Below, piece by piece: positions 1-61,756 of a DNA stretch of 61,756 nt; the first letter of the stretch is position 1; each line of letters opens with the position of its first letter. The notes under the pieces are model-generated. The model was given only the letters and a program-made list of their open reading frames with translations, did not search any database and was not told where the DNA came from. The stretch is from a virus (taxonomy: Duplodnaviria > Caudoviricetes), in IMG/VR virus record IMGVR_UViG_3300048854_000277, positions 1 through 61,756 of that record; one strand, written 5' to 3'. The translations under genes were made by a program, and so were the position numbers.

Positions 1-1068
1 TCATTTTGTCGGCTTCACTTTATCGCCGCGACGGTTTCTTACGTAGTGCTCGGTCATGGTTACGGATGAGTGTCCGAGCTGCTTCTGTGCCTGGCGAATG
101 TCGCCCGAGCTGTCGGTTTTATCCGTGCCTGCTTTGGCCCGAAGGTCACGGAATTGGAAGTCTCCATCTTTCACGCCGGCAGCTCGCCGGGCTTCACGAA
201 AACGTCGCTGCAATGTGTCGAGCAACATGCGCTGCCCGTTCTCATTGACAACGAGCGCCGTACTAACGACCTTATACCCTGCCTTGCGGGCTCGGATGCG
301 ATCGATCACCGCCTTTAGCTCGCCAAACACCTCCATGCGCAGCTTCTTCCCGGTCTTGCCTTGATCGATATGGAGCAACCCATCACGGATATGGCGCTCG
401 TCGTAGTTGAGCGTGTCCTGCGGGCGCTGTCCGCACAGATACGCCAGATCCATTGCATCGCGCGTCGGCTGGTCTGCGAGATCGTAGACCCGCTTAAATA
501 TATCGTCCTCGACGTAGACGTCACGCCCTGACTCCTTATTCACCTTGATACCGAGGCATGGGTTAGCAGCCTTCGTCATGCCGATCTCGCGTGCAAAGTT
601 GAACATATGGCTCAGCACTTCAACATCACGGTTGGCGCGGATGTAGCCCGCGCTTGGTGGCACAGGCCGCTTTTTTGATTGATACCATTCGACGGCTTTC
701 TTGTGGCGCCAATGCATATACTGCTTGACGTGCGTCGGCTCAATATCGTCTAGCGGCGCGCCATCGAAAAACTCTTTCAGCAAGCCAATTTGCACCAGCT
801 TTGCTGCTTGGCTGCTCGGGGCATTCGTGGGCAGCACGTCGCGCATGTACGCGTCGAAGGCATCCTTAATGGTCGGTGCGAGCATCTTTGGCATCTCTGC
901 CTGTTCGATCTCCGACCATCGCTTGACGGCAAGCACAAAGTCAGTCCCGAGCGATTCCTCATGGCGCGGACGGCCGCCATGATCGTAGTAGTAATACGTC
1001 ACCTTGCCGCGCCGTCTAGGCCGCATGCGTGGCGGACAATTCAAGTTGACGGTCGGCGTTCTCCCCAC
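1..1068 (-). CDS. int: Phage integrase (tyrosine recombinase)
   Basis: Catalytic motifs GQRPQD, QGKT, FRDLRAK, LGH and HYVR; N-terminal arm-binding-like region; lies at the prophage end. Confidence 0.95.
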   Translation of the reverse strand: MGRTPTVNLNCPPRMRPRRRGKVTYYYYDHGGRPRHEESLGTDFVLAVKRWSEIEQAEMPKMLAPTIKDAFDAYMRDVLPTNAPSSQAAKLVQIGLLKEFFDGAPLDDIEPTHVKQYMHWRHKKAVEWYQSKKRPVPPSAGYIRANRDVEVLSHMFNFAREIGMTKAANPCLGIKVNKESGRDVYVEDDIFKRVYDLADQPTRDAMDLAYLCGQRPQDTLNYDERHIRDGLLHIDQGKTGKKLRMEVFGELKAVIDRIRARKAGYKVVSTALVVNENGQRMLLDTLQRRFREARRAAGVKDGDFQFRDLRAKAGTDKTDSSGDIRQAQKQLGHSSVTMTEHYVRNRRGDKVKPTK

Positions 1069-1072
1069 GATT

Positions 1073-1306
1073 TCACCTCATAGCCAGCACTTTCGGCTGC
1101 CATTTCTTTTTAGGTTGTTCGTCAGCTGGTCGGCCAACGATTACTGCACGCGCGATGATTGGCCGACCCCGGGTATTCGTCCAGAACGGGATTCCTGACG
1201 TGCGCAACCAGTCGACCTGCAACTCCTCGCGTGTTCTGCCGCGCTTTCCGACAAGTACACCCGTCAATTCCGCCACTTCTTCAGGCGATAGAAAAGTATC
1301 GCTCAT
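1073..1306 (-). CDS. Excisionase-like protein (DUF4224 family)
   Basis: FLSPEEVAELTG...Q..WL...GIPF...GRP motif, directly upstream of int. Confidence 0.85.
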   Translation of the reverse strand: MSDTFLSPEEVAELTGVLVGKRGRTREELQVDWLRTSGIPFWTNTRGRPIIARAVIVGRPADEQPKKKWQPKVLAMR

Positions 1307-1358
1307 CTCTTCACCCCAAAATATAGCGCTGAAACCCGTACTGCTTCCACGTTATGAC

Positions 1359-1847
1359 TCATGCTGGTTGCCAATCGATCAGCGGCGTTTCGTATCCAAG
1401 CATCAGCGGGTGCAGTGGATCGCCCGACTTCGACAGGCCAAAACACTTCATCGGCTTCCCGCTCGCAACAAGCATCGCTTCGACCTCGTCATGCCGGTAG
1501 CGCAAGCGCTTCGGGACCTTAGCTCTCGGACCCCATGACGGCACGAGGATGTCGGCGTCTGCAATGATCTGTGCGAGGTGCATATCGTTGTCAGGGCCGA
1601 TAGGATCAATCGCTGACGCAAGTTCACGCACGTCGGTTGCACAGAACGCGAAAAGGTTGCCAACGATCATCCGGCTACCCTTGTTGAGCAGCGTGAAGCT
1701 GCGCCATTTCGTGACTGTGTGATCGTTCTTGACTGCGCCTGCTGTCGCACCGTTGACGCCTAGGTAGGCAATGACGATGCCGTTCGGCAAGCCTTCGCGC
1801 TCAAGCCGGTATCTGAACAGGCCGCATTCGCTGAATATTGCGCTCAT
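1359..1847 (-). CDS. DUF1643 family protein
   Basis: SECGLFRYRLER, NLFAFCATD, WG and PLHPL motifs; RBS GGAGG. Confidence 0.85.
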   Translation of the reverse strand: MSAIFSECGLFRYRLEREGLPNGIVIAYLGVNGATAGAVKNDHTVTKWRSFTLLNKGSRMIVGNLFAFCATDVRELASAIDPIGPDNDMHLAQIIADADILVPSWGPRAKVPKRLRYRHDEVEAMLVASGKPMKCFGLSKSGDPLHPLMLGYETPLIDWQPA

Positions 1848-1869
1848 GTCTTCCCTCCCTCCGCTGTGG

Positions 1870-2100
1870 TCACTTCAGTGCATCTGGCCATATATCTTGG
1901 AGTGCCTTAATCGCATCGGCGTATAGCTCGTCCTTCCAGCCTCGGCCTTTATACACAGCAGGCTGTGCTTCAATGTAGCCTCCGATACCAAGCGTATATC
2001 CACGGGCCTTTTCGCTGATCGTAACGGCACCGTGTTTGGGCCATTCCAGCACTACCAATCCGCCGTACATGAACGTCGTCCAGCCTTCTGGCAATTTCAC
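1870..2100 (-). CDS. Hypothetical phage protein
   Basis: GTG start overlaps the stop of the upstream ORF (GTGA). Confidence 0.65.
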   Translation of the reverse strand: MKLPEGWTTFMYGGLVVLEWPKHGAVTISEKARGYTLGIGGYIEAQPAVYKGRGWKDELYADAIKALQDIWPDALK

Positions 2101-2258
2101 GATGATGAATCCCCGCTTCGTTGCGACTCGATAGCAGCGAGATTGTTTTCGAGAATTGCGCGTAGCTCGTCAACATTGATGCAGATCGTGTCTTTTGATC
2201 CGGGATCGGCGGCCTCGGTCTCGCATACATCTCGAATGATGGTTTCGGTGATATTCAT
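2097..2258 (-). CDS. Small hypothetical protein, 53 aa (MNITETIIRDVCET...)
   Basis: Read manually; ATGA/GTGA coupling at both ends; RBS GGGAAG. Confidence 0.65.
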   Translation of the reverse strand: MNITETIIRDVCETEAADPGSKDTICINVDELRAILENNLAAIESQRSGDSSS

Positions 2259-2914
2259 GATGTCTTCCCCGTGGTGGTGATAGCAGCGTCTTGTTGCGAC
2301 TTAAGGGCGCGACACACTTTGATGCAATCGTTGCTGTCGAGCATGTAGTTGTCGTCAGCCGCCAAGTCGTCCTTAGCTTTGATCGCCGCACAGCATTCCT
2401 CGATCACGCTATCCCGGCTCGGGTGCGTATCCCAAAACGCCGGTTCGTCTTCCCCTTTGTAGCCCATGAGCAAATACGCGTCGTGCGCTGAACGATCGTC
2501 GAATACCTTTGGCATCCAGTAGGCGAGCGCTTTCTGAAGCGCGGCGATTATCTCGGCTGCATCATCGCAACGCGCCGCTACGCGCTCGAAATCGCGGCAC
2601 CCTGCCACGTACAAGCTATATGGCACAGTTGCTTCGGTGCTCTGTTCCGCAGTGGCGCGGGCTGCTTCGAGTTCGTCACACTTATCCTTGTGGTCAAGGT
2701 AGTGGCGATACGCGCCTTCAATGAAACCTTGCTCGATCATGGCCGCGATGCGCTTGGCTCGTTCCGCTTCACTTGGCACTGCGGCGATGCGCGCTGACAT
2801 AGCGCTAAGGCGAATCTCGGCAGCCCATATCGCTGCGAAGGTTTCGAGTGCGGAAAGCGCCTTATCGAGCGCGCGCCGCTGGTTCGGGCTCATCTGTTCG
2901 AGTTCGTCAGTCAT
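2255..2914 (-). CDS. Hypothetical modular early protein
   Basis: ATGA-coupled within the early operon. Confidence 0.7.
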   Translation of the reverse strand: MTDELEQMSPNQRRALDKALSALETFAAIWAAEIRLSAMSARIAAVPSEAERAKRIAAMIEQGFIEGAYRHYLDHKDKCDELEAARATAEQSTEATVPYSLYVAGCRDFERVAARCDDAAEIIAALQKALAYWMPKVFDDRSAHDAYLLMGYKGEDEPAFWDTHPSRDSVIEECCAAIKAKDDLAADDNYMLDSNDCIKVCRALKSQQDAAITTTGKTS

Positions 2915-3432
2915 GTCTTCTCCATTGGAGCGCTAGCAGCGTCAAGGATGAATTGCGCTTCTGCAATGCGTTCGTCGCGCTTGCACCGGTCATCCTTGTC
3001 CCACCAAATTTCGAATTCATCGTCAGTCCACTCATACTGCTCACACCGCTTGCGCTCAAGCGCCTTGGCTGCGCGCTCGGCATCCTGCGCATCGCTTGGC
3101 GCGGCGTCACGGGTGGCGAGCAGGTCAACGATCTTCCGCGCGATGAATCCCTCCCAGTGTTCGCCAGCGGGTGGATTAGCAGGCTCACACAGCAGTTCAT
3201 AGACTCCCTGAACGCGTGGATCATCAAACGTCGCCACCGGTCGCGCATCTGCGCCCTGCGTGGGGGCTCGCTGATTCCATGCATCGATTGCGCCGCGTTC
3301 TGTTGATCCTTGGCCTGTCATCGTCACCGCACAACTGTCGCACTTCACAAAGAAGCCATCGCAAACTTTCAACCACTGGGTAAGGATCGATGCTTTTCTG
3401 CCGCAAAACGGGCAAGGTTTCAGGCTGCTCAT
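2911..3432 (-). CDS. Lar-family (restriction alleviation-like) Zn-ribbon protein with additional modules
   Basis: LKPCPFCG...CDSC...AIDAWNQR. Confidence 0.8.
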   Translation of the reverse strand: MSSLKPCPFCGRKASILTQWLKVCDGFFVKCDSCAVTMTGQGSTERGAIDAWNQRAPTQGADARPVATFDDPRVQGVYELLCEPANPPAGEHWEGFIARKIVDLLATRDAAPSDAQDAERAAKALERKRCEQYEWTDDEFEIWWDKDDRCKRDERIAEAQFILDAASAPMEKT

Positions 3433-3911
3433 GATTTATTTCCGCCCATAGACGCTGCAAGGAGGGCGATAAGATCGGAACGCCAGCAGGTTACGGTCAG
3501 AGCGGTGCTCGACTCTGCTCTCAACGATTCTTTGAGCCTGGCGATAACCATCGGGTCGCTCGCGGCGGGACTGGCAGGGGCGGCGTAGAGCGGCGTTATG
3601 GTGTCACCGTCAAATTCACAAACTTGAACTTGAGCCTCCGAAGGCTTCTCTGTCCAAGCAACCCGCACCATTCCTCTTTTTGATGTGACCAACCACGCTA
3701 CCGGCGCGCTTCCAGTGGTCGGAGCGGTGGAGCGAGCGCGAATGCTATCCGCAGCAACGAGTGCCGCCATGTAGGTATCGGAGCCTCGTGACGCGTCTTT
3801 AATAGCCTTCTCGATGATGTCGATAATGGCTTCGCGCTCGCCTATAGCTGCGCCCGATACGTCGACTTGATCCGAGATCGGTGAGGGGGTGGTCGGGGTC
3901 ATTTTGGTCAT
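3429..3911 (-). CDS. Modular hypothetical protein (linkers E-C-D-A)
   Basis: ATGA coupling; shares four linker peptides with 5288..6007. Confidence 0.75.
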   Translation of the reverse strand: MTKMTPTTPSPISDQVDVSGAAIGEREAIIDIIEKAIKDASRGSDTYMAALVAADSIRARSTAPTTGSAPVAWLVTSKRGMVRVAWTEKPSEAQVQVCEFDGDTITPLYAAPASPAASDPMVIARLKESLRAESSTALTVTCWRSDLIALLAASMGGNKS

Positions 3912-4069
3912 AGCGTGTTTCGAGCCTTTCGGCGCACCTCAGAAACCAACCCTTGTTTTGATCGTACCTCTTGGCGCTCCATGTCTTTGAACACGGTCAT
4001 CACGAGGTCCTTGTATTTCTTGCTTTCGATCGCCTTTTTTGCGGCGCCCATCTTTATTACCTTTGCCAT
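3908..4069 (-). CDS. Small basic protein, 53 aa (MAKVIKMGAAKKAIESKK...)
   Basis: Read manually; RBS GAGG; stop overlaps the next ATG. Confidence 0.55.
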   Translation of the reverse strand: MAKVIKMGAAKKAIESKKYKDLVMTVFKDMERQEVRSKQGLVSEVRRKARNTL

Positions 4070-4078
4070 GCTCAAACC

Positions 4079-4360
4079 TCATTTGAGTTCGAAAGTTGAC
4101 CAAGCGCCGTAAAGACCGTGCCTATCAGCGCATGAGGGGCCTTTGCTCGCGATGATTGCGTATTGGCGAACCATGTCAGCGGACGGCTTGCCACTGCGAT
4201 AACGCTTCGTATTGCGTGCGATCAGACGAACGAAACAATCAGCACCTACAGTCCCAAGAGCAGTTGTCTGAACGCCGAGCTTCAAAGGGCGTCCGCAATG
4301 ATCGCAACTGCATTCTTGTTCGAAACCGTTGATTGTGATCGTTGTCATTTCGTTCTCCAT
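4079..4360 (-). CDS. Hypothetical protein with CxCxxC...C Zn-binding motif
   Basis: CSCDHCGRPLK...VGADC; a later ATG with GGAG RBS is also possible. Confidence 0.65.
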   Translation of the reverse strand: MENEMTTITINGFEQECSCDHCGRPLKLGVQTTALGTVGADCFVRLIARNTKRYRSGKPSADMVRQYAIIASKGPSCADRHGLYGAWSTFELK

Positions 4361-4381
4361 CTGTTTGCTTGTTCGATGTAG

Positions 4382-4446
4382 TTATTGTGATTCACAAAGT
4401 ACCGTAACGCAAGAACTATTTGAATCACGATAAGTTGTTGTACAAT
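4382..4446. promoter_or_regulatory. Divergent promoter/operator with a 13-bp inverted repeat
   Basis: TTATTGTGATTCA (4382-4394) and TGAATCACGATAA (4421-4433); TACAAT at 4441-4446, six nt before the ATG at 4453. Confidence 0.6.
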
Positions 4447-4452
4447 GCGTCC

Positions 4453-4623
4453 ATGGAACCTACAAAGCCCAAAATGGGTCGCCCCCCAAAATCACCCGAA
4501 GAGCGCCTTGAACAGCGCTCGATCCGGCTTACTGCTGCCCAATGGGCAAAGATCGACGCTCACGGGGTACCGTGGCTGCGCAAGCTGATCGACCGCGCTA
4601 AGCCTCCGAAGCCGGAGGAGTAG
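4453..4623 (+). CDS. Small DNA-binding protein (GRPP AT-hook-like plus RHH-like)
   Basis: MGRPPKSPEERLEQRSIRLTAAQWAKID...WLRKLID; opposite strand to the operon. Confidence 0.7.
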   Translation: MEPTKPKMGRPPKSPEERLEQRSIRLTAAQWAKIDAHGVPWLRKLIDRAKPPKPEE

Positions 4624-5158
4624 ATGATTTATCCCCGCCCATAGACGCTGCAAGTATGGCGCGACCTACTGCGATGGCGATCAGCTTTTGATTGTCAGTC
4701 GCAGTTCCCATCGGGTAGAAGATTTGCACGATTCGCTCATCGCTCAGCACCCCGTCCGCAGGCTTTGCATCGTTCGGGCCACCGTATCCGCATGTGCAAG
4801 GTGCCCACGGATCGTCTTCCATGATGTATCGACAACCAAGTGCATGCGCTTGCAAGGGCTTTGCATCGGCGGTAGCGCTGGCCGATGGCTGAGGGGCGAC
4901 GTTGCGGTTGGCGAGCCATTTCGCGAAGCTTTGGAGCATCTGCGTGAACGATTCCTTCGCCTCTACCGCGATCTGGCCTTCACGGTACATCGTCCAGCAA
5001 TGGTCGATTACCGATTGCGCCACCGGTCGCGCATCTGCGCCCTGCGTGGCGACTTCCTCAATGAGTTTCATGACTGCCGTTATCCCAATTCTTGTGGGTA
5101 TTGGGTACTCATTCAAGCGAGCACAAAGGGCTTCAACGCTAACCATTCGATCAGTCAT
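4598..5158 (-). CDS. Modular hypothetical protein (linkers B and A)
   Basis: TQGADARPVA and LAASMGGDKS linkers; H..GC...CTCG module. Confidence 0.72.
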   Translation of the reverse strand: MTDRMVSVEALCARLNEYPIPTRIGITAVMKLIEEVATQGADARPVAQSVIDHCWTMYREGQIAVEAKESFTQMLQSFAKWLANRNVAPQPSASATADAKPLQAHALGCRYIMEDDPWAPCTCGYGGPNDAKPADGVLSDERIVQIFYPMGTATDNQKLIAIAVGRAILAASMGGDKSSTPPASEA

Positions 5159-5291
5159 ATTTCGTCCCTCCGCAAATTGCGAAAAGAGCCAGACAAAAGA
5201 AGGCCACGCCGAGCATGACCCAAAGAAGAGTGAAGCTGTGCGCCCACAGGCAGATTGCGATTACCGTAGCGAAAAACAGCACTCCGATCAT
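5151..5291 (-). CDS. Small membrane protein, 46 aa (MIGVLFFATVIAICLWAH...)
   Basis: Read manually; ATGA-coupled; two hydrophobic segments. Confidence 0.55.
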   Translation of the reverse strand: MIGVLFFATVIAICLWAHSFTLLWVMLGVAFFCLALFAICGGTKYD

Positions 5292-6007
5292 GTCCGATCT
5301 CTGCCAATAGACGCTGCAAGGAGGGCGCGCGCGTATTTGAGGCGCTCATTGGTATTGATGGTCCTCCATGCGTATGTCTCGCTGTCGTCGGGCACGAACC
5401 AGACAATGCCGAGCTTGTCCTCGACCTTTCGGATAAGTGCCGTCAGTTCCGCATCCGTCAGCACGCTCGCTGCGGGACTGGCAGGCTTGGCATATTGAGG
5501 GTCTTTCGCAGCGCTTGAGAGCCAAGTCTGAACGCTCTCTTCGCTAACGTATTCATCCTCGCAATGGTCGATCAAATAGCAGCCAAATGTCATGGCATCC
5601 ATCGCTACCGGCGCGCTTCCAGTGGTCGGAGCGGTTGAGCGACGATTCCAATCTCTGATAACTTCGCCTTTAGTGCCCCTACGGATTTGGCTGCAAAATA
5701 CTGCGCAGGATATTTGCCATAGCGGCGTCTTGCCGGGGCGAATATTCTCCGGCTTACCGGCAGATGCGCCGCAGAACGGACAAGGAAAAAGCTCGCCTGC
5801 CGCTTGCGAGATCGGGGAGGGGGTGGGAGTAACGGCGAGCATGGCATTCCAATCGCTTGCGCAGACCAAAGCGTTAGCCTCTTCGTCGCTTGATCCGTCC
5901 GGTACATCGGCGCGAGTGCTAGCCCATGCTTCTATCATTTCGGGCGTAGGTTCGATCGGTACGAGTTTCCAACCTGTTGGGATCGGTGAGGTAGTGATTG
6001 ATGTCAT
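5288..6007 (-). CDS. Modular protein with an N-terminal WKLVPIEPTPEM domain and a Lar-type Zn ribbon
   Basis: GWKLVPIEPTPEMIEA; LFPCPFCG...CAVFC...WNRR; linkers E-C-D-A. Confidence 0.78.
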   Translation of the reverse strand: MTSITTSPIPTGWKLVPIEPTPEMIEAWASTRADVPDGSSDEEANALVCASDWNAMLAVTPTPSPISQAAGELFPCPFCGASAGKPENIRPGKTPLWQISCAVFCSQIRRGTKGEVIRDWNRRSTAPTTGSAPVAMDAMTFGCYLIDHCEDEYVSEESVQTWLSSAAKDPQYAKPASPAASVLTDAELTALIRKVEDKLGIVWFVPDDSETYAWRTINTNERLKYARALLAASIGRDRT

Positions 6008-6015
6008 TTCATTCC

Positions 6016-6864
6016 TTAGTCGCCGCAGAAGCCAGAGATCGCCTCTTCATCGGCATCAAAAATGTCTACTTGCTGCCTGGCGTATTCAGCCATTCGGCCG
6101 TAGCTCGGTCGGTCATTGCGGAACCGCGCTCCATCGCCAGTCGCGATAGACTCCGCCGATTTCTCCTGCTGGGCCCACCAGATGGCGCGCTCCGGTTTCT
6201 CCGCGATCAGGCTGAATACCTGCTTGGCGGGCTTCAACATGCAAAGATCGCAATTGCCGTGCAGCGTCTTCCCGTTGATGTTCGGTAGCGCAAGATCGAA
6301 AGTCTGTGACTTCCAAAAATCACCGACCATGCCCGACGATACAAAATCATCGGCAAGCGGGATGCGGACAAACTCATCGGGCGTTTCGGGATGCGGGTTG
6401 AAGCGGAATTTTGCTACTCGGCGCGGCTCATCGGCCCGGACGCCGATCATCGTTTCCCACTCGGTTATGCCAATTGAGCGCAAGTAACGATGTATCGTGC
6501 GGGTCTTCATTTCGGATGAGCGGTAGCGCGATCGAGGATTAGGCAGGATGCCGCCACGTTGCCTTATGACAGCTTCAAAGGGCTCACCTTGGCGACTGGC
6601 CGTGTCGAATGTCACGACTTCAAATTCTGCGCCTTCACGGTATTCGAGCCAAATGATGTCGATGCCCCAATTCAGTCCGATGTCACGCACAAACTCAAGC
6701 GTGGCTTCTTCTTCCTTCCCCGTATTGCAGAACAATGGGATGGCCTCATCAGGAAGCCCGCCGTTCACTTCGATGACCTTATGAGTCATATAGGCAGATG
6801 TTCTACCGCCGCTTATGTTCAGCGATGTTGGCCCGGCTACCTTGTACGGACTAATTCCGTTCAT
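6016..6864 (-). CDS. Phosphoadenosine phosphosulfate reductase (PP-loop) family protein
   Basis: SGGRTS PP-loop, NTGKE, IGVRADEPRR, GNCDLCMLK. Confidence 0.85.
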   Translation of the reverse strand: MNGISPYKVAGPTSLNISGGRTSAYMTHKVIEVNGGLPDEAIPLFCNTGKEEEATLEFVRDIGLNWGIDIIWLEYREGAEFEVVTFDTASRQGEPFEAVIRQRGGILPNPRSRYRSSEMKTRTIHRYLRSIGITEWETMIGVRADEPRRVAKFRFNPHPETPDEFVRIPLADDFVSSGMVGDFWKSQTFDLALPNINGKTLHGNCDLCMLKPAKQVFSLIAEKPERAIWWAQQEKSAESIATGDGARFRNDRPSYGRMAEYARQQVDIFDADEEAISGFCGD

Positions 6865-6929
6865 CCCAAACCTCTCCTGTTATCAATCCCGCCAACCCGC
6901 ATCCCAGACGCAGCGGGTAGGGTGCGGGG

Positions 6930-7475
6930 TTATGCTTGCTCTGCGAATAATCCGGTCTGCACCTGACCACTCATCGCGCCGAAATATGCATCGATCGCTT
7001 CCTGAACGGCGCCTGATCCGGGAAACAAATCTGATACCGTGTCGCCTTCCTGCACGTTCAAAACGTCCATCAACCAGAACACGAATGCGGCAGGCTTAGC
7101 GCCTGTGAAACCGCGCTTGAGCGTGATATTCACGGCGCACCAATCGCGGACGGTGGCTTGCTGGCGAGTGCGCCTCCTGCCGCCCATCACGATCACCGGC
7201 TCCCACGAGTACGCCACGCCAACATTGGGCTTGAAGACCGCGAACGGCTTCACCCAAGCCATCACACGCGCCTCTTTCGGGCAGAGCGGCAGAATGTGAT
7301 GAAGGTTGCCGCTCGTCATCGACAGCGCCCAACCGTCAGAAAACTCGTTGCACAACCGATCTATCAGCGTTTTGTGGCCTTCCAGCGAGTCGTACACTGC
7401 GGCCTCCGGATGATCGCCATAAAGCTTCACAGAGCACCCGAAATACGGCGGATCAGCTATCGCGAAATTCATCAC
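6930..7475 (-). CDS. Small DNA amino-methyltransferase (N6A/N4C, beta-like motif order)
   Basis: N-terminal ADPPY and C-terminal DLFPGSG SAM-binding motif. Confidence 0.8.
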   Translation of the reverse strand: MMNFAIADPPYFGCSVKLYGDHPEAAVYDSLEGHKTLIDRLCNEFSDGWALSMTSGNLHHILPLCPKEARVMAWVKPFAVFKPNVGVAYSWEPVIVMGGRRRTRQQATVRDWCAVNITLKRGFTGAKPAAFVFWLMDVLNVQEGDTVSDLFPGSGAVQEAIDAYFGAMSGQVQTGLFAEQA

Positions 7476-7517
7476 ATCCTCTCAATTTGTCGCAGTAGGT
7501 GCGCGGACGATGGTTCG

Positions 7518-7703
7518 TTACTCGGGCTTGCGTGTAATCAGCCCGTCACCGACACGCAGCGTTACGACCAAGCCTGATTTGTGCGCCAACAATTCCAAGG
7601 TCGCGGCGATGAAGGCATGTTCGAGTTGAGCGCTAGGTTTCGCAGACGAGCACAACGCATCGATCGCGCGGTGAGCGGCGCGGCCTAATGGGTCGATGGT
7701 CAC
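7518..7703 (-). CDS. Hypothetical protein
   Basis: GTG overlaps the upstream stop (GTGA). Confidence 0.45.
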   Translation of the reverse strand: MTIDPLGRAAHRAIDALCSSAKPSAQLEHAFIAATLELLAHKSGLVVTLRVGDGLITRKPE

Positions 7704-8410
7704 GGCATCACTCGATTGAATTCGATTACCCATATCCACGGGTTGGTATCCCACGATTCAGCGCCGTTGATGTCAGCCCATACCTGCTGGAACATGCCGT
7801 ACGCGCTGGCGTCGAAGTGCCGCTTTCCATCGGCCAGCGTGCATTCATTGACCCAGCCGTTCTTTTGATCGTGCTGTCGAATACCTTCGGCCAGAGCATC
7901 GGTCTCGCTGATGTCCTGCAACCGCTCGACGCGTACGTCGATGACTTCGAGCATGATGCGCGACGCCCAACGCGGCATGTGGATGGATGGCGTCCAACGG
8001 CAACCGGGCCCGTCCATGTCTTCGTACCAAAGTTCGGGCTCAGGATCAGATGCCTTGTAATGCGGCTGCGACCAATAGCAGTCGTCGTCACCGAATCGCT
8101 TCACCGGGCGGCCGTCGTTATGCGGCGCCCCTGCATCGTCGTCCGTCATCCGGTTCGATTCGAGGCAGAACGTCTCGCGCACCCACAGACGGTCGCCCGC
8201 CTTGCCGAACGGGCAGCGCACCGGGCCCCAGAGCGGATAGTTCTGCCAGTACGACTCAATCGCTTCATCGTCCGTGAAGGTGTCGAATGCGAACTTGCCT
8301 CGATGGTTCGCAACTGGCTGCAACTTCACGATGCGACGTGTCTGCGTCTTGCTTCCGTCGAGCAGCGCGCGCACCATGGCGCCGGAAAACAGAATGGGAC
8401 GTTCTTTCAT
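7700..8410 (-). CDS. ASCH/PUA-like phage protein
   Basis: MKERPILFS..MVRALLDGSKTQTRR, GDRLWVRET, WTPSIHMPRWASRI, NPWIWVIEF. Confidence 0.85.
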   Translation of the reverse strand: MKERPILFSGAMVRALLDGSKTQTRRIVKLQPVANHRGKFAFDTFTDDEAIESYWQNYPLWGPVRCPFGKAGDRLWVRETFCLESNRMTDDDAGAPHNDGRPVKRFGDDDCYWSQPHYKASDPEPELWYEDMDGPGCRWTPSIHMPRWASRIMLEVIDVRVERLQDISETDALAEGIRQHDQKNGWVNECTLADGKRHFDASAYGMFQQVWADINGAESWDTNPWIWVIEFNRVMP

Positions 8411-8578
8411 CACATGCCTCAAAAATAGGGTGAGCCGCCAGTAGTGCGCGGCATGGGGTGGGTTACAGCGTGCTTCGCGCCCTAGTACTAAAACGGCTTT
8501 GAAATCTGCCGACAAATACTGGAATGTTTATTGCTCGATACCCCTCAACAGCGGCGAGAGCGCTGGATTGGGGGAGAC

Positions 8579-8845
8579 ATGGAAAAAGGATTGCATGATC
8601 AATACCGGAGCTTTCACATCCGCGTCGATGTCGCAGAAACGAAACGAATCGCGTTGACTGGTGCTGAACAGCGCTTCACCGTGCACTGGTCGGTCCTGCG
8701 CAAGCGCTGCAACCAAGGATTCTCTGAAGTCGTCGCTTCCCTCGATGAGCCGGTCGCGTTTCTCTCCGAGGCAGACGCTATTCGGTATGGAGAAGGCCGT
8801 GCACATACTTGGATCGACTGCATGTGCAAACGACAAGAGGCATAG
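8579..8845 (+). CDS. Hypothetical protein, counter-oriented moron-like gene
   Basis: RBS GGGGAG before the ATG; fills an intergenic gap. Confidence 0.55.
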   Translation: MEKGLHDQYRSFHIRVDVAETKRIALTGAEQRFTVHWSVLRKRCNQGFSEVVASLDEPVAFLSEADAIRYGEGRAHTWIDCMCKRQEA

Positions 8846-8932
8846 CGCGATTGTCATAGCGTGTCTCCCGAATGTACGTCAGTGGTTAGCGCACGACGCA
8901 GCTGCCCGCGACATGCAGGCGGCCTCGGTTGA

Positions 8933-9790
8933 TTAATTAGCGAATGGATCGCCGAAGAAGAACGGATTGCCAGTTTTTTCCTTGATCGTGTCGATCACGG
9001 TCGTGGCGGCTGCCTCCAGCACCTTGTCCTGGCGGATCAGTTCGTACCAGAACACCAACTTGCCGTCTTTCACGCGGTATCGAAGGCGAGCGTCGAGGCG
9101 ATACGCATCACCGCTCCAGAAGACCGGAATGCCAACGGCAAAACGTTCGAACACAGACATGCGCTCGAGTGTTTGCGCGTCGTCGTCCTGCACGAACGAC
9201 AAGTTGACGCCGCCATTTGAGAGGCGCACAGCGCTCTTGAACCGCATGTCTTGGGTGGCTTCGAACGACATTGCCATTTCAAGCATGGCATTGCCGCCAG
9301 GCAAGCCTGAGTCGTCCGGGCTAGCGATGTCGCGAAGGTTGTCTTCGATGAAGGCCGCGAATTCGGTTTGCGTGAAGGTCTTTTTGTTCGCGCCGATCCA
9401 GCGACGCCATTCCTCGCTGAATTCCGGCGTATAGAAGGCGCGATGGTCACGCCAGGCCTGCGCAGTGTCATCCTCACCGTGATCGTTCAGGATGCCAGTG
9501 AATGCCACCTTGCCCTGCACATAATCCGCGAGACACCAAATCGTGCAGTCAGTCAGCGATCCATGCCGCTTCAAATATGCAATGAAGCTATCAACGTCGC
9601 GAACGCGGACCGTGGCGCGTTTGCGCAACGGCGTGGCGAGCGTCGCAGAGTCGTCGTGCTCTTCCAGCTTCCAGCCCGGCGGGAGGGCGATACGTTTTAC
9701 ATGTGCTGCCGTGTTGCTGCCGATCTCATGCGGCTGTTTGAGTTCGCGCGCGAGAGTCTCGGCAAAGTTGTCAGATTCGTTCAGTTCCAT
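8933..9790 (-). CDS. DUF2303 / YfdQ family protein
   Basis: SFIAY, LNDH, WRDHRA, QTEFAAFIEDN, IPVF, ARLRYR. Confidence 0.88.
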   Translation of the reverse strand: MELNESDNFAETLARELKQPHEIGSNTAAHVKRIALPPGWKLEEHDDSATLATPLRKRATVRVRDVDSFIAYLKRHGSLTDCTIWCLADYVQGKVAFTGILNDHGEDDTAQAWRDHRAFYTPEFSEEWRRWIGANKKTFTQTEFAAFIEDNLRDIASPDDSGLPGGNAMLEMAMSFEATQDMRFKSAVRLSNGGVNLSFVQDDDAQTLERMSVFERFAVGIPVFWSGDAYRLDARLRYRVKDGKLVFWYELIRQDKVLEAAATTVIDTIKEKTGNPFFFGDPFAN

Positions 9791-9824
9791 GATGAAAAGG
9801 ATTCCTTGCTGTAGTGGAGAGGAA

Positions 9825-10169
9825 TTACGCCGTCTTGAGAGCAGACGGCGGAGCGTCTGTAGCGGCTTCTACGCGCTTCAGATCAAGCTTTTGTTGACGG
9901 GGATCGTCCGCGATCAAGTTGCCTTCCGGCGTTGCGAACAACATGGCTTCCATCGGTTCTTCAGCCGGCTTCTTCAGCGTGACCTTGCCGGCGATATGCA
10001 TTGCGCCGCCGCGCGTCGCCTTCTTGACCGCGATGGTCAGCGTCAGCGATCCGCCTTTACCGCTTGCGTCGACGGCATTGACAAGCTCGCTCATCTTGTC
10101 GCTGGCGAGGTCGATGAAAACGCCGCCACCGATGTGGCGAAGCGTGTCTGTTATTGGTCTTGCGCTCAT
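9825..10169 (-). CDS. Conserved partner protein of DUF2303
   Basis: GKGGSLTLTI...FATPEGNL..DDPRQQKL. Confidence 0.8.
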   Translation of the reverse strand: MSARPITDTLRHIGGGVFIDLASDKMSELVNAVDASGKGGSLTLTIAVKKATRGGAMHIAGKVTLKKPAEEPMEAMLFATPEGNLIADDPRQQKLDLKRVEAATDAPPSALKTA

Positions 10170-10220
10170 ATGTCCCTCATCGGGTGGTTTGTGGGTACCG
10201 CGTTTTAATACGGTGTTGCG

Positions 10221-10424
10221 TCAATCGTTAGAGCAGAGTTGCCGGGTTGCCGTGAAAGACCAGATCAGCGCCCCAATCCAGCCCAACATCGTCCAACCGA
10301 GCAGCAGATTCAGCGCGAAGATCGCCATGGTGTTGTGATGCCCTCGGCAGGCAGCAACGAACGTCGGCAATAGGTAAAAGACCAATGCCAGAACAAACAA
10401 GGCGAGGGCTAAATTGGTTTCCAT
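10221..10424 (-). CDS. Superinfection immunity protein (T4 Imm-like)
   Basis: YLLPTFVA..RGH.N..AIFALNLLLGWT.LGWIGALIWS. Confidence 0.9.
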   Translation of the reverse strand: METNLALALFVLALVFYLLPTFVAACRGHHNTMAIFALNLLLGWTMLGWIGALIWSFTATRQLCSND

Positions 10425-10496
10425 GGCGGCTCTTGGTGTGTAGTTAGGTGCGATACCTTCAGGGCGCCAGCTTAAGCGGCCGGCTACGCTCTCAAA

Positions 10497-10847
10497 CTAC
10501 GCGTTGACGCGCTCCGGGAGCTCTTCGACCATCGTGCAATCCGACTTTCCGATAGCCGCCAACAGGTCATGCAGATCAGCCTCGTTGTGGTCGTACCAGC
10601 GGCCACTGATGAACAGCTCGCCGTTGCGAGCGATCGCATGCAACTTGCAGGCGCGGCCCTTCACGTAGTCCATGCTCAGGCCGCCGCCGGAATACTTCTT
10701 CCCGTCGTCGATGATTTGCTGGGCAACCTCGTCGGACAACTCGCCCTCTTCAAAATGCAGGTAGCCAAGCCCCTGCGGACGGCTAAAGCGATATGCCGCC
10801 TTCGCCAGGTCTTTCAACTCAACGCCGGTTACGTTCAGATACGACAC
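10497..10847 (-). CDS. Hypothetical phage protein
   Basis: GTG after RBS AAGGAGG; S.PQGLG.LH and DYVKGR..K motifs. Confidence 0.7.
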   Translation of the reverse strand: MSYLNVTGVELKDLAKAAYRFSRPQGLGYLHFEEGELSDEVAQQIIDDGKKYSGGGLSMDYVKGRACKLHAIARNGELFISGRWYDHNEADLHDLLAAIGKSDCTMVEELPERVNA

Positions 10848-11004
10848 ACCGCCTCCTTGGCTAGTTAGATACGATCTCGTCAGCGCACGCCTTACGTGCG
10901 GATGGCTTCCCAGCCATTTCGATCTTTGCGGGGCTTTCTCCCGCCGTTTGCATATGACCTCCTGCTTCAGGCTCATTGCCGGATTGCTGGCCGGCGCCAT
11001 GCTC

Positions 11005-11150
11005 TGTTCAGTGGATGGATCGGCAAACGAGGATTCGGTCCGCAGACTCGGTGTCCTCTACGCCAGTCCGGACGGGCCACCCCCATCCGACCAACTCGGC
11101 GCTTCATAGCTCGTGAAGGCTCCACGCCGTACAAATCCATCCAGTGAACA
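11005..11150 (-). ncRNA. Candidate multi-branch structured RNA element in the PL transcript
   Basis: 16-bp closing inverted repeat (15/16) enclosing about three internal hairpins, in non-coding DNA. Confidence 0.4.
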
Positions 11151-11378
11151 TGCCCATTACGCCGGGCCAGCGGCTAAAGACAAACAGTCCGTTCACGAGG
11201 TGTGGCTGATTGGCCAGTTGATGTCGCGGTACGACTTGTTTGTCTGTTCCATTTCCCGCTCGTGGATAGCGCCACCACGCACCATCAGACAAACAGCCAA
11301 GCAGATCAGAGCATCGGTGGCCATGAGGACTACTATCAGGTTCGTGAGCACGGTGAGCCTTTACGGGAGACGAAACGG

Positions 11379-11567
11379 TTATCGACCTTGGCGAGCGTGC
11401 AGCTCGGGCTGGTAGTGGCCGGAGTATTCCGGGTGAAGAAGCCAGTTACGGCCGAGCGCGCGGATCGACTTCAACACCTTGCACTCGTTGATCGCTGCAA
11501 TCCGCTCGTCTGCCGTCAGATTCGACGACACATGACGCAGATCTTCGTTTTGACGGGGTGTTTCCAT
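11379..11567 (-). CDS. Hypothetical protein
   Basis: RBS GGAGG; TAATG coupling. Confidence 0.6.
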   Translation of the reverse strand: METPRQNEDLRHVSSNLTADERIAAINECKVLKSIRALGRNWLLHPEYSGHYQPELHARQGR

Positions 11568-11692
11568 TACTGAATTCCTCCCAAGATCGCCACAATCACC
11601 GTGGCGGCTATGCCAACAATGGACAGCACCAACACGGCGCCGAATAAGGCTTGCGCTGCGCTGTAGTCCGATTCGTTTGCTGCGTGGTCCAT
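11567..11692 (-). CDS. Small membrane protein, 41 aa
   Basis: Read manually; one TM helix. Confidence 0.5.
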   Translation of the reverse strand: MDHAANESDYSAAQALFGAVLVLSIVGIAATVIVAILGGIQ

Positions 11693-11708
11693 CTCAAATC
11701 CCTGTTAG

Positions 11709-11849
11709 TTAAGCGCCCTTACGGAAATCAGCGACACCAGCCTGGATAAGAGCGTTCGCCACTTCGCGACGCAGCTTTTCAGTGCGAGCCCCGGCACCCC
11801 CTTGGGAAAGCCGGTTCAGTTCGATCAGGTCTTGCGCTCGTACGCTCAT
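11709..11849 (-). CDS. First PL gene, 46 aa (MSVRAQDLIELNRL...)
   Basis: Read manually; RBS AAGGAG. Confidence 0.55.
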   Translation of the reverse strand: MSVRAQDLIELNRLSQGGAGARTEKLRREVANALIQAGVADFRKGA

Positions 11850-11971
11850 TTCCGTCTCCTTGAGACTTCGCGCTTTGGCCGGCAGGGATGCTCTCAGAAC
11901 AGAACACTGTGAAATCCAGCGTTCTCAACTCAGAGCACCCCTTGGTTCCCGGTGTTCAGCGCATGAGAGGC

Positions 11972-12011
11972 ATATTAGGCAAAGCCTAGATGCATGTCAA
12001 GGCATAGCCTA
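11972..12011 (-). promoter_or_regulatory. PL promoter with two operators (OL)
   Basis: TTGACA(12000-11995)-N17-TAATAT(11977-11972); TAGGCAAAGCCTA at 11976-11988 and AAGGCATAGCCTA at 11999-12011. Confidence 0.88.
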
Positions 12012-12050
12012 AATTTATTTTAGAGAGCGTTGCCCGATATAGGCGGACGC

Positions 12051-12075
12051 AAAAAAGCCCGCACTGGGCGGGCTT
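12051..12075 (-). terminator. Intrinsic terminator of the cI/insert transcript (tIMM-like)
   Basis: AAGCCCGC/GCGGGCTT stem followed by a U-tract on the minus strand. Confidence 0.8.
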
Positions 12076-12094
12076 CGTAATTGGGAAAACTGTG

Positions 12095-12556
12095 TTAGAA
12101 ACGGCGCGCGGTTTCTCTTGTGCCGGGCAGCATTTCGATCCTCAGGCTTGGCGCCGGAATTACGCTTCCGTCATCGAAGAAAGCGCGGACGCGAATTTGT
12201 GCTCGGTCCATGATTTCCATATTTTCGAAGACGAGTGGCACGACTGCGCCAACGTAGCCCTCCACTGGTTCAACCAACCAGTTTTCTTTGGGGGGCGCGA
12301 TCGTCGTATCAGCGAGCGGTACACCGTCACGATAAGCAACGATTCTCACGGATTCAAACGGCTGAGTTTTGGGGGAGTGCATCGTGAGAATTACGCACAG
12401 CCTCAGCAGACGCGCCGGGAATTCTGGCACATACAGAAACGACTGATAGATCCCCATAAGGGAGAACTTGTTGTGTGTTTCTTGCCGTATGTCGTCGCAA
12501 TAGGTGGCGGAGATGAAACGATCGACTTTAGTCGGCGCGGGAACCTGTTCGGTCAT
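12095..12556 (-). CDS. DUF6941-like beta-rich protein, third gene of the toxin-antitoxin-like operon
   Basis: CDDIRQE..NK.SLMGIY motif; family name from recall. Confidence 0.65.
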   Translation of the reverse strand: MTEQVPAPTKVDRFISATYCDDIRQETHNKFSLMGIYQSFLYVPEFPARLLRLCVILTMHSPKTQPFESVRIVAYRDGVPLADTTIAPPKENWLVEPVEGYVGAVVPLVFENMEIMDRAQIRVRAFFDDGSVIPAPSLRIEMLPGTRETARRF

Positions 12557-13025
12557 AGGTATAGTCGGAGTCCAGTATTTCGTCGGCGGTAACGCCCAAG
12601 GCGTCCCTAAGCTTTTTAATCGTGGGCGCGCCAGCATTCGCGATGCCACCCCGCTCGAGCTTGGCGATCTGTGGTTGTTTAAGCCCCATCAGATCGGCGA
12701 GCTGTGTTTGTGAAAGGCCTTTCCGAAGGCGCAAAACGGCGAGCGAGCTCCTTCCCTGAGCTTCCGATAGCCGTCCGGCTAATTTAGTGCGAGCGCGCTG
12801 GATGGCGGCTCGACGACGATCGTCTGTCTCGTGTTGAGCGACCATTTCACGCGCTAATTTCCCCGTGCCTTCATGCTTACGAGAAACCGGAGCGGCCGCC
12901 CCGTCAAATCTGCGGACGACGAAATGGACGATTGTTTCGCCAGAGCTAGGGCTAGTGGGCTCGATATATCCCAATGGCGTCGTAGTCTGCAACGCATCTT
13001 CTGACTTGAGGATGGTTTGTATCAT
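12528..13025 (-). CDS. HigA-like antitoxin with C-terminal Xre HTH (start uncertain)
   Basis: LAVLRLRKGLSQTQLADLMGLKQPQIAKLERG...KLRDALGV. Confidence 0.8.
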   Translation of the reverse strand: MIQTILKSEDALQTTTPLGYIEPTSPSSGETIVHFVVRRFDGAAAPVSRKHEGTGKLAREMVAQHETDDRRRAAIQRARTKLAGRLSEAQGRSSLAVLRLRKGLSQTQLADLMGLKQPQIAKLERGGIANAGAPTIKKLRDALGVTADEILDSDYTYDRTGSRAD

Positions 13026-13362
13026 ATGCGTGGTCTCGGTGAATGATCGCGAGGATGTGAGTGCAGTCGCTTCGTCCGTCATACGCGTGCAGCGTCCGAT
13101 GAGAAAGCAAACTGTCCTCCAAATCCCACATCTTGAGCCGATAAATCGTGTATCCAATGTTCCAAAGTTCAATGAACCGCTCGTTCGTGAACGCCGGCTC
13201 TTCCATCCGTCTTGAACGATCAGTGCAAAGCAGCTGGATTAGATCTTCATTTCCATAAATTTCGTCCAGAAGGACATCGATGATCGCCGCGGTATCTTCG
13301 TCCTCTAGGAACAATGTATCGAGGTCTTGCTCAGCGTGAGCTTCTACAATAAGGTCGGGCAT
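12952..13362 (-). CDS. RelE/HigB-like toxin
   Basis: N-terminal AEQDLD.L helix, IYRLK, HRTLHAYD..ILAIIHR pattern; upstream of the HTH gene. Confidence 0.6.
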   Translation of the reverse strand: MPDLIVEAHAEQDLDTLFLEDEDTAAIIDVLLDEIYGNEDLIQLLCTDRSRRMEEPAFTNERFIELWNIGYTIYRLKMWDLEDSLLSHRTLHAYDGRSDCTHILAIIHRDHAYDTNHPQVRRCVADYDAIGIYRAH

Positions 13363-13380
13363 TATAACGTACAAGTTATA
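13363..13380. promoter_or_regulatory. Palindromic operator of the toxin-antitoxin operon
   Basis: TATAAC-N6-GTTATA abutting the toxin ATG. Confidence 0.65.
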
Positions 13381-13499
13381 TTTTTCTTTTTTCGGCTCGG
13401 CGTGTGCGTGCCCACACTTTCTAAGCGGGCGCGTTACGTCTTGGGCGCCACTCCGGCTTAACGGCCCGGGATGGGGACTTCTTGAGGGGAAGAATTCAT

Positions 13500-13615
13500 G
13501 TTTTTTGTTACCCGCTTCTTGATGGAGACTTTTGGCAATGCCTTATGCTCCATTTCGGCAGCGTTCGCATCACTGATAGATGCCACCCGCACTCGTCACA
13601 TGTGATCAACACCAT
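13500..13615 (-). pseudogene. Degenerate zinc-ribbon gene remnant
   Basis: MVLITCDECG continues as ASISDA and CRNG in other frames, resembling the CxxCG..ISD...CxxCG motif. Confidence 0.35.
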
Positions 13616-13626
13616 CTTGTTTTCTC

Positions 13627-14535
13627 TCACTCAGGGCGCCATGCAGAAGGGCGGCAAATCGCTCGCACGAAATGAAGTCTTTCGATTTCATCATCTGAAA
13701 AGGCCATAGGTGGGTGTGCGTCGTTCACCGAAATCAGGTGCGTGCGCCCCGCGCGCTTGTATAGAAAGCGTTTGATCATGACTCGCCCGTCTTTCGACTT
13801 CATTAGCACGTCATCGCCAGGCTCAACAGGCTGATTCGGTTCGATCACGACATACTCTCCCGCCTGAATGCGCGGCTTCATTGAGTCGCCCTCACACCTA
13901 AGAGCGTACGCATCCTTGTCCCTGGTGGGGAAATCGATGTACCCGTCGCCGTGACCGACGGGGTATTCGAGATCCGACCAGTGCCCGTTATCCCCGAGCT
14001 GTGCTGTTCCTACCACTGGGATAGAACTCCATTTGGTAATCGGAATGGGATTGAACTCATCGTTGTGAGGGACGGCGAGATGCTTGTCGCCCTTTCCCAT
14101 AACGAGCCATACCGGATTCACTCCGAAGGCCTGCTGCAGACCGACGGCTTGTTCGAGAGTTATCGGGGATCCTTTCCCGGTAAGCCAGCCGGCGACCGTT
14201 TCGTCGGTCGTCCCCGCGGCGCCGGCCACCTTTGTCAAGTTTCCGTCTGCGCTGGTAAGCAGTTCATGAATCCTATCAGCGAGACCGGGTGCTCCAATTG
14301 ATGGAACAGCGGCACTAATAGGCGTCTCCTCGCCGGTTATCCACCAATTTGCCGAGTGCCCCAATTTCTCGACCAACTTAGGGATGTGTTTTTTGGCGAT
14401 TCGGCCGAAGTTGACCCAGTCGTAAACGGACGGTGGCTTGACGCCAAACATTTCAGCAATGTCGGCGTGCGTCAGGGCACGGCGAGTCATCTCATCGAAG
14501 AGGCGTTCGCCAATATGTTTAGGATCTTTAGGCAT
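13627..14535 (-). CDS. cI: CI-like repressor with two HTH domains and an S24 peptidase domain
   Basis: Two Xre-type HTH units; GDSM.P and K-containing S24 domain; divergent from cro. Confidence 0.92.
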   Translation of the reverse strand: MPKDPKHIGERLFDEMTRRALTHADIAEMFGVKPPSVYDWVNFGRIAKKHIPKLVEKLGHSANWWITGEETPISAAVPSIGAPGLADRIHELLTSADGNLTKVAGAAGTTDETVAGWLTGKGSPITLEQAVGLQQAFGVNPVWLVMGKGDKHLAVPHNDEFNPIPITKWSSIPVVGTAQLGDNGHWSDLEYPVGHGDGYIDFPTRDKDAYALRCEGDSMKPRIQAGEYVVIEPNQPVEPGDDVLMKSKDGRVMIKRFLYKRAGRTHLISVNDAHPPMAFSDDEIERLHFVRAICRPSAWRPE

Positions 14536-14603
14536 TGCCTGTAGATACAGCACGTCTTTATTTTCGGCAATGCCTTGACGTTTGATTAGGCTTTGCCTAG
14601 AAT
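14529..14603. promoter_or_regulatory. OR region with PR, a PRM candidate and three operators
   Basis: TAGGCATTGCCTG, TCGGCAATGCCTT and TAGGCTTTGCCTA; PR is TTGACG(14575)-N17-TAGAAT(14598). Confidence 0.88.
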
Positions 14604-14611
14604 CGTTTTTC

Positions 14612-14929
14612 ATGAACAAGTCAAACCCCCACGCCGTGATTCAAGCCTGCGCAATTGCCGGGAGTAAGTCGGCGCTTGCGCGCGCTGTCGGCGTAAAGCC
14701 GCCGACCGTCCAGGAGTGGTGCAACGGCGCCCGTCCGGTCCCGCCCGCTAAGTGTGTCGCAATTGAGCGGGCGACAGGCGGAAAGATTGGGCGACGTGAT
14801 TTGATGCCAGAGGGATGGGAGGAAATTTGGCCGGAACTTGCCGATGACGTCGACAAGGCAAAGGTCGTGGACGATGTTCAACCGCCGGGCGGGGCGGCTG
14901 ATCCTGATGCTGACAAGGAAAGTGATTGA
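14612..14929 (+). CDS. cro: Cro-like repressor (YdaS family)
   Basis: GSKSALARAVGVKPPTVQEW...CVAIERATGG...IWPEL. Confidence 0.9.
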   Translation: MNKSNPHAVIQACAIAGSKSALARAVGVKPPTVQEWCNGARPVPPAKCVAIERATGGKIGRRDLMPEGWEEIWPELADDVDKAKVVDDVQPPGGAADPDADKESD

Positions 14930-15034
14930 TTTCATTTTTAGTTTTTCAAGGGGTCAGTTGACCCCTTTATTTGACGTGGGGAGCAACTCGTAACTCCAGT
15001 CGTAATCCAGTTGATTTTTTCAATGGGACCACAG

Positions 15035-15433
15035 ATGCAGACACAAGAAACGCCAAGTAAGGCTGCCTCATCGGCCTTAGAGAACGGCCACTGCGCCTAC
15101 TCCGGTAAGGATTCACGGTTTCTTCCGAGAGATATCGTGGCCGCTTGCGCATCTTTCCGTGATGCCGTCCGCCTCGCTTGGGAACACCGGGCAGTGCGCG
15201 GTATGACGCAAAGAACGCTGGCCGAGCTTCTCGAAGTGAAGACTTCGCATATGTCGAACATGTTGAGCCACCAGCCGGTCGACCGACACGGGAAGCCACG
15301 TCAAGACCTGCCGGCGCGGTACATCGCAGAATTTGAACGAGTTGTTGGGAACCGTGCAGTGACGCAATACCTCACGCGCATGGCGATGTTGACGTTGATG
15401 GAAGAAGTAATTCATTCACAGAGGACGCCATGA
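15035..15433 (+). CDS. CII-like HTH regulator
   Basis: MTQRTLAELLEV..SHMSNML; VGNRAVTQY; follows cro. Confidence 0.7.
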   Translation: MQTQETPSKAASSALENGHCAYSGKDSRFLPRDIVAACASFRDAVRLAWEHRAVRGMTQRTLAELLEVKTSHMSNMLSHQPVDRHGKPRQDLPARYIAEFERVVGNRAVTQYLTRMAMLTLMEEVIHSQRTP

Positions 15434-15434
15434 A

Positions 15435-15623
15435 ATGACAAACGACGAGGCGCTTCGAATTGGCCGCAAGGCTATTGAGGACGCCCGGAAGCGGGTAGGT
15501 GATAAACAAGAAAGCCTGATCGAGGAAATAGAAAAAGTTTGCGCTGGGGACACGCTGGTAGCACAGGCGTTTTCGATCACGGGACATTTGCTCCTGGAAT
15601 CGATTCAAGAAACGAAGCATTAA
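15435..15623 (+). CDS. Hypothetical protein
   Basis: Operon packing. Confidence 0.6.
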   Translation: MTNDEALRIGRKAIEDARKRVGDKQESLIEEIEKVCAGDTLVAQAFSITGHLLLESIQETKH

Positions 15624-15739
15624 CGAGGCGCGCCGGCTCGCTCCCGGCGCGTTGCAAAGTCCAGACACAAGTTGCTTGCACGCAGGCGCCTTCTGTCCCG
15701 ATTTAGCACTACTAACAGCATCTGCTGATAGGAGACTCC

Positions 15740-16453
15740 GTGAACCAATTGGCAGTTGTAGGCAAGACGATGTCCAGTCGCGAAATCGCGGATCTGGTCG
15801 AGTCGCGTCACGACAATGTGAAGACGACTGTCGAGCGGCTCGTTGAGCGCGGTGTGATTGTTCGTCCTTCAATGCAGGTTGTACAAATTCCTGATTCGAT
15901 GGGGCGCTCGCGCTCAACGACGGAATATCACATCTGCAAACGCGACAGTTACGTGGTTGTCGCGCAGCTCTCACCTGAGTTCACGGCTCGACTCGTTGAC
16001 CGCTGGCAAGAACTCGAGGAGCAAGTCGCGCCCGCGGCGTTCCAAGTCCCTCAAACAATGTCTGAGGCTTTGCGGCTCGCTGCAAATCAAGCAGAGCAAA
16101 TCGAATCCCAACAAAAACTGATCGAACAGCAGGCACCGGCCGTCGAGTTTGTCGGCCGCTACGTCGATGCCGGCGGCAGCAAGGGATTTCGTGAAGTCTG
16201 CAAGCTCTTGGGAGCGAACGAACGCGAGTTCCGCGCGTTTCTGACCGATACCGACGTCCTCTACACGCTGGCGGGCCGCCTCGTTCCATATCACCAGCAC
16301 ATCGCTGCAGGTCGCTTCGAAATCAAGGCAGGCGTTACGCACGACGAGAACGCTTACGCCTTCAATCAAACGCGCTTCACTCCCAAGGGCATCGAATGGA
16401 TCGCCGGCAAGTGGATGGCGCGACGACTCAATGAAAAAGAGGTAACTGCATGA
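15740..16453 (+). CDS. Rha/KilA-N-like plus KilAC (ANT) antirepressor
   Basis: MSSREIADL..SRHDNV; VPQTMSEALRLAA; TRFTPKG..WI. Confidence 0.9.
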   Translation: MNQLAVVGKTMSSREIADLVESRHDNVKTTVERLVERGVIVRPSMQVVQIPDSMGRSRSTTEYHICKRDSYVVVAQLSPEFTARLVDRWQELEEQVAPAAFQVPQTMSEALRLAANQAEQIESQQKLIEQQAPAVEFVGRYVDAGGSKGFREVCKLLGANEREFRAFLTDTDVLYTLAGRLVPYHQHIAAGRFEIKAGVTHDENAYAFNQTRFTPKGIEWIAGKWMARRLNEKEVTA

Positions 16454-16710
16454 GCCACCACCTCGTAAACCTCGCATGGGAGACCGATCTCCCGCACAGC
16501 CAGAAGGTCGTCCTTCTCGCGTTGTCGCACCTGGCCGTGCAATCGACCGGGATGTGTAGCCCGTCTGTGCGCCTGCTGTCGCATATGTGCGGCCTGTCGC
16601 ACTCCGGCGCGCGCTCCAACCTCAAACACCTCGCGAAGCGCGGCCTGGTCGAGCTGGTGCCGCTGGATGGCGAGAACGGCTATCGCGTCAAGGTGGGAGC
16701 GAAAGCGTGA
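16450..16710 (+). CDS. Winged HTH protein (HTH_36-like)
   Basis: KVVLLAL...CSPSVRLL..MCGLS...LKHL.KRGLV. Confidence 0.8.
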   Translation: MSHHLVNLAWETDLPHSQKVVLLALSHLAVQSTGMCSPSVRLLSHMCGLSHSGARSNLKHLAKRGLVELVPLDGENGYRVKVGAKA

Positions 16711-16985
16711 GCACCGAGAGCCAAACCATTATCACGATCACTTCCGATGTCGCCGACTGCCATTTCGAAATCGAGATTCCCGACTGGAATTCGGCCGACA
16801 GCGTGCTCCCCTTCGGTGAAGTCGATTTGTGTCTCGTCGACGACTCGTTCGCCGCTTACCAGCGGCATGTGACTCGTCAACTCGGCGAAGCGTTCGGGTC
16901 GAAGCCGATTCACCAGGGTCGCAAGACGTGTCTGTCCTGTGGCGCCGTTCAAGACTTTAACGGCGTGCTGCCGTGCGGTCACTGA
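16707..16985 (+). CDS. Hypothetical protein with C-terminal CxxC...CGH
   Basis: GTGA overlap. Confidence 0.6.
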   Translation: MSTESQTIITITSDVADCHFEIEIPDWNSADSVLPFGEVDLCLVDDSFAAYQRHVTRQLGEAFGSKPIHQGRKTCLSCGAVQDFNGVLPCGH

Positions 16986-16993
16986 GCACAGTC

Positions 16994-18175
16994 ATGGGAA
17001 TGGCCGACATTATCCATATGCCAGAACACCGCGGCGCGCAGCTGGAAGACGGATACATGCGCGTTGCGAATGAGCTCGGCCGTGCGATCACGTTTGCCCG
17101 TCTGACTTCGTACCAGCGTTGCATCCTGGATGTAGTGATGCGCCAGACGTACGGCTTCAACAAGTTGGTCGACGACATTGCGCGCACTCAGTTCGCCGAT
17201 GAAACCGGCATTGACCCGTCAGACGTCCGCCGCACCATCAACGAGCTGGTCGAGATGAACATCATCACTCGCACGGTAGGCCGCTTCGCCCACTCCTACA
17301 GCGTCAACAAGCGGTATGCGGCTTGGGCCATCCCTGAGTCGAGGAAGTATGTGAAAAAGATCATCGAGCAGGAGGGGAATCACCTCCTATCAGGGGGGGA
17401 ATCACCCGAATTTGAGGGGGGGAATCCCCCTGTTACAGGAGGGGAATCCCCTCCTACAAAAGACAACTCCAAAAGACATAACCAAAAGACAACTCCAAAA
17501 GAAACCCTTTCGGTCTCGCTTCGCGAAACCTTTGAGATTTTTTGGGCGGCGTATCCGAAGAAAAGATCGAGAGCAACTGCCGAAAAGGCGTTTGCAAAGC
17601 TGAATCCGAACGAGCAACTCCTAAGCGACCTGATGACAGGACTGGAGCGGGCCGTGACTTCGGAGCAGTGGAGCAACCCTAAGTTCATCCCGCACGCGGC
17701 CTCCTGGCTGAACGCTGCGGGTTGGAAAGACGAGATCCAAGCCGCGTACACCGATGCCGAGCTGGCCGTGATCCGAGCCTTTAACGAGGCACTCGGGGAG
17801 CGTATCGGCGCAGTGGACGAGGCGGTCTTTGTCGAGGCGCGGGCCGGCGCGATCCGCGCATTCACGACGCACCTGAAGGGCGACACGGAGGCGTGGAAGC
17901 GGTATTTCCCCGCCGTGCGCGAGAAGGTCGACCTGCCGCCGCACGCGGGCTTCGATTACCTGATCAGCCCGAAAGGCTTTGGCGACGTGAAGGGGCGCAT
18001 GGCCGTCAAACGGAATCCTGACGGAACCAGGGCCGCCGGCGAGTGGGATAAGTCCGCGAGCGGCATCAAGAGCAAGGCGATAGAGATGGGCGTCGCATTC
18101 CGCGACGACGAGCCAATGCCCGCAGTCGCGGCGCGCGTGCGGCTTGCAATTTCAAAACAGGAGCAACAGCAATGA
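16994..18175 (+). CDS. Lambda O-like replication initiator
   Basis: LEDGYMRVANEL...RQTYGFNK..D.I; FEIFWAAYPKK domain; internal iterons. Confidence 0.9.
   Translation: MGMADIIHMPEHRGAQLEDGYMRVANELGRAITFARLTSYQRCILDVVMRQTYGFNKLVDDIARTQFADETGIDPSDVRRTINELVEMNIITRTVGRFAHSYSVNKRYAAWAIPESRKYVKKIIEQEGNHLLSGGESPEFEGGNPPVTGGESPPTKDNSKRHNQKTTPKETLSVSLRETFEIFWAAYPKKRSRATAEKAFAKLNPNEQLLSDLMTGLERAVTSEQWSNPKFIPHAASWLNAAGWKDEIQAAYTDAELAVIRAFNEALGERIGAVDEAVFVEARAGAIRAFTTHLKGDTEAWKRYFPAVREKVDLPPHAGFDYLISPKGFGDVKGRMAVKRNPDGTRAAGEWDKSASGIKSKAIEMGVAFRDDEPMPAVAARVRLAISKQEQQQ
17369..17504 (+). repeat. Replication origin: four iterons at about 22-bp spacing and an A-rich tract
   Basis: AGG(A/G)GGGGAATC(A/C)CC units beginning near 17369, 17391, 17414 and 17436, followed by CAAAAGACAACTCCAAAAGA twice. 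Confidence 0.85.
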
Positions 18176-18369
18176 CGATCGGTATCGGTGGTTTCGTGTT
18201 CCTCATCTTTCTCGTGCTGAAGCTGGCCGGCATCGGGGCGGTAGCGACGTGGTCATGGTGGTGGGTGACGTGCCCCTTATGGATTGGGATCACATTGTGG
18301 GCTGTCGTTTCGGTCGTGTTCGGAACCATTGCTGGCGCCATCTACGTGATCGCTAAGGCAAAGCGGTAA
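18172..18369 (+). CDS. Small membrane protein
   Basis: FLVLKLAG....WSWWWVT.PLW motif. Confidence 0.75.
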   Translation: MTIGIGGFVFLIFLVLKLAGIGAVATWSWWWVTCPLWIGITLWAVVSVVFGTIAGAIYVIAKAKR

Positions 18370-18938
18370 TGACGAGCCGCACGACATTGCGCTACCCCGA
18401 AGGCACGAAGGAAGTCGGCACTGCGCGCGTGCGCGAGGACCTGACTGTCGGCCGTAGCTTCGCCGAGCGCGAGATTCATCGCCGTACTGGCGCACAACCA
18501 AACAGCGAAGTAGAGGAAATCATGGCCTGCAGTGAACCAGTCAAGTCGCTTGCGCCGGCGCCGCGCAAACCATCGGCCGCACCGCGAGAAGCTGCGCGCC
18601 TTGCGCTCCAGGCTCTCGGACGCCTGAAGGCTGGAGCAATGAACAAAACCGAGGCTTCGTATGGCGCGCACCTCGAATCACGTAAGCGCGCCGGCGAGAT
18701 CGCCTGGTACCGGTTCGAGGGAATCAAGTTTCGTCTTGCCGAAAACACTTTCTACACCCCTGACTTCGCAGTCTTGCTTACGAATGGCGAGTTGGAGTGT
18801 CACGAAGTGAAGGGTCATTGGCAAGACGATGCGCGCGTGAAGGTGAAAGTAGTTGCCGATCAATACCCGCTGCGGTTCATTGCTGTGACCGCGAAAACCA
18901 AAAAGGCCGGCGGCGGCTGGGCCGTGGAGGAATTCTGA
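18369..18938 (+). CDS. PD-(D/E)XK endonuclease (DUF1064-like)
   Basis: MNKTE..Y, FYTPDF, HEVKG. Confidence 0.8.
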   Translation: MTSRTTLRYPEGTKEVGTARVREDLTVGRSFAEREIHRRTGAQPNSEVEEIMACSEPVKSLAPAPRKPSAAPREAARLALQALGRLKAGAMNKTEASYGAHLESRKRAGEIAWYRFEGIKFRLAENTFYTPDFAVLLTNGELECHEVKGHWQDDARVKVKVVADQYPLRFIAVTAKTKKAGGGWAVEEF

Positions 18939-19330
18939 TGCGAATCATTGGGAGTCGGCGCAACAAAACTGGGGACGCGAACCTGTTGCTCAATTTCGAT
19001 CAGCGGCGCGTGCTGGAAGCGCTGCGAAATCTGAAGCGCGCCACGGTCACCGAGATTTCTCAGGAAATAGACAGAACGCGCACCAATATGCGCGTCGACA
19101 TCCGAATCCTCATGAAGCGTGGCTACGTCTCGAAGGTCGGCGAAGTTGCACCGGCCTGGAAGGGGCGTACTCCCGGCTATTACGAATGGACAGGAAAGGA
19201 ATTCCGTCCGTCCGCAGAGCTGGCACCGAACAGGATAAATGCCAGTGAATTGGTTTCACCACCGCCAGAAATCGCATTGCTGGTTAATTCGATCAACGCA
19301 ATGATTCACATCGGAAGGAGCGCGGCATGA
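18938..19330 (+). CDS. Winged-HTH protein
   Basis: ATVTEISQEI..TR.N...LMKRGYV. Confidence 0.65.
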   Translation: MRIIGSRRNKTGDANLLLNFDQRRVLEALRNLKRATVTEISQEIDRTRTNMRVDIRILMKRGYVSKVGEVAPAWKGRTPGYYEWTGKEFRPSAELAPNRINASELVSPPPEIALLVNSINAMIHIGRSAA

Positions 19331-19851
19331 CATGCAAGGATTGGTCACCGGAGGAAATCGAAACGCTGAGACAGATCATGTCAAGCGGGATGAGTCTCAA
19401 GAAAAACATGCATCTTCTGCCGGGTCGTTCGTATGGGTCAGCGGGTCAGCAATGTACTAAATACGGGATAAAGCACGCGTCCGTTGAGACTCGGGTGCTG
19501 CGCGTGATGGCCGACGGTAAAACTCGCCTTGCTACGAAGCTGGCCGCCGAGATTGGCGCAAGTCGTACTTCCGTGTCTGACGTTTTGCATGATTTATCTA
19601 TGCCCGGCGATGAGCAGCGGGTGCACGTTTGCGGATTCACCGAAGGTGGGAGGCCACACCTAATCTATGTGATCGGCCGCGGCGTGAACGAGCAGACGCG
19701 AGCGCCGGCCCGGAAAAAACCGATCGAGATCGATGACGAAGCCGAATTAGATCGCCTCTACCGCTCCAATGCCGCATGGTGGCCGCACGCCGATCCGGTA
19801 GTGATCGCTTCCATCAACGCCATGGTTCATGCAGGGAGAGCCGCAGCATGA
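19327..19851 (+). CDS. Myb-like plus winged-HTH protein
   Basis: WSPEEIETL..LPGRS; C-terminus resembles that of the upstream gene. Confidence 0.65.
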   Translation: MTCKDWSPEEIETLRQIMSSGMSLKKNMHLLPGRSYGSAGQQCTKYGIKHASVETRVLRVMADGKTRLATKLAAEIGASRTSVSDVLHDLSMPGDEQRVHVCGFTEGGRPHLIYVIGRGVNEQTRAPARKKPIEIDDEAELDRLYRSNAAWWPHADPVVIASINAMVHAGRAAA

Positions 19852-20306
19852 GCCTCGCTGATCGAATCATCGCCCGTGTCACGCGGCGCGCACCCGATTT
19901 CATCATCGGTGGCGCTGACGATCCATACCTGATCCGCTGGTGGGTTATCCCGCGTAATCGCTTCTTCAACGTTTATCTGCATCTTTTCAAGCGCAGCGAC
20001 GACGACCGCGCGCGCCACACGCATCCGTGGCTGTTCAACATCAGTTGGCTTCTGCGCGGGAAATACCGGGAGTGGTTCGGCGACGGCGCCAATGATTTCG
20101 CCAATCGCACCGCCGGAGAGGTAAAGCCTCGCTGGGGAGCAGCACCGCATCGGGTCGAGCTCACCGACGGTGATTGCTGGACGATCTTCATCACGGGCCC
20201 GCGCGTGCGCGAATGGGGCTTCCTCTGTGTCGAAGGGTTCGTCCACTGGAAGCTGTTCACGGCGCAGGGAAATTCAGGCCGGGTCGGACGCGGGTGCGAT
20301 CAATGA
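19848..20306 (+). CDS. Cupin-like phage protein
   Basis: YLH.F..SDDDR..H.HPW, HRVEL, WTIFITGP..REWGF. Confidence 0.75.
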   Translation: MSLADRIIARVTRRAPDFIIGGADDPYLIRWWVIPRNRFFNVYLHLFKRSDDDRARHTHPWLFNISWLLRGKYREWFGDGANDFANRTAGEVKPRWGAAPHRVELTDGDCWTIFITGPRVREWGFLCVEGFVHWKLFTAQGNSGRVGRGCDQ

Positions 20307-20515
20307 GGCCATTCGAAAACCCTGCGCACGAAGGAAATTTGTCCAGCCAGTACATGACCGGCAAGCGTTGCCTCGTTGCTGGCTGCATGCATCCTGCCGG
20401 TACAGCCTGGAGCCCGCTGTGGTGCGTGCTGCACAACATCAGCCGCATGAGCCAGATCGAATCTGTGTATCGGGCTGTTGATCACGCTGTGCAAGGGGCT
20501 TCGCATGTTCAATAG
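20303..20515 (+). CDS. Hypothetical Cys/His protein
   Basis: ATGA overlap; C...GC..PAGT.W...WC..HN. Confidence 0.55.
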   Translation: MRPFENPAHEGNLSSQYMTGKRCLVAGCMHPAGTAWSPLWCVLHNISRMSQIESVYRAVDHAVQGASHVQ

Positions 20516-20930
20516 CACCTTCAAGCGCAAGCCCGGCTCGCCATTTAGCAGCTTCGCCACGCCGAAGACACGCATTGCGCGCACCGCAATGAAGAAGCGC
20601 GCGAAGAAGAAGCCGACGGTCGCCGAAGGTTCGAAATATCTGGCGGCTTGCAAGGATGAGCCCTGTTATCTGCGCGTCGCTGGCGTGTGCATCGGCCGAC
20701 AGACTGTCGTCCCGGCGCACTCAAACCAAAGCCGCCACGGCAAGGGCCTCGGCATCAAGGCGGCGCACATCTTTACCGTTCCCGGATGCCAAGCGTGCCA
20801 CCAGTGGATTGATCAAGGTAGCGCGACGCGTGCTCTGAAATTCGCCGTGTGGGACACCGCATATGAGCGCTGGGAGCCGATCCGCGCGGCGAAGATAGGA
20901 ATGCAGGAGGCAATCGAATGCGCCTTCTAG
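20505..20930 (+). CDS. DUF1364-like HNH-type nuclease
   Basis: CYLRV.GVC..TVVPAHSN..HGKG.GIKA..C..CH. Confidence 0.8.
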   Translation: MFNSTFKRKPGSPFSSFATPKTRIARTAMKKRAKKKPTVAEGSKYLAACKDEPCYLRVAGVCIGRQTVVPAHSNQSRHGKGLGIKAAHIFTVPGCQACHQWIDQGSATRALKFAVWDTAYERWEPIRAAKIGMQEAIECAF

Positions 20931-21235
20931 TTCGCATGTACGACCCGCGTTTGACCGTCGCCACTCGCCCTGGCCGCGCGCGCCGGAAGTACAACCCGGA
21001 CAACTTCGCGATGTTCGAAACGAATGTCACGCGGCTGTTCAAGAGAAGTCCCGGCGGCACTCTATACGCCTATGGATTCATGCCCGAGAAATACGCGCCG
21101 ATTGCGATGCAAGCGTACTACCAGCCTGACGGTACCTATCTGTTTGAAGTGAATGAGAACCACAACAGAAAGACCCTGGAGCCGTTCTTCGCGAGCGACT
21201 TGGATGAAATGGATGTGACGGAGGTGGAATCGTGA
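20918..21235 (+). CDS. Hypothetical protein
   Basis: RBS GGAGG; operon packing. Confidence 0.6.
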   Translation: MRLLVRMYDPRLTVATRPGRARRKYNPDNFAMFETNVTRLFKRSPGGTLYAYGFMPEKYAPIAMQAYYQPDGTYLFEVNENHNRKTLEPFFASDLDEMDVTEVES

Positions 21236-21525
21236 ACTGCAAACCCGGGTATCTCGCCTATTTGGTGTATGCGAATCCTGAGCATTCCGACGCCGTCGGC
21301 CGCGTAGTCGAGGTGTTGCGCTGGAGCACCGAATTCTCCTCGTGGGAGATTGAATTTGTTGGGCCACGGCCAGTGAGCCTTCTGTGCTGGATGGCCCCGA
21401 CCGCCATGGATTCGAGTCTGAGGCCGATCAGCGGCGTACCGATCGAAGATGAAACGCCGATCGAAACCAACGTCCCTGAAGCACTGAAGCTCGCTCTGGG
21501 CATTGAATCACGGTCGTACGCATGA
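21232..21525 (+). CDS. Hypothetical protein (MNCKPG...LRPI family)
   Basis: GTGA overlap; conserved-looking termini. Confidence 0.65.
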   Translation: MNCKPGYLAYLVYANPEHSDAVGRVVEVLRWSTEFSSWEIEFVGPRPVSLLCWMAPTAMDSSLRPISGVPIEDETPIETNVPEALKLALGIESRSYA

Positions 21526-21842
21526 GAGGCGTAACGCGCTTGACGCCAATCGTTCCCGGCGAGATACAGCCGGTCGTCTGGCTTGATGGAACAGTGAAGA
21601 CAGGATTTGTCAGTGGTGGCGCAGCCGAAGGCCGAGGCTTCCCGCAATGGGCAAAGCGGATATTCGCCGGTGACAAGGTGCATTGGTTCGCCGAGGAGAA
21701 AAACCAGTGGGACGAGCGTCGGTCGCTGTGCGGTCGTGTGTTCGCCGGTGACGGCTCTCTTTTTCTACCGGGCAACTTCACGCGGTGCATCGCGTGCGTG
21801 AAAGCGCGCTCAGTTCAGAAGCGCAACGGGATCAAATCATGA
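21522..21842 (+). CDS. Hypothetical Zn-binding protein
   Basis: H...SLCG...CIAC. Confidence 0.6.
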   Translation: MRGVTRLTPIVPGEIQPVVWLDGTVKTGFVSGGAAEGRGFPQWAKRIFAGDKVHWFAEEKNQWDERRSLCGRVFAGDGSLFLPGNFTRCIACVKARSVQKRNGIKS

Positions 21843-22195
21843 GAGTCGACAACTTAGGTGGCGCTCTTTTGGATCTGTGGGTAGGTCGCGCCGAGGGCCA
21901 CAACGTCTCACTAGTGAGCGCATGCGGGATGAGCTACTGCCGCATCGATGTGCCGTATGAGGGGTACACGGTCTACGTGCCAACGCACAACTGGCAATTG
22001 CTCGGGCCGATCATGGTGCGCCAGAACTATTTGCTGTACCCGCGCGCCGCTGAGCCGGGTTCGAAAGACGTGATCTGGCTCGCCGAGGCGCAACTCAATC
22101 CGCGCTTCCACGGGATGTACATCGATGCGCGCGCTGAACTCGCGCTCTGTCGCCTGCGCGTTGCCGAACGATTTGGCGAAGAGGTGAGCGAATGA
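21839..22195 (+). CDS. NinX/DUF2591-like protein
   Basis: L.G.LLD.WV..AEG; P..NW...GPI; FGEEV. Confidence 0.75.
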   Translation: MRVDNLGGALLDLWVGRAEGHNVSLVSACGMSYCRIDVPYEGYTVYVPTHNWQLLGPIMVRQNYLLYPRAAEPGSKDVIWLAEAQLNPRFHGMYIDARAELALCRLRVAERFGEEVSE

Positions 22196-22491
22196 AAGCT
22201 ATCGACATTCCAAACGGCTGGGTAATGCTGCCCATCCAGCCAGATCAGCAGATGTGCCAAGCGGCTCAGGAAAAACTAGCCGAATGGCCGCGACGCCCTG
22301 CGCGCATTGGGGCGGTCTATCTTGCGATGGAAAGAGCAGCACCATTTCCGCCCGCGCGGCCCGTGTCCGTGCCAGCCGCAGAAATGGTTCGAGATGAACT
22401 TCTGGTGTCTCTGTTCTACGCAGCCCAAGGCGACATCACCAAGTTTCGCATCAGGGCGCGCCAGATCCTCGCTGCCGAGGCTGCTCGATGA
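22192..22491 (+). CDS. Hypothetical protein (PxGWV..P..P...M motif)
   Basis: N-terminus resembles that of 5288..6007. Confidence 0.6.
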   Translation: MKAIDIPNGWVMLPIQPDQQMCQAAQEKLAEWPRRPARIGAVYLAMERAAPFPPARPVSVPAAEMVRDELLVSLFYAAQGDITKFRIRARQILAAEAAR

Positions 22492-23102
22492 GGCGCTTCG
22501 AGTACATGGACCCATGCCTCGTGCTCGAGCGAAAACAGGAGGGCACGTGTTTAGGGTGTGTCCTCCTGGAAAGATCGCGCTGGAGCGGAACAACAAAATA
22601 CGTTTGCTCAACCGGTCAGCAAAAAGCTTCGACCGAATGGACAGAAATGCGGCGCTGCAAGAAATATAACGACGGGGTTTCCATGACGAGCGATCAATCA
22701 TCACAAATCGAAGAACTTCTCGGTGTTTGGTACGACTGGCAATGCCGTCAGTCTAAGGCCGAGACCCGCGCGCTTGACTTTAAACCCGATGACCGGACCT
22801 GCCGCGGCTATCAATCCCCTCCGAATGACGAGGACAGCGAGGACGCTTATAGATGGGCTGATGATCAGCAGTCCGAGCAGGTACAGCTTTGTGTCGATGA
22901 ATTGCCGATCGAACAGCGCGCGGCGATCAGTACGAAGTTCAGCGCTGCCTATCACACCGAAGCCCGTAACCGTGAGATCGGTAAATCGGTGTGGAGTAGC
23001 GGCCGCGCCGAAGACCGGCACGTCATCTACCAGGCCGCGAAGGAACGGCTCTTTCCCATGTTTGTTGCGCGCCATCTCGTCAAATCAACGGAGTCAGCAT
23101 GA
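22488..23102 (+). CDS. Putative Q-like late antiterminator with N-terminal Cys module (alternative start 22683)
   Basis: IEELL..W..W; CVDELP.EQRAAI...Y..AK.RL sigma region-4-like; upstream of a PR'-like promoter. Confidence 0.55.
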   Translation: MRRFEYMDPCLVLERKQEGTCLGCVLLERSRWSGTTKYVCSTGQQKASTEWTEMRRCKKYNDGVSMTSDQSSQIEELLGVWYDWQCRQSKAETRALDFKPDDRTCRGYQSPPNDEDSEDAYRWADDQQSEQVQLCVDELPIEQRAAISTKFSAAYHTEARNREIGKSVWSSGRAEDRHVIYQAAKERLFPMFVARHLVKSTESA

Positions 23103-23479
23103 AAGGCATACTCGCATCGCTCGCATCAGGCTGTCTCTCAATCGCGTTTCTCATCGGATGGCTTTTCTATGGGGTCAACGGCGCGCACAACGCCGCAGTC
23201 TTCCTCGTTTGGTTTGACGGATTTATGGGGCTGATCGCATTAATCGCTTGCTTTGCCCTGTCGCCGGGAGAGCCGAAGAGGATCGGGTTTCTACGCCGTG
23301 CCATGAACGCGGCCGTGAATGGCGCCGTGCTTGGGCTCCTAATCTGGTTCGGCCAATTCCTTCTGACGGGTGTCACGCTCTTTTCCTTGGTGTCGTTTGC
23401 TCTCTATCGAAGCGTGGCCCGATTACATGCCGAAAAATTAAGTGCCGATGCGATGCTCGCAGCGAGGAGCAAGTCATGA
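23099..23479 (+). CDS. Membrane protein (3-4 TM)
   Basis: Hydrophobic segments; ATGA coupling. Confidence 0.65.
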   Translation: MKGILASLASGCLSIAFLIGWLFYGVNGAHNAAVFLVWFDGFMGLIALIACFALSPGEPKRIGFLRRAMNAAVNGAVLGLLIWFGQFLLTGVTLFSLVSFALYRSVARLHAEKLSADAMLAARSKS

Positions 23480-23832
23480 CCTGCTATGTGGATGACATGT
23501 GCGCGGCGTACGGCCGCATGAAGATGTGCCACCTGCTTGCCGACTCCGACGACGAGTTGCATGCGATGGCGCAGAAGATCGGCGTCGCGCGACGCTGGTG
23601 GCAGAGCCCCGAGAGGACAAGCGGGAGCCACTACGATATCGCCTTGAGCAAGAAAGCTCTTGCAATCGCCGCCGGCGCGGTGGAGATCACGATGCGCCAG
23701 GCCGGCGCGATGAACACGCGTCGCCGCGTTACAGGCCTGCTCGGCGATCCTGCCGACGCATGCGAATGGGCGCATACCTATATGGCGCAGCGTCGACTCG
23801 AGAGAGCGGCGCAGCAAAAGGAGGTTTCTTGA
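23476..23832 (+). CDS. DUF4031 family protein
   Basis: YVDD......CHLLADSDDELHAMA..IG..RRW.Q...HYDI. Confidence 0.85.
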   Translation: MTCYVDDMCAAYGRMKMCHLLADSDDELHAMAQKIGVARRWWQSPERTSGSHYDIALSKKALAIAAGAVEITMRQAGAMNTRRRVTGLLGDPADACEWAHTYMAQRRLERAAQQKEVS

Positions 23833-24077
23833 ACGCAATTAACCCGAACCATCCCGTAACGCAATCGGCCGAAGAAAACTGGCACAAGATCGTCGCGCTT
23901 TTGGTCTTGCAAGCAGGAGGGCGACTGAGCATCAGCAGTTCCGAGATTGAATCGTTAGTTGACGGCCCACCTCAAGCGGTGGTCGTGAAATACAGCCGTG
24001 ATTCCATCGATTTGTGGATGGTGTCGGACGCCGAGGCCCAGCGCATGGGCCGTGAAGAAGGAGGAATGCCGTCATGA
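23829..24077 (+). CDS. Hypothetical protein
   Basis: TTG after GGAGG; NPNHPVT...WHKI. Confidence 0.6.
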   Translation: MNAINPNHPVTQSAEENWHKIVALLVLQAGGRLSISSSEIESLVDGPPQAVVVKYSRDSIDLWMVSDAEAQRMGREEGGMPS

Positions 24078-24415
24078 GCATTACTACCGATCCGACAGAC
24101 CCGCGCCTGAACAAGGGCGAAGGGCAGCATGAGGTTTATCTGGTGCTTTCCGAGGAGGAGCGCGCCAAGGGCTTTGTGCGCCCGTTGCGTCGATCTTACG
24201 TTCACGTCGGTGACGACCCGGTGATGGACGGCCGCGTGATGCTAAAGCTGGGCGTGGGTGGTTGCGGAGCAGTCACTAGGATGGGCCTCGCTTTATGCGA
24301 GACCTACGCCCGTGACCCGAAATTCTACGGCGCGACGTTTTGTGTCGGATGCAACGCGCACTTTCCGGTAGCGCAATTCAAGTGGGATGAAGACGGCGCG
24401 GTGGTGGGCTCATGA
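24074..24415 (+). CDS. Conserved phage protein
   Basis: YLVLSEEERAKGFVRPLR; ETYARDPKFYGATFC..C. Confidence 0.75.
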   Translation: MSITTDPTDPRLNKGEGQHEVYLVLSEEERAKGFVRPLRRSYVHVGDDPVMDGRVMLKLGVGGCGAVTRMGLALCETYARDPKFYGATFCVGCNAHFPVAQFKWDEDGAVVGS

Positions 24416-24834
24416 CCGATCTCGACGAACTGGAGCGGCTGGCGAAAGCTGCGACGCCGGGGCCGTGGGAATATCGCGAGGCTGACGGTAGCGCTGCGGT
24501 ATGCCACCGAGGCGGATGGGTGGAAGCGATACTGCCCGGCAGTCCACAAGAGAATTCCGATGCCGCCTACTGCGCTGCCGCCAACCCCGCAACCATCCTC
24601 GCCCTAACCGCTGAGGTGCGCAGACTACGCGCCGATCTGGACGGTGCTGGCGAGATGGCGAACAAGAATGCTCTCGATGCTTCGCGCTGGCAGCATATCT
24701 ACCACGGACCATACGTGGTTTGTCGCGTCCATGCGGATGGGCGGCTTGAGAATCTAGGCGGCAGCTACGTTGGTAAATATGCGGTTGACGATGGGATGGC
24801 GGCTCGCGCTGCGCATCCGAAGGAGGGCGCGTGA
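24412..24834 (+). CDS. Ead/Ea22-like protein
   Basis: LERLAKAATPGPW...AAANPATILAL. Confidence 0.8.
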   Translation: MTDLDELERLAKAATPGPWEYREADGSAAVCHRGGWVEAILPGSPQENSDAAYCAAANPATILALTAEVRRLRADLDGAGEMANKNALDASRWQHIYHGPYVVCRVHADGRLENLGGSYVGKYAVDDGMAARAAHPKEGA

Positions 24835-25115
24835 CAGATCTCAACAAACTGAGCCGTCAGGCGCTATCTGCCGCGATGCGCGGCGGGACGGAAGGCTGGG
24901 GACAATGCGGATCATCCACAGCGAATGTGCGCTATAGCGAGCCGATGAAGAAACGACCAGGGCGTCGGAAAACCTGCTGGTGCGGATGCGGAAATCCCCG
25001 AACGCATCTCGGCATGGCGAATGGCGTCGCGCTCACCAGTGCTTGTGAACTTGGCATTGCGCGGTGGGTAAAAACCGGCGATGTGAAGGCAACCAGAATA
25101 GGGGAGTCGCCGTGA
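24831..25115 (+). CDS. Hypothetical protein
   Basis: C.CGC...TH.GMANGV.L. Confidence 0.65.
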   Translation: MTDLNKLSRQALSAAMRGGTEGWGQCGSSTANVRYSEPMKKRPGRRKTCWCGCGNPRTHLGMANGVALTSACELGIARWVKTGDVKATRIGESP

Positions 25116-25354
25116 CGCCCCTAATCATTCTATTCGCGATTTTCGGCGCCATTCTGGTCGGTTCCATCGTCCTGTTGATCTTGTTGCTTGCCTTTAGGCC
25201 GGAGCCTCAATGGAAAAGCCACGGCTATCAGCCGCTTGCGATGCCGGGTCCGGAGCCTGCGCCGCGGGGACCGAAGGTGGCGCAGATGCCGGTAGTGGAG
25301 GCGGGGTGTGTCTCGTATCAATGGATCAATTTGACAGGAATCGAAGATGAGTAG
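25112..25354 (+). CDS. Membrane-anchored hypothetical protein
   Basis: GTGA overlap; N-terminal TM. Confidence 0.5.
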   Translation: MTPLIILFAIFGAILVGSIVLLILLLAFRPEPQWKSHGYQPLAMPGPEPAPRGPKVAQMPVVEAGCVSYQWINLTGIEDE

Positions 25355-25694
25355 CGCCAAAAACATTGAGACATGCATTCAGTGCCATGGCTCATCTGCC
25401 GGCGAGGTATGGGAGTGCGCACTGTCACGCGATGGGGTACGCCTGGCATTTGTCACCGGTCTCGGGTCGCACGCCGCGGCGAAACAGGCAGCAGAATATT
25501 TGCGCTTCGGCCTCGTCGCAGAATGGAAAATCGTGCCGCTAATCGACATCGACATACTTGACGCAGGAGAGCGCGCAGTCAGGGACTGGATCGACCCGGG
25601 CGACGATACGCGTGAAGCAGACTTGGTCGCTTGCGTCTGGAATGCGACTATCAACGCGTGGGCAGTGCAGATGTTAGACCGAGCGAATACATGA
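25347..25694 (+). CDS. Hypothetical protein
   Basis: Operon packing. Confidence 0.55.
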   Translation: MSSAKNIETCIQCHGSSAGEVWECALSRDGVRLAFVTGLGSHAAAKQAAEYLRFGLVAEWKIVPLIDIDILDAGERAVRDWIDPGDDTREADLVACVWNATINAWAVQMLDRANT

Positions 25695-26176
25695 TCGAAC
25701 TTCGACCCATTTCGCAGTCAGCGGCATTCGATTTCATACGTGAGCATCATCGCCACCATAACGTACCTGTCGGCGGACTATGGTGGCAGGCGGTTCACGA
25801 CGATGAGGGTTGTATCGTTGGCGTGGCTGTCACCGGTCGACCTGTGGCGCGACCGTTGGACGATGGGCTCACGGCCGAGGTAACGCGCCTGTGCACGAAC
25901 GGCACTTCTAATGCCTGCTCGATGCTGTATTCAGCTGCGCGTCGTGTCGCCATCGATAAAGGATTTCGGCGCGGCCTTACCTACATCTTGGACGATGAAG
26001 ACGGGGCTAGCCTTCGCGCGTCTGGCTGGAAATTTCTTTGGACTGTAAAGGGGCGATCGTGGGATACGCCGTCGCGAGCGCGCATCGATAAGCATCCAAC
26101 GTGCGACAAACTTGCATTTGGCTGGGGCCAGTGGCCTGAAATGATCGCTGCAAGCACACCAGGGAAGGCATCATGA
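25691..26176 (+). CDS. Mom-like GNAT-fold protein (XF1762 family)
   Basis: HHRHH..P, GVA..GRPVAR, EVTRLCT, NACSMLY.AARR, TY.L..E.GASLRASGW. Confidence 0.8.
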   Translation: MIELRPISQSAAFDFIREHHRHHNVPVGGLWWQAVHDDEGCIVGVAVTGRPVARPLDDGLTAEVTRLCTNGTSNACSMLYSAARRVAIDKGFRRGLTYILDDEDGASLRASGWKFLWTVKGRSWDTPSRARIDKHPTCDKLAFGWGQWPEMIAASTPGKAS

Positions 26177-26520
26177 CCACCATACCTGCAATAGAAGTAG
26201 CTGAAGTTTTTCGCCAGTCGCTACGCGGCGAGATCGCCGTCAAATTGATCGGCGATACCTCGTGGCGTGGTATGGGGTCGGGGAACGTTGAATATTCATT
26301 CGGCGCGTGGCGTATCACTTTATTCAATGACGCGATGGATCTCGACTATGTCGACAGCGTGGTCGCGCCTGATGGACGCACGGCCGAGTATGAGGATTGG
26401 TTCAAGCCCGATCACATCGGCGCCGACCCCGTAGACCTGCTGACGAACGCCGAAAGGAATGCACTGGAGTCGCTTATTGAGGGTTTGGAGCCAGAGGAGA
26501 AGCTTGATGAAGGTATCTGA
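26173..26520 (+). CDS. Hypothetical protein
   Basis: ATGA overlap; FND...LDYVDS. Confidence 0.65.
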   Translation: MTTIPAIEVAEVFRQSLRGEIAVKLIGDTSWRGMGSGNVEYSFGAWRITLFNDAMDLDYVDSVVAPDGRTAEYEDWFKPDHIGADPVDLLTNAERNALESLIEGLEPEEKLDEGI

Positions 26521-26881
26521 TCTAGAGGGAGCGCAGCTCGACTACTGGGCAGCGAAAGCGCTAGCCGATCGCATGGCGCGTATCGTTGGCGCGGAGGAGC
26601 ATGAGCGCTGCGAAACACGATTCGGCGGTCAGTGGCCATGGAACCGGTTCATGCCTTCGGGCGCGTGGATGGACGGAGGCCCGATCATCGAGCGCGAGCG
26701 TGGCGCAATTAATCCGGAATGGCAGGGCCAAGGCGAGCCAGTCGTCTATTGGGCGAGAATGGGCGATGGAGTTCACCGCTATCAGGCGTCTGGGCCCACT
26801 CATCTCGTCTCAGCTATGCGCGCTTACGTGGCATCGAAGTTTGGCGAGGAAGTGCCAGACGAAATGGCGGGCGCGCGATGA
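26507..26881 (+). CDS. Second NinX/DUF2591-like protein
   Basis: L.GA.LDYW.AKA; GGPIIERE; GPT.L.SAMRAYVASKFG.EV. Confidence 0.8.
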   Translation: MKVSDLEGAQLDYWAAKALADRMARIVGAEEHERCETRFGGQWPWNRFMPSGAWMDGGPIIERERGAINPEWQGQGEPVVYWARMGDGVHRYQASGPTHLVSAMRAYVASKFGEEVPDEMAGAR

Positions 26882-27942
26882 ACTATCACCTCTTCCGCGT
26901 TGGCAAGGTATGGCACTACCGCTTTCAGGTCGACGGCAGGCGGGTTCAGCGGTCGACCAATGAAGTAGAGCGGCCGCTTGCCGAAAAGGTCGCAGCGAGG
27001 GCTTGGCGCGAGGCAAGCCTCTGGTCGCGAGAAGGCAAGACAATCCCGACCGTCAAAGAACTGGTAAGCCAGTGGCTTGAGATTCACACTCCGACCGCCA
27101 GCGCAGCCCACATCAAGGTTGTTGAGGCCTTTGGACGATTGCACTTATTCGATCTCGCCGACGTGATGATCGACGAACTGACGACGGAGCGCGTCGAGCT
27201 GGCCCGTGTGAAATATCTCGCTGAGCACGCGCCGGTCTCCGCGAATCAATGGCTGAAGGTGCTTCGACTGCTGTGCGGTTGGTCAATGAGGCGTGGCGTC
27301 TTGCCGGCGATGCCTTTTCATGTTCGCACACTCAAGGTCCAGAAGAAGCCGCGCGCAACGTTGCCGGTCCCGCTCGCCCTGGATTGGCTCGCGGCGATCG
27401 ACCGGCGAGAAGGCGATCGGGATGCCGTACGCACCGCAGTCCGCCTGATGCTCGGTCTCGGACTGCGGGAATCAGAAACGAGCTCGGCTCGATGGGAGTG
27501 GCTCGACATAGAGCGGCAGACATATACGCCCGGTCGTACGAAGGGCAGAGAGGCTGACGCGCTACCGGTCCCTGAATGGTTGCTCGCCTATCTCACTCCG
27601 CATCGACAGACGTCCGGGCTCATGATCACGAGGCCAAATGGCAAGCCGCTGCCCGCTGGCTTCACCCGCGCTGCAATGCTTGAGGCCAACCAGGCGGTCG
27701 GAGCGCCCCACATCACAGCGCACCGTCTCAGGGGCACGTTCGCCACACTGTTGAGTCAGTCAGGCGTCCCGGTTCAAGACATTCAACGCGCACTTAGGCA
27801 CAAGAACTTGACGACCACCGCGGCGTATCTTGAGACCGACATGGATCACGTTGCGCAAGGTCAGGCCAGGATGGCAGCGAAGATCGGATTCGGATTACAC
27901 CATCAAACTCCTGCCGCGCCAGTGGCGAGAAACGACTCGTGA
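26878..27942 (+). CDS. Second tyrosine recombinase
   Basis: WHYRFQVDGRR..RST arm domain; GLRESE, TK, HRLR, RH and AYL catalytic set. Confidence 0.9.
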   Translation: MNYHLFRVGKVWHYRFQVDGRRVQRSTNEVERPLAEKVAARAWREASLWSREGKTIPTVKELVSQWLEIHTPTASAAHIKVVEAFGRLHLFDLADVMIDELTTERVELARVKYLAEHAPVSANQWLKVLRLLCGWSMRRGVLPAMPFHVRTLKVQKKPRATLPVPLALDWLAAIDRREGDRDAVRTAVRLMLGLGLRESETSSARWEWLDIERQTYTPGRTKGREADALPVPEWLLAYLTPHRQTSGLMITRPNGKPLPAGFTRAAMLEANQAVGAPHITAHRLRGTFATLLSQSGVPVQDIQRALRHKNLTTTAAYLETDMDHVAQGQARMAAKIGFGLHHQTPAAPVARNDS

Positions 27943-28015
27943 GGCCTATAAAATAAGACAATCACGATCCCGAAGGGTAATCGAGATTTAACCGAGCCAA
28001 GCGTAAAGGAGTGCT

Positions 28016-28312
28016 ATGAGGAATGACATCCCGTACCAAGTAACGATTGACCGTCGCGACCTATTCGATTTCGTGCGCGGCGCAATCAAGGCAACACTCG
28101 ACGATTACGCCGATGCAGCAGAAAACGTGGAATGTTGGGCATGGCAGGAAGCCAATGATCGAGCAACCGAGGTGTTGGCGAAGCTGAAACTCCCGGCGTT
28201 GGACGCGGCGTTGAGCGAGCGCGCGGACCCAGAAGTGATCCGCGCCCGATGCAAAGCGCTCAATATGGCGGCCGCAGTTGCAGAGGCATTGATTGCCGCT
28301 AATTGCACGTGA
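28016..28312 (+). CDS. Hypothetical protein
   Basis: RBS AAGGAG. Confidence 0.6.
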   Translation: MRNDIPYQVTIDRRDLFDFVRGAIKATLDDYADAAENVECWAWQEANDRATEVLAKLKLPALDAALSERADPEVIRARCKALNMAAAVAEALIAANCT

Positions 28313-28346
28313 GGATTCGTCAATGAAAAATATTTAAAGGGAGTGC

Positions 28347-28375
28347 TTGCAAGTCCGGTAAATCTCCTTTAGATT
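28347..28375 (+). promoter_or_regulatory. PR'-like late promoter
   Basis: TTGCAA-N17-TAGATT, with a terminator about 30 nt further on. Confidence 0.7.
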
Positions 28376-28407
28376 TCGGGGTAGGGGCCTTGCCTCCAAG
28401 GTAGCCA

Positions 28408-28445
28408 AAAACCCACCGCTCGAAAGACGGTGGGTTTTGTCGTTT
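28408..28445 (+). terminator. tR'-like terminator
   Basis: AAAACCCACCG/CGGTGGGTTTT stem. Confidence 0.75.
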
Positions 28446-28459
28446 ACAGCAGAGTTTTC

Positions 28460-28594
28460 ATGTCTAAAGCCGAAGCAAGCGCGTTGATCGACAGGATAGA
28501 GGCGGCAATTGACCGCATCCGCAACCTGGATTTGGGGCTCAAGGCGTCACTGATCGCGCAGCTAGACCAATTGCGCGCGTACGTAGCCCAGTAA
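28460..28594 (+). CDS. Small helical protein, 44 aa (MSKAEASALIDRIE...)
   Basis: Read manually; weak RBS. Confidence 0.4.
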   Translation: MSKAEASALIDRIEAAIDRIRNLDLGLKASLIAQLDQLRAYVAQ

Positions 28595-28755
28595 GGTTTT
28601 AGTACTCCTTCGCGTCGTCTGCCCGCCGGTACGGGCGTCCTCACTAAACCGATCAGACTGCTGGCCTGGCTGGTTGAACGCGCCATTCCTCTGCGAGACG
28701 GCGTACGGGTTGGATCGGCTCAGTGAGGGCTTTACCCTAACTCGTAAGGATTCTC

Positions 28756-29064
28756 GTGGAAAACCAGCACCGCAAGATCTCAGGCTATCGCGATCTAACG
28801 CAGGCGGACATCGATCTGATGAACCGGATCAAGGCGCATGCTGAAGAAACGCGTTCGCTGGTGCTTGCCGTACGCGAAGCCGTCACGCCAACGCTCCCTG
28901 CTCTTGAGCCAATTGCGGATGGTGAACCGCATGAGATGGTGATGGGGGCAATCTACGGCGGCCACGATGACGGCCCGTTCCGGTGGGTCTGTCTCGCCGA
29001 CGATCATCTTCAACAGGGCTTCATGGCCTTGACGCGCGCTGTCGCGCAACCCACGACGTACTGA
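28756..29064 (+). CDS. acb2: Anti-CBASS cyclic-nucleotide sponge, Acb2 family
   Basis: MENQHRKISGYRDLTQ..IDLMNRIK...RW...HLQQGFMALTRAVAQP matches the Acb2 termini (NQH.KI.GYRDL, RW, RAIAQP). Confidence 0.88.
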   Translation: MENQHRKISGYRDLTQADIDLMNRIKAHAEETRSLVLAVREAVTPTLPALEPIADGEPHEMVMGAIYGGHDDGPFRWVCLADDHLQQGFMALTRAVAQPTTY

Positions 29065-29135
29065 CCACATCTCCTTCAGGCGTTCTCGCGCCTGTTTCCT
29101 TGGCTTCTGCCGAGGGTTCTTTATTCCATGCGGCC

Positions 29136-29756
29136 ATGATCTCTTTGAACGTACGGAGTGACGTCAAGAAATTGGCATCGCAGTTGACCACTTTCGCGCG
29201 TAAGCAGATCCCATTCGCGACAGCTCAGGCGATCAACGCGACGGCAGAGAAGGTTCGTGACGCGCAAATCGTGAACATGCGCAAGGTGCTCGACGCGCCG
29301 ACGCCATTCACCGTCAGTTCGATTGCCATCAAGAAGGCGACGAAATCGAATCAGGTTGCAACTATCTTCGTTCGGCCGATCGCAGCAGCGTATCTATTGC
29401 CGTATGAGGTTGGTGGTCTCAACAAGCTGAACAGCCAGGCGCTGCTCAAGCCAGTTAACGCTAAGGTCAATCAGTACGGGAACCTGCCGCGCAATCTGGT
29501 GAAGCGACTGATAGCGAAGCCCAATGTGTTCGTTGGGAAGGTTCAAACCAAAGCTGGCGTTGTAGATGGTGTGTGGCAACGAACGAAGAAGACCCGCGGC
29601 AAAGCGGCAGGGTTGAAGTTGATGGTCAAGTTCGAAGATGCCCACAAGGCCACTCAGCAGCTCGGCTATCAGTCTCTCGCAAAGCGAACGGTCCCTGCGA
29701 TCTTCGCTGCCGAGCTCGACAAGGCCATGGCCAAGGCTCTGGCCACGGCCCGATGA
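29136..29756 (+). CDS. Phage neck/tail-completion-like protein
   Basis: KQIPFATAQAINATA...D.PTPFT family; directly upstream of cos/terS. Confidence 0.6.
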   Translation: MISLNVRSDVKKLASQLTTFARKQIPFATAQAINATAEKVRDAQIVNMRKVLDAPTPFTVSSIAIKKATKSNQVATIFVRPIAAAYLLPYEVGGLNKLNSQALLKPVNAKVNQYGNLPRNLVKRLIAKPNVFVGKVQTKAGVVDGVWQRTKKTRGKAAGLKLMVKFEDAHKATQQLGYQSLAKRTVPAIFAAELDKAMAKALATAR

Positions 29757-29777
29757 GACCCCGTAAGGAAAATGAAT

Positions 29778-30080
29778 GGGTCCCTCCTGGGGTAAGGAGG
29801 GTCACGGGCTATTGCGCACCGCGATCTGAGGCCAGCCACAGGATTTAAAAAGTGTCCGCACCCCACGTTACAAGACGCGAATTCGCGAAGCTCGCGGGCT
29901 GTGATGAAAAGCAGGTTCGGCGAGCGATCGAATCCGGAAAGCTAAAGCCCGACGCGGACGGGAGGCTCGACCCCGCATTAGTTTCATCTGGATGGCGACG
30001 CCCGATCAGATCGAGCAAGGTGGTTGCGGACAGTGCGGACATTTCAAAAGTGTCCGCAAAGAGTGTCCGCACTGTCCGCA
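29778..30080 (+). other. Candidate cos region (cosQ-like, cosN-like and TerS-binding repeats)
   Basis: GGGTCCC at 29778; TCACGG-N11-CCGCGA at 29802-29824; six TGTCCGCA/TGCGGACA copies. Confidence 0.55.
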
Positions 30081-30454
30081 CGGAGCAAATCGTCGACGAG
30101 GATGACTCGCCGACGGAGGCCGCCGCGAAGATCGTGATGGCGCTTGGTGCCGAGCATGATCTCGCCGAAGCGATTCGCATCAAGGAAAATTTCAACGCGC
30201 TGCTCAAGCAGCTCGAGTACGAACAGAAGTCCGGCTCGCTGGTCGACTTGGGAACTGCCCGAACGGTGTTATTCGACTGCGCCCGCGCGGCGCGCGACTC
30301 ATGGATGAATTGGCCGATGCGCGTCGGCCCAAAAATTGCCGCCGATCTTGGGCTGGAGGCTGATCGAGTAACAGAGGTCTTGATTGAGCACGTCCACACA
30401 CAAATCGCCGACCTCGGCGAGCCGGATGCTCACTTCGAAGATCGACCGAGCTGA
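29852..30454 (+). CDS. terS: Terminase small subunit
   Basis: N-terminal wHTH (TRREFAKLAG...VRRAI..GKL); Nu1-like C-terminus. Confidence 0.85.
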   Translation: MSAPHVTRREFAKLAGCDEKQVRRAIESGKLKPDADGRLDPALVSSGWRRPIRSSKVVADSADISKVSAKSVRTVRTEQIVDEDDSPTEAAAKIVMALGAEHDLAEAIRIKENFNALLKQLEYEQKSGSLVDLGTARTVLFDCARAARDSWMNWPMRVGPKIAADLGLEADRVTEVLIEHVHTQIADLGEPDAHFEDRPS

Positions 30455-32543
30455 CGAGCTAGCGCGCGATTTTCGCCGCGGCTGGACGCCGCCTCCGCGC
30501 ATCAGCATTCCCGAATGGGCTGATCGCTATCGCAAGCTGGCGAAGGAGGCCGGCAGTACGTCAGGAAACTGGCGCACCTCTACGGTCGAGGTGGCACGCG
30601 GTCCGATGATGGCGGTCACCGAGACGGGCATTCACGTGATCACCTTGATGGTGAGCACGCAGATGCTCAAGACGGCTTTTCTTGAAAATGTATTCGGTTA
30701 TTTCGGGCACCTTGACGCCTGCCCAATCCTTCTGATCCAACCTAAGGATGATGCGGCCGAGGCGTTTAGTAAGGAACGTATTGCGCCGCTGATTCGTAGC
30801 ACTCCGGTGCTGCGCGAAATCATGGGCGCGAGCAAGTCTCGCAACAGCGATGACACGCTGGGCTACAAAGCCTTCCCCGGTGGCTTTCTAGCGATCGTGA
30901 GTGCCGGTAGTCCAGACAATCTCGCGCGGCGACCGATTCGAATCATCCTTGCAGATGAGATCGATAAATACCCGCCGCTGAAAGAAGGCGACTCGATCTT
31001 TATTGCCGAGGAGCGTACGGCGTCGTTCGGCGTGAACTGGCTATCGGTACGGGCCTGCTCCCCGACGTATGCCGGCGAGAGCCGGATCGAGAAGAGTTAC
31101 AACGGCTCAGACCAGCGACGCGCCTCCGTTGCATGCGCGCACTGCGGTCACCGGCAGTTTCTTGACTTCTTCAAGCACGTCCACTGGGACAAAGACAAGG
31201 ATCCGCGCGGTAACACGGTCGCGCATCGCACGAAGACCGCACGCATTGTTTGCGAATGCTGCGGCGTGGCGTGGTCCGAAGGTGAGCGGCTTCGGGCGCT
31301 TGGCACGACACGTTGGCACCAGACGCGGCCGTTCGAGTGTTGCGGTCATCGGCATGTGCCAATGACCGACTACGATATCGCCTGGCAGGAAATCGGTGAA
31401 GGGTCGGTCGATAAGGTCTGGAAGTGGTCGGAAAGCCCGCGCCACGCTGTCTATTATGCGCACTGCCCAACGTGCGGCTTGCGCGGCGTCGAGGGTGAGC
31501 ATGCAGGTTTCCAAGCCTCGAAGCTCTATAGCCCTTGGAGCAAAGATAAGCCGTCCGATATCGCCGGCAAATGGATTGATGCGCAGGGTGACGAGGAGCA
31601 GCTTCAGGCGTGGTGGAACACGCAAATGGGGTTGCCATACCGCCGGCACGTCGGCAAAGGCACCAGTCCCGATGCTCTGTTGGCTCGCTGCGAGGTGTGG
31701 CCGGCAGAAGTTCCGAACAGTGTCGGAGCTATTACGGTGGGCGCCGACGTTCAGCCCGATCGCGTGGAGCTCGAAACCGTAGGTTGGGGCAGAAACGAAG
31801 AGTCTTGGTCGATAGATCACCACGTGATCGAGGGCGATCCGGAAACGCCGCAGTTGTGGGAGAAGGTCGATCAATACCTGAAGCGCATCTGGTACCGCTA
31901 CGACGGCATGCCGTTTGAAGTGATGGCGGCTTGCATCGACTCGGGCGGTCACAACACGCAAAAGGTCTACGAATTCGCGAAGGCGCGTTTGAGCCGGCGC
32001 ATCTGGGCTATCAAGGGCGCGTCCGAGCGGAGCGGGGCGAGAACGCCAGTATGGCCGACGAAAAGGCCTAGCAACCGGAATAAGGCCTCGTTCAAGCCGG
32101 TGATCATCGGCACGAACTCTGCGAAAGACGTGATCTATGCGCGGCTTCGCTACGAAGAGCCGGGCCCTGGCTACATGCACTTTCCTTCAGATCGCGATGT
32201 CGGGTATTTCGCGCAGCTTACTTCTGAGGTGTCGGTCCTTAAGGCATCCGGTGGCCATCGTTATCGCGTCTGGGAGCTTCCAAACGGAAAGGCTAACGAA
32301 GCTCTCGATTGCCGCGTTTACGCCTATGCAGCGCTGTGCGGCCTGATGCACTTCGGCTTCGGATTGAATAGGAAGGTCGATGAGGTATCCGTCGCGCTGA
32401 AGTTTGACGCTGCGAGCAACGCATGGACGCCCGCACAGCAGGCTGAGGCGAATAAGCAGACATCTGCCGCGCCGCAGCCGCGAGGCCCAACGATTAAAAC
32501 CGGAACATCGGTCCCGAAATCGCGCGCTAGTCAACTCGCCTAA
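30426..32543 (+). CDS. terL: Terminase large subunit (lambda GpA family)
   Basis: PPP.IS..EWAD, ADEID, SPT, GADVQ, IDSGG, NEALDC..YA. Confidence 0.95.
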   Translation: MLTSKIDRADELARDFRRGWTPPPRISIPEWADRYRKLAKEAGSTSGNWRTSTVEVARGPMMAVTETGIHVITLMVSTQMLKTAFLENVFGYFGHLDACPILLIQPKDDAAEAFSKERIAPLIRSTPVLREIMGASKSRNSDDTLGYKAFPGGFLAIVSAGSPDNLARRPIRIILADEIDKYPPLKEGDSIFIAEERTASFGVNWLSVRACSPTYAGESRIEKSYNGSDQRRASVACAHCGHRQFLDFFKHVHWDKDKDPRGNTVAHRTKTARIVCECCGVAWSEGERLRALGTTRWHQTRPFECCGHRHVPMTDYDIAWQEIGEGSVDKVWKWSESPRHAVYYAHCPTCGLRGVEGEHAGFQASKLYSPWSKDKPSDIAGKWIDAQGDEEQLQAWWNTQMGLPYRRHVGKGTSPDALLARCEVWPAEVPNSVGAITVGADVQPDRVELETVGWGRNEESWSIDHHVIEGDPETPQLWEKVDQYLKRIWYRYDGMPFEVMAACIDSGGHNTQKVYEFAKARLSRRIWAIKGASERSGARTPVWPTKRPSNRNKASFKPVIIGTNSAKDVIYARLRYEEPGPGYMHFPSDRDVGYFAQLTSEVSVLKASGGHRYRVWELPNGKANEALDCRVYAYAALCGLMHFGFGLNRKVDEVSVALKFDAASNAWTPAQQAEANKQTSAAPQPRGPTIKTGTSVPKSRASQLA

Positions 32544-32586
32544 CTTCACAACCGCTTCGGCGGTTTTCGCATTTCTGGAGCGCCCT

Positions 32587-32853
32587 TTGTTCGATCCCAA
32601 TACCTCGGTGTTTGCCGGGATGTCGACACCTGTCTTGCAGCAGGCGCTCGCCAGTGCACAGACGGCGTTGATTGCTCTGCAGACCGGCCAGAAGGTCGTC
32701 ACGGCAGGGTATGGTCAAGGGGATGGCACGAAGTCCGTCACCTTTACGCAAGCGAACATCGGTGACCTGACTCTATTGATTCGCCAACTGCAACAGCAGC
32801 TCGGGATTATTCGTCACGCACGCAGGCGCATGTCGATCGGCAGCTTCCACTGA
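32587..32853 (+). CDS. Head-tail joining protein, gpW-like
   Basis: TTG after GGAG; L.TG..V...SVTF..ANI.DL...I..L. Confidence 0.8.
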   Translation: MFDPNTSVFAGMSTPVLQQALASAQTALIALQTGQKVVTAGYGQGDGTKSVTFTQANIGDLTLLIRQLQQQLGIIRHARRRMSIGSFH

Positions 32854-34493
32854 TGGAAAATCCCGTACAAATTTTAGATTCGCGGGGTAAGCCATTCGAG
32901 AAGCAGGTGCCGCGCGCGTCGATGCTCACGGGCGGTAGCCATACGCCTTACGATGCCGCCGACATCTCAGGTCCGCACCTGGGCGACTGGCAGCCATATT
33001 TGTGGTCGCCAGACGGCGAGCTCAATATGCACCGCGACCGTATCGTGTCCCGAATCCGGGACGTGGTGCGGAACGATGGGTGGGCATCGGCTGCGATCAC
33101 GCACACGCTCGACAACGTAATCGGCGCGGACTTCCGGCCGGTCTCAAAGCCAGATTGGCAAGCTCTGCGTGCGATGACCGGCAACAAGGCGTTCGATCAC
33201 GTCTGGGCAGATGAGTTCGGGCAGGCCGCAGAAGCAAATTATCGGACCTGGGCGTATGACCCCGGCCGTTATTGCGACACGCAGCGCAACCTGACGATCC
33301 CGCAGCAGAGCGCTCTCGCATTCCGTCATAAATGTATCGACGGCGACGCTCTCGCTATGCTGCATTGGCGCCCCGAACGCGTGGGCATGGGCCGCGCTCG
33401 CTATGCGACAGCCGTTCAGGTCATCGACCCCGATCGCTTGTCGAACCCTCAACTGAATTTCGACCAACAGGTTCTCCGCGGCGGCGTCGAGGTAGACGAA
33501 GATGGTGCGGCGATCGCATATCACATCCGGCGCGCCCACCAGGGTGACTGGTTCAGCGCTGGCGCGAGCATGCATTGGGATCGTATCCCGCGCGAAACGG
33601 CGTGGGGCCGTCCGATCATCGTGCATGACTTTGATCATGACCGCGCTGCGCAGCACCGCGGGGGCGCCGGCATTCTTGCGCCAGTCCTTCAGCGCTTGAA
33701 GATGCTGATCAAGTACGACGGCACCGAACTCGACGCGGCGATCATCAACTCGTTTTTCGCTGCTTACATCGAAAGCCCATTCGATGGCGAGTTGGTCGAA
33801 GAGGCTTTGCAGGGTTCGGAAAAAGTAAGCGCCTACCAGCAAGAGCGCTCGAACTATCACAAGGAGCGCGGTCTGCGCATGGGGCACGTCGGTATCTCGC
33901 ATCTGTACCCGGGCGAGAAGATGGGTTTCGCGGCACCGAATCGCCCGAGCGGAAATTTCGCAGAGTTCGAAAACGCGATGCTGCGCAACGTCGCGGCTGG
34001 TACCGGCACGTCGGCGCAGATGATCAGCCAGAACTGGTCGGATGTGAATTACTCGTCCTACCGGGCAGCAATGCTGGAGGTATGGAAGACGTTTCATCGG
34101 CGCCGCGCAAATTTCGCGACAGGATTCACGCATCCGATCTGGTGCGGGTTCCTCGAGGAATCGATGGAAGTCGATGATCTTCCCCTTCCATCGTCGGGAA
34201 CCGTGCCGATGTTCATGGAATGTCGCGTGGCCTATGCGCGCGCGAAATTTTTTGGGCCGGGCGTTGGATTTACTGATCCCGTCAAAGAGAGGGCAGGATC
34301 GATTCTCGGCATGGACGCGGGTTTGTCGAGCCTTGAAAGAGAGGCATCCGAACTATCTGGCGAAGATTGGCGCTCCATTCTCGCGCAACGTTCAGTCGAG
34401 ATCGCGAAGTTCAAAGAACTCGATATTCCGCTGCCTTCATGGGCGATGGGTGAGAACGCAACGAAAGCGACTGAAGATCCGAAGGCAGAGTGA
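32853..34493 (+). CDS. Portal protein (lambda family)
   Basis: RDVVRND, GGVE.D..G...AYHI, NYSS.RA, DPVKE. Confidence 0.95.
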   Translation: MENPVQILDSRGKPFEKQVPRASMLTGGSHTPYDAADISGPHLGDWQPYLWSPDGELNMHRDRIVSRIRDVVRNDGWASAAITHTLDNVIGADFRPVSKPDWQALRAMTGNKAFDHVWADEFGQAAEANYRTWAYDPGRYCDTQRNLTIPQQSALAFRHKCIDGDALAMLHWRPERVGMGRARYATAVQVIDPDRLSNPQLNFDQQVLRGGVEVDEDGAAIAYHIRRAHQGDWFSAGASMHWDRIPRETAWGRPIIVHDFDHDRAAQHRGGAGILAPVLQRLKMLIKYDGTELDAAIINSFFAAYIESPFDGELVEEALQGSEKVSAYQQERSNYHKERGLRMGHVGISHLYPGEKMGFAAPNRPSGNFAEFENAMLRNVAAGTGTSAQMISQNWSDVNYSSYRAAMLEVWKTFHRRRANFATGFTHPIWCGFLEESMEVDDLPLPSSGTVPMFMECRVAYARAKFFGPGVGFTDPVKERAGSILGMDAGLSSLEREASELSGEDWRSILAQRSVEIAKFKELDIPLPSWAMGENATKATEDPKAE

Positions 34494-35419
34494 TATCGAG
34501 GGACCCCTTGAGAATAACGAGTATTTATGTTTTGCGTGACCCTCGAACCAACGAAGTTCGGTATGTCGGTAAGACGGTCAAATCTCTGGCGGAGAGGTTG
34601 AGTGGGCACATAAGCCATAGCCGCCGAGTCAAGTCTCCGCGCGGAAGTTGGATCATAAGTCTGGTCAGGCAGGGATTGGTGCCGGTAATTCAGGAAATAG
34701 AATCCGCCGGTGATAACTGGGCTGAGCGCGAACGCTACTGGATTGCGCACTACCGCGCGATGACCGACAAACTCACCAATATCTGTGACGGTGGCGAGGG
34801 CGTAGGCGGAGTAAAGTTGAAACCGGAACATCGCGCAAAACTGGCTGAGATCGGAAAAGCACGCAAGAAATCAGATGAATGGTCTCGAATGGGATCACAT
34901 CTTCCGGAATGGTGGACTGCGGAAATTCGTGCGCAGAAGGCGGCTCTCGTTAAATCACAGATGACGCCCGAGCGCCGCGCCGCTCATTCGGCAGCACTGA
35001 AGGCGACGATGTCCTCCCCGCAGTGGAGGAGTCGAAATTCCGCAGCGATTCGTGCAGCGTGGACGCCTGAGTTAAGAGCCGCCCAGGCTGCGAAGGCTAA
35101 GGCGGCTTCGCAAGATCCGGAGACAAAGGCAAAGCAAGTCGAAGCGGCCAAGAAAAGATGGACGCCGGAGGAGCGCGCTAAAGCATCCGAGACGACCAAG
35201 CGCACGATGACGGCGGAGGTGAAAGCTCGGAACTCAGCGACCAACAAGGCTATATGGACTCCAGAGCGCCGCGCCGAATGGTCGGAGCGAACCAAAAAGC
35301 AATTTGCTGAAAAGCCAATTAAATGGACTCCCGAGATGAACGCTAGGCGCGGCGAAGCAATCCGCGCCACCTGTGCAAAGCGGAACGCCGCAAAAGCCTC
35401 GGCCAAGAATCAGGAATGA
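34490..35419 (+). CDS. Free-standing GIY-YIG homing endonuclease with repeated (W/M)TPE.RA helical units
   Basis: SIYVLRDPR..VRYVGKT, R...H, ERE.YWI, LTN..DGGEG. Confidence 0.85.
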   Translation: MISRDPLRITSIYVLRDPRTNEVRYVGKTVKSLAERLSGHISHSRRVKSPRGSWIISLVRQGLVPVIQEIESAGDNWAERERYWIAHYRAMTDKLTNICDGGEGVGGVKLKPEHRAKLAEIGKARKKSDEWSRMGSHLPEWWTAEIRAQKAALVKSQMTPERRAAHSAALKATMSSPQWRSRNSAAIRAAWTPELRAAQAAKAKAASQDPETKAKQVEAAKKRWTPEERAKASETTKRTMTAEVKARNSATNKAIWTPERRAEWSERTKKQFAEKPIKWTPEMNARRGEAIRATCAKRNAAKASAKNQE

Positions 35420-35446
35420 TTTAGCAGCGCACAGCTAACAAAAGCA

Positions 35447-35472
35447 AGGGCCACTTCAGCGGCCCTTTTTTA
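35447..35472 (+). terminator. Intrinsic terminator
   Basis: AAGGGCC/GGCCCTT followed by a T-tract. Confidence 0.7.
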
Positions 35473-35496
35473 TTGCTCTTTCGAAATGGAGCGTCA

Positions 35497-36378
35497 ATGA
35501 GCCACATCCTCTCGCGGCTCGCTCAGCGCGTTTTCAACACGCCGCTGCTGCTTCACGAACGAAAGGCTGAGATCGTAATCGCTGCTTTGGCTGACCGCAT
35601 GGGCGTTGGTCAAATGGTTCGCCTGAGTGGTGCTCCCGTCCCGCTGGCGATGGAAGACGATGAGTATGGGTTCGCTGAACAGGGTAGCAATCCGCGCAGC
35701 GGATACGACATGGCGGGCCCGGTAGCGATCATCCCGGTTCAGGGAACGCTTGTGCAGAAGCTTGGATGCCTGCGCCCCTGGTCGGGTATGACGGGTTACG
35801 ACTCCGTTCGCCAGAATCTATTTACGGCGCTTGACGATCCAGCTGTCGAAGCGCTCGTGCTGGACATCGACAGCCCAGGCGGCGAAGTGGCCGGCTGCTT
35901 CGATCTAGTCGACACGATCTATGGTCTGCGCGGGACGAAACCGATCTGGTCAATCCTAAACGAAAGTGCCTACAGCGCAGCTTATGCAATTGCCAGCGCT
36001 ACCGACTACATCACTGTGCCGCGCACTGGCGGCACTGGAAGTGTGGGAGTTATTTGTGCTCACTGCGACCTGTCTCAAGCGCTTACCACTGCAGGCGTAA
36101 AGGTGACCTTCGTCACCTACGGCGACCGCAAGGCGGACGGGCATCCCGAAATACCACTGTCTGACGAGGCGCTTGCCGCCTTCCAGTCAGACATCGACAC
36201 GATGGGCGAACTCTTTTGCGAGACGGTCGCTCGTAATAGGAACATCACGGCCGCCACGGTCCGTGATATGCAGGCCGCATGTTTCATGGGCGCTAAAGGC
36301 GTCGCGAATGGACTTGCGGACGAAGTGGCGGCCCCAGACGCCGCGTTTCGGGCCTTGATCAAACAGATCACAGCCTAA
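35497..36378 (+). CDS. S49 head maturation protease (gpC-like)
   Basis: DIDSPGG, AYSAAYAIAS, GSVGV. Confidence 0.93.
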   Translation: MSHILSRLAQRVFNTPLLLHERKAEIVIAALADRMGVGQMVRLSGAPVPLAMEDDEYGFAEQGSNPRSGYDMAGPVAIIPVQGTLVQKLGCLRPWSGMTGYDSVRQNLFTALDDPAVEALVLDIDSPGGEVAGCFDLVDTIYGLRGTKPIWSILNESAYSAAYAIASATDYITVPRTGGTGSVGVICAHCDLSQALTTAGVKVTFVTYGDRKADGHPEIPLSDEALAAFQSDIDTMGELFCETVARNRNITAATVRDMQAACFMGAKGVANGLADEVAAPDAAFRALIKQITA

Positions 36379-36403
36379 ACCACCTCCCTAAGGAAGCACC
36401 GAA

Positions 36404-37066
36404 ATGACGTTCAAGAATCGCATGAGCGCGATGCCGTTCGCCCAATTTTTGGGCCTCGCAATGTCCGCGAAGGCAGAAGAAGACGACGAGGATCGCAAGC
36501 AAAAGGAAGACGAGTCCGACGACGACTATGCCAAGCGCATGGAAGAGAAGGATAAGGAAGAAGAAGCCAAGCGCGCGGAAGAGGAAAAGAAGAAGGAAGA
36601 CGCGCGCAAGGCAGAAGAAGAGAAAAAGAAGGAAGAGGAAGCCAAGCGAGCCAAGAAGGCGAAGCGGGCCGACGATGATGGTGACGACGATGCCGACATG
36701 GAAGACGATGACGGCGACGACGAAGAGGAAGGCAAGCGTGCCGGCCGCGCTCAAGGCGCTCGCCAGCGCGAACGCAATCGCTGCGCTCGCATCGTCGTTG
36801 CAGGAATTGCGCTGGGCCGGGTCAATCAGGCATGCGCCTTCGCGTTCGATACAAAGTTGAGTTCGAACCAGGCGATCGCCGCACTGAATGCTGCAAGCCT
36901 CGACACGGTCGCGACTCGCGGATCCGGCCTGCGTGAGCGCATGTCGGCTGTCCAGGTGGCGAACCCGGGCACGAATGCCGGAGCATCCGCCGTCAACACC
37001 GACCCGTCGAAAGCGGCCGCGGCCAGCATCATCGCCGCTGGCGAACGCGCTCGCAACGGCAAGTAA
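36404..37066 (+). CDS. Scaffolding protein (Nu3-like)
   Basis: Acidic/Lys-rich coiled coil, ER.RC..I; lies between protease and decoration genes. Confidence 0.7.
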   Translation: MTFKNRMSAMPFAQFLGLAMSAKAEEDDEDRKQKEDESDDDYAKRMEEKDKEEEAKRAEEEKKKEDARKAEEEKKKEEEAKRAKKAKRADDDGDDDADMEDDDGDDEEEGKRAGRAQGARQRERNRCARIVVAGIALGRVNQACAFAFDTKLSSNQAIAALNAASLDTVATRGSGLRERMSAVQVANPGTNAGASAVNTDPSKAAAASIIAAGERARNGK

Positions 37067-37096
37067 TCCTTCCCAATTCCATAAGGAGTTTGTCTC

Positions 37097-37774
37097 ATGT
37101 CTTTGACTGTCAATAGTGTGGGTGAGAACCCCCAGCTTCCGTCGATCTACGCAGAAACGTTCATTCCGGATCAACTGATCGCGGGAAATCTGAAACTGGT
37201 GTCGCAGCCGGTTCTGATTCCGTCGGGCAATCTGGCGCGCGGCGCGATCCTCGGGCAGCAGACCACCAGTTCCATCGTCGTCACCCCCGGCACGAATACC
37301 GGAAACGGTACCGTCGGTACGACCAGCTTGGGCACGACCGAAACGTTCGGCGCGTTCTTGCTGAAGGCGACCAGCGCAACGGTGTTCTCGGTGACCGACC
37401 CAGAAGGTAACGCCCTCCCGAACGCGACCGTCGGTACGCCCTATGTCAATGCGGAGATCAATTTCACGATCACTGCGGGCGGCACGGCATTCGTTGCGAA
37501 CGATTCGTTCACCCTCAATGCGCTCGAAGCCACGGGAAACTTCATCCTGTCGGTGAAGACCGCCAGCGATGGCAGCCAAGTCCCTTCGGCTGTTCTTGCC
37601 ACCGCGACCAATGCTACGTCCGGCCCGCAGCTGGCCGGCGCATACGTCATGGGTGAGTTCAACCAGAACGCAATCACTTTCGACCCGTCGTGGACGATTC
37701 CGGCGCTTCAGCTCGCGCTTCGTCTCTACGGAATTTTCCTGAAGTCCTCGGTGCCTGCGGCAGACCCGAGCTAA
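37097..37774 (+). CDS. Head decoration protein (gpD-like) with an inserted domain
   Basis: PDQLIAG, RGAILG, DGSQ.P.AVL, GEFN. Confidence 0.85.
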   Translation: MSLTVNSVGENPQLPSIYAETFIPDQLIAGNLKLVSQPVLIPSGNLARGAILGQQTTSSIVVTPGTNTGNGTVGTTSLGTTETFGAFLLKATSATVFSVTDPEGNALPNATVGTPYVNAEINFTITAGGTAFVANDSFTLNALEATGNFILSVKTASDGSQVPSAVLATATNATSGPQLAGAYVMGEFNQNAITFDPSWTIPALQLALRLYGIFLKSSVPAADPS

Positions 37775-37792
37775 TACCCCAACGCCACTAAG

Positions 37793-37820
37793 AAAGGGCC
37801 TCTTCGGAGGCCCTTTTTCT
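37793..37820 (+). terminator. Intrinsic terminator
   Basis: AAAGGGCCTC-TTCG-GAGGCCCTTT. Confidence 0.75.
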
Positions 37821-37858
37821 TTGGTGCGCTCAAAACCGTAGATACCGGAGAATCAAAC

Positions 37859-38914
37859 GTGCCTTTCATTTACGACACCAATACGCTCATCCAGGTCGTC
37901 CCGAACCTGAAGACGGCGCAACAGTTTTTGCTGGACAAGTTTTTCCCCAACATCGTGACGTCGGACACCGAAAAGGTCTCGATCGATATCGATGTGGGTA
38001 AGCGCCGGATGGCGCCGTTCGTCTCGCCGCTGGTCGAAGGCAAGCTCGTTGAGCAGCGCCGCTATCAAACCAACGAGTTCACGCCGGCCTACGTCAAGGA
38101 CAAACGCGCACCCGACTTGCTCAAGCCCGTTCGCCGGATGATCGGTGAGCGTATCGGTGGCGAGTTCACCGGTGAAGAGCGCGAGCAAGCAAACCTGTAT
38201 GCCGAAATGGCCGACCAGGTGGACATCGTGAATCGCCGTCTCGAGTGGATGGCCGCGCAAGCGCTCACGACCGGCACGCTGACTGTCGAAGGCGACGGAT
38301 TCGAAATGGTCACGATCGACTACGGCCGCGATGCAAACTTGACTGTCGCGCGCACCGGCGCACAAGCGTGGACCCCAACGAACATCGCAGCAGGCACGGC
38401 GGTTCCGACCGACGACGTCGATGCATGGGCGCGGGCGATTCTGAAATCGTCGGGCGCCATCGTCACCGAGATCGTCTTCACGACCAGCTCGTGGCAGGCA
38501 TTCAAGCTCGACCCGGCGCTGAAGGGCGCGATCATCTGGCCGATCCAGAATCCGAGCGGCAACATCATCAATCCGGGTTCACTGATCAAGCAGGGCGCCA
38601 TGTATATGGGGCACTGGGGTCAGTATGACCTGTGGGTTTACAACGACTGGTTCGTCGACGAGAACAACCACGAAGTCCCGATGATCACCGACGGCACGGT
38701 CTTGATGAGCGGCGAAGCCCTCATGGGCACGCGCGCATTCGGGATGATCAAAGACCCGTACTTCAACTACAAAGCGATGCCGTACGCGCCGAAGACCTGG
38801 GTATCCGAAGACCCGGCGCAGCGTTTCATCATGCTTCAGTCCGCACCCCTGGTGATTCCGAGCCGGGTGAATGCGTCGCTGGCCGCCACCGTTTGCCCGC
38901 CGGTATTTAGCTAA
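37859..38914 (+). CDS. Major capsid protein (lambda gpE family)
   Basis: MAPFVSP, PAYVK.K, R.EWMAAQAL, QSAPL. Confidence 0.95.
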   Translation: MPFIYDTNTLIQVVPNLKTAQQFLLDKFFPNIVTSDTEKVSIDIDVGKRRMAPFVSPLVEGKLVEQRRYQTNEFTPAYVKDKRAPDLLKPVRRMIGERIGGEFTGEEREQANLYAEMADQVDIVNRRLEWMAAQALTTGTLTVEGDGFEMVTIDYGRDANLTVARTGAQAWTPTNIAAGTAVPTDDVDAWARAILKSSGAIVTEIVFTTSSWQAFKLDPALKGAIIWPIQNPSGNIINPGSLIKQGAMYMGHWGQYDLWVYNDWFVDENNHEVPMITDGTVLMSGEALMGTRAFGMIKDPYFNYKAMPYAPKTWVSEDPAQRFIMLQSAPLVIPSRVNASLAATVCPPVFS

Positions 38915-39180
38915 TGGACGCGCCGAAAAAGGATGCTGAAAAGGCATCCCGGCCGGCGTTGAGCGACTACACCGTCGCACGTGGACGGACGGTGTATGTC
39001 GACAACAAGCCAGTCGGGCCCGGTGGTTCAGTGGCCATGATTGCGGTGGATGCCGAGCACCTCGTGCACGCAGGATTCCTGCGCGCTGCGAGCGACGACG
39101 TCCGGCCCGTATCTCAAGGCGTTCAGGTTGGCGGTTTGCAGATCAAGGGCGGTCGCCGACCCGGTGGCACGGTGGTCTAA
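38914..39180 (+). CDS. Hypothetical head-associated protein (FI position)
   Basis: Follows the capsid gene; TAATG coupling. Confidence 0.65.
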   Translation: MDAPKKDAEKASRPALSDYTVARGRTVYVDNKPVGPGGSVAMIAVDAEHLVHAGFLRAASDDVRPVSQGVQVGGLQIKGGRRPGGTVV

Positions 39181-39528
39181 ATGATCGACTGGGATGCAGT
39201 AGTTATCGGTCCGCTTATGGGCGTATTTGGTGAACCAGCGACCTATATGCCGCTCGCCGGCGGTTCGTTCCCGATCACCGTTGTCTTCGACGATGCATAC
39301 CTCAAGGAAGCGATGTTTGAGGATGGATCGTCGGGAGTGGTCGAGGTCAGTGCGTGCATCGGAGTTCAGCTCTCGCAGTTCACGGCCGATCCTCTGCAAA
39401 ACGACCAGCTATTCATTCCGGCCAATCCCGCGAAGCGTCGCCTAGCAGCTACCTACATCGTGCGCAAGCCGATGGTGGACTCGCGCGGCGCCGCGCGGCT
39501 TCTTCTTTCTCGAGCGAGTTACCCGTGA
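39181..39528 (+). CDS. Head-tail joining protein (FII-like)
   Basis: FGEP..Y.P..G.......FD; D..G...L.L. Confidence 0.75.
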   Translation: MIDWDAVVIGPLMGVFGEPATYMPLAGGSFPITVVFDDAYLKEAMFEDGSSGVVEVSACIGVQLSQFTADPLQNDQLFIPANPAKRRLAATYIVRKPMVDSRGAARLLLSRASYP

Positions 39529-40100
39529 CGACATCCGCAGACCTGCGCGCGTTGTTTGTTACGGCGCTCACCGGCGCGACCGATGCGGGAGCGGCGGTGT
39601 ACTCGCCATTTGATTGGCCGACAACGGCTGATTCATATCCGAACATTCTGGTGCGCGCACCGAAGGAACGGAAACAGTCGCTTGGGCGCAATGCTCCGCT
39701 GTTCGATGTCACGACGACTATCGAGATCATCGCGCGAACGAAATCTGTCGCACTAGTCGGCGATGCCGGTTCTGCTGTAGCGCTCGCCGCAGCGGAAAAG
39801 TTGAAGTGGCAGATCGAAGTAGCGCTGATCAATAACCCGGCCGTCTGGGCAAAGCCCGATGGAAGCCGGCGCATCTCGCAGTTCGCATCCGTTGATTCCG
39901 AATTGACGACGAGTTCTGAGGGCGACATGCCCATCGGGAACCTATTGATGCACATCGAAGTTGATTTCACGCAGGGCCCCGAAGATTTCTATCCGATCAC
40001 CGGCACTCCTATCGAAGGCTTCGATGCCGGGGTGCAGATGCCACCCGGAACAGTCGAACCGGGTTTCTCGATCACGTTTCCCTCATTCATCCAATCGTAG
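39525..40100 (+). CDS. Tail terminator/completion protein
   Basis: GTGA overlap; precedes DUF2635 and the sheath gene. Confidence 0.65.
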   Translation: MTTSADLRALFVTALTGATDAGAAVYSPFDWPTTADSYPNILVRAPKERKQSLGRNAPLFDVTTTIEIIARTKSVALVGDAGSAVALAAAEKLKWQIEVALINNPAVWAKPDGSRRISQFASVDSELTTSSEGDMPIGNLLMHIEVDFTQGPEDFYPITGTPIEGFDAGVQMPPGTVEPGFSITFPSFIQS

Positions 40101-40109
40101 GAGCGCCGC

Positions 40110-40313
40110 ATGCGCGTCAAACCCGCGCCGGGCCTGCAAGTCAGGAACCCGGCTGATAAGCAATTGCTGCCGCCCGAGGGCATTGACGTGCCGGACGACA
40201 GCATCCTCTGGACCAAGATTTTGAACGATGGCGATGTGGTGCGCGTGGACGCGAAAGCGGCGGCGGCGCCGGTCGTCATTGCCGCTGGCGCGGCGAAAGG
40301 TGACCAGGCATGA
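40110..40313 (+). CDS. DUF2635 (Mu gp38-like)
   Basis: VKPAPG..VR.P....LLP.EG..V....W...L.DGDV. Confidence 0.88.
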   Translation: MRVKPAPGLQVRNPADKQLLPPEGIDVPDDSILWTKILNDGDVVRVDAKAAAAPVVIAAGAAKGDQA

Positions 40314-41794
40314 GCACGATTCCGTTCCGCAATATTCCGTCGACCTTGCGCCTCCCTGGCGCCTTCTTCGAGCTCGACAACTCGCAGGCAAACACCGCGC
40401 AGGCAAATCAGCGCGCGCTGATCATCGGCCAGATCACGGCGGCCGGTGTCGCCGTACCGAACATGCCGATCATCTCGGGTGGCATCGGCGACGCGAACCT
40501 CCAGGGCGGAACAAATTCGCAGCTGGCGAACATGTTGGCAGCATACCGCCTGAACGACAGCTTCGGCGAGGTCTGGTATTTGCCGCTGGCCGACGCAGCG
40601 GGCGCAGTTGCCGCGACGGGTTCGATTTTGTTCTCCGCTGCGCCGACGGCTGCCGGATCGCTTGCGCTGTACATCGCCGGCCAGGTCGTCACGATCCCGG
40701 TTACCGCCGGTCAAGCGGTGGCATCTATCGCGACTGCGGTGGCCGCAGCGGTCAACCTGCTGCCCGCAATGCCCGTCACAGCATCTGTGACGACGGCGAC
40801 CGTCACACTCACAGCCGACAACAAGGGTCTGTGCGGAAACGAAATCGACATCCGTTTCAATTTCTACGGCGCGGCCGGCGGCGAAGCGACTCCGGCAGGC
40901 CTGACATACACCATCACGGCAATGTCTGGTGGCGCGACGAACCCGACACTCACGACCGCCCTGGGCAACCTCGGCAACATGTCGTTCGACTTCATCGCGT
41001 GCCCGTACACGGACCCGACGTCGTTGACCGCTGTTTCGGGGCTGCTGAACGACACGACGGGGCGGTGGAGCTGGCAGTCGCAGCTTTACGGCCACTCGAT
41101 CTCGGCATACGCGGGCACGTTCGCATCACAGACGACCCTCGGCCTCACGCAGAACAACCAGCACCAGACGATCCTCGGGTTCTACAACAGCCCGACGCCG
41201 AGCTGGATCTGGGCGGCAGCGCTGACCGCTCAAGTTGCGGTGAGCGTGCGCGCTGACCCGGGTATCCCGCTGCAAGACATGACGCTCGCGGGCGTGCTTG
41301 CACCCCCAGTGCAATCGCAGTTCCTTTCGAACCAGCGCGAAACGCTTCTGTTCGACGGCATCTCGACCTTCACCGTGCAGCAGGACGGTACGGTGCTGAC
41401 CGAAAACATCATCACGACCTACCAGCTGAATGCGCAGGGCGTGCCAGACGACAGCTATCTGGAACTGGAAACGATGTTCCAGTTGATGCTGGAGATCCGG
41501 ACGCTACAAGCGATGCTGTCGTCGAAGTACGCGCGCTGCAAACTGGCCAGCAATGGATCGAGCCCGCCGGCGAACTCGGGACTGGTGACGCCGAACATCA
41601 TTAAGGCCGACATCATTGCGCTGTATCAGGAGCGCACGGCCGCCGGCTTTGTGCAAAATGCATCCTCGTTCGCGTCGGCGCTTGTAGTGAACAAGAACAC
41701 GGTGAACCCGAACCGCGTCGATATCCTGTGGCCAGGTACTCCGGTCAATCAGATGCGTACGTTTGCAACATTGGTCCAGTTCAGGCTCCAGTAA
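40310..41794 (+). CDS. Contractile tail sheath protein (Mu gpL-like)
   Basis: F.NIP..LR.P..F.E.DNS, GG..NP, ITTYQ.N..G..D.SYL, PNRVD. Confidence 0.95.
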   Translation: MSTIPFRNIPSTLRLPGAFFELDNSQANTAQANQRALIIGQITAAGVAVPNMPIISGGIGDANLQGGTNSQLANMLAAYRLNDSFGEVWYLPLADAAGAVAATGSILFSAAPTAAGSLALYIAGQVVTIPVTAGQAVASIATAVAAAVNLLPAMPVTASVTTATVTLTADNKGLCGNEIDIRFNFYGAAGGEATPAGLTYTITAMSGGATNPTLTTALGNLGNMSFDFIACPYTDPTSLTAVSGLLNDTTGRWSWQSQLYGHSISAYAGTFASQTTLGLTQNNQHQTILGFYNSPTPSWIWAAALTAQVAVSVRADPGIPLQDMTLAGVLAPPVQSQFLSNQRETLLFDGISTFTVQQDGTVLTENIITTYQLNAQGVPDDSYLELETMFQLMLEIRTLQAMLSSKYARCKLASNGSSPPANSGLVTPNIIKADIIALYQERTAAGFVQNASSFASALVVNKNTVNPNRVDILWPGTPVNQMRTFATLVQFRLQ

Positions 41795-41810
41795 AACTAA
41801 CCGCATTCAC

Positions 41811-41833
41811 AAAGCCACCTTCGGGTGGCTTTA
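41811..41833 (+). terminator. Hairpin/terminator
   Basis: AAAGCCACC-TTCG-GGTGGCTTT. Confidence 0.6.
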
Positions 41834-41854
41834 TCATTTTCTGGAGAGGAAACG

Positions 41855-42232
41855 ATGTCCAGCAATCTTATTGCCGGCACTGCGCAGATCACGGTGGACG
41901 GCGCAACGGAACAGCTTGAGGGCGGCTTGAAATATTCAGTCGCCACCGTCAAGCGCACCGCGCTGATGGGAAAAGACGGCTTCCATGGTTGGAAAGAGGA
42001 GCCGGTTGCTCCATTTATCGAAATGTCTATTCGTGACGCGGGCAATCTGACGGTTGCGAGCTTTAACGCAATGCGCAATGCAACCGTTGTCGCTTCACTT
42101 GCGAACGGGAAGATCGTCACCGGCCGGAATATGGGTGCGGTTGACGTCCAAGAAGTCGATACGGACGATGCAAAATTCACCGTTCGCTTTGAGGGACCGG
42201 AAGTAAGCGAACAAACAGTTACGGTGAACTGA
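41855..42232 (+). CDS. Tail tube protein (Mu gpM-like)
   Basis: IAGTA.ITVDG, G.DG.HG.KE, LANGK, VRFEG. Confidence 0.9.
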   Translation: MSSNLIAGTAQITVDGATEQLEGGLKYSVATVKRTALMGKDGFHGWKEEPVAPFIEMSIRDAGNLTVASFNAMRNATVVASLANGKIVTGRNMGAVDVQEVDTDDAKFTVRFEGPEVSEQTVTVN

Positions 42233-42576
42233 TGAGCGACGACAAGAAGAAGCCGAAGAAGACATTTCCTTTCGAGATGACGATTGACCTTCGCAAGTCG
42301 ATCACGCTCGGAAGTGGTGATAACGGCACGGTCTACACCGAAATCGCTTTGCGCGAGCCCACTGCGGGCGAACTCGGGCAGTTCTTCAAAAAAACCCAGA
42401 ACGCAAGCGCAATCGACGCAGTCAAGTTTCTGATTTCTGCGGTGTCAGGTGTCCCGCTCGTTGTGATCGACAAGATCGGCGCATCTGACTACTACAAAGC
42501 GCAGGAATACCTGCTGTTCTTCTGTAACCCGCCGGATGAGGATGACCCCGAGGGAAACGCGGAGGGCTCCCAATAG
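42232..42576 (+). CDS. Tail assembly chaperone
   Basis: LREPT, D+..A..YL; lies between tube and tape measure genes. Confidence 0.85.
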   Translation: MSDDKKKPKKTFPFEMTIDLRKSITLGSGDNGTVYTEIALREPTAGELGQFFKKTQNASAIDAVKFLISAVSGVPLVVIDKIGASDYYKAQEYLLFFCNPPDEDDPEGNAEGSQ

Positions 42577-42704
42577 ACTGGGAGCATACGGTCAGGATCG
42601 TCGAGAAGTTCTGGGGATGGCAGCCCAGTGAGACACGCTCGCTCACATGGAGCGAGATTTTGAACTACGCAATGCATGCTGCGCGGATGACAAAAAAAGG
42701 GTGA
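42552..42704 (+). other. -1 programmed frameshift site (G GGA AAC) and GpE'-like extension frame
   Basis: The -1 frame reads ...FWGWQPSETRSLTWSEILNY...KKG* and stops just before the tape measure ATG. Confidence 0.8.
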
Positions 42705-42707
42705 ACG

Positions 42708-44579
42708 ATGGCCAATGATTTCGTCATCCGTATCAGTGCCGACGATAAGGCAACAGCTGTCGTCAAGAAGATCCAGGCAGCGCTTGGCAAGATCACGGAG
42801 CCAGTCGAGAAGGCGAACAAGCGCGTCAGTTCGCTCGGCAACGTCGGTACTGCTGGGCTGGCTAAATTGCGCAAGGGCATGGATGGCGTAGCAAGCTCGG
42901 CTAGCAAAGTCGTCGACAAGATCGTGGAAATCATCCCCGGTCTTACCGCTATCGGCGGTGCCGCGTCACTCGCCGGTCTGTCTGCTCTGGCCGTAAAGTT
43001 CGGGAATTTCGGATTCGGCCTGAACAAGAGTTCGCAACTGCTGGGCATGAACGCACAGGACCTCGCAGCGTGGCACGTAGCAGCCAAGCGCGCTGGCGTC
43101 TCGGCAGAGGAGTTCGATTCGAGCATGGCGGGGTCTCAGGGCGCGATCCGTGGTGCGGCATTTGGCGCCGATCCGCACGCGATGATGATGCTGCAGAAGA
43201 TGGGCGTGCAGATCCAGCACAACAAGGACGGGTCGATCGACTACCTGTCGACGCAGCAAAAGATTATGACGGCGCTGGCGAATCAGCCCAGCGTTCAAGG
43301 GCAGCGCGACGCGGCGAACGTACTCGGTATGGGCGCGCTGTTGCCGATGATTCAGCAGGGAACGTACGCGGCCGACAAGGCGCGGGCGATGCGCAAGGGG
43401 CTCGTCCCCACGCCCGAAGAGATCGCACGGGCAACGGCGTTCCACCAGAACATCAATGATCTTGAAGACTCGGTGACCGGTCTTGGCAACAGCATTGGGT
43501 CGAGGCTCATCCCTATTCTTGATCCGCTCGTACGTGGTTTTTCTGCATGGCTGGATAGGAATCGTGTGCAGGTCGCCGATGCGATAGCTGGCGCCGTACA
43601 AAGATTCGCCGAATGGATAAAGAGCATCAATTGGGGAGAAGTTGTTTCCCAGATGAAAAGCCTCTTCGACGCTATGGGCGGAATCAAGGGTGTTGCGATA
43701 GCGCTCGCAGTCATCACATTCGCTTCGCCGATCGCGGGGCTGCTCAGCATGATCACGAGCCTGACGACGTTGGCGACGACCGCGATTCCTGCCGCAGTCC
43801 TGGGCTTTACCGGGCTCGGACTTGCGGCTGCCGCAGCCGCCGCTGCCTACACGATCAACAAGATCAAGGATTCGACCGAGCCGGGGCACTTTGTTGGTCG
43901 GAATGCTGGCGCACCGATCGCTAACCCACTGCGTCCAGAGGATACGAATCAGGCGCTGTGGGATCGGATGGTCCAAGGTGCAAAAGACTTTGTCAGTACC
44001 CCGACAGGCAGGTTCGTACCGCGCAATGCGGCTGCGCAAGCGCCTCTGGGTATCCGCACGAACAATCCGTTGAACATCCTCACGCGCGGGAGCCAGAACA
44101 ACTACGCAACTCCGGAGGAAGGGATTGCGGCAGCCGCAGCGAACCTGCAGAAAAACTATCGGGGCCTCAGCTTAGCGGGGATTGCCGATAAGTGGACGGG
44201 TGGCGCGCGTACCGGGAATAGTCCTGAGCAGATTGCAAACTATGTTGGCATCCTGTCGCGCGGCACGGGCCTATCAGCCAGCCAGACCCCCGACCTCAAC
44301 AACTCGTCTGTCGTTGCTGCGCTGCTCAAAGCACAGATTCGCGCAGAGAACGGGGAGCAACCTTATGGTGATGCGCAAATAGCGAATGGCATCAGCCGAG
44401 GAATGGGGGGCGCCGCAGCGGGCGCATCCGCGCCAGCGACTGCAGGGGCACCCCAGATCAATGTGACCGTGCACAACGCTCTGCCGGGAACGCACGTTGA
44501 GACGAAATCATCTGATGGCGGCTATTTGCCGACGAAAGTGAACTATGCCCTTCGGGGCGCCGATGGAGCTGCGCCTTGA
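42708..44579 (+). CDS. Tape measure protein with a C-terminal lysozyme-like domain
   Basis: I.A.DKATA N-terminus; Ala-rich; GIRTNNPLNI...ENG domain. Confidence 0.85.
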   Translation: MANDFVIRISADDKATAVVKKIQAALGKITEPVEKANKRVSSLGNVGTAGLAKLRKGMDGVASSASKVVDKIVEIIPGLTAIGGAASLAGLSALAVKFGNFGFGLNKSSQLLGMNAQDLAAWHVAAKRAGVSAEEFDSSMAGSQGAIRGAAFGADPHAMMMLQKMGVQIQHNKDGSIDYLSTQQKIMTALANQPSVQGQRDAANVLGMGALLPMIQQGTYAADKARAMRKGLVPTPEEIARATAFHQNINDLEDSVTGLGNSIGSRLIPILDPLVRGFSAWLDRNRVQVADAIAGAVQRFAEWIKSINWGEVVSQMKSLFDAMGGIKGVAIALAVITFASPIAGLLSMITSLTTLATTAIPAAVLGFTGLGLAAAAAAAAYTINKIKDSTEPGHFVGRNAGAPIANPLRPEDTNQALWDRMVQGAKDFVSTPTGRFVPRNAAAQAPLGIRTNNPLNILTRGSQNNYATPEEGIAAAAANLQKNYRGLSLAGIADKWTGGARTGNSPEQIANYVGILSRGTGLSASQTPDLNNSSVVAALLKAQIRAENGEQPYGDAQIANGISRGMGGAAAGASAPATAGAPQINVTVHNALPGTHVETKSSDGGYLPTKVNYALRGADGAAP

Positions 44580-46036
44580 GCCTTACCACGAACGCCCTCA
44601 GCGTCACCGGTAGTATCGGCGGTGTCGCGCAAAGCGCTAGCAATCTGGCGGGTCTTCTGGGCGGCTCCAGCGGGTCGAGCATATCGGCGGCCTCCTATGG
44701 CGGGATACCGTTTGCTGTTCGCTCGATGCGTACATCATTCGGCCGGAAATATGCGATTCACGAGTACCCGTTTCGGGAAGACGGCTGGCTTGAGGACACC
44801 GGCAAGAAGCTTGCTCGGCTGAGTATCAGTGGATTCCTGGTCGAAGACAGCCTGATCTACGGGGGCGGACCAGTCACAGCTCAGCGCGACAAGTTTGTGA
44901 TTTTGTGCTGCGCCCAAAACGCGCCACCTCGGACTCTTGTCCATCCGACGTTCGGAACTATGCCGAACATGCTGTGTGTGAACATCGAGTTCGATGAAAC
45001 GCTCAGCACTACGGAGATCGGCGTCACCTTCACATTCATGAAGGCGGGCGTCCGCGCGTATCCGAAGGCGACAGTCACAACGGCGGTCGCCAGCACGAAC
45101 AACGCCTCTCTGACGGGAATCGCTGCGCTGATCAATTTCGTGAAGACGGTTGCTACGGCGATTAAGGCCGGCGCCGCGATCATCCAGGCCGCTGTTTCAA
45201 CGGCTGTTGGCTGGTACCAGTTCGCCGTCACTGCAGTGAACGACGTCAAAAACATCATCGGCGCTGTTTCGACGCTATCCGGGAACTTCGGGGCACTCTT
45301 TGGTGGTGCAAACAATGGCTATGCCGGGTCTAACGTCCAGGCGTTACCGAGCGTAACGGCTAGCGATCTGTTGTCACAGGCGGCAGCAAATCGCAGTCTT
45401 GTGATGGAAGCTGGTGTCGCGTTGCAAGCAGCTGCAGCGAACCCGAGTGATTCGGCGGCGCTCGGCACCGCAGTGCAGGGGCTCGTCTCTGCACTGGCGG
45501 CCGCTGCAACCGATCCTGCCGATGCCGTCCGCATGATCAGCGCAATGGCGGCGTTCTCGCCGGCGCCGATTACAACGCCGGGTCAGATCGGCTCAGCGAT
45601 GAGCACGATGCAAGTGGCTTTGGCGGCGCTGTTTCGCCGCACCGCGCTAGCTCAGTTGGCCGTGACACTTACGACCTACCAGCCATCATCGCAGAACGAT
45701 GCGCAAACCGTGCTCACGAGCGCGACTGCATTGTTCGATTCGGAGATCACTATCGCTGGCGATGCCGGTGACGATGAAAGCTATGTCGCACTGCGCACGC
45801 TGCGCCAGTCGATGATCGCCGACATGACCACGCGCGCCGCTGATTTGTCAGCCATCGAAACATTCGCGTTTCAGTCCTCCATGCCGTCCCTGGTGTTGGC
45901 GCAGCGGCTCTATCGTGATCCGACGCAGGAAACCGTGCTGGTGCAGCAAGTCGCGCCTCGGCATCCGGCGTTTATGCCGACGTCATTTCAAGCATTGGCG
46001 CCGACTGGAACAACTGCCAATAGCGGGACTATTTAG
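44576..46036 (+). CDS. DNA circularisation protein (Mu gpN-like)
   Basis: ASYGGIPF.V, GR..A.HEYPFR, LVHPT.G, P.LVLA.RLY.D, HP.F.P. Confidence 0.9.
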   Translation: MSLTTNALSVTGSIGGVAQSASNLAGLLGGSSGSSISAASYGGIPFAVRSMRTSFGRKYAIHEYPFREDGWLEDTGKKLARLSISGFLVEDSLIYGGGPVTAQRDKFVILCCAQNAPPRTLVHPTFGTMPNMLCVNIEFDETLSTTEIGVTFTFMKAGVRAYPKATVTTAVASTNNASLTGIAALINFVKTVATAIKAGAAIIQAAVSTAVGWYQFAVTAVNDVKNIIGAVSTLSGNFGALFGGANNGYAGSNVQALPSVTASDLLSQAAANRSLVMEAGVALQAAAANPSDSAALGTAVQGLVSALAAAATDPADAVRMISAMAAFSPAPITTPGQIGSAMSTMQVALAALFRRTALAQLAVTLTTYQPSSQNDAQTVLTSATALFDSEITIAGDAGDDESYVALRTLRQSMIADMTTRAADLSAIETFAFQSSMPSLVLAQRLYRDPTQETVLVQQVAPRHPAFMPTSFQALAPTGTTANSGTI

Positions 46037-46038
46037 CC

Positions 46039-47157
46039 ATGTCCGATGACCTGACTCTTCGGCTCTCGACATGCACGATCGAGCCGAACGCTGCGCCGGG
46101 AGAACAGACGTTTAACACGTCGAACAGCCGCTCGATCACCGGGTGGCTGAGTGTGCGCGTCGCGCGAGGGATTGAGCGGTGCCCATCTGACTTCGATGTT
46201 TCGTTCACAGAGCCTTTCCCGGCAGTGGGGAGCATAGTCGCGAACCCAGGTGACTTTTGCGAAGTTCTGCTCGGTAAAGACATTGTTCTCACGGGGTTCG
46301 TCGACCGCTATCTTCCGAGCTATTCCTCGCGTGATCACACGATCCGAATTACCGGGCGCAGCAAGTGCCAGGATGTGGTCGACTGCTCGGCGAAGTGGAC
46401 TGGCCTGCAGTTTGTCAGTCAGCCGCTTCTCACAATCGCGAAGCAACTGTGTTCGGTCTATGGCGTCGATGTAGCACTCGCGCCGGGTGCGAATCAAGGC
46501 GCTCCGATCCCGCAGCTGAACATCATGGTCGGCGAGCCGATCTATGACGTGCTCGAAAGGCTTTGCAGGTTCCGCGCGCTGCTGCTGTATGACCAGCCGG
46601 ACGGCAGTTTGCTGCTCTCTGGCATAGGCGCCGTCCAGGCGGCCAGCGGCTTTCAGGAAGGTGTGAATGTGCTGGCCGCGAGCGCGATGTATGGAATGGA
46701 CGGGCGGTTCAGCGAATACGATGCTGTTCGTCAGAGCCTCGACACCTGCCAGGACGTCGGCGACGGCGGAAATCTGATTGCGACGGTGAAAGACCCATCG
46801 GTGACCCGGTTCCGCTACCGCGCGATCGTCGCAGAATCGGTGTTCGGCGGACAGGACGTTGCCGCGCAGCGCGCGAACTGGGAGATGGCGAGTCGCTTCG
46901 GCCGGTCCTTTCAGGTGCGCTTGACGACAGACACCTGGCGCGACTCGGCGGGCACGCTTTGGACGCCGAACACGTTGGTGTCGATCGATTTGCCCGGGCT
47001 GAAGTTGACTCCGAAAACGTGGCTGATTTCCGATGTGACCTATAAGCGCGACGAGAACGGCACGACGGCAGATCTCGTGATCATGCCGCCGGAAGCGTTC
47101 TATCAAGAGCCGATCATCCTGAATCCGATTGCGCCTGACGTGGTGAACACCCAATGA
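46039..47157 (+). CDS. Baseplate hub protein (Mu gp44-like)
   Basis: GW..VRV.RGIE, TG.VD, GRSK..D.VDCS, W.PN.LV. Confidence 0.9.
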   Translation: MSDDLTLRLSTCTIEPNAAPGEQTFNTSNSRSITGWLSVRVARGIERCPSDFDVSFTEPFPAVGSIVANPGDFCEVLLGKDIVLTGFVDRYLPSYSSRDHTIRITGRSKCQDVVDCSAKWTGLQFVSQPLLTIAKQLCSVYGVDVALAPGANQGAPIPQLNIMVGEPIYDVLERLCRFRALLLYDQPDGSLLLSGIGAVQAASGFQEGVNVLAASAMYGMDGRFSEYDAVRQSLDTCQDVGDGGNLIATVKDPSVTRFRYRAIVAESVFGGQDVAAQRANWEMASRFGRSFQVRLTTDTWRDSAGTLWTPNTLVSIDLPGLKLTPKTWLISDVTYKRDENGTTADLVIMPPEAFYQEPIILNPIAPDVVNTQ

Positions 47158-47759
47158 TCGAAGCTGTCTTCCGGCGCATTCAAATGATGTTCGGGCGCGG
47201 CCGCGTGACCTACACGGACGACAGCGGCCCGGTGCAGAAGATGCAAGTCCGGCTCAGCGGTCTTGAGACCTCGGACGGGCGCTTGCGTATGGTCGAGTTC
47301 GGATTCACATCGAATCCCCCGGTCGGGACCGATGTGCTTGCGCTGCATATCTCGGGAGACCGCGGTGCTGGCACAGTGTTTGCCACGAATCACCAGCAGT
47401 CGCGCCCGAAAGGGTTGTCTGCCGGCGAGTCGATGCTGTACAGCCAGGATGGGAAGCAGGTCTACATGACAGCATCCGGCGGCATCGTGGTCGAGGCGAA
47501 AGGGCAGGACGTCGTGGTCAATGATGCGCGGGACGTAACGTGGAACCTGTCGGGAAAGCTGAAGATCGTTGCCCCGGGCGGCGTCGAGTTCGATACACCT
47601 CTCGTGGAGTCCACTGGCGATATCCAAGACAAGTCGGCGACGAATGGCGACACCATGGCAACGATGCGTTCGGATTACAACGGCCATAAGCACCCGATAG
47701 TTAACATCCAGACGGGCGGCAGCACGATCGACACCGGCACGCCGACCATACCCATGTAG
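47154..47759 (+). CDS. Baseplate spike (Mu gp45-like)
   Basis: FGFTS.PP.G, GE..LY, YNGHKH metal-binding tip. Confidence 0.9.
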   Translation: MIEAVFRRIQMMFGRGRVTYTDDSGPVQKMQVRLSGLETSDGRLRMVEFGFTSNPPVGTDVLALHISGDRGAGTVFATNHQQSRPKGLSAGESMLYSQDGKQVYMTASGGIVVEAKGQDVVVNDARDVTWNLSGKLKIVAPGGVEFDTPLVESTGDIQDKSATNGDTMATMRSDYNGHKHPIVNIQTGGSTIDTGTPTIPM

Positions 47760-47778
47760 CGCATAGCGCTCAACGACA

Positions 47779-47803
47779 AGCTGCCTCCGGGTGGCTTTTT
47801 TTA
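47779..47803 (+). terminator. Intrinsic terminator
   Basis: AGCTGCC-TCCG-GGTGGCT followed by a T-tract. Confidence 0.65.
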
Positions 47804-47815
47804 TTGCCTGAGCAC

Positions 47816-48262
47816 ATGCCAGATATCACGCTTCAATGGGACACAGCAAATAACCAGGCCGATTGGGTGCAGTCCGGTTCGGCCTTGCTCACAGGCAACG
47901 ACCTTGAGTCAGCAATCATCATCAGCCTCTTCACAGATCGGATCGCCGCCGTCGGAGACGTGATTCCCGATGGTTCGAATGACCCGCGCGGCTGGTGGGC
48001 GGACACGGACGTTCCGATCGGCTCTCGGCTTTGGTTGCTGCGCCGCTCGAAGCAGATTCCTGAGACGTTGCAAAAGGCATACGACTACATTGCCGAGGCG
48101 TTGCAATGGCTTCTGGATGACCAGGTCGTCGCGCAGTTCGACATCAACGTGCAGTGGGTTCGTACCGGGATGCTCGGCGCGCAGATAACTGCCTACAAGC
48201 AGAACGGAACCACATTGATGACCGGCCTCTATACGTGGGCCTGGAATGGGATAAACGTCTAA
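47816..48262 (+). CDS. Mu gp46-like baseplate protein
   Basis: ISLFTDR, RGWWAD, GSRLWLL.R.K, EALQWL. Confidence 0.92.
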   Translation: MPDITLQWDTANNQADWVQSGSALLTGNDLESAIIISLFTDRIAAVGDVIPDGSNDPRGWWADTDVPIGSRLWLLRRSKQIPETLQKAYDYIAEALQWLLDDQVVAQFDINVQWVRTGMLGAQITAYKQNGTTLMTGLYTWAWNGINV

Positions 48263-49422
48263 TGCCGTATGCTCGCCCAACACTCAGCGCACTGCGTAGC
48301 CAGACTTCGGCTGATATTCAAGCCGGCCTTTCGGGATCGGACGCGCTGTTGCGGTTCTCAAGCCTCAACATTCTCGGGACGGCGCTCGCCGGCCTGGCGA
48401 ACTCGCAGTACGGATACACCGACTGGGTGTCCAAGCAGGCGAACCCGTTCACAGCGACCGATGAATTTCTTGAGGGATGGGCCGCACTTAAGAACGTCTT
48501 TCGCGAGGCTGCGACCCAAGCCGGCCTAGCCGTGCCGGGACAAGTAACGTTTCCCGGCACGACCAACACACCACTGCCGATCGGTACACCGATCGTGCGC
48601 GGTGATGGTGTCGGGTTCACGACGACATCCGCGGGCGTGTGGTCTGGCAGCAATGTCACGGTCAACGCCATGGCTAATGCCGACCCATCTGGGCTGACCG
48701 GCGCGTTTGGGAATTGCGCCGTCGGTACAGTGATGACGCTCGGTACGGCCATCGCCGGGATTCAATCGACCGGCTCAGTCACTACAGCATTCGTCGGCGG
48801 CGCAGACGTCGAACTGGACGACAGCCTGCGAGCCCGCATGCTGCAGGCGTACCAAAACGTTCCTCAGGGCGGCGCGCAGCAGGATTACGTGACTTGGGCT
48901 CTTCAGGTCAACGGCGTCACGCGCGCCTGGTGCAATCCCAGCGGGTTCGGTGCCGGCACGGTAGTCGTATATGCGATGTTGGACGTAACGGAAGCGGCAA
49001 ACAATGGCTTCCCGCAGGGCGTCAATGGCGTGGCCACGCTCGAAACTCGCGGCATCCCAACGGCGACCGGCGATCAACTGAATATAGCGAACTGGATTTA
49101 TCCGCTCAGGCCCGCGACGTCGCTCGTCTATGTGTGCTCTCCCGTTCAGCAGGTCGTGAATTTTTCGATAACGGGCAGCGCCGGGTTTTCGTCGGCGACC
49201 AGGGCGCTTATCGCTTCAGCGATCTCAGGCATCTTTGTCCTATATGGCTCTCCATTGAGCACGGTAGCTGGGCAAAACGGCGTGATCGACATGTCCCTTA
49301 TCAATTCGGCGATCGGTGCGATATCGGGAACGTCAGGGTTCGTGGTCACGGTTCCAGCCGGAAACATCGTTGGGACAACCGGCCAGTTGCCGACGCTCGG
49401 CACCATTACGTGGCTTCCATAA
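48262..49422 (+). CDS. Baseplate J / Mu gp47 protein
   Basis: GGAD.E.D..LRAR, P.GGA..DY..WAL...GVTRAW. Confidence 0.92.
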   Translation: MPYARPTLSALRSQTSADIQAGLSGSDALLRFSSLNILGTALAGLANSQYGYTDWVSKQANPFTATDEFLEGWAALKNVFREAATQAGLAVPGQVTFPGTTNTPLPIGTPIVRGDGVGFTTTSAGVWSGSNVTVNAMANADPSGLTGAFGNCAVGTVMTLGTAIAGIQSTGSVTTAFVGGADVELDDSLRARMLQAYQNVPQGGAQQDYVTWALQVNGVTRAWCNPSGFGAGTVVVYAMLDVTEAANNGFPQGVNGVATLETRGIPTATGDQLNIANWIYPLRPATSLVYVCSPVQQVVNFSITGSAGFSSATRALIASAISGIFVLYGSPLSTVAGQNGVIDMSLINSAIGAISGTSGFVVTVPAGNIVGTTGQLPTLGTITWLP

Positions 49423-50097
49423 ATGGGCGCTCCAAACTACCAGGCGTCCGACTTTCTGTCGGTGCTGCAAACGCTTATGCCGCGCGGGCTCGCATGGCCG
49501 AAAGATGCGGCCGCGACCATGGCGAAGTCGGTAAGCGGAATGGCTCCAACATGGGCGCGACACACGCTGCAGAACAACAATCTGCTCGTGGATGCGTTCC
49601 CTTCGACCACGTTTCAGCTGCTACCCGAGTGGGAAGCAGCGCTCGGCCTCCCGGACCCGTGCGCAGGTGAGTCTCCAACGATCCAGCAGCGCCGCGCGCA
49701 AGTAGTCGCACGTTTCACGAATGGCGGCGGCCAGTCAATTCCATATTTTGTCCAGTTCGCCTTCAGTCTCGGTTATGCGGTTTCAACCGAGGAGTTTGCG
49801 CCCGCAAGAGCAGGGCAAACGCGATGCGGGTCGCCCTGCTATAGCGAGGCATGGGCATTCGCTTGGTCGATCGACTTACCGCTGAGTACGGTCACGTATG
49901 CACGCGCAAGCCAATCCGTAGCTGGCGAGCCCTTGGCAAGCTGGGGGAATTCGGTTCTTCAATGTGAAATGGCGCGCATTGCGCCCGCCCATACGGTTCT
50001 GCAATTCAAATATCTAACGGAAATTTTTGACAACTCCGTTGTTGATGACTTTGGAAATCCTGTCATCACGTCCGACGGTTTCGCGGTCGTCATATAA
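49423..50097 (+). CDS. YmfQ / DUF2313 (Mu gp48-like) with a C-terminal extension
   Basis: L.P.G.AW, LL.EWE..LGLPD.C, PAHT. Confidence 0.9.
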   Translation: MGAPNYQASDFLSVLQTLMPRGLAWPKDAAATMAKSVSGMAPTWARHTLQNNNLLVDAFPSTTFQLLPEWEAALGLPDPCAGESPTIQQRRAQVVARFTNGGGQSIPYFVQFAFSLGYAVSTEEFAPARAGQTRCGSPCYSEAWAFAWSIDLPLSTVTYARASQSVAGEPLASWGNSVLQCEMARIAPAHTVLQFKYLTEIFDNSVVDDFGNPVITSDGFAVVI

Positions 50098-50118
50098 GAC
50101 ATTCATCAAGGAGTTTGC

Positions 50119-50982
50119 ATGTATCAGATCGACGCAAGCGGCAGTGTAACTACAATGCCGACTCCTGGCGCTACTGCGACGCCAGGATGGTTTACTGGCG
50201 GAAATCCGGCGAATGGGGAACCCGCCACCGTATTGGACGCAGATTGGTTCAACGCGCTCCAAGCAGAGATGCTCGCCATTCTCTCTGCTGCTGGAATAGC
50301 ACCAAGTAAGACAGCTGATGCACAGATTCTCGCGGCCATTCAATCGCTGCACGGATCGCAGCTATTCACGGCATCCGGATCGTTCACTGCTCCTTTTACC
50401 GGAACCTTCTATTTCAGCGGATGCGCTTCTGGCGGCGGTGGTGCCGGCGCGCTATCGGCATTGGCAACCGGAAATATCACGGCGGCGAGCGGCGGCGGTG
50501 GTGCGGGTCAGCCAGCGATAAGAGTCCCGTTAAATTTAACCGTAGGTCAGGTTGTTCCACTCACATTCGGGGCGCCTGGTGCTGGCGGAGCATCGGGAGG
50601 CGGAGCCGGAGGTGCGGGCGGAAACCTGGTTGTCGGAACGCTGCTCACCCTAACCGGCGGTTCCGGCGGCATCGCAGGAGTGGGTGGCTCAACCTCGGCC
50701 GCGTGGGCGGGCGGACCTGGCGGTGCTGGCTTTCCCGCAGGAAGCGATGGATGTGACGTTATAGCCGCCTATTGCGGACCGTCAGGCGCCGGCGCATCTG
50801 GCCCGTTTGGCGGAGGTGGCCCCGCGCGCCGCGGAGCGGCTGGGAACAGTGCAGCTGGCATAGCCGCTAGCGGATACGGGGCCGGTGGGGGCGGAGCAGG
50901 AGGCGGCTATGCCGGAACAACTACATGGGTTGGTGGAGCGGGTGGCGCGGGAGCTCCAGCGTTAGCAATGTTCGAATGGTAA
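50119..50982 (+). CDS. Short tail fibre with a glycine-rich domain
   Basis: M..ID...PGWFT.GNP...AT....DWFN.LQ.E N-terminus; Gly-rich C-terminus ending in EW. Confidence 0.8.
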   Translation: MYQIDASGSVTTMPTPGATATPGWFTGGNPANGEPATVLDADWFNALQAEMLAILSAAGIAPSKTADAQILAAIQSLHGSQLFTASGSFTAPFTGTFYFSGCASGGGGAGALSALATGNITAASGGGGAGQPAIRVPLNLTVGQVVPLTFGAPGAGGASGGGAGGAGGNLVVGTLLTLTGGSGGIAGVGGSTSAAWAGGPGGAGFPAGSDGCDVIAAYCGPSGAGASGPFGGGGPARRGAAGNSAAGIAASGYGAGGGGAGGGYAGTTTWVGGAGGAGAPALAMFEW

Positions 50983-50998
50983 TCGCGCAACTAGCAAT

Positions 50999-51021
50999 GG
51001 CCACCTCCGGGTGGCTTTTTT
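50999..51021 (+). terminator. Intrinsic terminator
   Basis: GCCACC-TCCG-GGTGGC followed by T6. Confidence 0.7.
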
Positions 51022-51038
51022 ATTTCCCGGGGAAATAG

Positions 51039-51335
51039 ATGGATTACACGGTTGCAGTAGAGATAGGCGGCGTCTGTGTGACGGGCATTGGCGGAGTGTT
51101 TGCATGGCTCTGGCAGCGGTCACAAGCGCAACTCGACGACACGATTGAGTCTCACGGAAAGCAACTTAAAACCCTCGATTCGGAATTGTCTTCGTACAAG
51201 CTGCATGTCGCTGAAACGTATGTGACCAGTAACGAACTCAGCAAGGCCATCGATTCATTCAATCGTGCGATCGATGCTGTATTCGGGAAACTCGATCGCA
51301 TCGAGGACAAGCTCGACAAGAAGGCTGACAAATGA
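51039..51335 (+). CDS. Putative holin/antiholin (one TM plus coiled coil)
   Basis: N-terminal TM, HVAE.YV, KLDRIEDKLD; overlaps the endolysin start. Confidence 0.65.
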   Translation: MDYTVAVEIGGVCVTGIGGVFAWLWQRSQAQLDDTIESHGKQLKTLDSELSSYKLHVAETYVTSNELSKAIDSFNRAIDAVFGKLDRIEDKLDKKADK

Positions 51336-51964
51336 AACTCACGACGCAGATCGTTCAAGCGGGATGCGGAGCGTCGGTGTTGCGTTCTGCGCAGTGGGTT
51401 CAACCGCTTCAGGGCGCCTGCGACAAGTACCAGATCAACACGCCCTTACGCGTGGCCGCGTTCCTCGCGACCTATGGCATCGAGTCTGCACGCCTCACGG
51501 CATTGACTGAAAATTTGAATTACAGCGCAGACGGTTTGCTCGCAACGTTCCCGAAATACTTCACAGCGGAACAGGCGCAGCAATACGCCAACAAGCCGCC
51601 GATGATCGCGAACCGGGCATATGCGAACCGCAACGGCAACGGCGATGAGGCAAGCGGCGACGGATGGTTATTCCGCGGTCGCGCGATGGGCATCACCGGC
51701 CGGCGTAACTATCTTCTGTGCGGCATCGGCATCGAACTTGACCTGACGACTATGCCGGCTTTGCTTGAGCAACCCAGCGATGCCGCCATGGCGTCCGCTT
51801 GGTGGTGGTGGAACAACAAATTGAACGTACTTGCGGATGCTGGCAACTTCCTTGGATTGTCGCGTGCCGTTAATTTAGGAAGTGCCGCCTCGAAGGCTAT
51901 GCCGAACGGGTATTCGGAACGGCTTGCTCTGTACGCGGCCGCAAAGACCGCGCTTGGCATCTAA
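51332..51964 (+). CDS. GH19 endolysin
   Basis: R.AAFLA...ES...ENLNYS, IANR.YANR.GNG...SGDGW.FRGR, SAW.W. Confidence 0.9.
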   Translation: MKLTTQIVQAGCGASVLRSAQWVQPLQGACDKYQINTPLRVAAFLATYGIESARLTALTENLNYSADGLLATFPKYFTAEQAQQYANKPPMIANRAYANRNGNGDEASGDGWLFRGRAMGITGRRNYLLCGIGIELDLTTMPALLEQPSDAAMASAWWWWNNKLNVLADAGNFLGLSRAVNLGSAASKAMPNGYSERLALYAAAKTALGI

Positions 51965-51980
51965 CAACACACACGGTGCG

Positions 51981-52059
51981 AAAAAAGGCCCCAGCCAAAC
52001 GGGTGGGGCCAAATACTTACGCTGATTCGCGCCCCGCGGGGGAAGAAAATGAGGCGCAT
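51981..52059 (-). ncRNA. Candidate small RNA antisense to the late operon
   Basis: 5' hairpin with a CU-rich loop, then terminator GGCCCCA..TGGGGCC-U6; TAGGCT -10 at 52069-52064. Confidence 0.35.
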
Positions 52060-52122
52060 ACGAAGCCTAAACGATTCCACCGCAGCAGATAAAGCCCACA
52101 AGTAGAAATTCACAATTCCACT

Positions 52123-52144
52123 AGCCGCCTTCGGGCGGTTTTTT
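52123..52144 (+). terminator. Intrinsic terminator
   Basis: AGCCGCC-TTCG-GGCGGTT followed by a T-tract. Confidence 0.7.
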
Positions 52145-52155
52145 CGTTTACGACT

Positions 52156-52590
52156 ATGAAAATCGCACACGAACACGAACAGTCTGAAACGCTGCACTTC
52201 AGCATCTTCTATCCAGACCATCCGCCGCGCACCGAATCGGCCCTGTTCCGCAAGACCAAGCATCACCTCGTGGCGGTGCTAGATACGCCGTGCTGGGTCT
52301 GCGGCACGAAGGAAAAGCGCGAGGTGCATCACTGGCACGCCGAGTGGGCGGATAGCGATGGTATCGACTGGGACAAGATGCGCGCGCTGCACCCCGCTTT
52401 CGACTGGTCTGGCTATAAAGAGCCGTCCGACTTCATCGACAGCGAATACAACATGCGCATTCTCTGCGAGAGGCATCACCGCGGAGTAGGACACGGAATC
52501 CACATGATTCCGCTACCCGTTTGGGAAATGCAGCGCATCAAGCGCGACGATTTCATTTTCAGCGAAGACGAACAGGAGCAATCGCAATGA
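52156..52590 (+). CDS. HNH-like protein
   Basis: CWVCG...EVHH...N..ILC..HHRG..GIH. Confidence 0.7.
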   Translation: MKIAHEHEQSETLHFSIFYPDHPPRTESALFRKTKHHLVAVLDTPCWVCGTKEKREVHHWHAEWADSDGIDWDKMRALHPAFDWSGYKEPSDFIDSEYNMRILCERHHRGVGHGIHMIPLPVWEMQRIKRDDFIFSEDEQEQSQ

Positions 52591-52793
52591 ACAAAGCAAT
52601 CATCAGCGGCGGCCTCACAGTATCGGCAGCCGACATCATCCCCACTGTCGATTGGGCAATGAATGGCTTCCACGGCGGCCCTCCGGCCAATCTGTCGGGC
52701 CTCATTGCCGGTGCTGTCGTGATGGCAATCCACGCAGCCTACAACTGGTTTGCCGAGCGCCAGGCAGCGAAGGCAGTGACGCCGACGCAATGA
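52587..52793 (+). CDS. Small membrane protein (holin-like)
   Basis: Hydrophobic helices; ATGA coupling. Confidence 0.55.
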   Translation: MNKAIISGGLTVSAADIIPTVDWAMNGFHGGPPANLSGLIAGAVVMAIHAAYNWFAERQAAKAVTPTQ

Positions 52794-52993
52794 TCCGCAT
52801 CGCCCTGTGCCTGCTGCTGGGCGGCTGCACGACCGGCATTCAGGTTTTGCCAGTAGTCGACCAGAAGACGCAAACCGTCTCTTGCTGCATTGCCTATGTG
52901 GAATCAGGCAAGTCCACTGACGGCTCCATCGAAGTCCAAAACAGCACCACCAAAGGCGTATCGGTAAAGCTCGGCGCGCGCTGGAAGTTCTGA
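52790..52993 (+). CDS. Small lipoprotein, 67 aa
   Basis: Lipobox LGGC; ends ...VSVKLGARWKF. Confidence 0.6.
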   Translation: MIRIALCLLLGGCTTGIQVLPVVDQKTQTVSCCIAYVESGKSTDGSIEVQNSTTKGVSVKLGARWKF

Positions 52994-53027
52994 ATCTCCC
53001 GTAGTTCACCCACACCTAGGAACCATC

Positions 53028-53489
53028 ATGAAAAACCTACGCCTCGTGGCAGGTATCGCCTTGCTCGCAGCCTTCGCCGGCTGCACCACTGCACCGGCTC
53101 TGCCCAGTCTGCAACAGCAATTTGTCCAGATGTGCCCCGTGGTCAATGCTGACCTGGCTGTTCTGGCTGCATCGCCGTCGCTGACCGTGGCGCAGCAAGA
53201 CACGCTGAAGACGCAGGTCATTCCCGCCAACCAGCTGATCTGTTCGTCTGGCGCTGCGCTGAACGTGACGAATTTGAAAGCATTCCACGACAGCCTTTTG
53301 CCGGTGGCTATCGGCATTGTGCAAGCCACGCCGGCAATTCCGAACCAACCGTTGGTGCTGCTAGCGCTCCAACTCTTCGGCCCGGTCGTTCAAGGTCTGA
53401 TCGATCAAGCCATTACGAACGTTGCACCGACAGTTCCGGCCACGCCTGCGGCACCCGCATCTGCAGCAAGCGGCACGCTGGTGGCATGA
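53028..53489 (+). CDS. Lipoprotein (possible spanin-like)
   Basis: Lipobox FAGC; hydrophobic helix near the C-terminus. Confidence 0.7.
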   Translation: MKNLRLVAGIALLAAFAGCTTAPALPSLQQQFVQMCPVVNADLAVLAASPSLTVAQQDTLKTQVIPANQLICSSGAALNVTNLKAFHDSLLPVAIGIVQATPAIPNQPLVLLALQLFGPVVQGLIDQAITNVAPTVPATPAAPASAASGTLVA

Positions 53490-54085
53490 TGTCGCCCCAC
53501 GACTACGCATTGCTTGCTCAGGAAGCGTATTCGGCAACGCCAGACATCGGGAAGGCAGATAGCGCATCACGCGCTATCGTGCGCACGACCGCAGCAGGGT
53601 TGTGCGTTGCTTTCCCGGGTACGGACAATCGTGATTGCTGGAGCGCGGACTTCAGTTTCGAGCCGATCAATGTAGCTGGCGCAGGGAAGATTCATTCCGG
53701 CTTCTGGTCGGCATGGATGGCCATTGCGCCGGACGTTGTGAAGGCGATTGGAGATCAGCCGGTGACACTGGCAGGGCATTCGCTTGGCGCAGCCCTTGCC
53801 ATATGTGCTGCGGTGGCATTAACGCTTGCCGGGAGGCCGCCCGTTTCCGTGTACGGCTTCGAACCTCCGCGTGTGAGCCCAGATATCAGTGTCAGGGCGC
53901 TGCTCGCCAAAGTCCCAGTGCATTTGTACAGGAATGGGAATGATCTGGTTACTGATCTCCCTCCCGACTGGCAACATGCCGCGCTGCTCAAGCACATCGG
54001 TAAGCCGGCGCTTCCGTTTCCTAATATCCATGACCATATGATTGCGCGCGTAATCGCGGCGTTGGCTGTGACGGAGAAGGCATGA
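53486..54085 (+). CDS. Lipase class 3 (alpha/beta hydrolase)
   Basis: AFPGT, HSGF, GHSLGAALA, PRV, D.V..LP, H. Confidence 0.9.
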   Translation: MMSPHDYALLAQEAYSATPDIGKADSASRAIVRTTAAGLCVAFPGTDNRDCWSADFSFEPINVAGAGKIHSGFWSAWMAIAPDVVKAIGDQPVTLAGHSLGAALAICAAVALTLAGRPPVSVYGFEPPRVSPDISVRALLAKVPVHLYRNGNDLVTDLPPDWQHAALLKHIGKPALPFPNIHDHMIARVIAALAVTEKA

Positions 54086-54834
54086 TCGACCATTCACAAA
54101 TGAAGCTGGGCCGCAAGCCGGCGCAGCCTGACCCGCGCACGCCGCTTCTATCGCAGCGCATGAAGATCGTTAAGCCTGCTCCCTCGGTTGACTGGACCAA
54201 GGCGGTAGATTCGTGGGGCGCGCTCGCAAACGATCAAATCGGAGACTGCACGGCGGCCGCGGCGTACCACTTGATCCAGATATGGCGCGCGAACAACTTC
54301 TCGAAATGGCAGCCGAACGATGCCGAGGCTATTGCGCTCTATAGCGCAACCTCCGACTACCCGAAAGAGGATGGCGGGGCGGTTGAAACGCAAGTTCTCA
54401 AATACTGGTCGACAACTGGTGTTCCCGGCGATGGAGTCACGGACACGATCGCCTTCTGCCATCTCTTCGAAAAGAATCTCGATGAACTGCGGCTCTCGAT
54501 CCAGATCTTTGGCGGGGCATATTTGGGTGTCGCGTTGCCTCTATCTGCTCAGAACCAGACCGTCTGGGACATCGCTACAACCGGTACGCCAGCAGATCAG
54601 ACCGTGGCGGGTAGCTGGGGCGGTCATGCAGTCTGCGCCGTGGCATACGACGAAACCTCGTTCACGGTCGTCACCTGGGGCGCGCTGATGAAAGTTACGC
54701 CTGCATTCATGGCGGCATATCTGGACGAAGCCTACGCCGTCGTCTCCAAGGAATGGCTCGACGTTGCCGGCATTGCACCGCAAGGGCTTAGCTGGCCGCA
54801 ACTCGCGGCCGATATGAAGTCGCTAGCCGACTGA
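54082..54834 (+). CDS. Papain-like (C1) cysteine peptidase
   Basis: VDW, NDQIGDCT.A, GGHAV..VAYD, VTWG. Confidence 0.8.
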   Translation: MIDHSQMKLGRKPAQPDPRTPLLSQRMKIVKPAPSVDWTKAVDSWGALANDQIGDCTAAAAYHLIQIWRANNFSKWQPNDAEAIALYSATSDYPKEDGGAVETQVLKYWSTTGVPGDGVTDTIAFCHLFEKNLDELRLSIQIFGGAYLGVALPLSAQNQTVWDIATTGTPADQTVAGSWGGHAVCAVAYDETSFTVVTWGALMKVTPAFMAAYLDEAYAVVSKEWLDVAGIAPQGLSWPQLAADMKSLAD

Positions 54835-54857
54835 CCCGAACACCCCTTCGCAACACG

Positions 54858-54880
54858 GCCACCTTCGCGGTGGCTTTTTC
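54858..54880 (+). terminator. Intrinsic terminator
   Basis: GCCACC/GGTGGC followed by T5. Confidence 0.65.
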
Positions 54881-54898
54881 TATTTCAAAGGCGCACTT

Positions 54899-56752
54899 AT
54901 GGCAACGGGCGAAGGCGTACGACTTCCAGCATTTCCGGATGCAACCGGGTTCTCGGATGCCGACTTTTTATTCATGACGCAAGATGGGGCCACCGTAAAG
55001 GGAACGATTGCGCAGTTGCGCACGGCCCTCGCGACCAATGCGCTTATCGAGACTTTCGCGGCAGGACCAACTTTCACGGCTTTGATTTCCGGAAACACGT
55101 TGACCGTGAGCGCTTTCGGTGCTGGCGCGCCGTTGGCGATCGGGCAGACATTGTTCGGTGCCGGCGTTACGGGGTCGCCGACGATCACCGCTCTCGGCAC
55201 GGGAACTGGGGGCGCGGGTACTTACACGCTTAGCGCGTCTCTCGGAACCGTCGCAAGCGAGGCAATGGGAGCAGCGAGCTCGACTCAGTTCGCCCCTGGA
55301 TTCAGCACGTCAATAACCGTCGTCAACACGTACGGCTCGATGGCCAACATCGGATTGTTCTTTGACGATGGGCGTCAATTTGATTGCACGCTTTCCGGCC
55401 AGGTCGTCGGGTTCAACCCGAAGGTGCCGTCTGGTGTTCAGAATGTCTATGTCACCGGGCGCGCAGCCATCCCAATCGGCACGCCGGCAAGTGGAAGCGT
55501 TGTCGATGCGACGGTTGCTTCCGGCGCTGCGATCAACGCAGCCAAGCTGTCCTACATCTCGCCGCTGCCCAATACGGTCCCGCGCACGGTCGCCTCAAAG
55601 GAGGCCGACTTCATCAATGCCCGAGAGTTCGGCGTGAAGGCTAACGGTTCGGATGACTCCGCGGCGATGAACTTAGCGCTGAATACCGTGGCGAATCTCA
55701 ACGGGACTCTCTGCTTGCCGCAAGGGACCATCCTTGCAAGCAATTTGTCGGTGAACCAGACGAACCACTTCATCACCCTTCGCGGTGCGGGCATGTTCGC
55801 TACTACGCTCGTGACGAATTCCGCCGCAGGGGATTTTCTCACGTTCCAGACGGCCGGATATGAGTTGAAGGACTTGCAGCTTTCAGCGAACGTAACGAGA
55901 GTCTCCGGTGCACACTTCGTCACGTCCTCCAACCAAGGTTTGATCAATAACATCGGGATCAATGCGGCTCTCACCGGGATCATCATGCAGGATGGTTTCT
56001 GCTCTATGCGGAAACTGACCTTCACGGGTCCGGTAAACGGCACTATCAGCATGATCATTAATGGCGCCGGTGCCGGCATGGTCATCGATGATATGACTTG
56101 TTACACGGGTGTGACGGGCACAGCCGCCGCCGGTATCAAGGTCGTTGCCGCGGGTTCGGTGCAGATCAGCAATTCGAACATCGTCGGGCAGGGCTTTGAC
56201 CTCTGGATTGCTCCGGGAACCGGCCAGGGTGTAGCGTCCATCTACGCCCTCAATACCTTCTTCGATACCGCTACTGCGGGTGTCGTCATCGCTCCGACCG
56301 GAACTGGTTTCGTTGACCGTTGTCGCTTCGATTCCTGCTGGATGTGCTCGCACGCGACCGCTGGGACCCTCATCCAGAATACCGGGACGGGAACAATCGG
56401 CGGCATTCATTTCGTTGATTGCGAGATGTCTTTCTGCGTTACCGGAAGTGGATTTATTGTCACGCCACAGACTGGGCCGCTGCCTACCGATGTGACCATT
56501 CTTGGCGGGATTTACTCTGGCAACGTTAATGGCATCGATCTCCCCGCGGGTATGTCGGATTTCACGATTATGGGCGTCACCGCAGGGGTGGGCGGGGATG
56601 GCCCGGCTAATTCCGGAATCGGCATTTTCCTGGCTCCCGGTGCATCCGATCACTACATCATCAGCAACAACCGGGTTAGAGGAAATGGTCTCGCCAATGT
56701 CTCTGACGGCGGCACCGGCACGAACAAATCTGTCACGGGCAACATTTCCTAA
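54899..56752 (+). CDS. Tailspike / polysaccharide depolymerase (parallel beta-helix)
   Basis: RTV.SK..D.IN.REFGVK.NG.DDSAA, then pectate-lyase-like coils; N-terminal anchor motif. Confidence 0.8.
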   Translation: MATGEGVRLPAFPDATGFSDADFLFMTQDGATVKGTIAQLRTALATNALIETFAAGPTFTALISGNTLTVSAFGAGAPLAIGQTLFGAGVTGSPTITALGTGTGGAGTYTLSASLGTVASEAMGAASSTQFAPGFSTSITVVNTYGSMANIGLFFDDGRQFDCTLSGQVVGFNPKVPSGVQNVYVTGRAAIPIGTPASGSVVDATVASGAAINAAKLSYISPLPNTVPRTVASKEADFINAREFGVKANGSDDSAAMNLALNTVANLNGTLCLPQGTILASNLSVNQTNHFITLRGAGMFATTLVTNSAAGDFLTFQTAGYELKDLQLSANVTRVSGAHFVTSSNQGLINNIGINAALTGIIMQDGFCSMRKLTFTGPVNGTISMIINGAGAGMVIDDMTCYTGVTGTAAAGIKVVAAGSVQISNSNIVGQGFDLWIAPGTGQGVASIYALNTFFDTATAGVVIAPTGTGFVDRCRFDSCWMCSHATAGTLIQNTGTGTIGGIHFVDCEMSFCVTGSGFIVTPQTGPLPTDVTILGGIYSGNVNGIDLPAGMSDFTIMGVTAGVGGDGPANSGIGIFLAPGASDHYIISNNRVRGNGLANVSDGGTGTNKSVTGNIS

Positions 56753-56761
56753 AGAGCCGAT

Positions 56762-57721
56762 ATGAAAACGAAAAACATCCTGATCGCTGCCGCCCTGGCG
56801 CTGCATTCCTTCGCGTCTTTCGGCACGACACCGAGTCCGGTTTCCCTGCTCAATACCGCAGGATCAACAGCCGGGCAGGCCATTCTATCGAGCGGCCCGA
56901 CGAGCACGGCTGCCTGGGCATCGATCGTCGATTCCGTTATTGCAGGGTCTGGCATTGCCGTAAGCGCCGCTACGGGCAACGCGACGGTATCGGTGGCGAC
57001 GAATGGCGTGGCGCTGGGTCAGCTTGCGCAGCAGGCGGCAAACACGGTGCTCGCTAACGCCACGGGCTCGACAGCCAACGTGACCGCGTTCTCGATGCCG
57101 ACCTGTAGCACATCGGTGAGTGCGTTGAATTGGACGTCAGGAACCGGCTTTACCTGCAATGCAGCAGTGAACGCAGCGACGCTTGCGGGCGCGACATTCG
57201 CATCGCCGCCGGTCGCAGGTTACGGGAGTGCTACACCAGAGCCTGTTGCGGCGACGACGATCAGTGCCACGGGGCTGATCTCACCAGCATCGACAATCGG
57301 CATTAAGGGCACAGCGACAAACGATAGTGCTCAGGTCGGGAGCCTCGGAGAATTCCCGACGCCAACAAACTTGACGGGCGTTTCCCTTACTGTTTTCGTG
57401 GTCGCTAACACGTCAAGCGTTTCACTCACGGCGGGGAATTGGATCATGCAATGCGGCACCGCGTTCGCGCCGACAGGAAGCACTGTAGTTCAATCGCTGA
57501 CGGTTGGAATAAGCCCAACGTCTGCCACACTCGGCTCGGCCGGTACATTTACCACCGCTCCAGGCAACCCGACAGCCGGCTCCGGAAACCCTGTGATTTG
57601 GTCTCCGCTGGTTGATATTAAGCTAGCGTCCACAACCACGGAGTTTTGCGTGGCGAGCTCTAACTTCTCCGCCAGCACAATGACGGCCGGGGGCTTTATC
57701 CGCGCCTGGCGCTTGCGTTAA
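56762..57721 (+). CDS. Thr/Ser/Ala-rich fibre-like protein with a Sec signal peptide
   Basis: MKTKNILIAAALALHSFASFG; GT.TND.A..G..GE and LT.G.W...I.A.R.R C-terminal domain. Confidence 0.7.
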   Translation: MKTKNILIAAALALHSFASFGTTPSPVSLLNTAGSTAGQAILSSGPTSTAAWASIVDSVIAGSGIAVSAATGNATVSVATNGVALGQLAQQAANTVLANATGSTANVTAFSMPTCSTSVSALNWTSGTGFTCNAAVNAATLAGATFASPPVAGYGSATPEPVAATTISATGLISPASTIGIKGTATNDSAQVGSLGEFPTPTNLTGVSLTVFVVANTSSVSLTAGNWIMQCGTAFAPTGSTVVQSLTVGISPTSATLGSAGTFTTAPGNPTAGSGNPVIWSPLVDIKLASTTTEFCVASSNFSASTMTAGGFIRAWRLR

Positions 57722-57897
57722 ACGGGCTTGTGAATCGTTACGCCCACGTCCCACGGGTTAGCGCGGTGATACCCGGTAGGCGTGGGCGTCACTGCGCGCC
57801 ACGCTTCCATAGTATCCGCTTCCGATGCGTAGATCATGCCTGCTTTGCGCTGCGCCGTAATCCAGTTAAAAAACGCTTCTTTCTCGATATCAGTCAT
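57718..57897 (-). CDS. Small hypothetical protein, 59 aa (MTDIEKEAFFNW...)
   Basis: Read manually; RBS GAGAGG. Confidence 0.45.
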   Translation of the reverse strand: MTDIEKEAFFNWITAQRKAGMIYASEADTMEAWRAVTPTPTGYHRANPWDVGVTIHKPV

Positions 57898-57926
57898 GCG
57901 GTCCTCTCGCAGAGTTAAACGGATCG

Positions 57927-58877
57927 TCAGATTCCCAATTCATCGGGCGTCATGTTGGTCAGGTAGTAGTCTGGAAAAATGGAATGGATTTGCCGAAGGC
58001 CAAGCCGGTTGACTTCGGCGAATACTCGTTCATGCTGCTGCTCGAAGACTTCGATTTGCATGACAACCTTGTTGGTGGCGACCGTCTGTTTCATGCCGCG
58101 CAACACGGATTCCTCATGACCTTCGACATCGACCTTCATCAATAGATGGCCGCCTGACGTTGTGACCACTGAATCGATCGTGATCGCGTCGACCTCGTAG
58201 GTCGGCCATTCACTGTTGTCAGCCAGTACGCCGACGCCGGCGCGATTCTTATTCGGATGGGAGCGGCTATCCCAAAACTGAAGCTTGCCAGGCTTATCCG
58301 AAAGGGCCTTATTGAAAGTCGTAATTGAATGGGTGGCATCGTTCAGAAACAGGTTTGCCTGCAACTGAGCGAAGTTGTGGCGGTCGGCGTCGAATGCGTA
58401 CATCTTTTCAAAAACGCCCGCCCGTAAGGTGAGGAGCGAATACAGGCCCCAGTACGATCCGATATCGAGAAACATCGTGCCGGACTTCCCACGGAAGCGC
58501 TCTACCAGTCCGGCGAAATAGGCGAGCTGCTCGGGCTCCCACGTGTTCGTTTCAATAACGGTTTTGTCCACAATCGAGGTTTCATCAAGCAGCAGGCTGA
58601 ATCCCATTCGATCGAACAGGTCGGTTGGCTTTGACGTTGGCTGGATGATGATTGGCTCTGGAATTTCGGGCGGCTTCAGTGCTAAAACAGCATCTTTAAT
58701 ATCGCTAAGCAATTTCTCAGTGCCCTGAAGATCCGGGGCCGCATTCTTGATCTCGACGAGTACTCGTCGGTTTTCATGAAGGGCATCGGGCACCAGTGAT
58801 ATATTATTGCTTATGTTGAGCAACGCGGAATACGCACGAATAAGTTGCCGAAAAGGGGAAATGTCAGCTACGGCCAT
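57927..58877 (-). CDS. FkbM-family SAM methyltransferase
   Basis: WEPE, FLDIGSYWGLYSL, N..LN, KVDVEGHE..VL.GM. Confidence 0.9.
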   Translation of the reverse strand: MAVADISPFRQLIRAYSALLNISNNISLVPDALHENRRVLVEIKNAAPDLQGTEKLLSDIKDAVLALKPPEIPEPIIIQPTSKPTDLFDRMGFSLLLDETSIVDKTVIETNTWEPEQLAYFAGLVERFRGKSGTMFLDIGSYWGLYSLLTLRAGVFEKMYAFDADRHNFAQLQANLFLNDATHSITTFNKALSDKPGKLQFWDSRSHPNKNRAGVGVLADNSEWPTYEVDAITIDSVVTTSGGHLLMKVDVEGHEESVLRGMKQTVATNKVVMQIEVFEQQHERVFAEVNRLGLRQIHSIFPDYYLTNMTPDELGI

Positions 58878-58932
58878 AGGTCTCTCGAATAGCTTTGATG
58901 GTGGCAGGAATCTATCTATGAGAGCCGATTGA

Positions 58933-60036
58933 TCATGCTGATTTGATTTTGATGGCCTGAGCTTTCTCCGCGAGTTCAGGAGATTCTCTCCGCCAGAGTT
59001 CAAGCAAACCCTCTGTATGCGCGTCATGATCTCTCGATCGGGTTACGGCGTCTACGCGGAAACGCTCTAGAATCTCCGCTTCGGTCAGTGCTCGGACCGC
59101 ATACGGAAGCTTCGAAAGATCGCTCACCTTCTCTTCAGGAACAGCCAAATAGTCTGATACATGGCCTTCTTGGGAATCTCCAAGAGCCTTAGGCGCGAGC
59201 ACATTGCCCATTACTATGAACAGGTGATAGCCCATTTCGGAAATTATGCGCTTCGCAGCGCGCGAGTTTCCTTCGTCGGTCGCATCACCTTGTTTTTCGA
59301 TCGACTCGAACAGGATGATCGGGCGGTGTTTCTTGATGAATTCAGTCGAGCCCGCAAAGACAACATGCTCGTGCCGCTCGACGTCGATTTTCATGACGAC
59401 CGGCGACGGCAATTCCGCCGCTAGTTCGACTTCGTACATGATGGAATCGACGCGTTGACAGAGAACTTCCTTGCCGCCCGGTTCGTCGCTTATATGCCCC
59501 CATGCCGCATCACCGTGGAAGCGGAGAAACCCGTCGAAGTCACTAACAGCCGTTTGAACAAGCTTCATGTTCGGCAGGTGGTTCTCGCGGATCGCATGGT
59601 TTAGACGCAAGCAATTCGTTGGGTTCATTTCGATGGCGACAACCTGACTGCCTGTAATCGCGATCGGCACCGAGACCCATCCCAAGGCTGCTCCCAGGTC
59701 GATCAGCGTACCTTTACCTTGCAACAGGCTGTAGCACATCTCGCCGATGTCCGATGTCTGTCCAACGTGAGCGACCCACTTCTCATACTCGTCCAGCGCA
59801 CGACCTACGAAAAGCGTGTAAGCATCTTTCCCAGTGTGATCGCGCATGCGGAGCGGCGCCAACATGGCCGGTAGCTTTGGCATGGGCAGCATCGATGCGA
59901 CTTGGGTGTCTGGATCCCGGATGGTAACGCCCACATCCGATTCCTTCGCGCGGAAATACCCGGTTTCTTCCACGGGATGGCGCACGTAATGCTCCCGCGC
60001 AACCTGCTCAGCAAATCCTTCGTTTTTGTCGTCCAT
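58933..60036 (-). CDS. FkbM-family SAM methyltransferase
   Basis: IDLGA.LG, VVAIE.NP.N, KIDVE.HE, RP.I.FE; RBS GAGGG. Confidence 0.88.
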   Translation of the reverse strand: MDDKNEGFAEQVAREHYVRHPVEETGYFRAKESDVGVTIRDPDTQVASMLPMPKLPAMLAPLRMRDHTGKDAYTLFVGRALDEYEKWVAHVGQTSDIGEMCYSLLQGKGTLIDLGAALGWVSVPIAITGSQVVAIEMNPTNCLRLNHAIRENHLPNMKLVQTAVSDFDGFLRFHGDAAWGHISDEPGGKEVLCQRVDSIMYEVELAAELPSPVVMKIDVERHEHVVFAGSTEFIKKHRPIILFESIEKQGDATDEGNSRAAKRIISEMGYHLFIVMGNVLAPKALGDSQEGHVSDYLAVPEEKVSDLSKLPYAVRALTEAEILERFRVDAVTRSRDHDAHTEGLLELWRRESPELAEKAQAIKIKSA

Positions 60037-60390
60037 GTTTCCCTCGCATGTTTTTATTGGCTGCCAGTGTAGCGCAAAGCCGCAGATCGGCTCTGGCGGC
60101 ACTATCTCACCGATCTTTCGGCACCATCATCTCTTCCTCCTTCCCCTTTAGTCTCTCCACCGAGGAGATCGATAAGGTGACTGCCTTGCAAATGTATGTA
60201 AAGGCGCTACAGGATCAAGGTTACATCTCGAAATAACGGTCATTCGTACGCAGTCGTGTTCGCGCGGGAGCACCTTGGAACGACGTGCCACACCCAATTA
60301 TCGGAGCGATTAACAACTAGAAATGTTTGCCTACAAGCCTTACTATGTGGCTACAAAAGTTAAACAGTCACTTATTAAGGCGGTGAGGCC

Positions 60391-61203
60391 ATGGTAAGCC
60401 GGGTTTCCTACGTATGCATTTCGCTCGCGGGGGCGACTGAGCGGCGCACTTTGATGACGCGGCAATTCACGGAACACAGTCTCGATGTCCAGTTTTTCAA
60501 TGGGATCGAAGTGCTTGATCCAGCGTTCGATGTCTCGACCGCCGAGCTCGCAGCGCGCATGCGTCGTTATGGGCGACCACTTTCGAACGGTGAGATTGGT
60601 TGCTATTTGAGTCACCGCGAGGTATGGAAACAACTCGTTAAATCCCGCGATGATGCATGCTGCGTCATGGAAGACGACATCGCGCTTCACAGCGGGTTTC
60701 GTGTTGCAGTCAACGAACTCATAGCGCATCGGGAGCATTGGGATGTGGTCCGACTGATGGGGCTCAACAGGCGCGAGCGAATTCCATCAGCGGATCTTCC
60801 AAGCGGGATGCAACTCATGTGGATGGATCGACAACCGGTGGGAACTCAGTGCTATGTCATATCGCGCGAGGGTGCGGCCGCGCTTCTCAAGCATACGAAC
60901 AGCATCGTTCATGCAATTGATACGGCGATAGACCGGCATTGGGAGCACAGACTTCGGCTATTCGTTACGGAGCCGGAGTTTGTAAGCACGGTCGATATGG
61001 GCTCAACCGTTGGAAGTCGCCCGGGAGCTACGACCTTATCGATGTTCGTGAAGGAGAAGCTCCACCGCCGCCTCGATAAGTTCACCGCCGCGAGATACAA
61101 CTCGAAGCATCGCCCGAGACGGTCAATCGTAATCGGGGCCGAACAGGACGTGCCCGAAACAGCATTCGGGTTTTCGCGATCAGATACGCCGGAGCGAGCA
61201 TGA
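60391..61203 (+). CDS. Glycosyltransferase family 25 (LPS/LOS biosynthesis)
   Basis: ISL...ERR, GEIGCYLSH..VW, EDD, GT.CY.ISR.GA..LL, ID. Confidence 0.92.
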   Translation: MVSRVSYVCISLAGATERRTLMTRQFTEHSLDVQFFNGIEVLDPAFDVSTAELAARMRRYGRPLSNGEIGCYLSHREVWKQLVKSRDDACCVMEDDIALHSGFRVAVNELIAHREHWDVVRLMGLNRRERIPSADLPSGMQLMWMDRQPVGTQCYVISREGAAALLKHTNSIVHAIDTAIDRHWEHRLRLFVTEPEFVSTVDMGSTVGSRPGATTLSMFVKEKLHRRLDKFTAARYNSKHRPRRSIVIGAEQDVPETAFGFSRSDTPERA

Positions 61204-61490
61204 GCGACGAGATGCGCGAAGCCAAGATCGCCATCACAAACGATGTCGGCGTCGTCGGTTGGGCTGCAGTTAGCCTAATCATGATGCTCGCGCTATGCGT
61301 GTTGATTGGCCCGAAGGCAATTGGCATTGCGGCGGTGATCGGTCTTGCCGTGTTTTGGAAACTCAACTTTAGCAAGCGCCGGCTTTCTAAGCGATTTTGG
61401 TGGTATTGCTGGTTCGTCATACTCGTTCTAGACGTCGGGCTAGCCCTATATGAGACACAGCTCGCGCTTTTCGGCTTTGGGCAGAGCTGA
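61200..61490 (+). CDS. Small membrane protein (about 3 TM)
   Basis: ATGA coupling to the GT25 gene; hydrophobic. Confidence 0.6.
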   Translation: MSDEMREAKIAITNDVGVVGWAAVSLIMMLALCVLIGPKAIGIAAVIGLAVFWKLNFSKRRLSKRFWWYCWFVILVLDVGLALYETQLALFGFGQS

Positions 61491-61640
61491 GACCCGCTCC
61501 CATCGCTGTGTACCAAACAAGCTCACCTGCTGCTCGCCTTCTTTTTACGACACGGCCTATCAAGCGGGGGGATGCGCTACCGGGTGCTCCGTCGCAGGAC
61601 GATGGGGCCGACGGCTAGCGAGTAAGGACATCCGCATCGG

Positions 61641-61754
61641 TCAATGTCCGTGGCCGCCACCATGTCCGCCGCCGTGACCTCCCTGTCCACCATCTCGGCC
61701 GAACCGAGCATCAGCTTCAGTCCGAACCGTGAGTACCGAGCAATCGTATTTTCC
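61641..61754 (-). CDS. 3' end of a gene entering from outside the window, with a Gly/His-rich tail
   Basis: Frame open to the window edge, ending ...DGGQGGHGGGHGGGHGH*. Confidence 0.35.
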   Translation of the reverse strand, partial: GKYDCSVLTVRTEADARFGRDGGQGGHGGGHGGGHGH

Positions 61755-61756
61755 AT

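Follow-up and report, generated by a model that had tools for sequence, protein, structure and literature searches.

Ordered, nearly invariant DNA blocks between unrelated protein modules in a soil prophage: putative joints for in-frame cassette exchange

Why should two genes of one prophage share four short DNA blocks in the same order, nearly identical even at synonymous positions, when the sequences between those blocks are unrelated? The question is raised by ORFs 3429..3911 and 5288..6007 of a prophage from soil, of which a 61.7-kb stretch (hereafter the window) was analyzed. The region lies between int/xis, with an integrase gene at 1..1068, and a CI-like repressor, and the relatives that have names are Caballeronia in every case. 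We consider it probable, as one joint reading of the sequences, that a temperate lambdoid-type phage of Burkholderiaceae has here the accessory part of its early-left operon, that the blocks serve as joints for recombination, just long enough to pair, and permit in-frame cassette exchange, and that the encoded proteins are beads on a string, in which independently folding modules alternate with short linkers rich in Pro, Ala, Ser, and Thr. The genes that carry the blocks are as follows.

3429..3911, minus strand: scaffold gene 1, 160 aa; blocks in the order E-C-D-A, with modules 1, 2, and 3 in the three intervals.
5288..6007, minus strand: scaffold gene 2, 239 aa; opens with a weak E copy and a GWKLVPIEPT module, followed by E-C-D-A with a Lar-like Zn ribbon between E and C and one module in each of the other two intervals.
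2911..3432, minus strand: B-type gene, 173 aa; the Lar Zn ribbon comes first, then block B and a module with RDAAPS end, with DAASAPMEKT plus stop as the C-terminal junction.
4598..5158, minus strand: hybrid gene, 186 aa; block B separates an N-terminal module from a long one, which is followed by block A.

The individual copies of the blocks, with their identity to other loci (L numbers), are listed below.

3873..3895, minus strand: block E copy 1, TTPSPISDQ, N-terminal, sharp edges; 94.9%-100% identity to L002, L020, L004, and L021.
5807..5829, minus strand: block E copy 2, TPSPISQAAGE, internal.
3696..3735, minus strand: block C copy 1, RSTAPTTGSAPVA; 100% identity over 33-37 nt to L003, L020, and L128.
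5603..5642, minus strand: block C copy 2; 39/40 nt shared with copy 1, 1 difference from the family form.
3548..3587, minus strand: block D copy 1, AAPASPAAS; core 3557-3578.
5455..5494, minus strand: block D copy 2, PASPAASVLTD; 97% identity to L003 and L021.
3431..3468, minus strand: block A copy 1, ALLAASMGGNKS plus stop; a GGAG-like ribosome-binding site lies within it, and stop and next start overlap as ATGA.
4624..4661, minus strand: block A copy 2; 89% identity; ATGA junction lost, ORF extending 9 codons further.
5290..5327, minus strand: block A copy 3, ALLAASIGRDRT plus stop; 82% identity; ATGA overlap with the 46-aa gene 5151..5291.
3231..3268, minus strand: block B copy 1, APTQGADARPVA, immediately after the Lar domain; 100% identity to L003 and L128, 94-97% to L006, L009, and L021.
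5018..5054, minus strand: block B copy 2; 100% identity over 30-32 nt to L006, L128, L005, and L009.

A repeat search returned E, C, D, and A in both scaffold genes at the places given by an earlier note on this DNA. The E copies (3873-3892 versus 5807-5826) agree at 19/20 nt, with a weaker third copy at 5978-5997, and the D copies show 78% identity over 40 nt with a 22-nt core matching at 21/22. Block B, which the same note had placed in 2911..3432 and 4598..5158, was located with its perfect 32-nt core (3232-3268 and 5018-5054; 35/37 nt overall). All copies are in direct orientation, and no further or inverted block copies were found in the window. The spacers recomputed from the sequence measured 137 versus 164, 117 versus 117, and 88 versus 136 nt, reproducing the lengths reported before, with differences of 27, 0, and 48 nt. 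Exact matches between the two scaffold ORFs reached 33 nt, whereas in 200 codon shuffles the longest match averaged 9.2 nt and never exceeded 12 nt. When the paired ORFs were compared by BLASTP, essentially the linker peptides alone aligned, and the stretches between them were gapped and dissimilar. A Lar-type Zn ribbon had been claimed in two genes; PF14354 was significant in 2911..3432 (44.7 bits, Pfam cut-off 28.6), which also matched TIGR03655 (43.4 bits, cut-off 39.6), whereas the second occurrence, in 5288..6007, fell below the cut-off (25.3 versus 28.6 bits). No Pfam or PHROG family matched 4598..5158.

The scaffold is not confined to this prophage. A profile search retrieved 100 proteins at an E-value of 0.001 or lower among 1.84 billion representatives, and a word-indexed search gave 98 family proteins. 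The E-C-D-A order was kept in 87/88 proteins with at least two linker kinds; E was the first motif in 62/62 and lay within 10 aa of the N-terminus in 51/62, and A was C-terminal in 69/71. Between the linkers, 44, 36, and 44 module instances in the successive slots fell into 32, 30, and 33 clusters, that is, approximately 30 unrelated modules in each, and no similarity was found between modules of different slots. The expectation that linkers in other genomes and contigs would be flanked by different modules was thus borne out, with identity ending at the linker edges; residual homology between the intervening segments was looked for, across slots as well, and none was found. Modules range from approximately 20 to more than 150 aa, wider than the 30-55 aa first proposed. 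They are also reassorted: every D-to-A module found in at least two proteins (4/4) had at least two C-to-D partners, and for the remaining slot pairs two to three of three to four modules had multiple partners. Both module 2 of 3429..3911 (in P0051) and its module 3 (in P0002, P0003, and P0006) turn up again with different partners, and the slot-2 module of 5288..6007 recurs in P0060 with different neighbors. The family is rare in isolates (3/69 genus genomes and 2/399 sampled family genomes), and the isolate-genome copies L004, L142, and L144 each carry different modules.

Is the conservation one of DNA or of peptide? Across six to nine distinct instances per block, the E, C, and B cores mostly showed a per-column pairwise identity of 0.9 or more and the D and A cores one of at least 0.7, with scattered lower columns; within a few bases outside the block edges it dropped to approximately 0.1-0.4. 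Blocks on unrelated contigs match at synonymous positions too, as the earlier note had stated. Degenerate back-translated patterns yielded from family members the canonical codon version alone: 117 chance matches to the C pattern differed from the family form at 5-12 of 29 nt, compared with 0-1 in six family copies and 0/29 in copy 1, and nine chance matches to the A pattern used other codons, while family members had their codons in common. Codon bias was weak (GC3 0.66). Synonymous drift does exist, since block C has two changes in L004 and two in L142. Between the same loci, 62 HSPs of 18-30 nt had a mean identity of 97.7%, whereas HSPs longer than 70 nt (n = 18) were mostly 72-93% identical, with one at 100%, a comparison biased in that diverged short matches escape detection. 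In two independent soil metagenomes (X2 and X3), the summed contig depth was 88-187 on bins containing blocks and approximately 0-7 on most module bins, and block-to-block joints were numerous.

Similar blocks occur at gene junctions over 1.3-8.5 kb of the early-left operon, beyond 2911-6007.

2906..2941, minus strand: second gene-end junction block, DAASAPMEKT plus stop, ATGA, and next gene start; 88-91% identity to L021, L006, and L005; related copy at 2260-2290.
3096..3118, minus strand: in-frame joint LATRDAAPS inside the B-type gene; peptide also in B-type genes of L005/L006 and L021.
2279..2312, minus strand: conserved block CRALKSQQDAAI, near the end of gene 2255..2914; 100% identity over 23-34 nt to L021, L006, L005, and L020.
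6860..6945, minus strand: conserved intergenic junction, 88-94% identity to L002, L006, and L021; runs from the end of gene 6930..7475 through a hairpin and a ribosome-binding site into the beginning of a PAPS-reductase-like gene; contig depth piles up here in X2 and X3.
7468..7541, minus strand: conserved junction upstream of gene 6930..7475.
8413..8458, minus strand: conserved block where gene 7700..8515 probably starts; 98% identity to L006.

Block B, like RDAAPS, serves as a joint in another type of gene, which in most cases lies immediately downstream; B stands outside the ordered scaffold, in which it had been counted as one of five linkers.

AlphaFold2 predicted for 3429..3911 a helical hairpin (residues 21-60), a beta-beta-alpha-beta unit (70-109, pLDDT >90), and helices (115-154). 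Linkers E, C, and D were of low confidence and without secondary structure, block A was placed within a helix, and the geometry between modules was not fixed (pTM 0.35).

Could the blocks instead be functional peptides of one protein family (docking motifs, tags for targeting at the termini, or a shared scaffold, for example), with modules as lineage-specific insertions and DNA identity reflecting recent common descent? The peptides are conserved in approximately 100 proteins in a fixed order with E and A at the termini, A is predicted to be helical, and motifs in fixed synteny can build a structural core in gp38 adhesins, as described in the part of PMC3157838 available to us. We nevertheless consider this unlikely. 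Synonymous sites in the blocks stay fixed, whereas most of the longer homologous segments from these loci have diverged; degenerate patterns retrieved no cloud of synonymous variants, and the predicted model gives E, C, and D no structure and the modules no fixed relative geometry. Blocks of the same kind lie in noncoding intergenic junctions, and modules, whole Zn ribbons and a pyrophosphohydrolase domain among them, are swapped outright rather than diverged, at sizes of 20 to more than 150 aa. A regulatory role or one at the RNA level (sRNA target, structured RNA, or signal for translation), with module diversity incidental, is very improbable: although block A and other gene-end blocks hold the next gene's ribosome-binding site and start, and codons within blocks tend to be slightly rarer than the average codon (0.31 versus 0.37), a start or ribosome-binding context is missing at the internal blocks E, C, D, and B, none of the blocks is overlapped by an Rfam family, their folding energies equal those of shuffles, and complementary copies are absent from the window.

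Several distinct, invariant, and sharply bounded sequences, together with the integrase gene, would also suit a dedicated site-specific system with its own enzyme (shufflon- or integron-like cassettes or nuclease-stimulated homing). This is quite improbable, because the copies are all direct, the five sequences have no evident common core or notable dyad symmetry (judged informally by eye), block folding is not unusual (z-scores -0.34 to 0.92), and Pfam and PHROGs name no additional recombinase, invertase, or homing nuclease in the operon. That the pattern is an artifact, either low-complexity coincidence or chimeric metagenome assembly over short repeats, is hardly credible. Logan contigs of X1 terminate exactly within blocks, many family proteins derive from 1-3 kb contigs, and some module combinations come from such short contigs, where 30-37 nt repeats can give chimeras; but the shuffle controls rule out coincidence, X1 contigs have similar depth over the region (14.3-20.1), and the module combinations are not solely metagenome chimeras because the three isolate copies carry the scaffold with differing modules.

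We return to recombination joints as the preferred explanation. Linker DNA of approximately 20-37 nt is nearly invariant across a population of soil phages, and each block would offer a segment of about the smallest size that homologous pairing can use. A module lying between two different joints would be replaced, with the frame kept, by one crossover in each of them, the partners being perhaps co-infecting phages or a phage and a resident prophage. Order and frame would be preserved because every position has its own joint sequence. Repeated exchange would homogenize the joints, and mutated copies would leave the exchange pool. Whole-gene junctions of the operon may follow the same logic. 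Block A forms the C-terminus and also brings the ribosome-binding site of the gene that follows and the ATGA overlap onto it. For efficient pairing, the available part of PMC3945230 gives a minimum of 31-34 bp for RecA and 23-27 bp for Red-beta; block cores of 23-37 nt agree with these sizes, several of them (E, approximately 23 nt; D, approximately 22-25 nt) being shorter than the RecA figure. No RecT, ERF, YqaJ, or AAA_24 gene was found in the provirus, and Pfam and PHROGs named no recombinase in the early-left operon, so that the pairing enzyme would be host RecA or something unrecognized. We infer crossovers within the blocks from sequence comparison, and "recombination joint" is an interpretive term because no crossover was seen in the contigs and none of these four genes is present.

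The boundary linkers of the phage modular theory are reportedly due to Susskind and Botstein (1978) and Clark et al. (2001). In the portion of PMC3029335 available, short conserved boundary sequences at module junctions are the proposed substrates of homologous recombination; the blocks here are likewise short conserved junction sequences flanked by unrelated DNA, also at lambdoid early-operon gene junctions, but they are pervasive, position-specific, and ordered, many lie in frame within ORFs at domain boundaries, and each slot has approximately 30 alternative modules. T-even gp38 adhesins share strict conservation and synteny of short glycine-rich motifs (GRMs) and the exchange of variable segments by recombination in or near them, and their GRMs apparently form the structural core of one virion protein whose variable parts are short loops (PMC3157838, same part). 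Here, by contrast, the linkers are predicted to be unstructured, whole unrelated domains vary, and the genes are early accessory ones. In polymorphic toxin loci (pre-toxin motifs, e.g., VENN in CdiA) and pilin/vls-type cassettes, a short conserved sequence also demarcates exchangeable, unrelated modules downstream of it, with a single junction and a silent-cassette donor array within one genome. The present system differs in its several ordered junctions and in donors that appear to be other phages. Phage Rad52-like recombinases can likewise use short or diverged homology, although these studies, as far as their available text goes, deal with genes homologous over hundreds of bp rather than with standardized joints of 20-37 nt (PMC3945230; PMC2327257), and no RecT, ERF, YqaJ, or AAA_24 gene was found in this provirus. 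Polyvalent proteins of phages and conjugative elements resemble the proteins here in combining many unrelated small domains per polypeptide, in mobile-element origin, and in a presumed host-conflict role; conserved nucleotide-level linkers are not described in the available part of that account (PMC5512222), and the proteins here are small (approximately 120-400 aa across the family), with a Pfam domain in just 9/99.

Those domains bear on what the modules might do. Over the 99 family proteins, Pfam found Lar in six and dATP/dGTP pyrophosphohydrolase in three, and PHROGs found Gam-like modules in two and nuclease-inhibitor modules in two. The Lar, Gam-like, and nuclease-inhibitor modules hint at an anti-defense role, and the proteins may serve host takeover or counter-defense.

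All four open reading frames of the array lie on the minus strand, and a repeat search of the window recovered every E, C, D, A and B block described in the earlier note. Here, E, C, D and A denote the linkers of the scaffold genes, ordered from the N- to the C-terminus, with the module slots E>C, C>D and D>A between them; B and the peptide RDAAPS are the joints of the B-type genes.

Genes of the array and their block copies (window coordinates)
2911..3432, minus, B-type gene
3429..3911, minus, scaffold gene 1 (160 aa)
4598..5158, minus, B/A hybrid gene
5288..6007, minus, scaffold gene 2
3431-3468, 4624-4661 and 5290-5327, block A, found by repeat search
3232-3268 and 5018-5054, block B, 35/37 nt with a perfect 32-nt core
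3696-3735 and 5603-5642, block C, 39/40 nt
3548-3587 and 5455-5494, block D, 22-nt core, 21/22 nt
3873-3892 and 5807-5826, block E, 19/20 nt, with a weaker copy at 5978-5997

The block coordinates reproduced the reported spacers of 137/164, 117/117 and 88/136 nt, and the observation made in the earlier note is confirmed. The longest exact match between the two scaffold genes was 33 nt, whereas the longest matches in 200 codon shuffles averaged 9.2 nt and never exceeded 12 nt; chance repeats were therefore rejected. Alignment between the array proteins by BLASTP was essentially limited to the linker peptides, and this result, together with the clustering of modules, led us to reject an ancient duplication whose copies retain homology.

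A degenerate pattern for the block C peptide matched 2 viral contigs and, in 185,579 species genomes, gave a single match, in Caballeronia sp. dw_19; patterns for B, E and A retrieved further loci. These loci have the linkers in common and differ in the sequences around them. The 160-aa protein retrieved 20 proteins as a query, and an alignment of 18 sequences anchored on the linkers retrieved 98 proteins in a word-indexed search and, from 1.84 billion representatives, 100 at E ≤ 0.001, including 67 at ≤ 1e-10. The consensus of this alignment is MTxxTPSPISDQAAGE ... STAPTTGSAPVA ... PASPAASVLTD ... ALLAASMGGDKx. At least two kinds of linker were present in 88 of 106 family proteins, and the order E, C, D, A was kept in 87 of these 88, the sole exception being a tandem C-D-C-D-A. 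E was the first motif in 62/62 proteins, and A lay no more than 12 aa from the C-terminus in 69/71. At one related locus (L003, 318-360), a 10-C run between the ATG and block E shifts the start codon out of frame with the E-GWKLVPVEPT module; the run may be a slippery site, or an error made in sequencing the homopolymer.

When the family proteins were cut at the linkers and the pieces clustered, 44 instances in the E>C slot fell into 32 clusters, 36 in C>D into 30 and 44 in D>A into 33, and the clustering showed no module similarity between slots. Recurrent modules usually had differing neighbors, and each of the four recurrent D>A modules had at least two different C>D partners. The expectation of invariant linkers with many different modules between them was thus borne out, with approximately 30 modules per slot, reassorted among proteins. 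Module 2 of scaffold gene 1 also occurs in the family protein P0051 and module 3 in P0002, P0003 and P0006, and the slot-2 module of scaffold gene 2 occurs in P0060; judged from these comparisons, both scaffold genes of the window are module chimeras. Few isolates carry the scaffold: 3 of the 69 genomes from the genus did, as did at least 2 of 399 sampled genomes of the bacterial family (8 candidates per genome scored). No deposited phage was found to carry it: the Caballeronia scaffold protein, used as a tblastn query on 50,697 phage records, returned 6 of them, all at E ≥ 7.

The blocks are also conserved at the nucleotide level. Pairwise identity per column, computed over 6-9 distinct instances of each block, was mostly ≥0.9 in the cores of E, C and B and ≥0.7, with scattered lower columns, in D and A, and it fell to ~0.1-0.4 a few bases beyond the block edges. 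The degenerate patterns would have matched synonymous variants as well; the family members retrieved had identical codons throughout. Among the matches listed for the C pattern, 117 chance matches differed at 5-12 of 29 nt and the six family copies at 0-1, and nine chance matches to the A pattern used codons other than the family's. A metagenome scan with a loose C pattern, in which WSN stands as well for Thr, Cys, Trp, Arg and stop codons, placed 1 of 118 loci (L128) in the family among the matches listed; the remaining 117 were used purely as the codon control above. GC3 was 0.66 and the block codons were slightly rarer than average (0.31 vs 0.37), so codon bias was rejected as the cause of the identity. 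Matching segments longer than 70 nt between the same loci (n = 18) were mostly 72-93% identical, with one of 127 nt at 100%, and those of 18-30 nt (n = 62) had a mean identity of 97.7%, a comparison biased by the fact that diverged matches of short length escape detection. Even so, divergence of 80-90% would not be expected to leave perfect 30-37-nt matches at five recurring places in one pair of loci after another. Drift was seen as two synonymous changes in block C of the isolate-genome copy L004, and likewise in that of L142.

The region was present in three soil metagenome runs (X1-X3), which we examined as contigs, a form of data in which rare recombinants are invisible. Logan contigs of X1, the possible source sample, end exactly in blocks and, over 2200-7600, break at every block of at least ~25 nt, indicating that in this phage group the joints are places where an assembly easily fragments or becomes chimeric. 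X2 and X3, which come from a study other than that of X1, showed many block-to-block joints, and summed contig depth there was 88-187 on block bins and ~0-7 on most module bins, uncovered module parts being uninformative in themselves. This pattern suggests that the blocks, not the modules, are common to many co-occurring genomes.

The window is a complete IMG/VR provirus, and its gene order and strands show that the array belongs to the early-left accessory operon of a temperate phage of lambdoid type.

Genes around and within the array (window coordinates)
1..1068, minus, integrase gene
1359..1847, minus, DUF1643
3908..4075, minus, gene within the segment 3908-4623
4079..4360, minus, gene assigned to phrog_19038, within the same segment
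4420..4623, plus, 67-aa gene within the same segment, converging on the extended end of 4598..5158 with a 26-nt overlap
6016..6864, minus, PAPS-reductase-like gene beyond the array
8933..9790, minus, DUF2303
between DUF2303 and the repressor, minus, HTH protein
13627..14619, minus, CI-like S24 repressor
after the repressor, plus, replication protein O

DNA matches to deposited phages were few, limited to Burkholderia, Ralstonia and Rhizobium phages and all outside the array; a blastn search with 2200-7500 matched only parts of the adjacent gene 2255..2914. The segment 3908-4623 separates two pairs of scaffold and B genes and is absent from the family loci. The ATGA junction of the block A copy at 4624-4661 is missing exactly at the edge of this segment, as if an insertion had landed at that joint. 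Scaffold gene 2 and the B/A hybrid flank a hydrophobic 46-aa ORF (5151-5291), which has an ATGA-type overlap with each of its two neighbors.

A blastn search of the window against the family loci revealed further blocks of 20-90 nt with 88-100% identity.

Further conserved blocks (window coordinates)
1311-1368
1849-1879
2109-2135
2279-2312
2639-2667
2906-2941
3096-3118
6860-6945, intergenic, 88-94% in L002, L006 and L021
7468-7541
8413-8458

Most of these are gene junctions, comprising a stop codon, a ribosome-binding site and a start codon, and block A is itself a gene junction since it ends in an ATGA stop/start overlap. In the block at 6860-6945, a small hairpin (ACCCGC...GCGGGT) precedes a strong ribosome-binding site and the beginning of the PAPS-reductase-like gene, and the depth of this block is among the highest of the blocks in X2 and X3. 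A stretch of 176 nt at 10997-11172, directly upstream of gene 10497..11000, is 85% identical to L006, far longer than the other blocks and free of assigned ORFs. B-type genes begin with an N-terminal module, Lar or another, followed by B, a second module, RDAAPS, a third module and PREKT*; they usually lie directly downstream of a scaffold gene, and two such pairs are present in the window.

The AF2 model of the 160-aa protein (mean pLDDT 70, pTM 0.35) comprises a helical hairpin, a beta-beta-alpha-beta unit with pLDDT above 90 and, at the C-terminus, a helical module, and the E, C and D stretches are of low confidence and without secondary structure; beads on a string describes the predicted protein. 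In the PDB, Foldseek found nothing similar to this model at E ≤ 0.001. The slot-2 module with the confident beta-beta-alpha-beta fold (3582-3695, AWLVTSKRG...TITPLYAAP) recurs in proteins without scaffold linkers (P0004-P0011), and a similar PLY/PQY-A-x-P motif adjoining block D closes several slot-2 modules that are unrelated to one another.

Among 99 family members, 9 had a Pfam domain at E ≤ 0.001 (Lar in 6 and PF04447, dATP/dGTP pyrophosphohydrolase, in 3), none of them an Ead/Ea22-like or other family for the scaffold itself, and NCBIfam gave no match for P0001, P0012 and P0024. PHROGs assigned 38 families, mostly unnamed; the named ones were Lar-like (7), Mu Gam-like (2), host nuclease inhibitor (2) and sulfatase-modifying factor enzyme (1). 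With a ~55-aa Zn ribbon above the curated cut-off (PF14354, 28.6 bits; TIGR03655, 39.6 bits) as the definition of the Lar family, 2911..3432 is significant at 44.7 and 43.4 bits, respectively, whereas 5288..6007 has the CPFCG motif and remains below threshold at 25.3 and 18.7 bits. The related protein P0016 passes the Lar model at 40.4 bits. The Lar module of 2911-3432 scored 30.8 bits against the NCBIfam RalR endodeoxyribonuclease toxin, far below the cut-off of 113. A host-takeover or counter-defense role of the proteins is plausible, on slender support.

The earlier note had taken the linkers as recombination joints for in-frame swapping of anti-host or anti-defense modules, and joints for homologous recombination are, from sequence comparison, the best-supported reading of the blocks. 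Minimal efficient pairing segments are quoted as 31-34 bp for RecA and 23-27 bp for Red-beta (PMC3945230), and the block cores of 23-37 nt are within this range. A pair of crossovers, each at its own joint, would exchange the intervening module in frame; the order would be preserved because each position has its own joint, and frequent exchange would homogenize the joints. Against this reading, the contigs showed no crossover, and a search of the provirus for a single-strand annealing protein or its exonuclease with four models, RecT, ERF, YqaJ and AAA_24 (PF03837, PF04404, PF09588 and PF13479), gave 0 matches each.

The linker peptides could instead have a function of their own. A site-specific recombination system acting at the blocks is unlikely, since the window contains no inverted block copies and neither Pfam nor PHROGs named an extra recombinase or invertase in the operon; a shufflon has inverted sites and a dedicated recombinase, neither of which was found here, and an invertible shufflon was rejected on these grounds. 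An RNA or regulatory role found no support for the internal blocks: their predicted structure was no better than that of shuffles, and no Rfam family lay over the blocks, the one weak match (7665-7693) being below the gathering score. An artifact is excluded by the codon shuffles and the isolate genomes.

Short conserved boundary sequences have long been proposed, and two features of the boundary-sequence (linker) model are also true here, namely, a short conserved junction sequence with unrelated flanks and one junction joined to different modules across genomes. In the gp38 adhesin, conserved motifs in fixed synteny lie between exchangeable segments and apparently represent the structural core (PMC3157838). 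The strict motif synteny of this GRM/HVS type is matched in 87/88 proteins of the present family; the gp38 motifs, however, apparently form a domain core, whereas E, C and D are unstructured, with low pLDDT, in an AF2 model of moderate confidence. For an ordered, in-frame, multi-joint scaffold in early accessory genes with ~30 modules per slot, we found no description in the literature, subscription journals and supplements being outside the scope of the search.

Beyond the reading of the blocks as homologous-recombination joints, we tentatively propose, as a possibility that we rate below even, that the joints are an evolved, standardized assembly grammar in which each position has its own in-frame homology tag of minimal pairing size, amounting to a recombinase-free "domain integron." Drawing on a common pool of at least 90 modules, a soil-phage population would then build multi-domain proteins for host takeover or counter-defense in many combinations, and second-order selection for exchangeability would preserve the nucleotide sequence of the tags.

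Whether phage mosaicism originates from homologous exchange at linkers or from illegitimate recombination plus selection has been argued since the modular theory, in part because conserved boundary sequences are rarely visible (PMC3029335). Here, such sequences are unusually clear: there are many of them, their nucleotides do not vary, they lie in frame within genes and in a fixed order, and each slot has dozens of alternative modules. The question thereby becomes directly testable. The family also provides a catalogue of ~90 small phage modules, most of them without annotation, that evidently work as interchangeable units, and a natural design rule for in-frame domain swapping.
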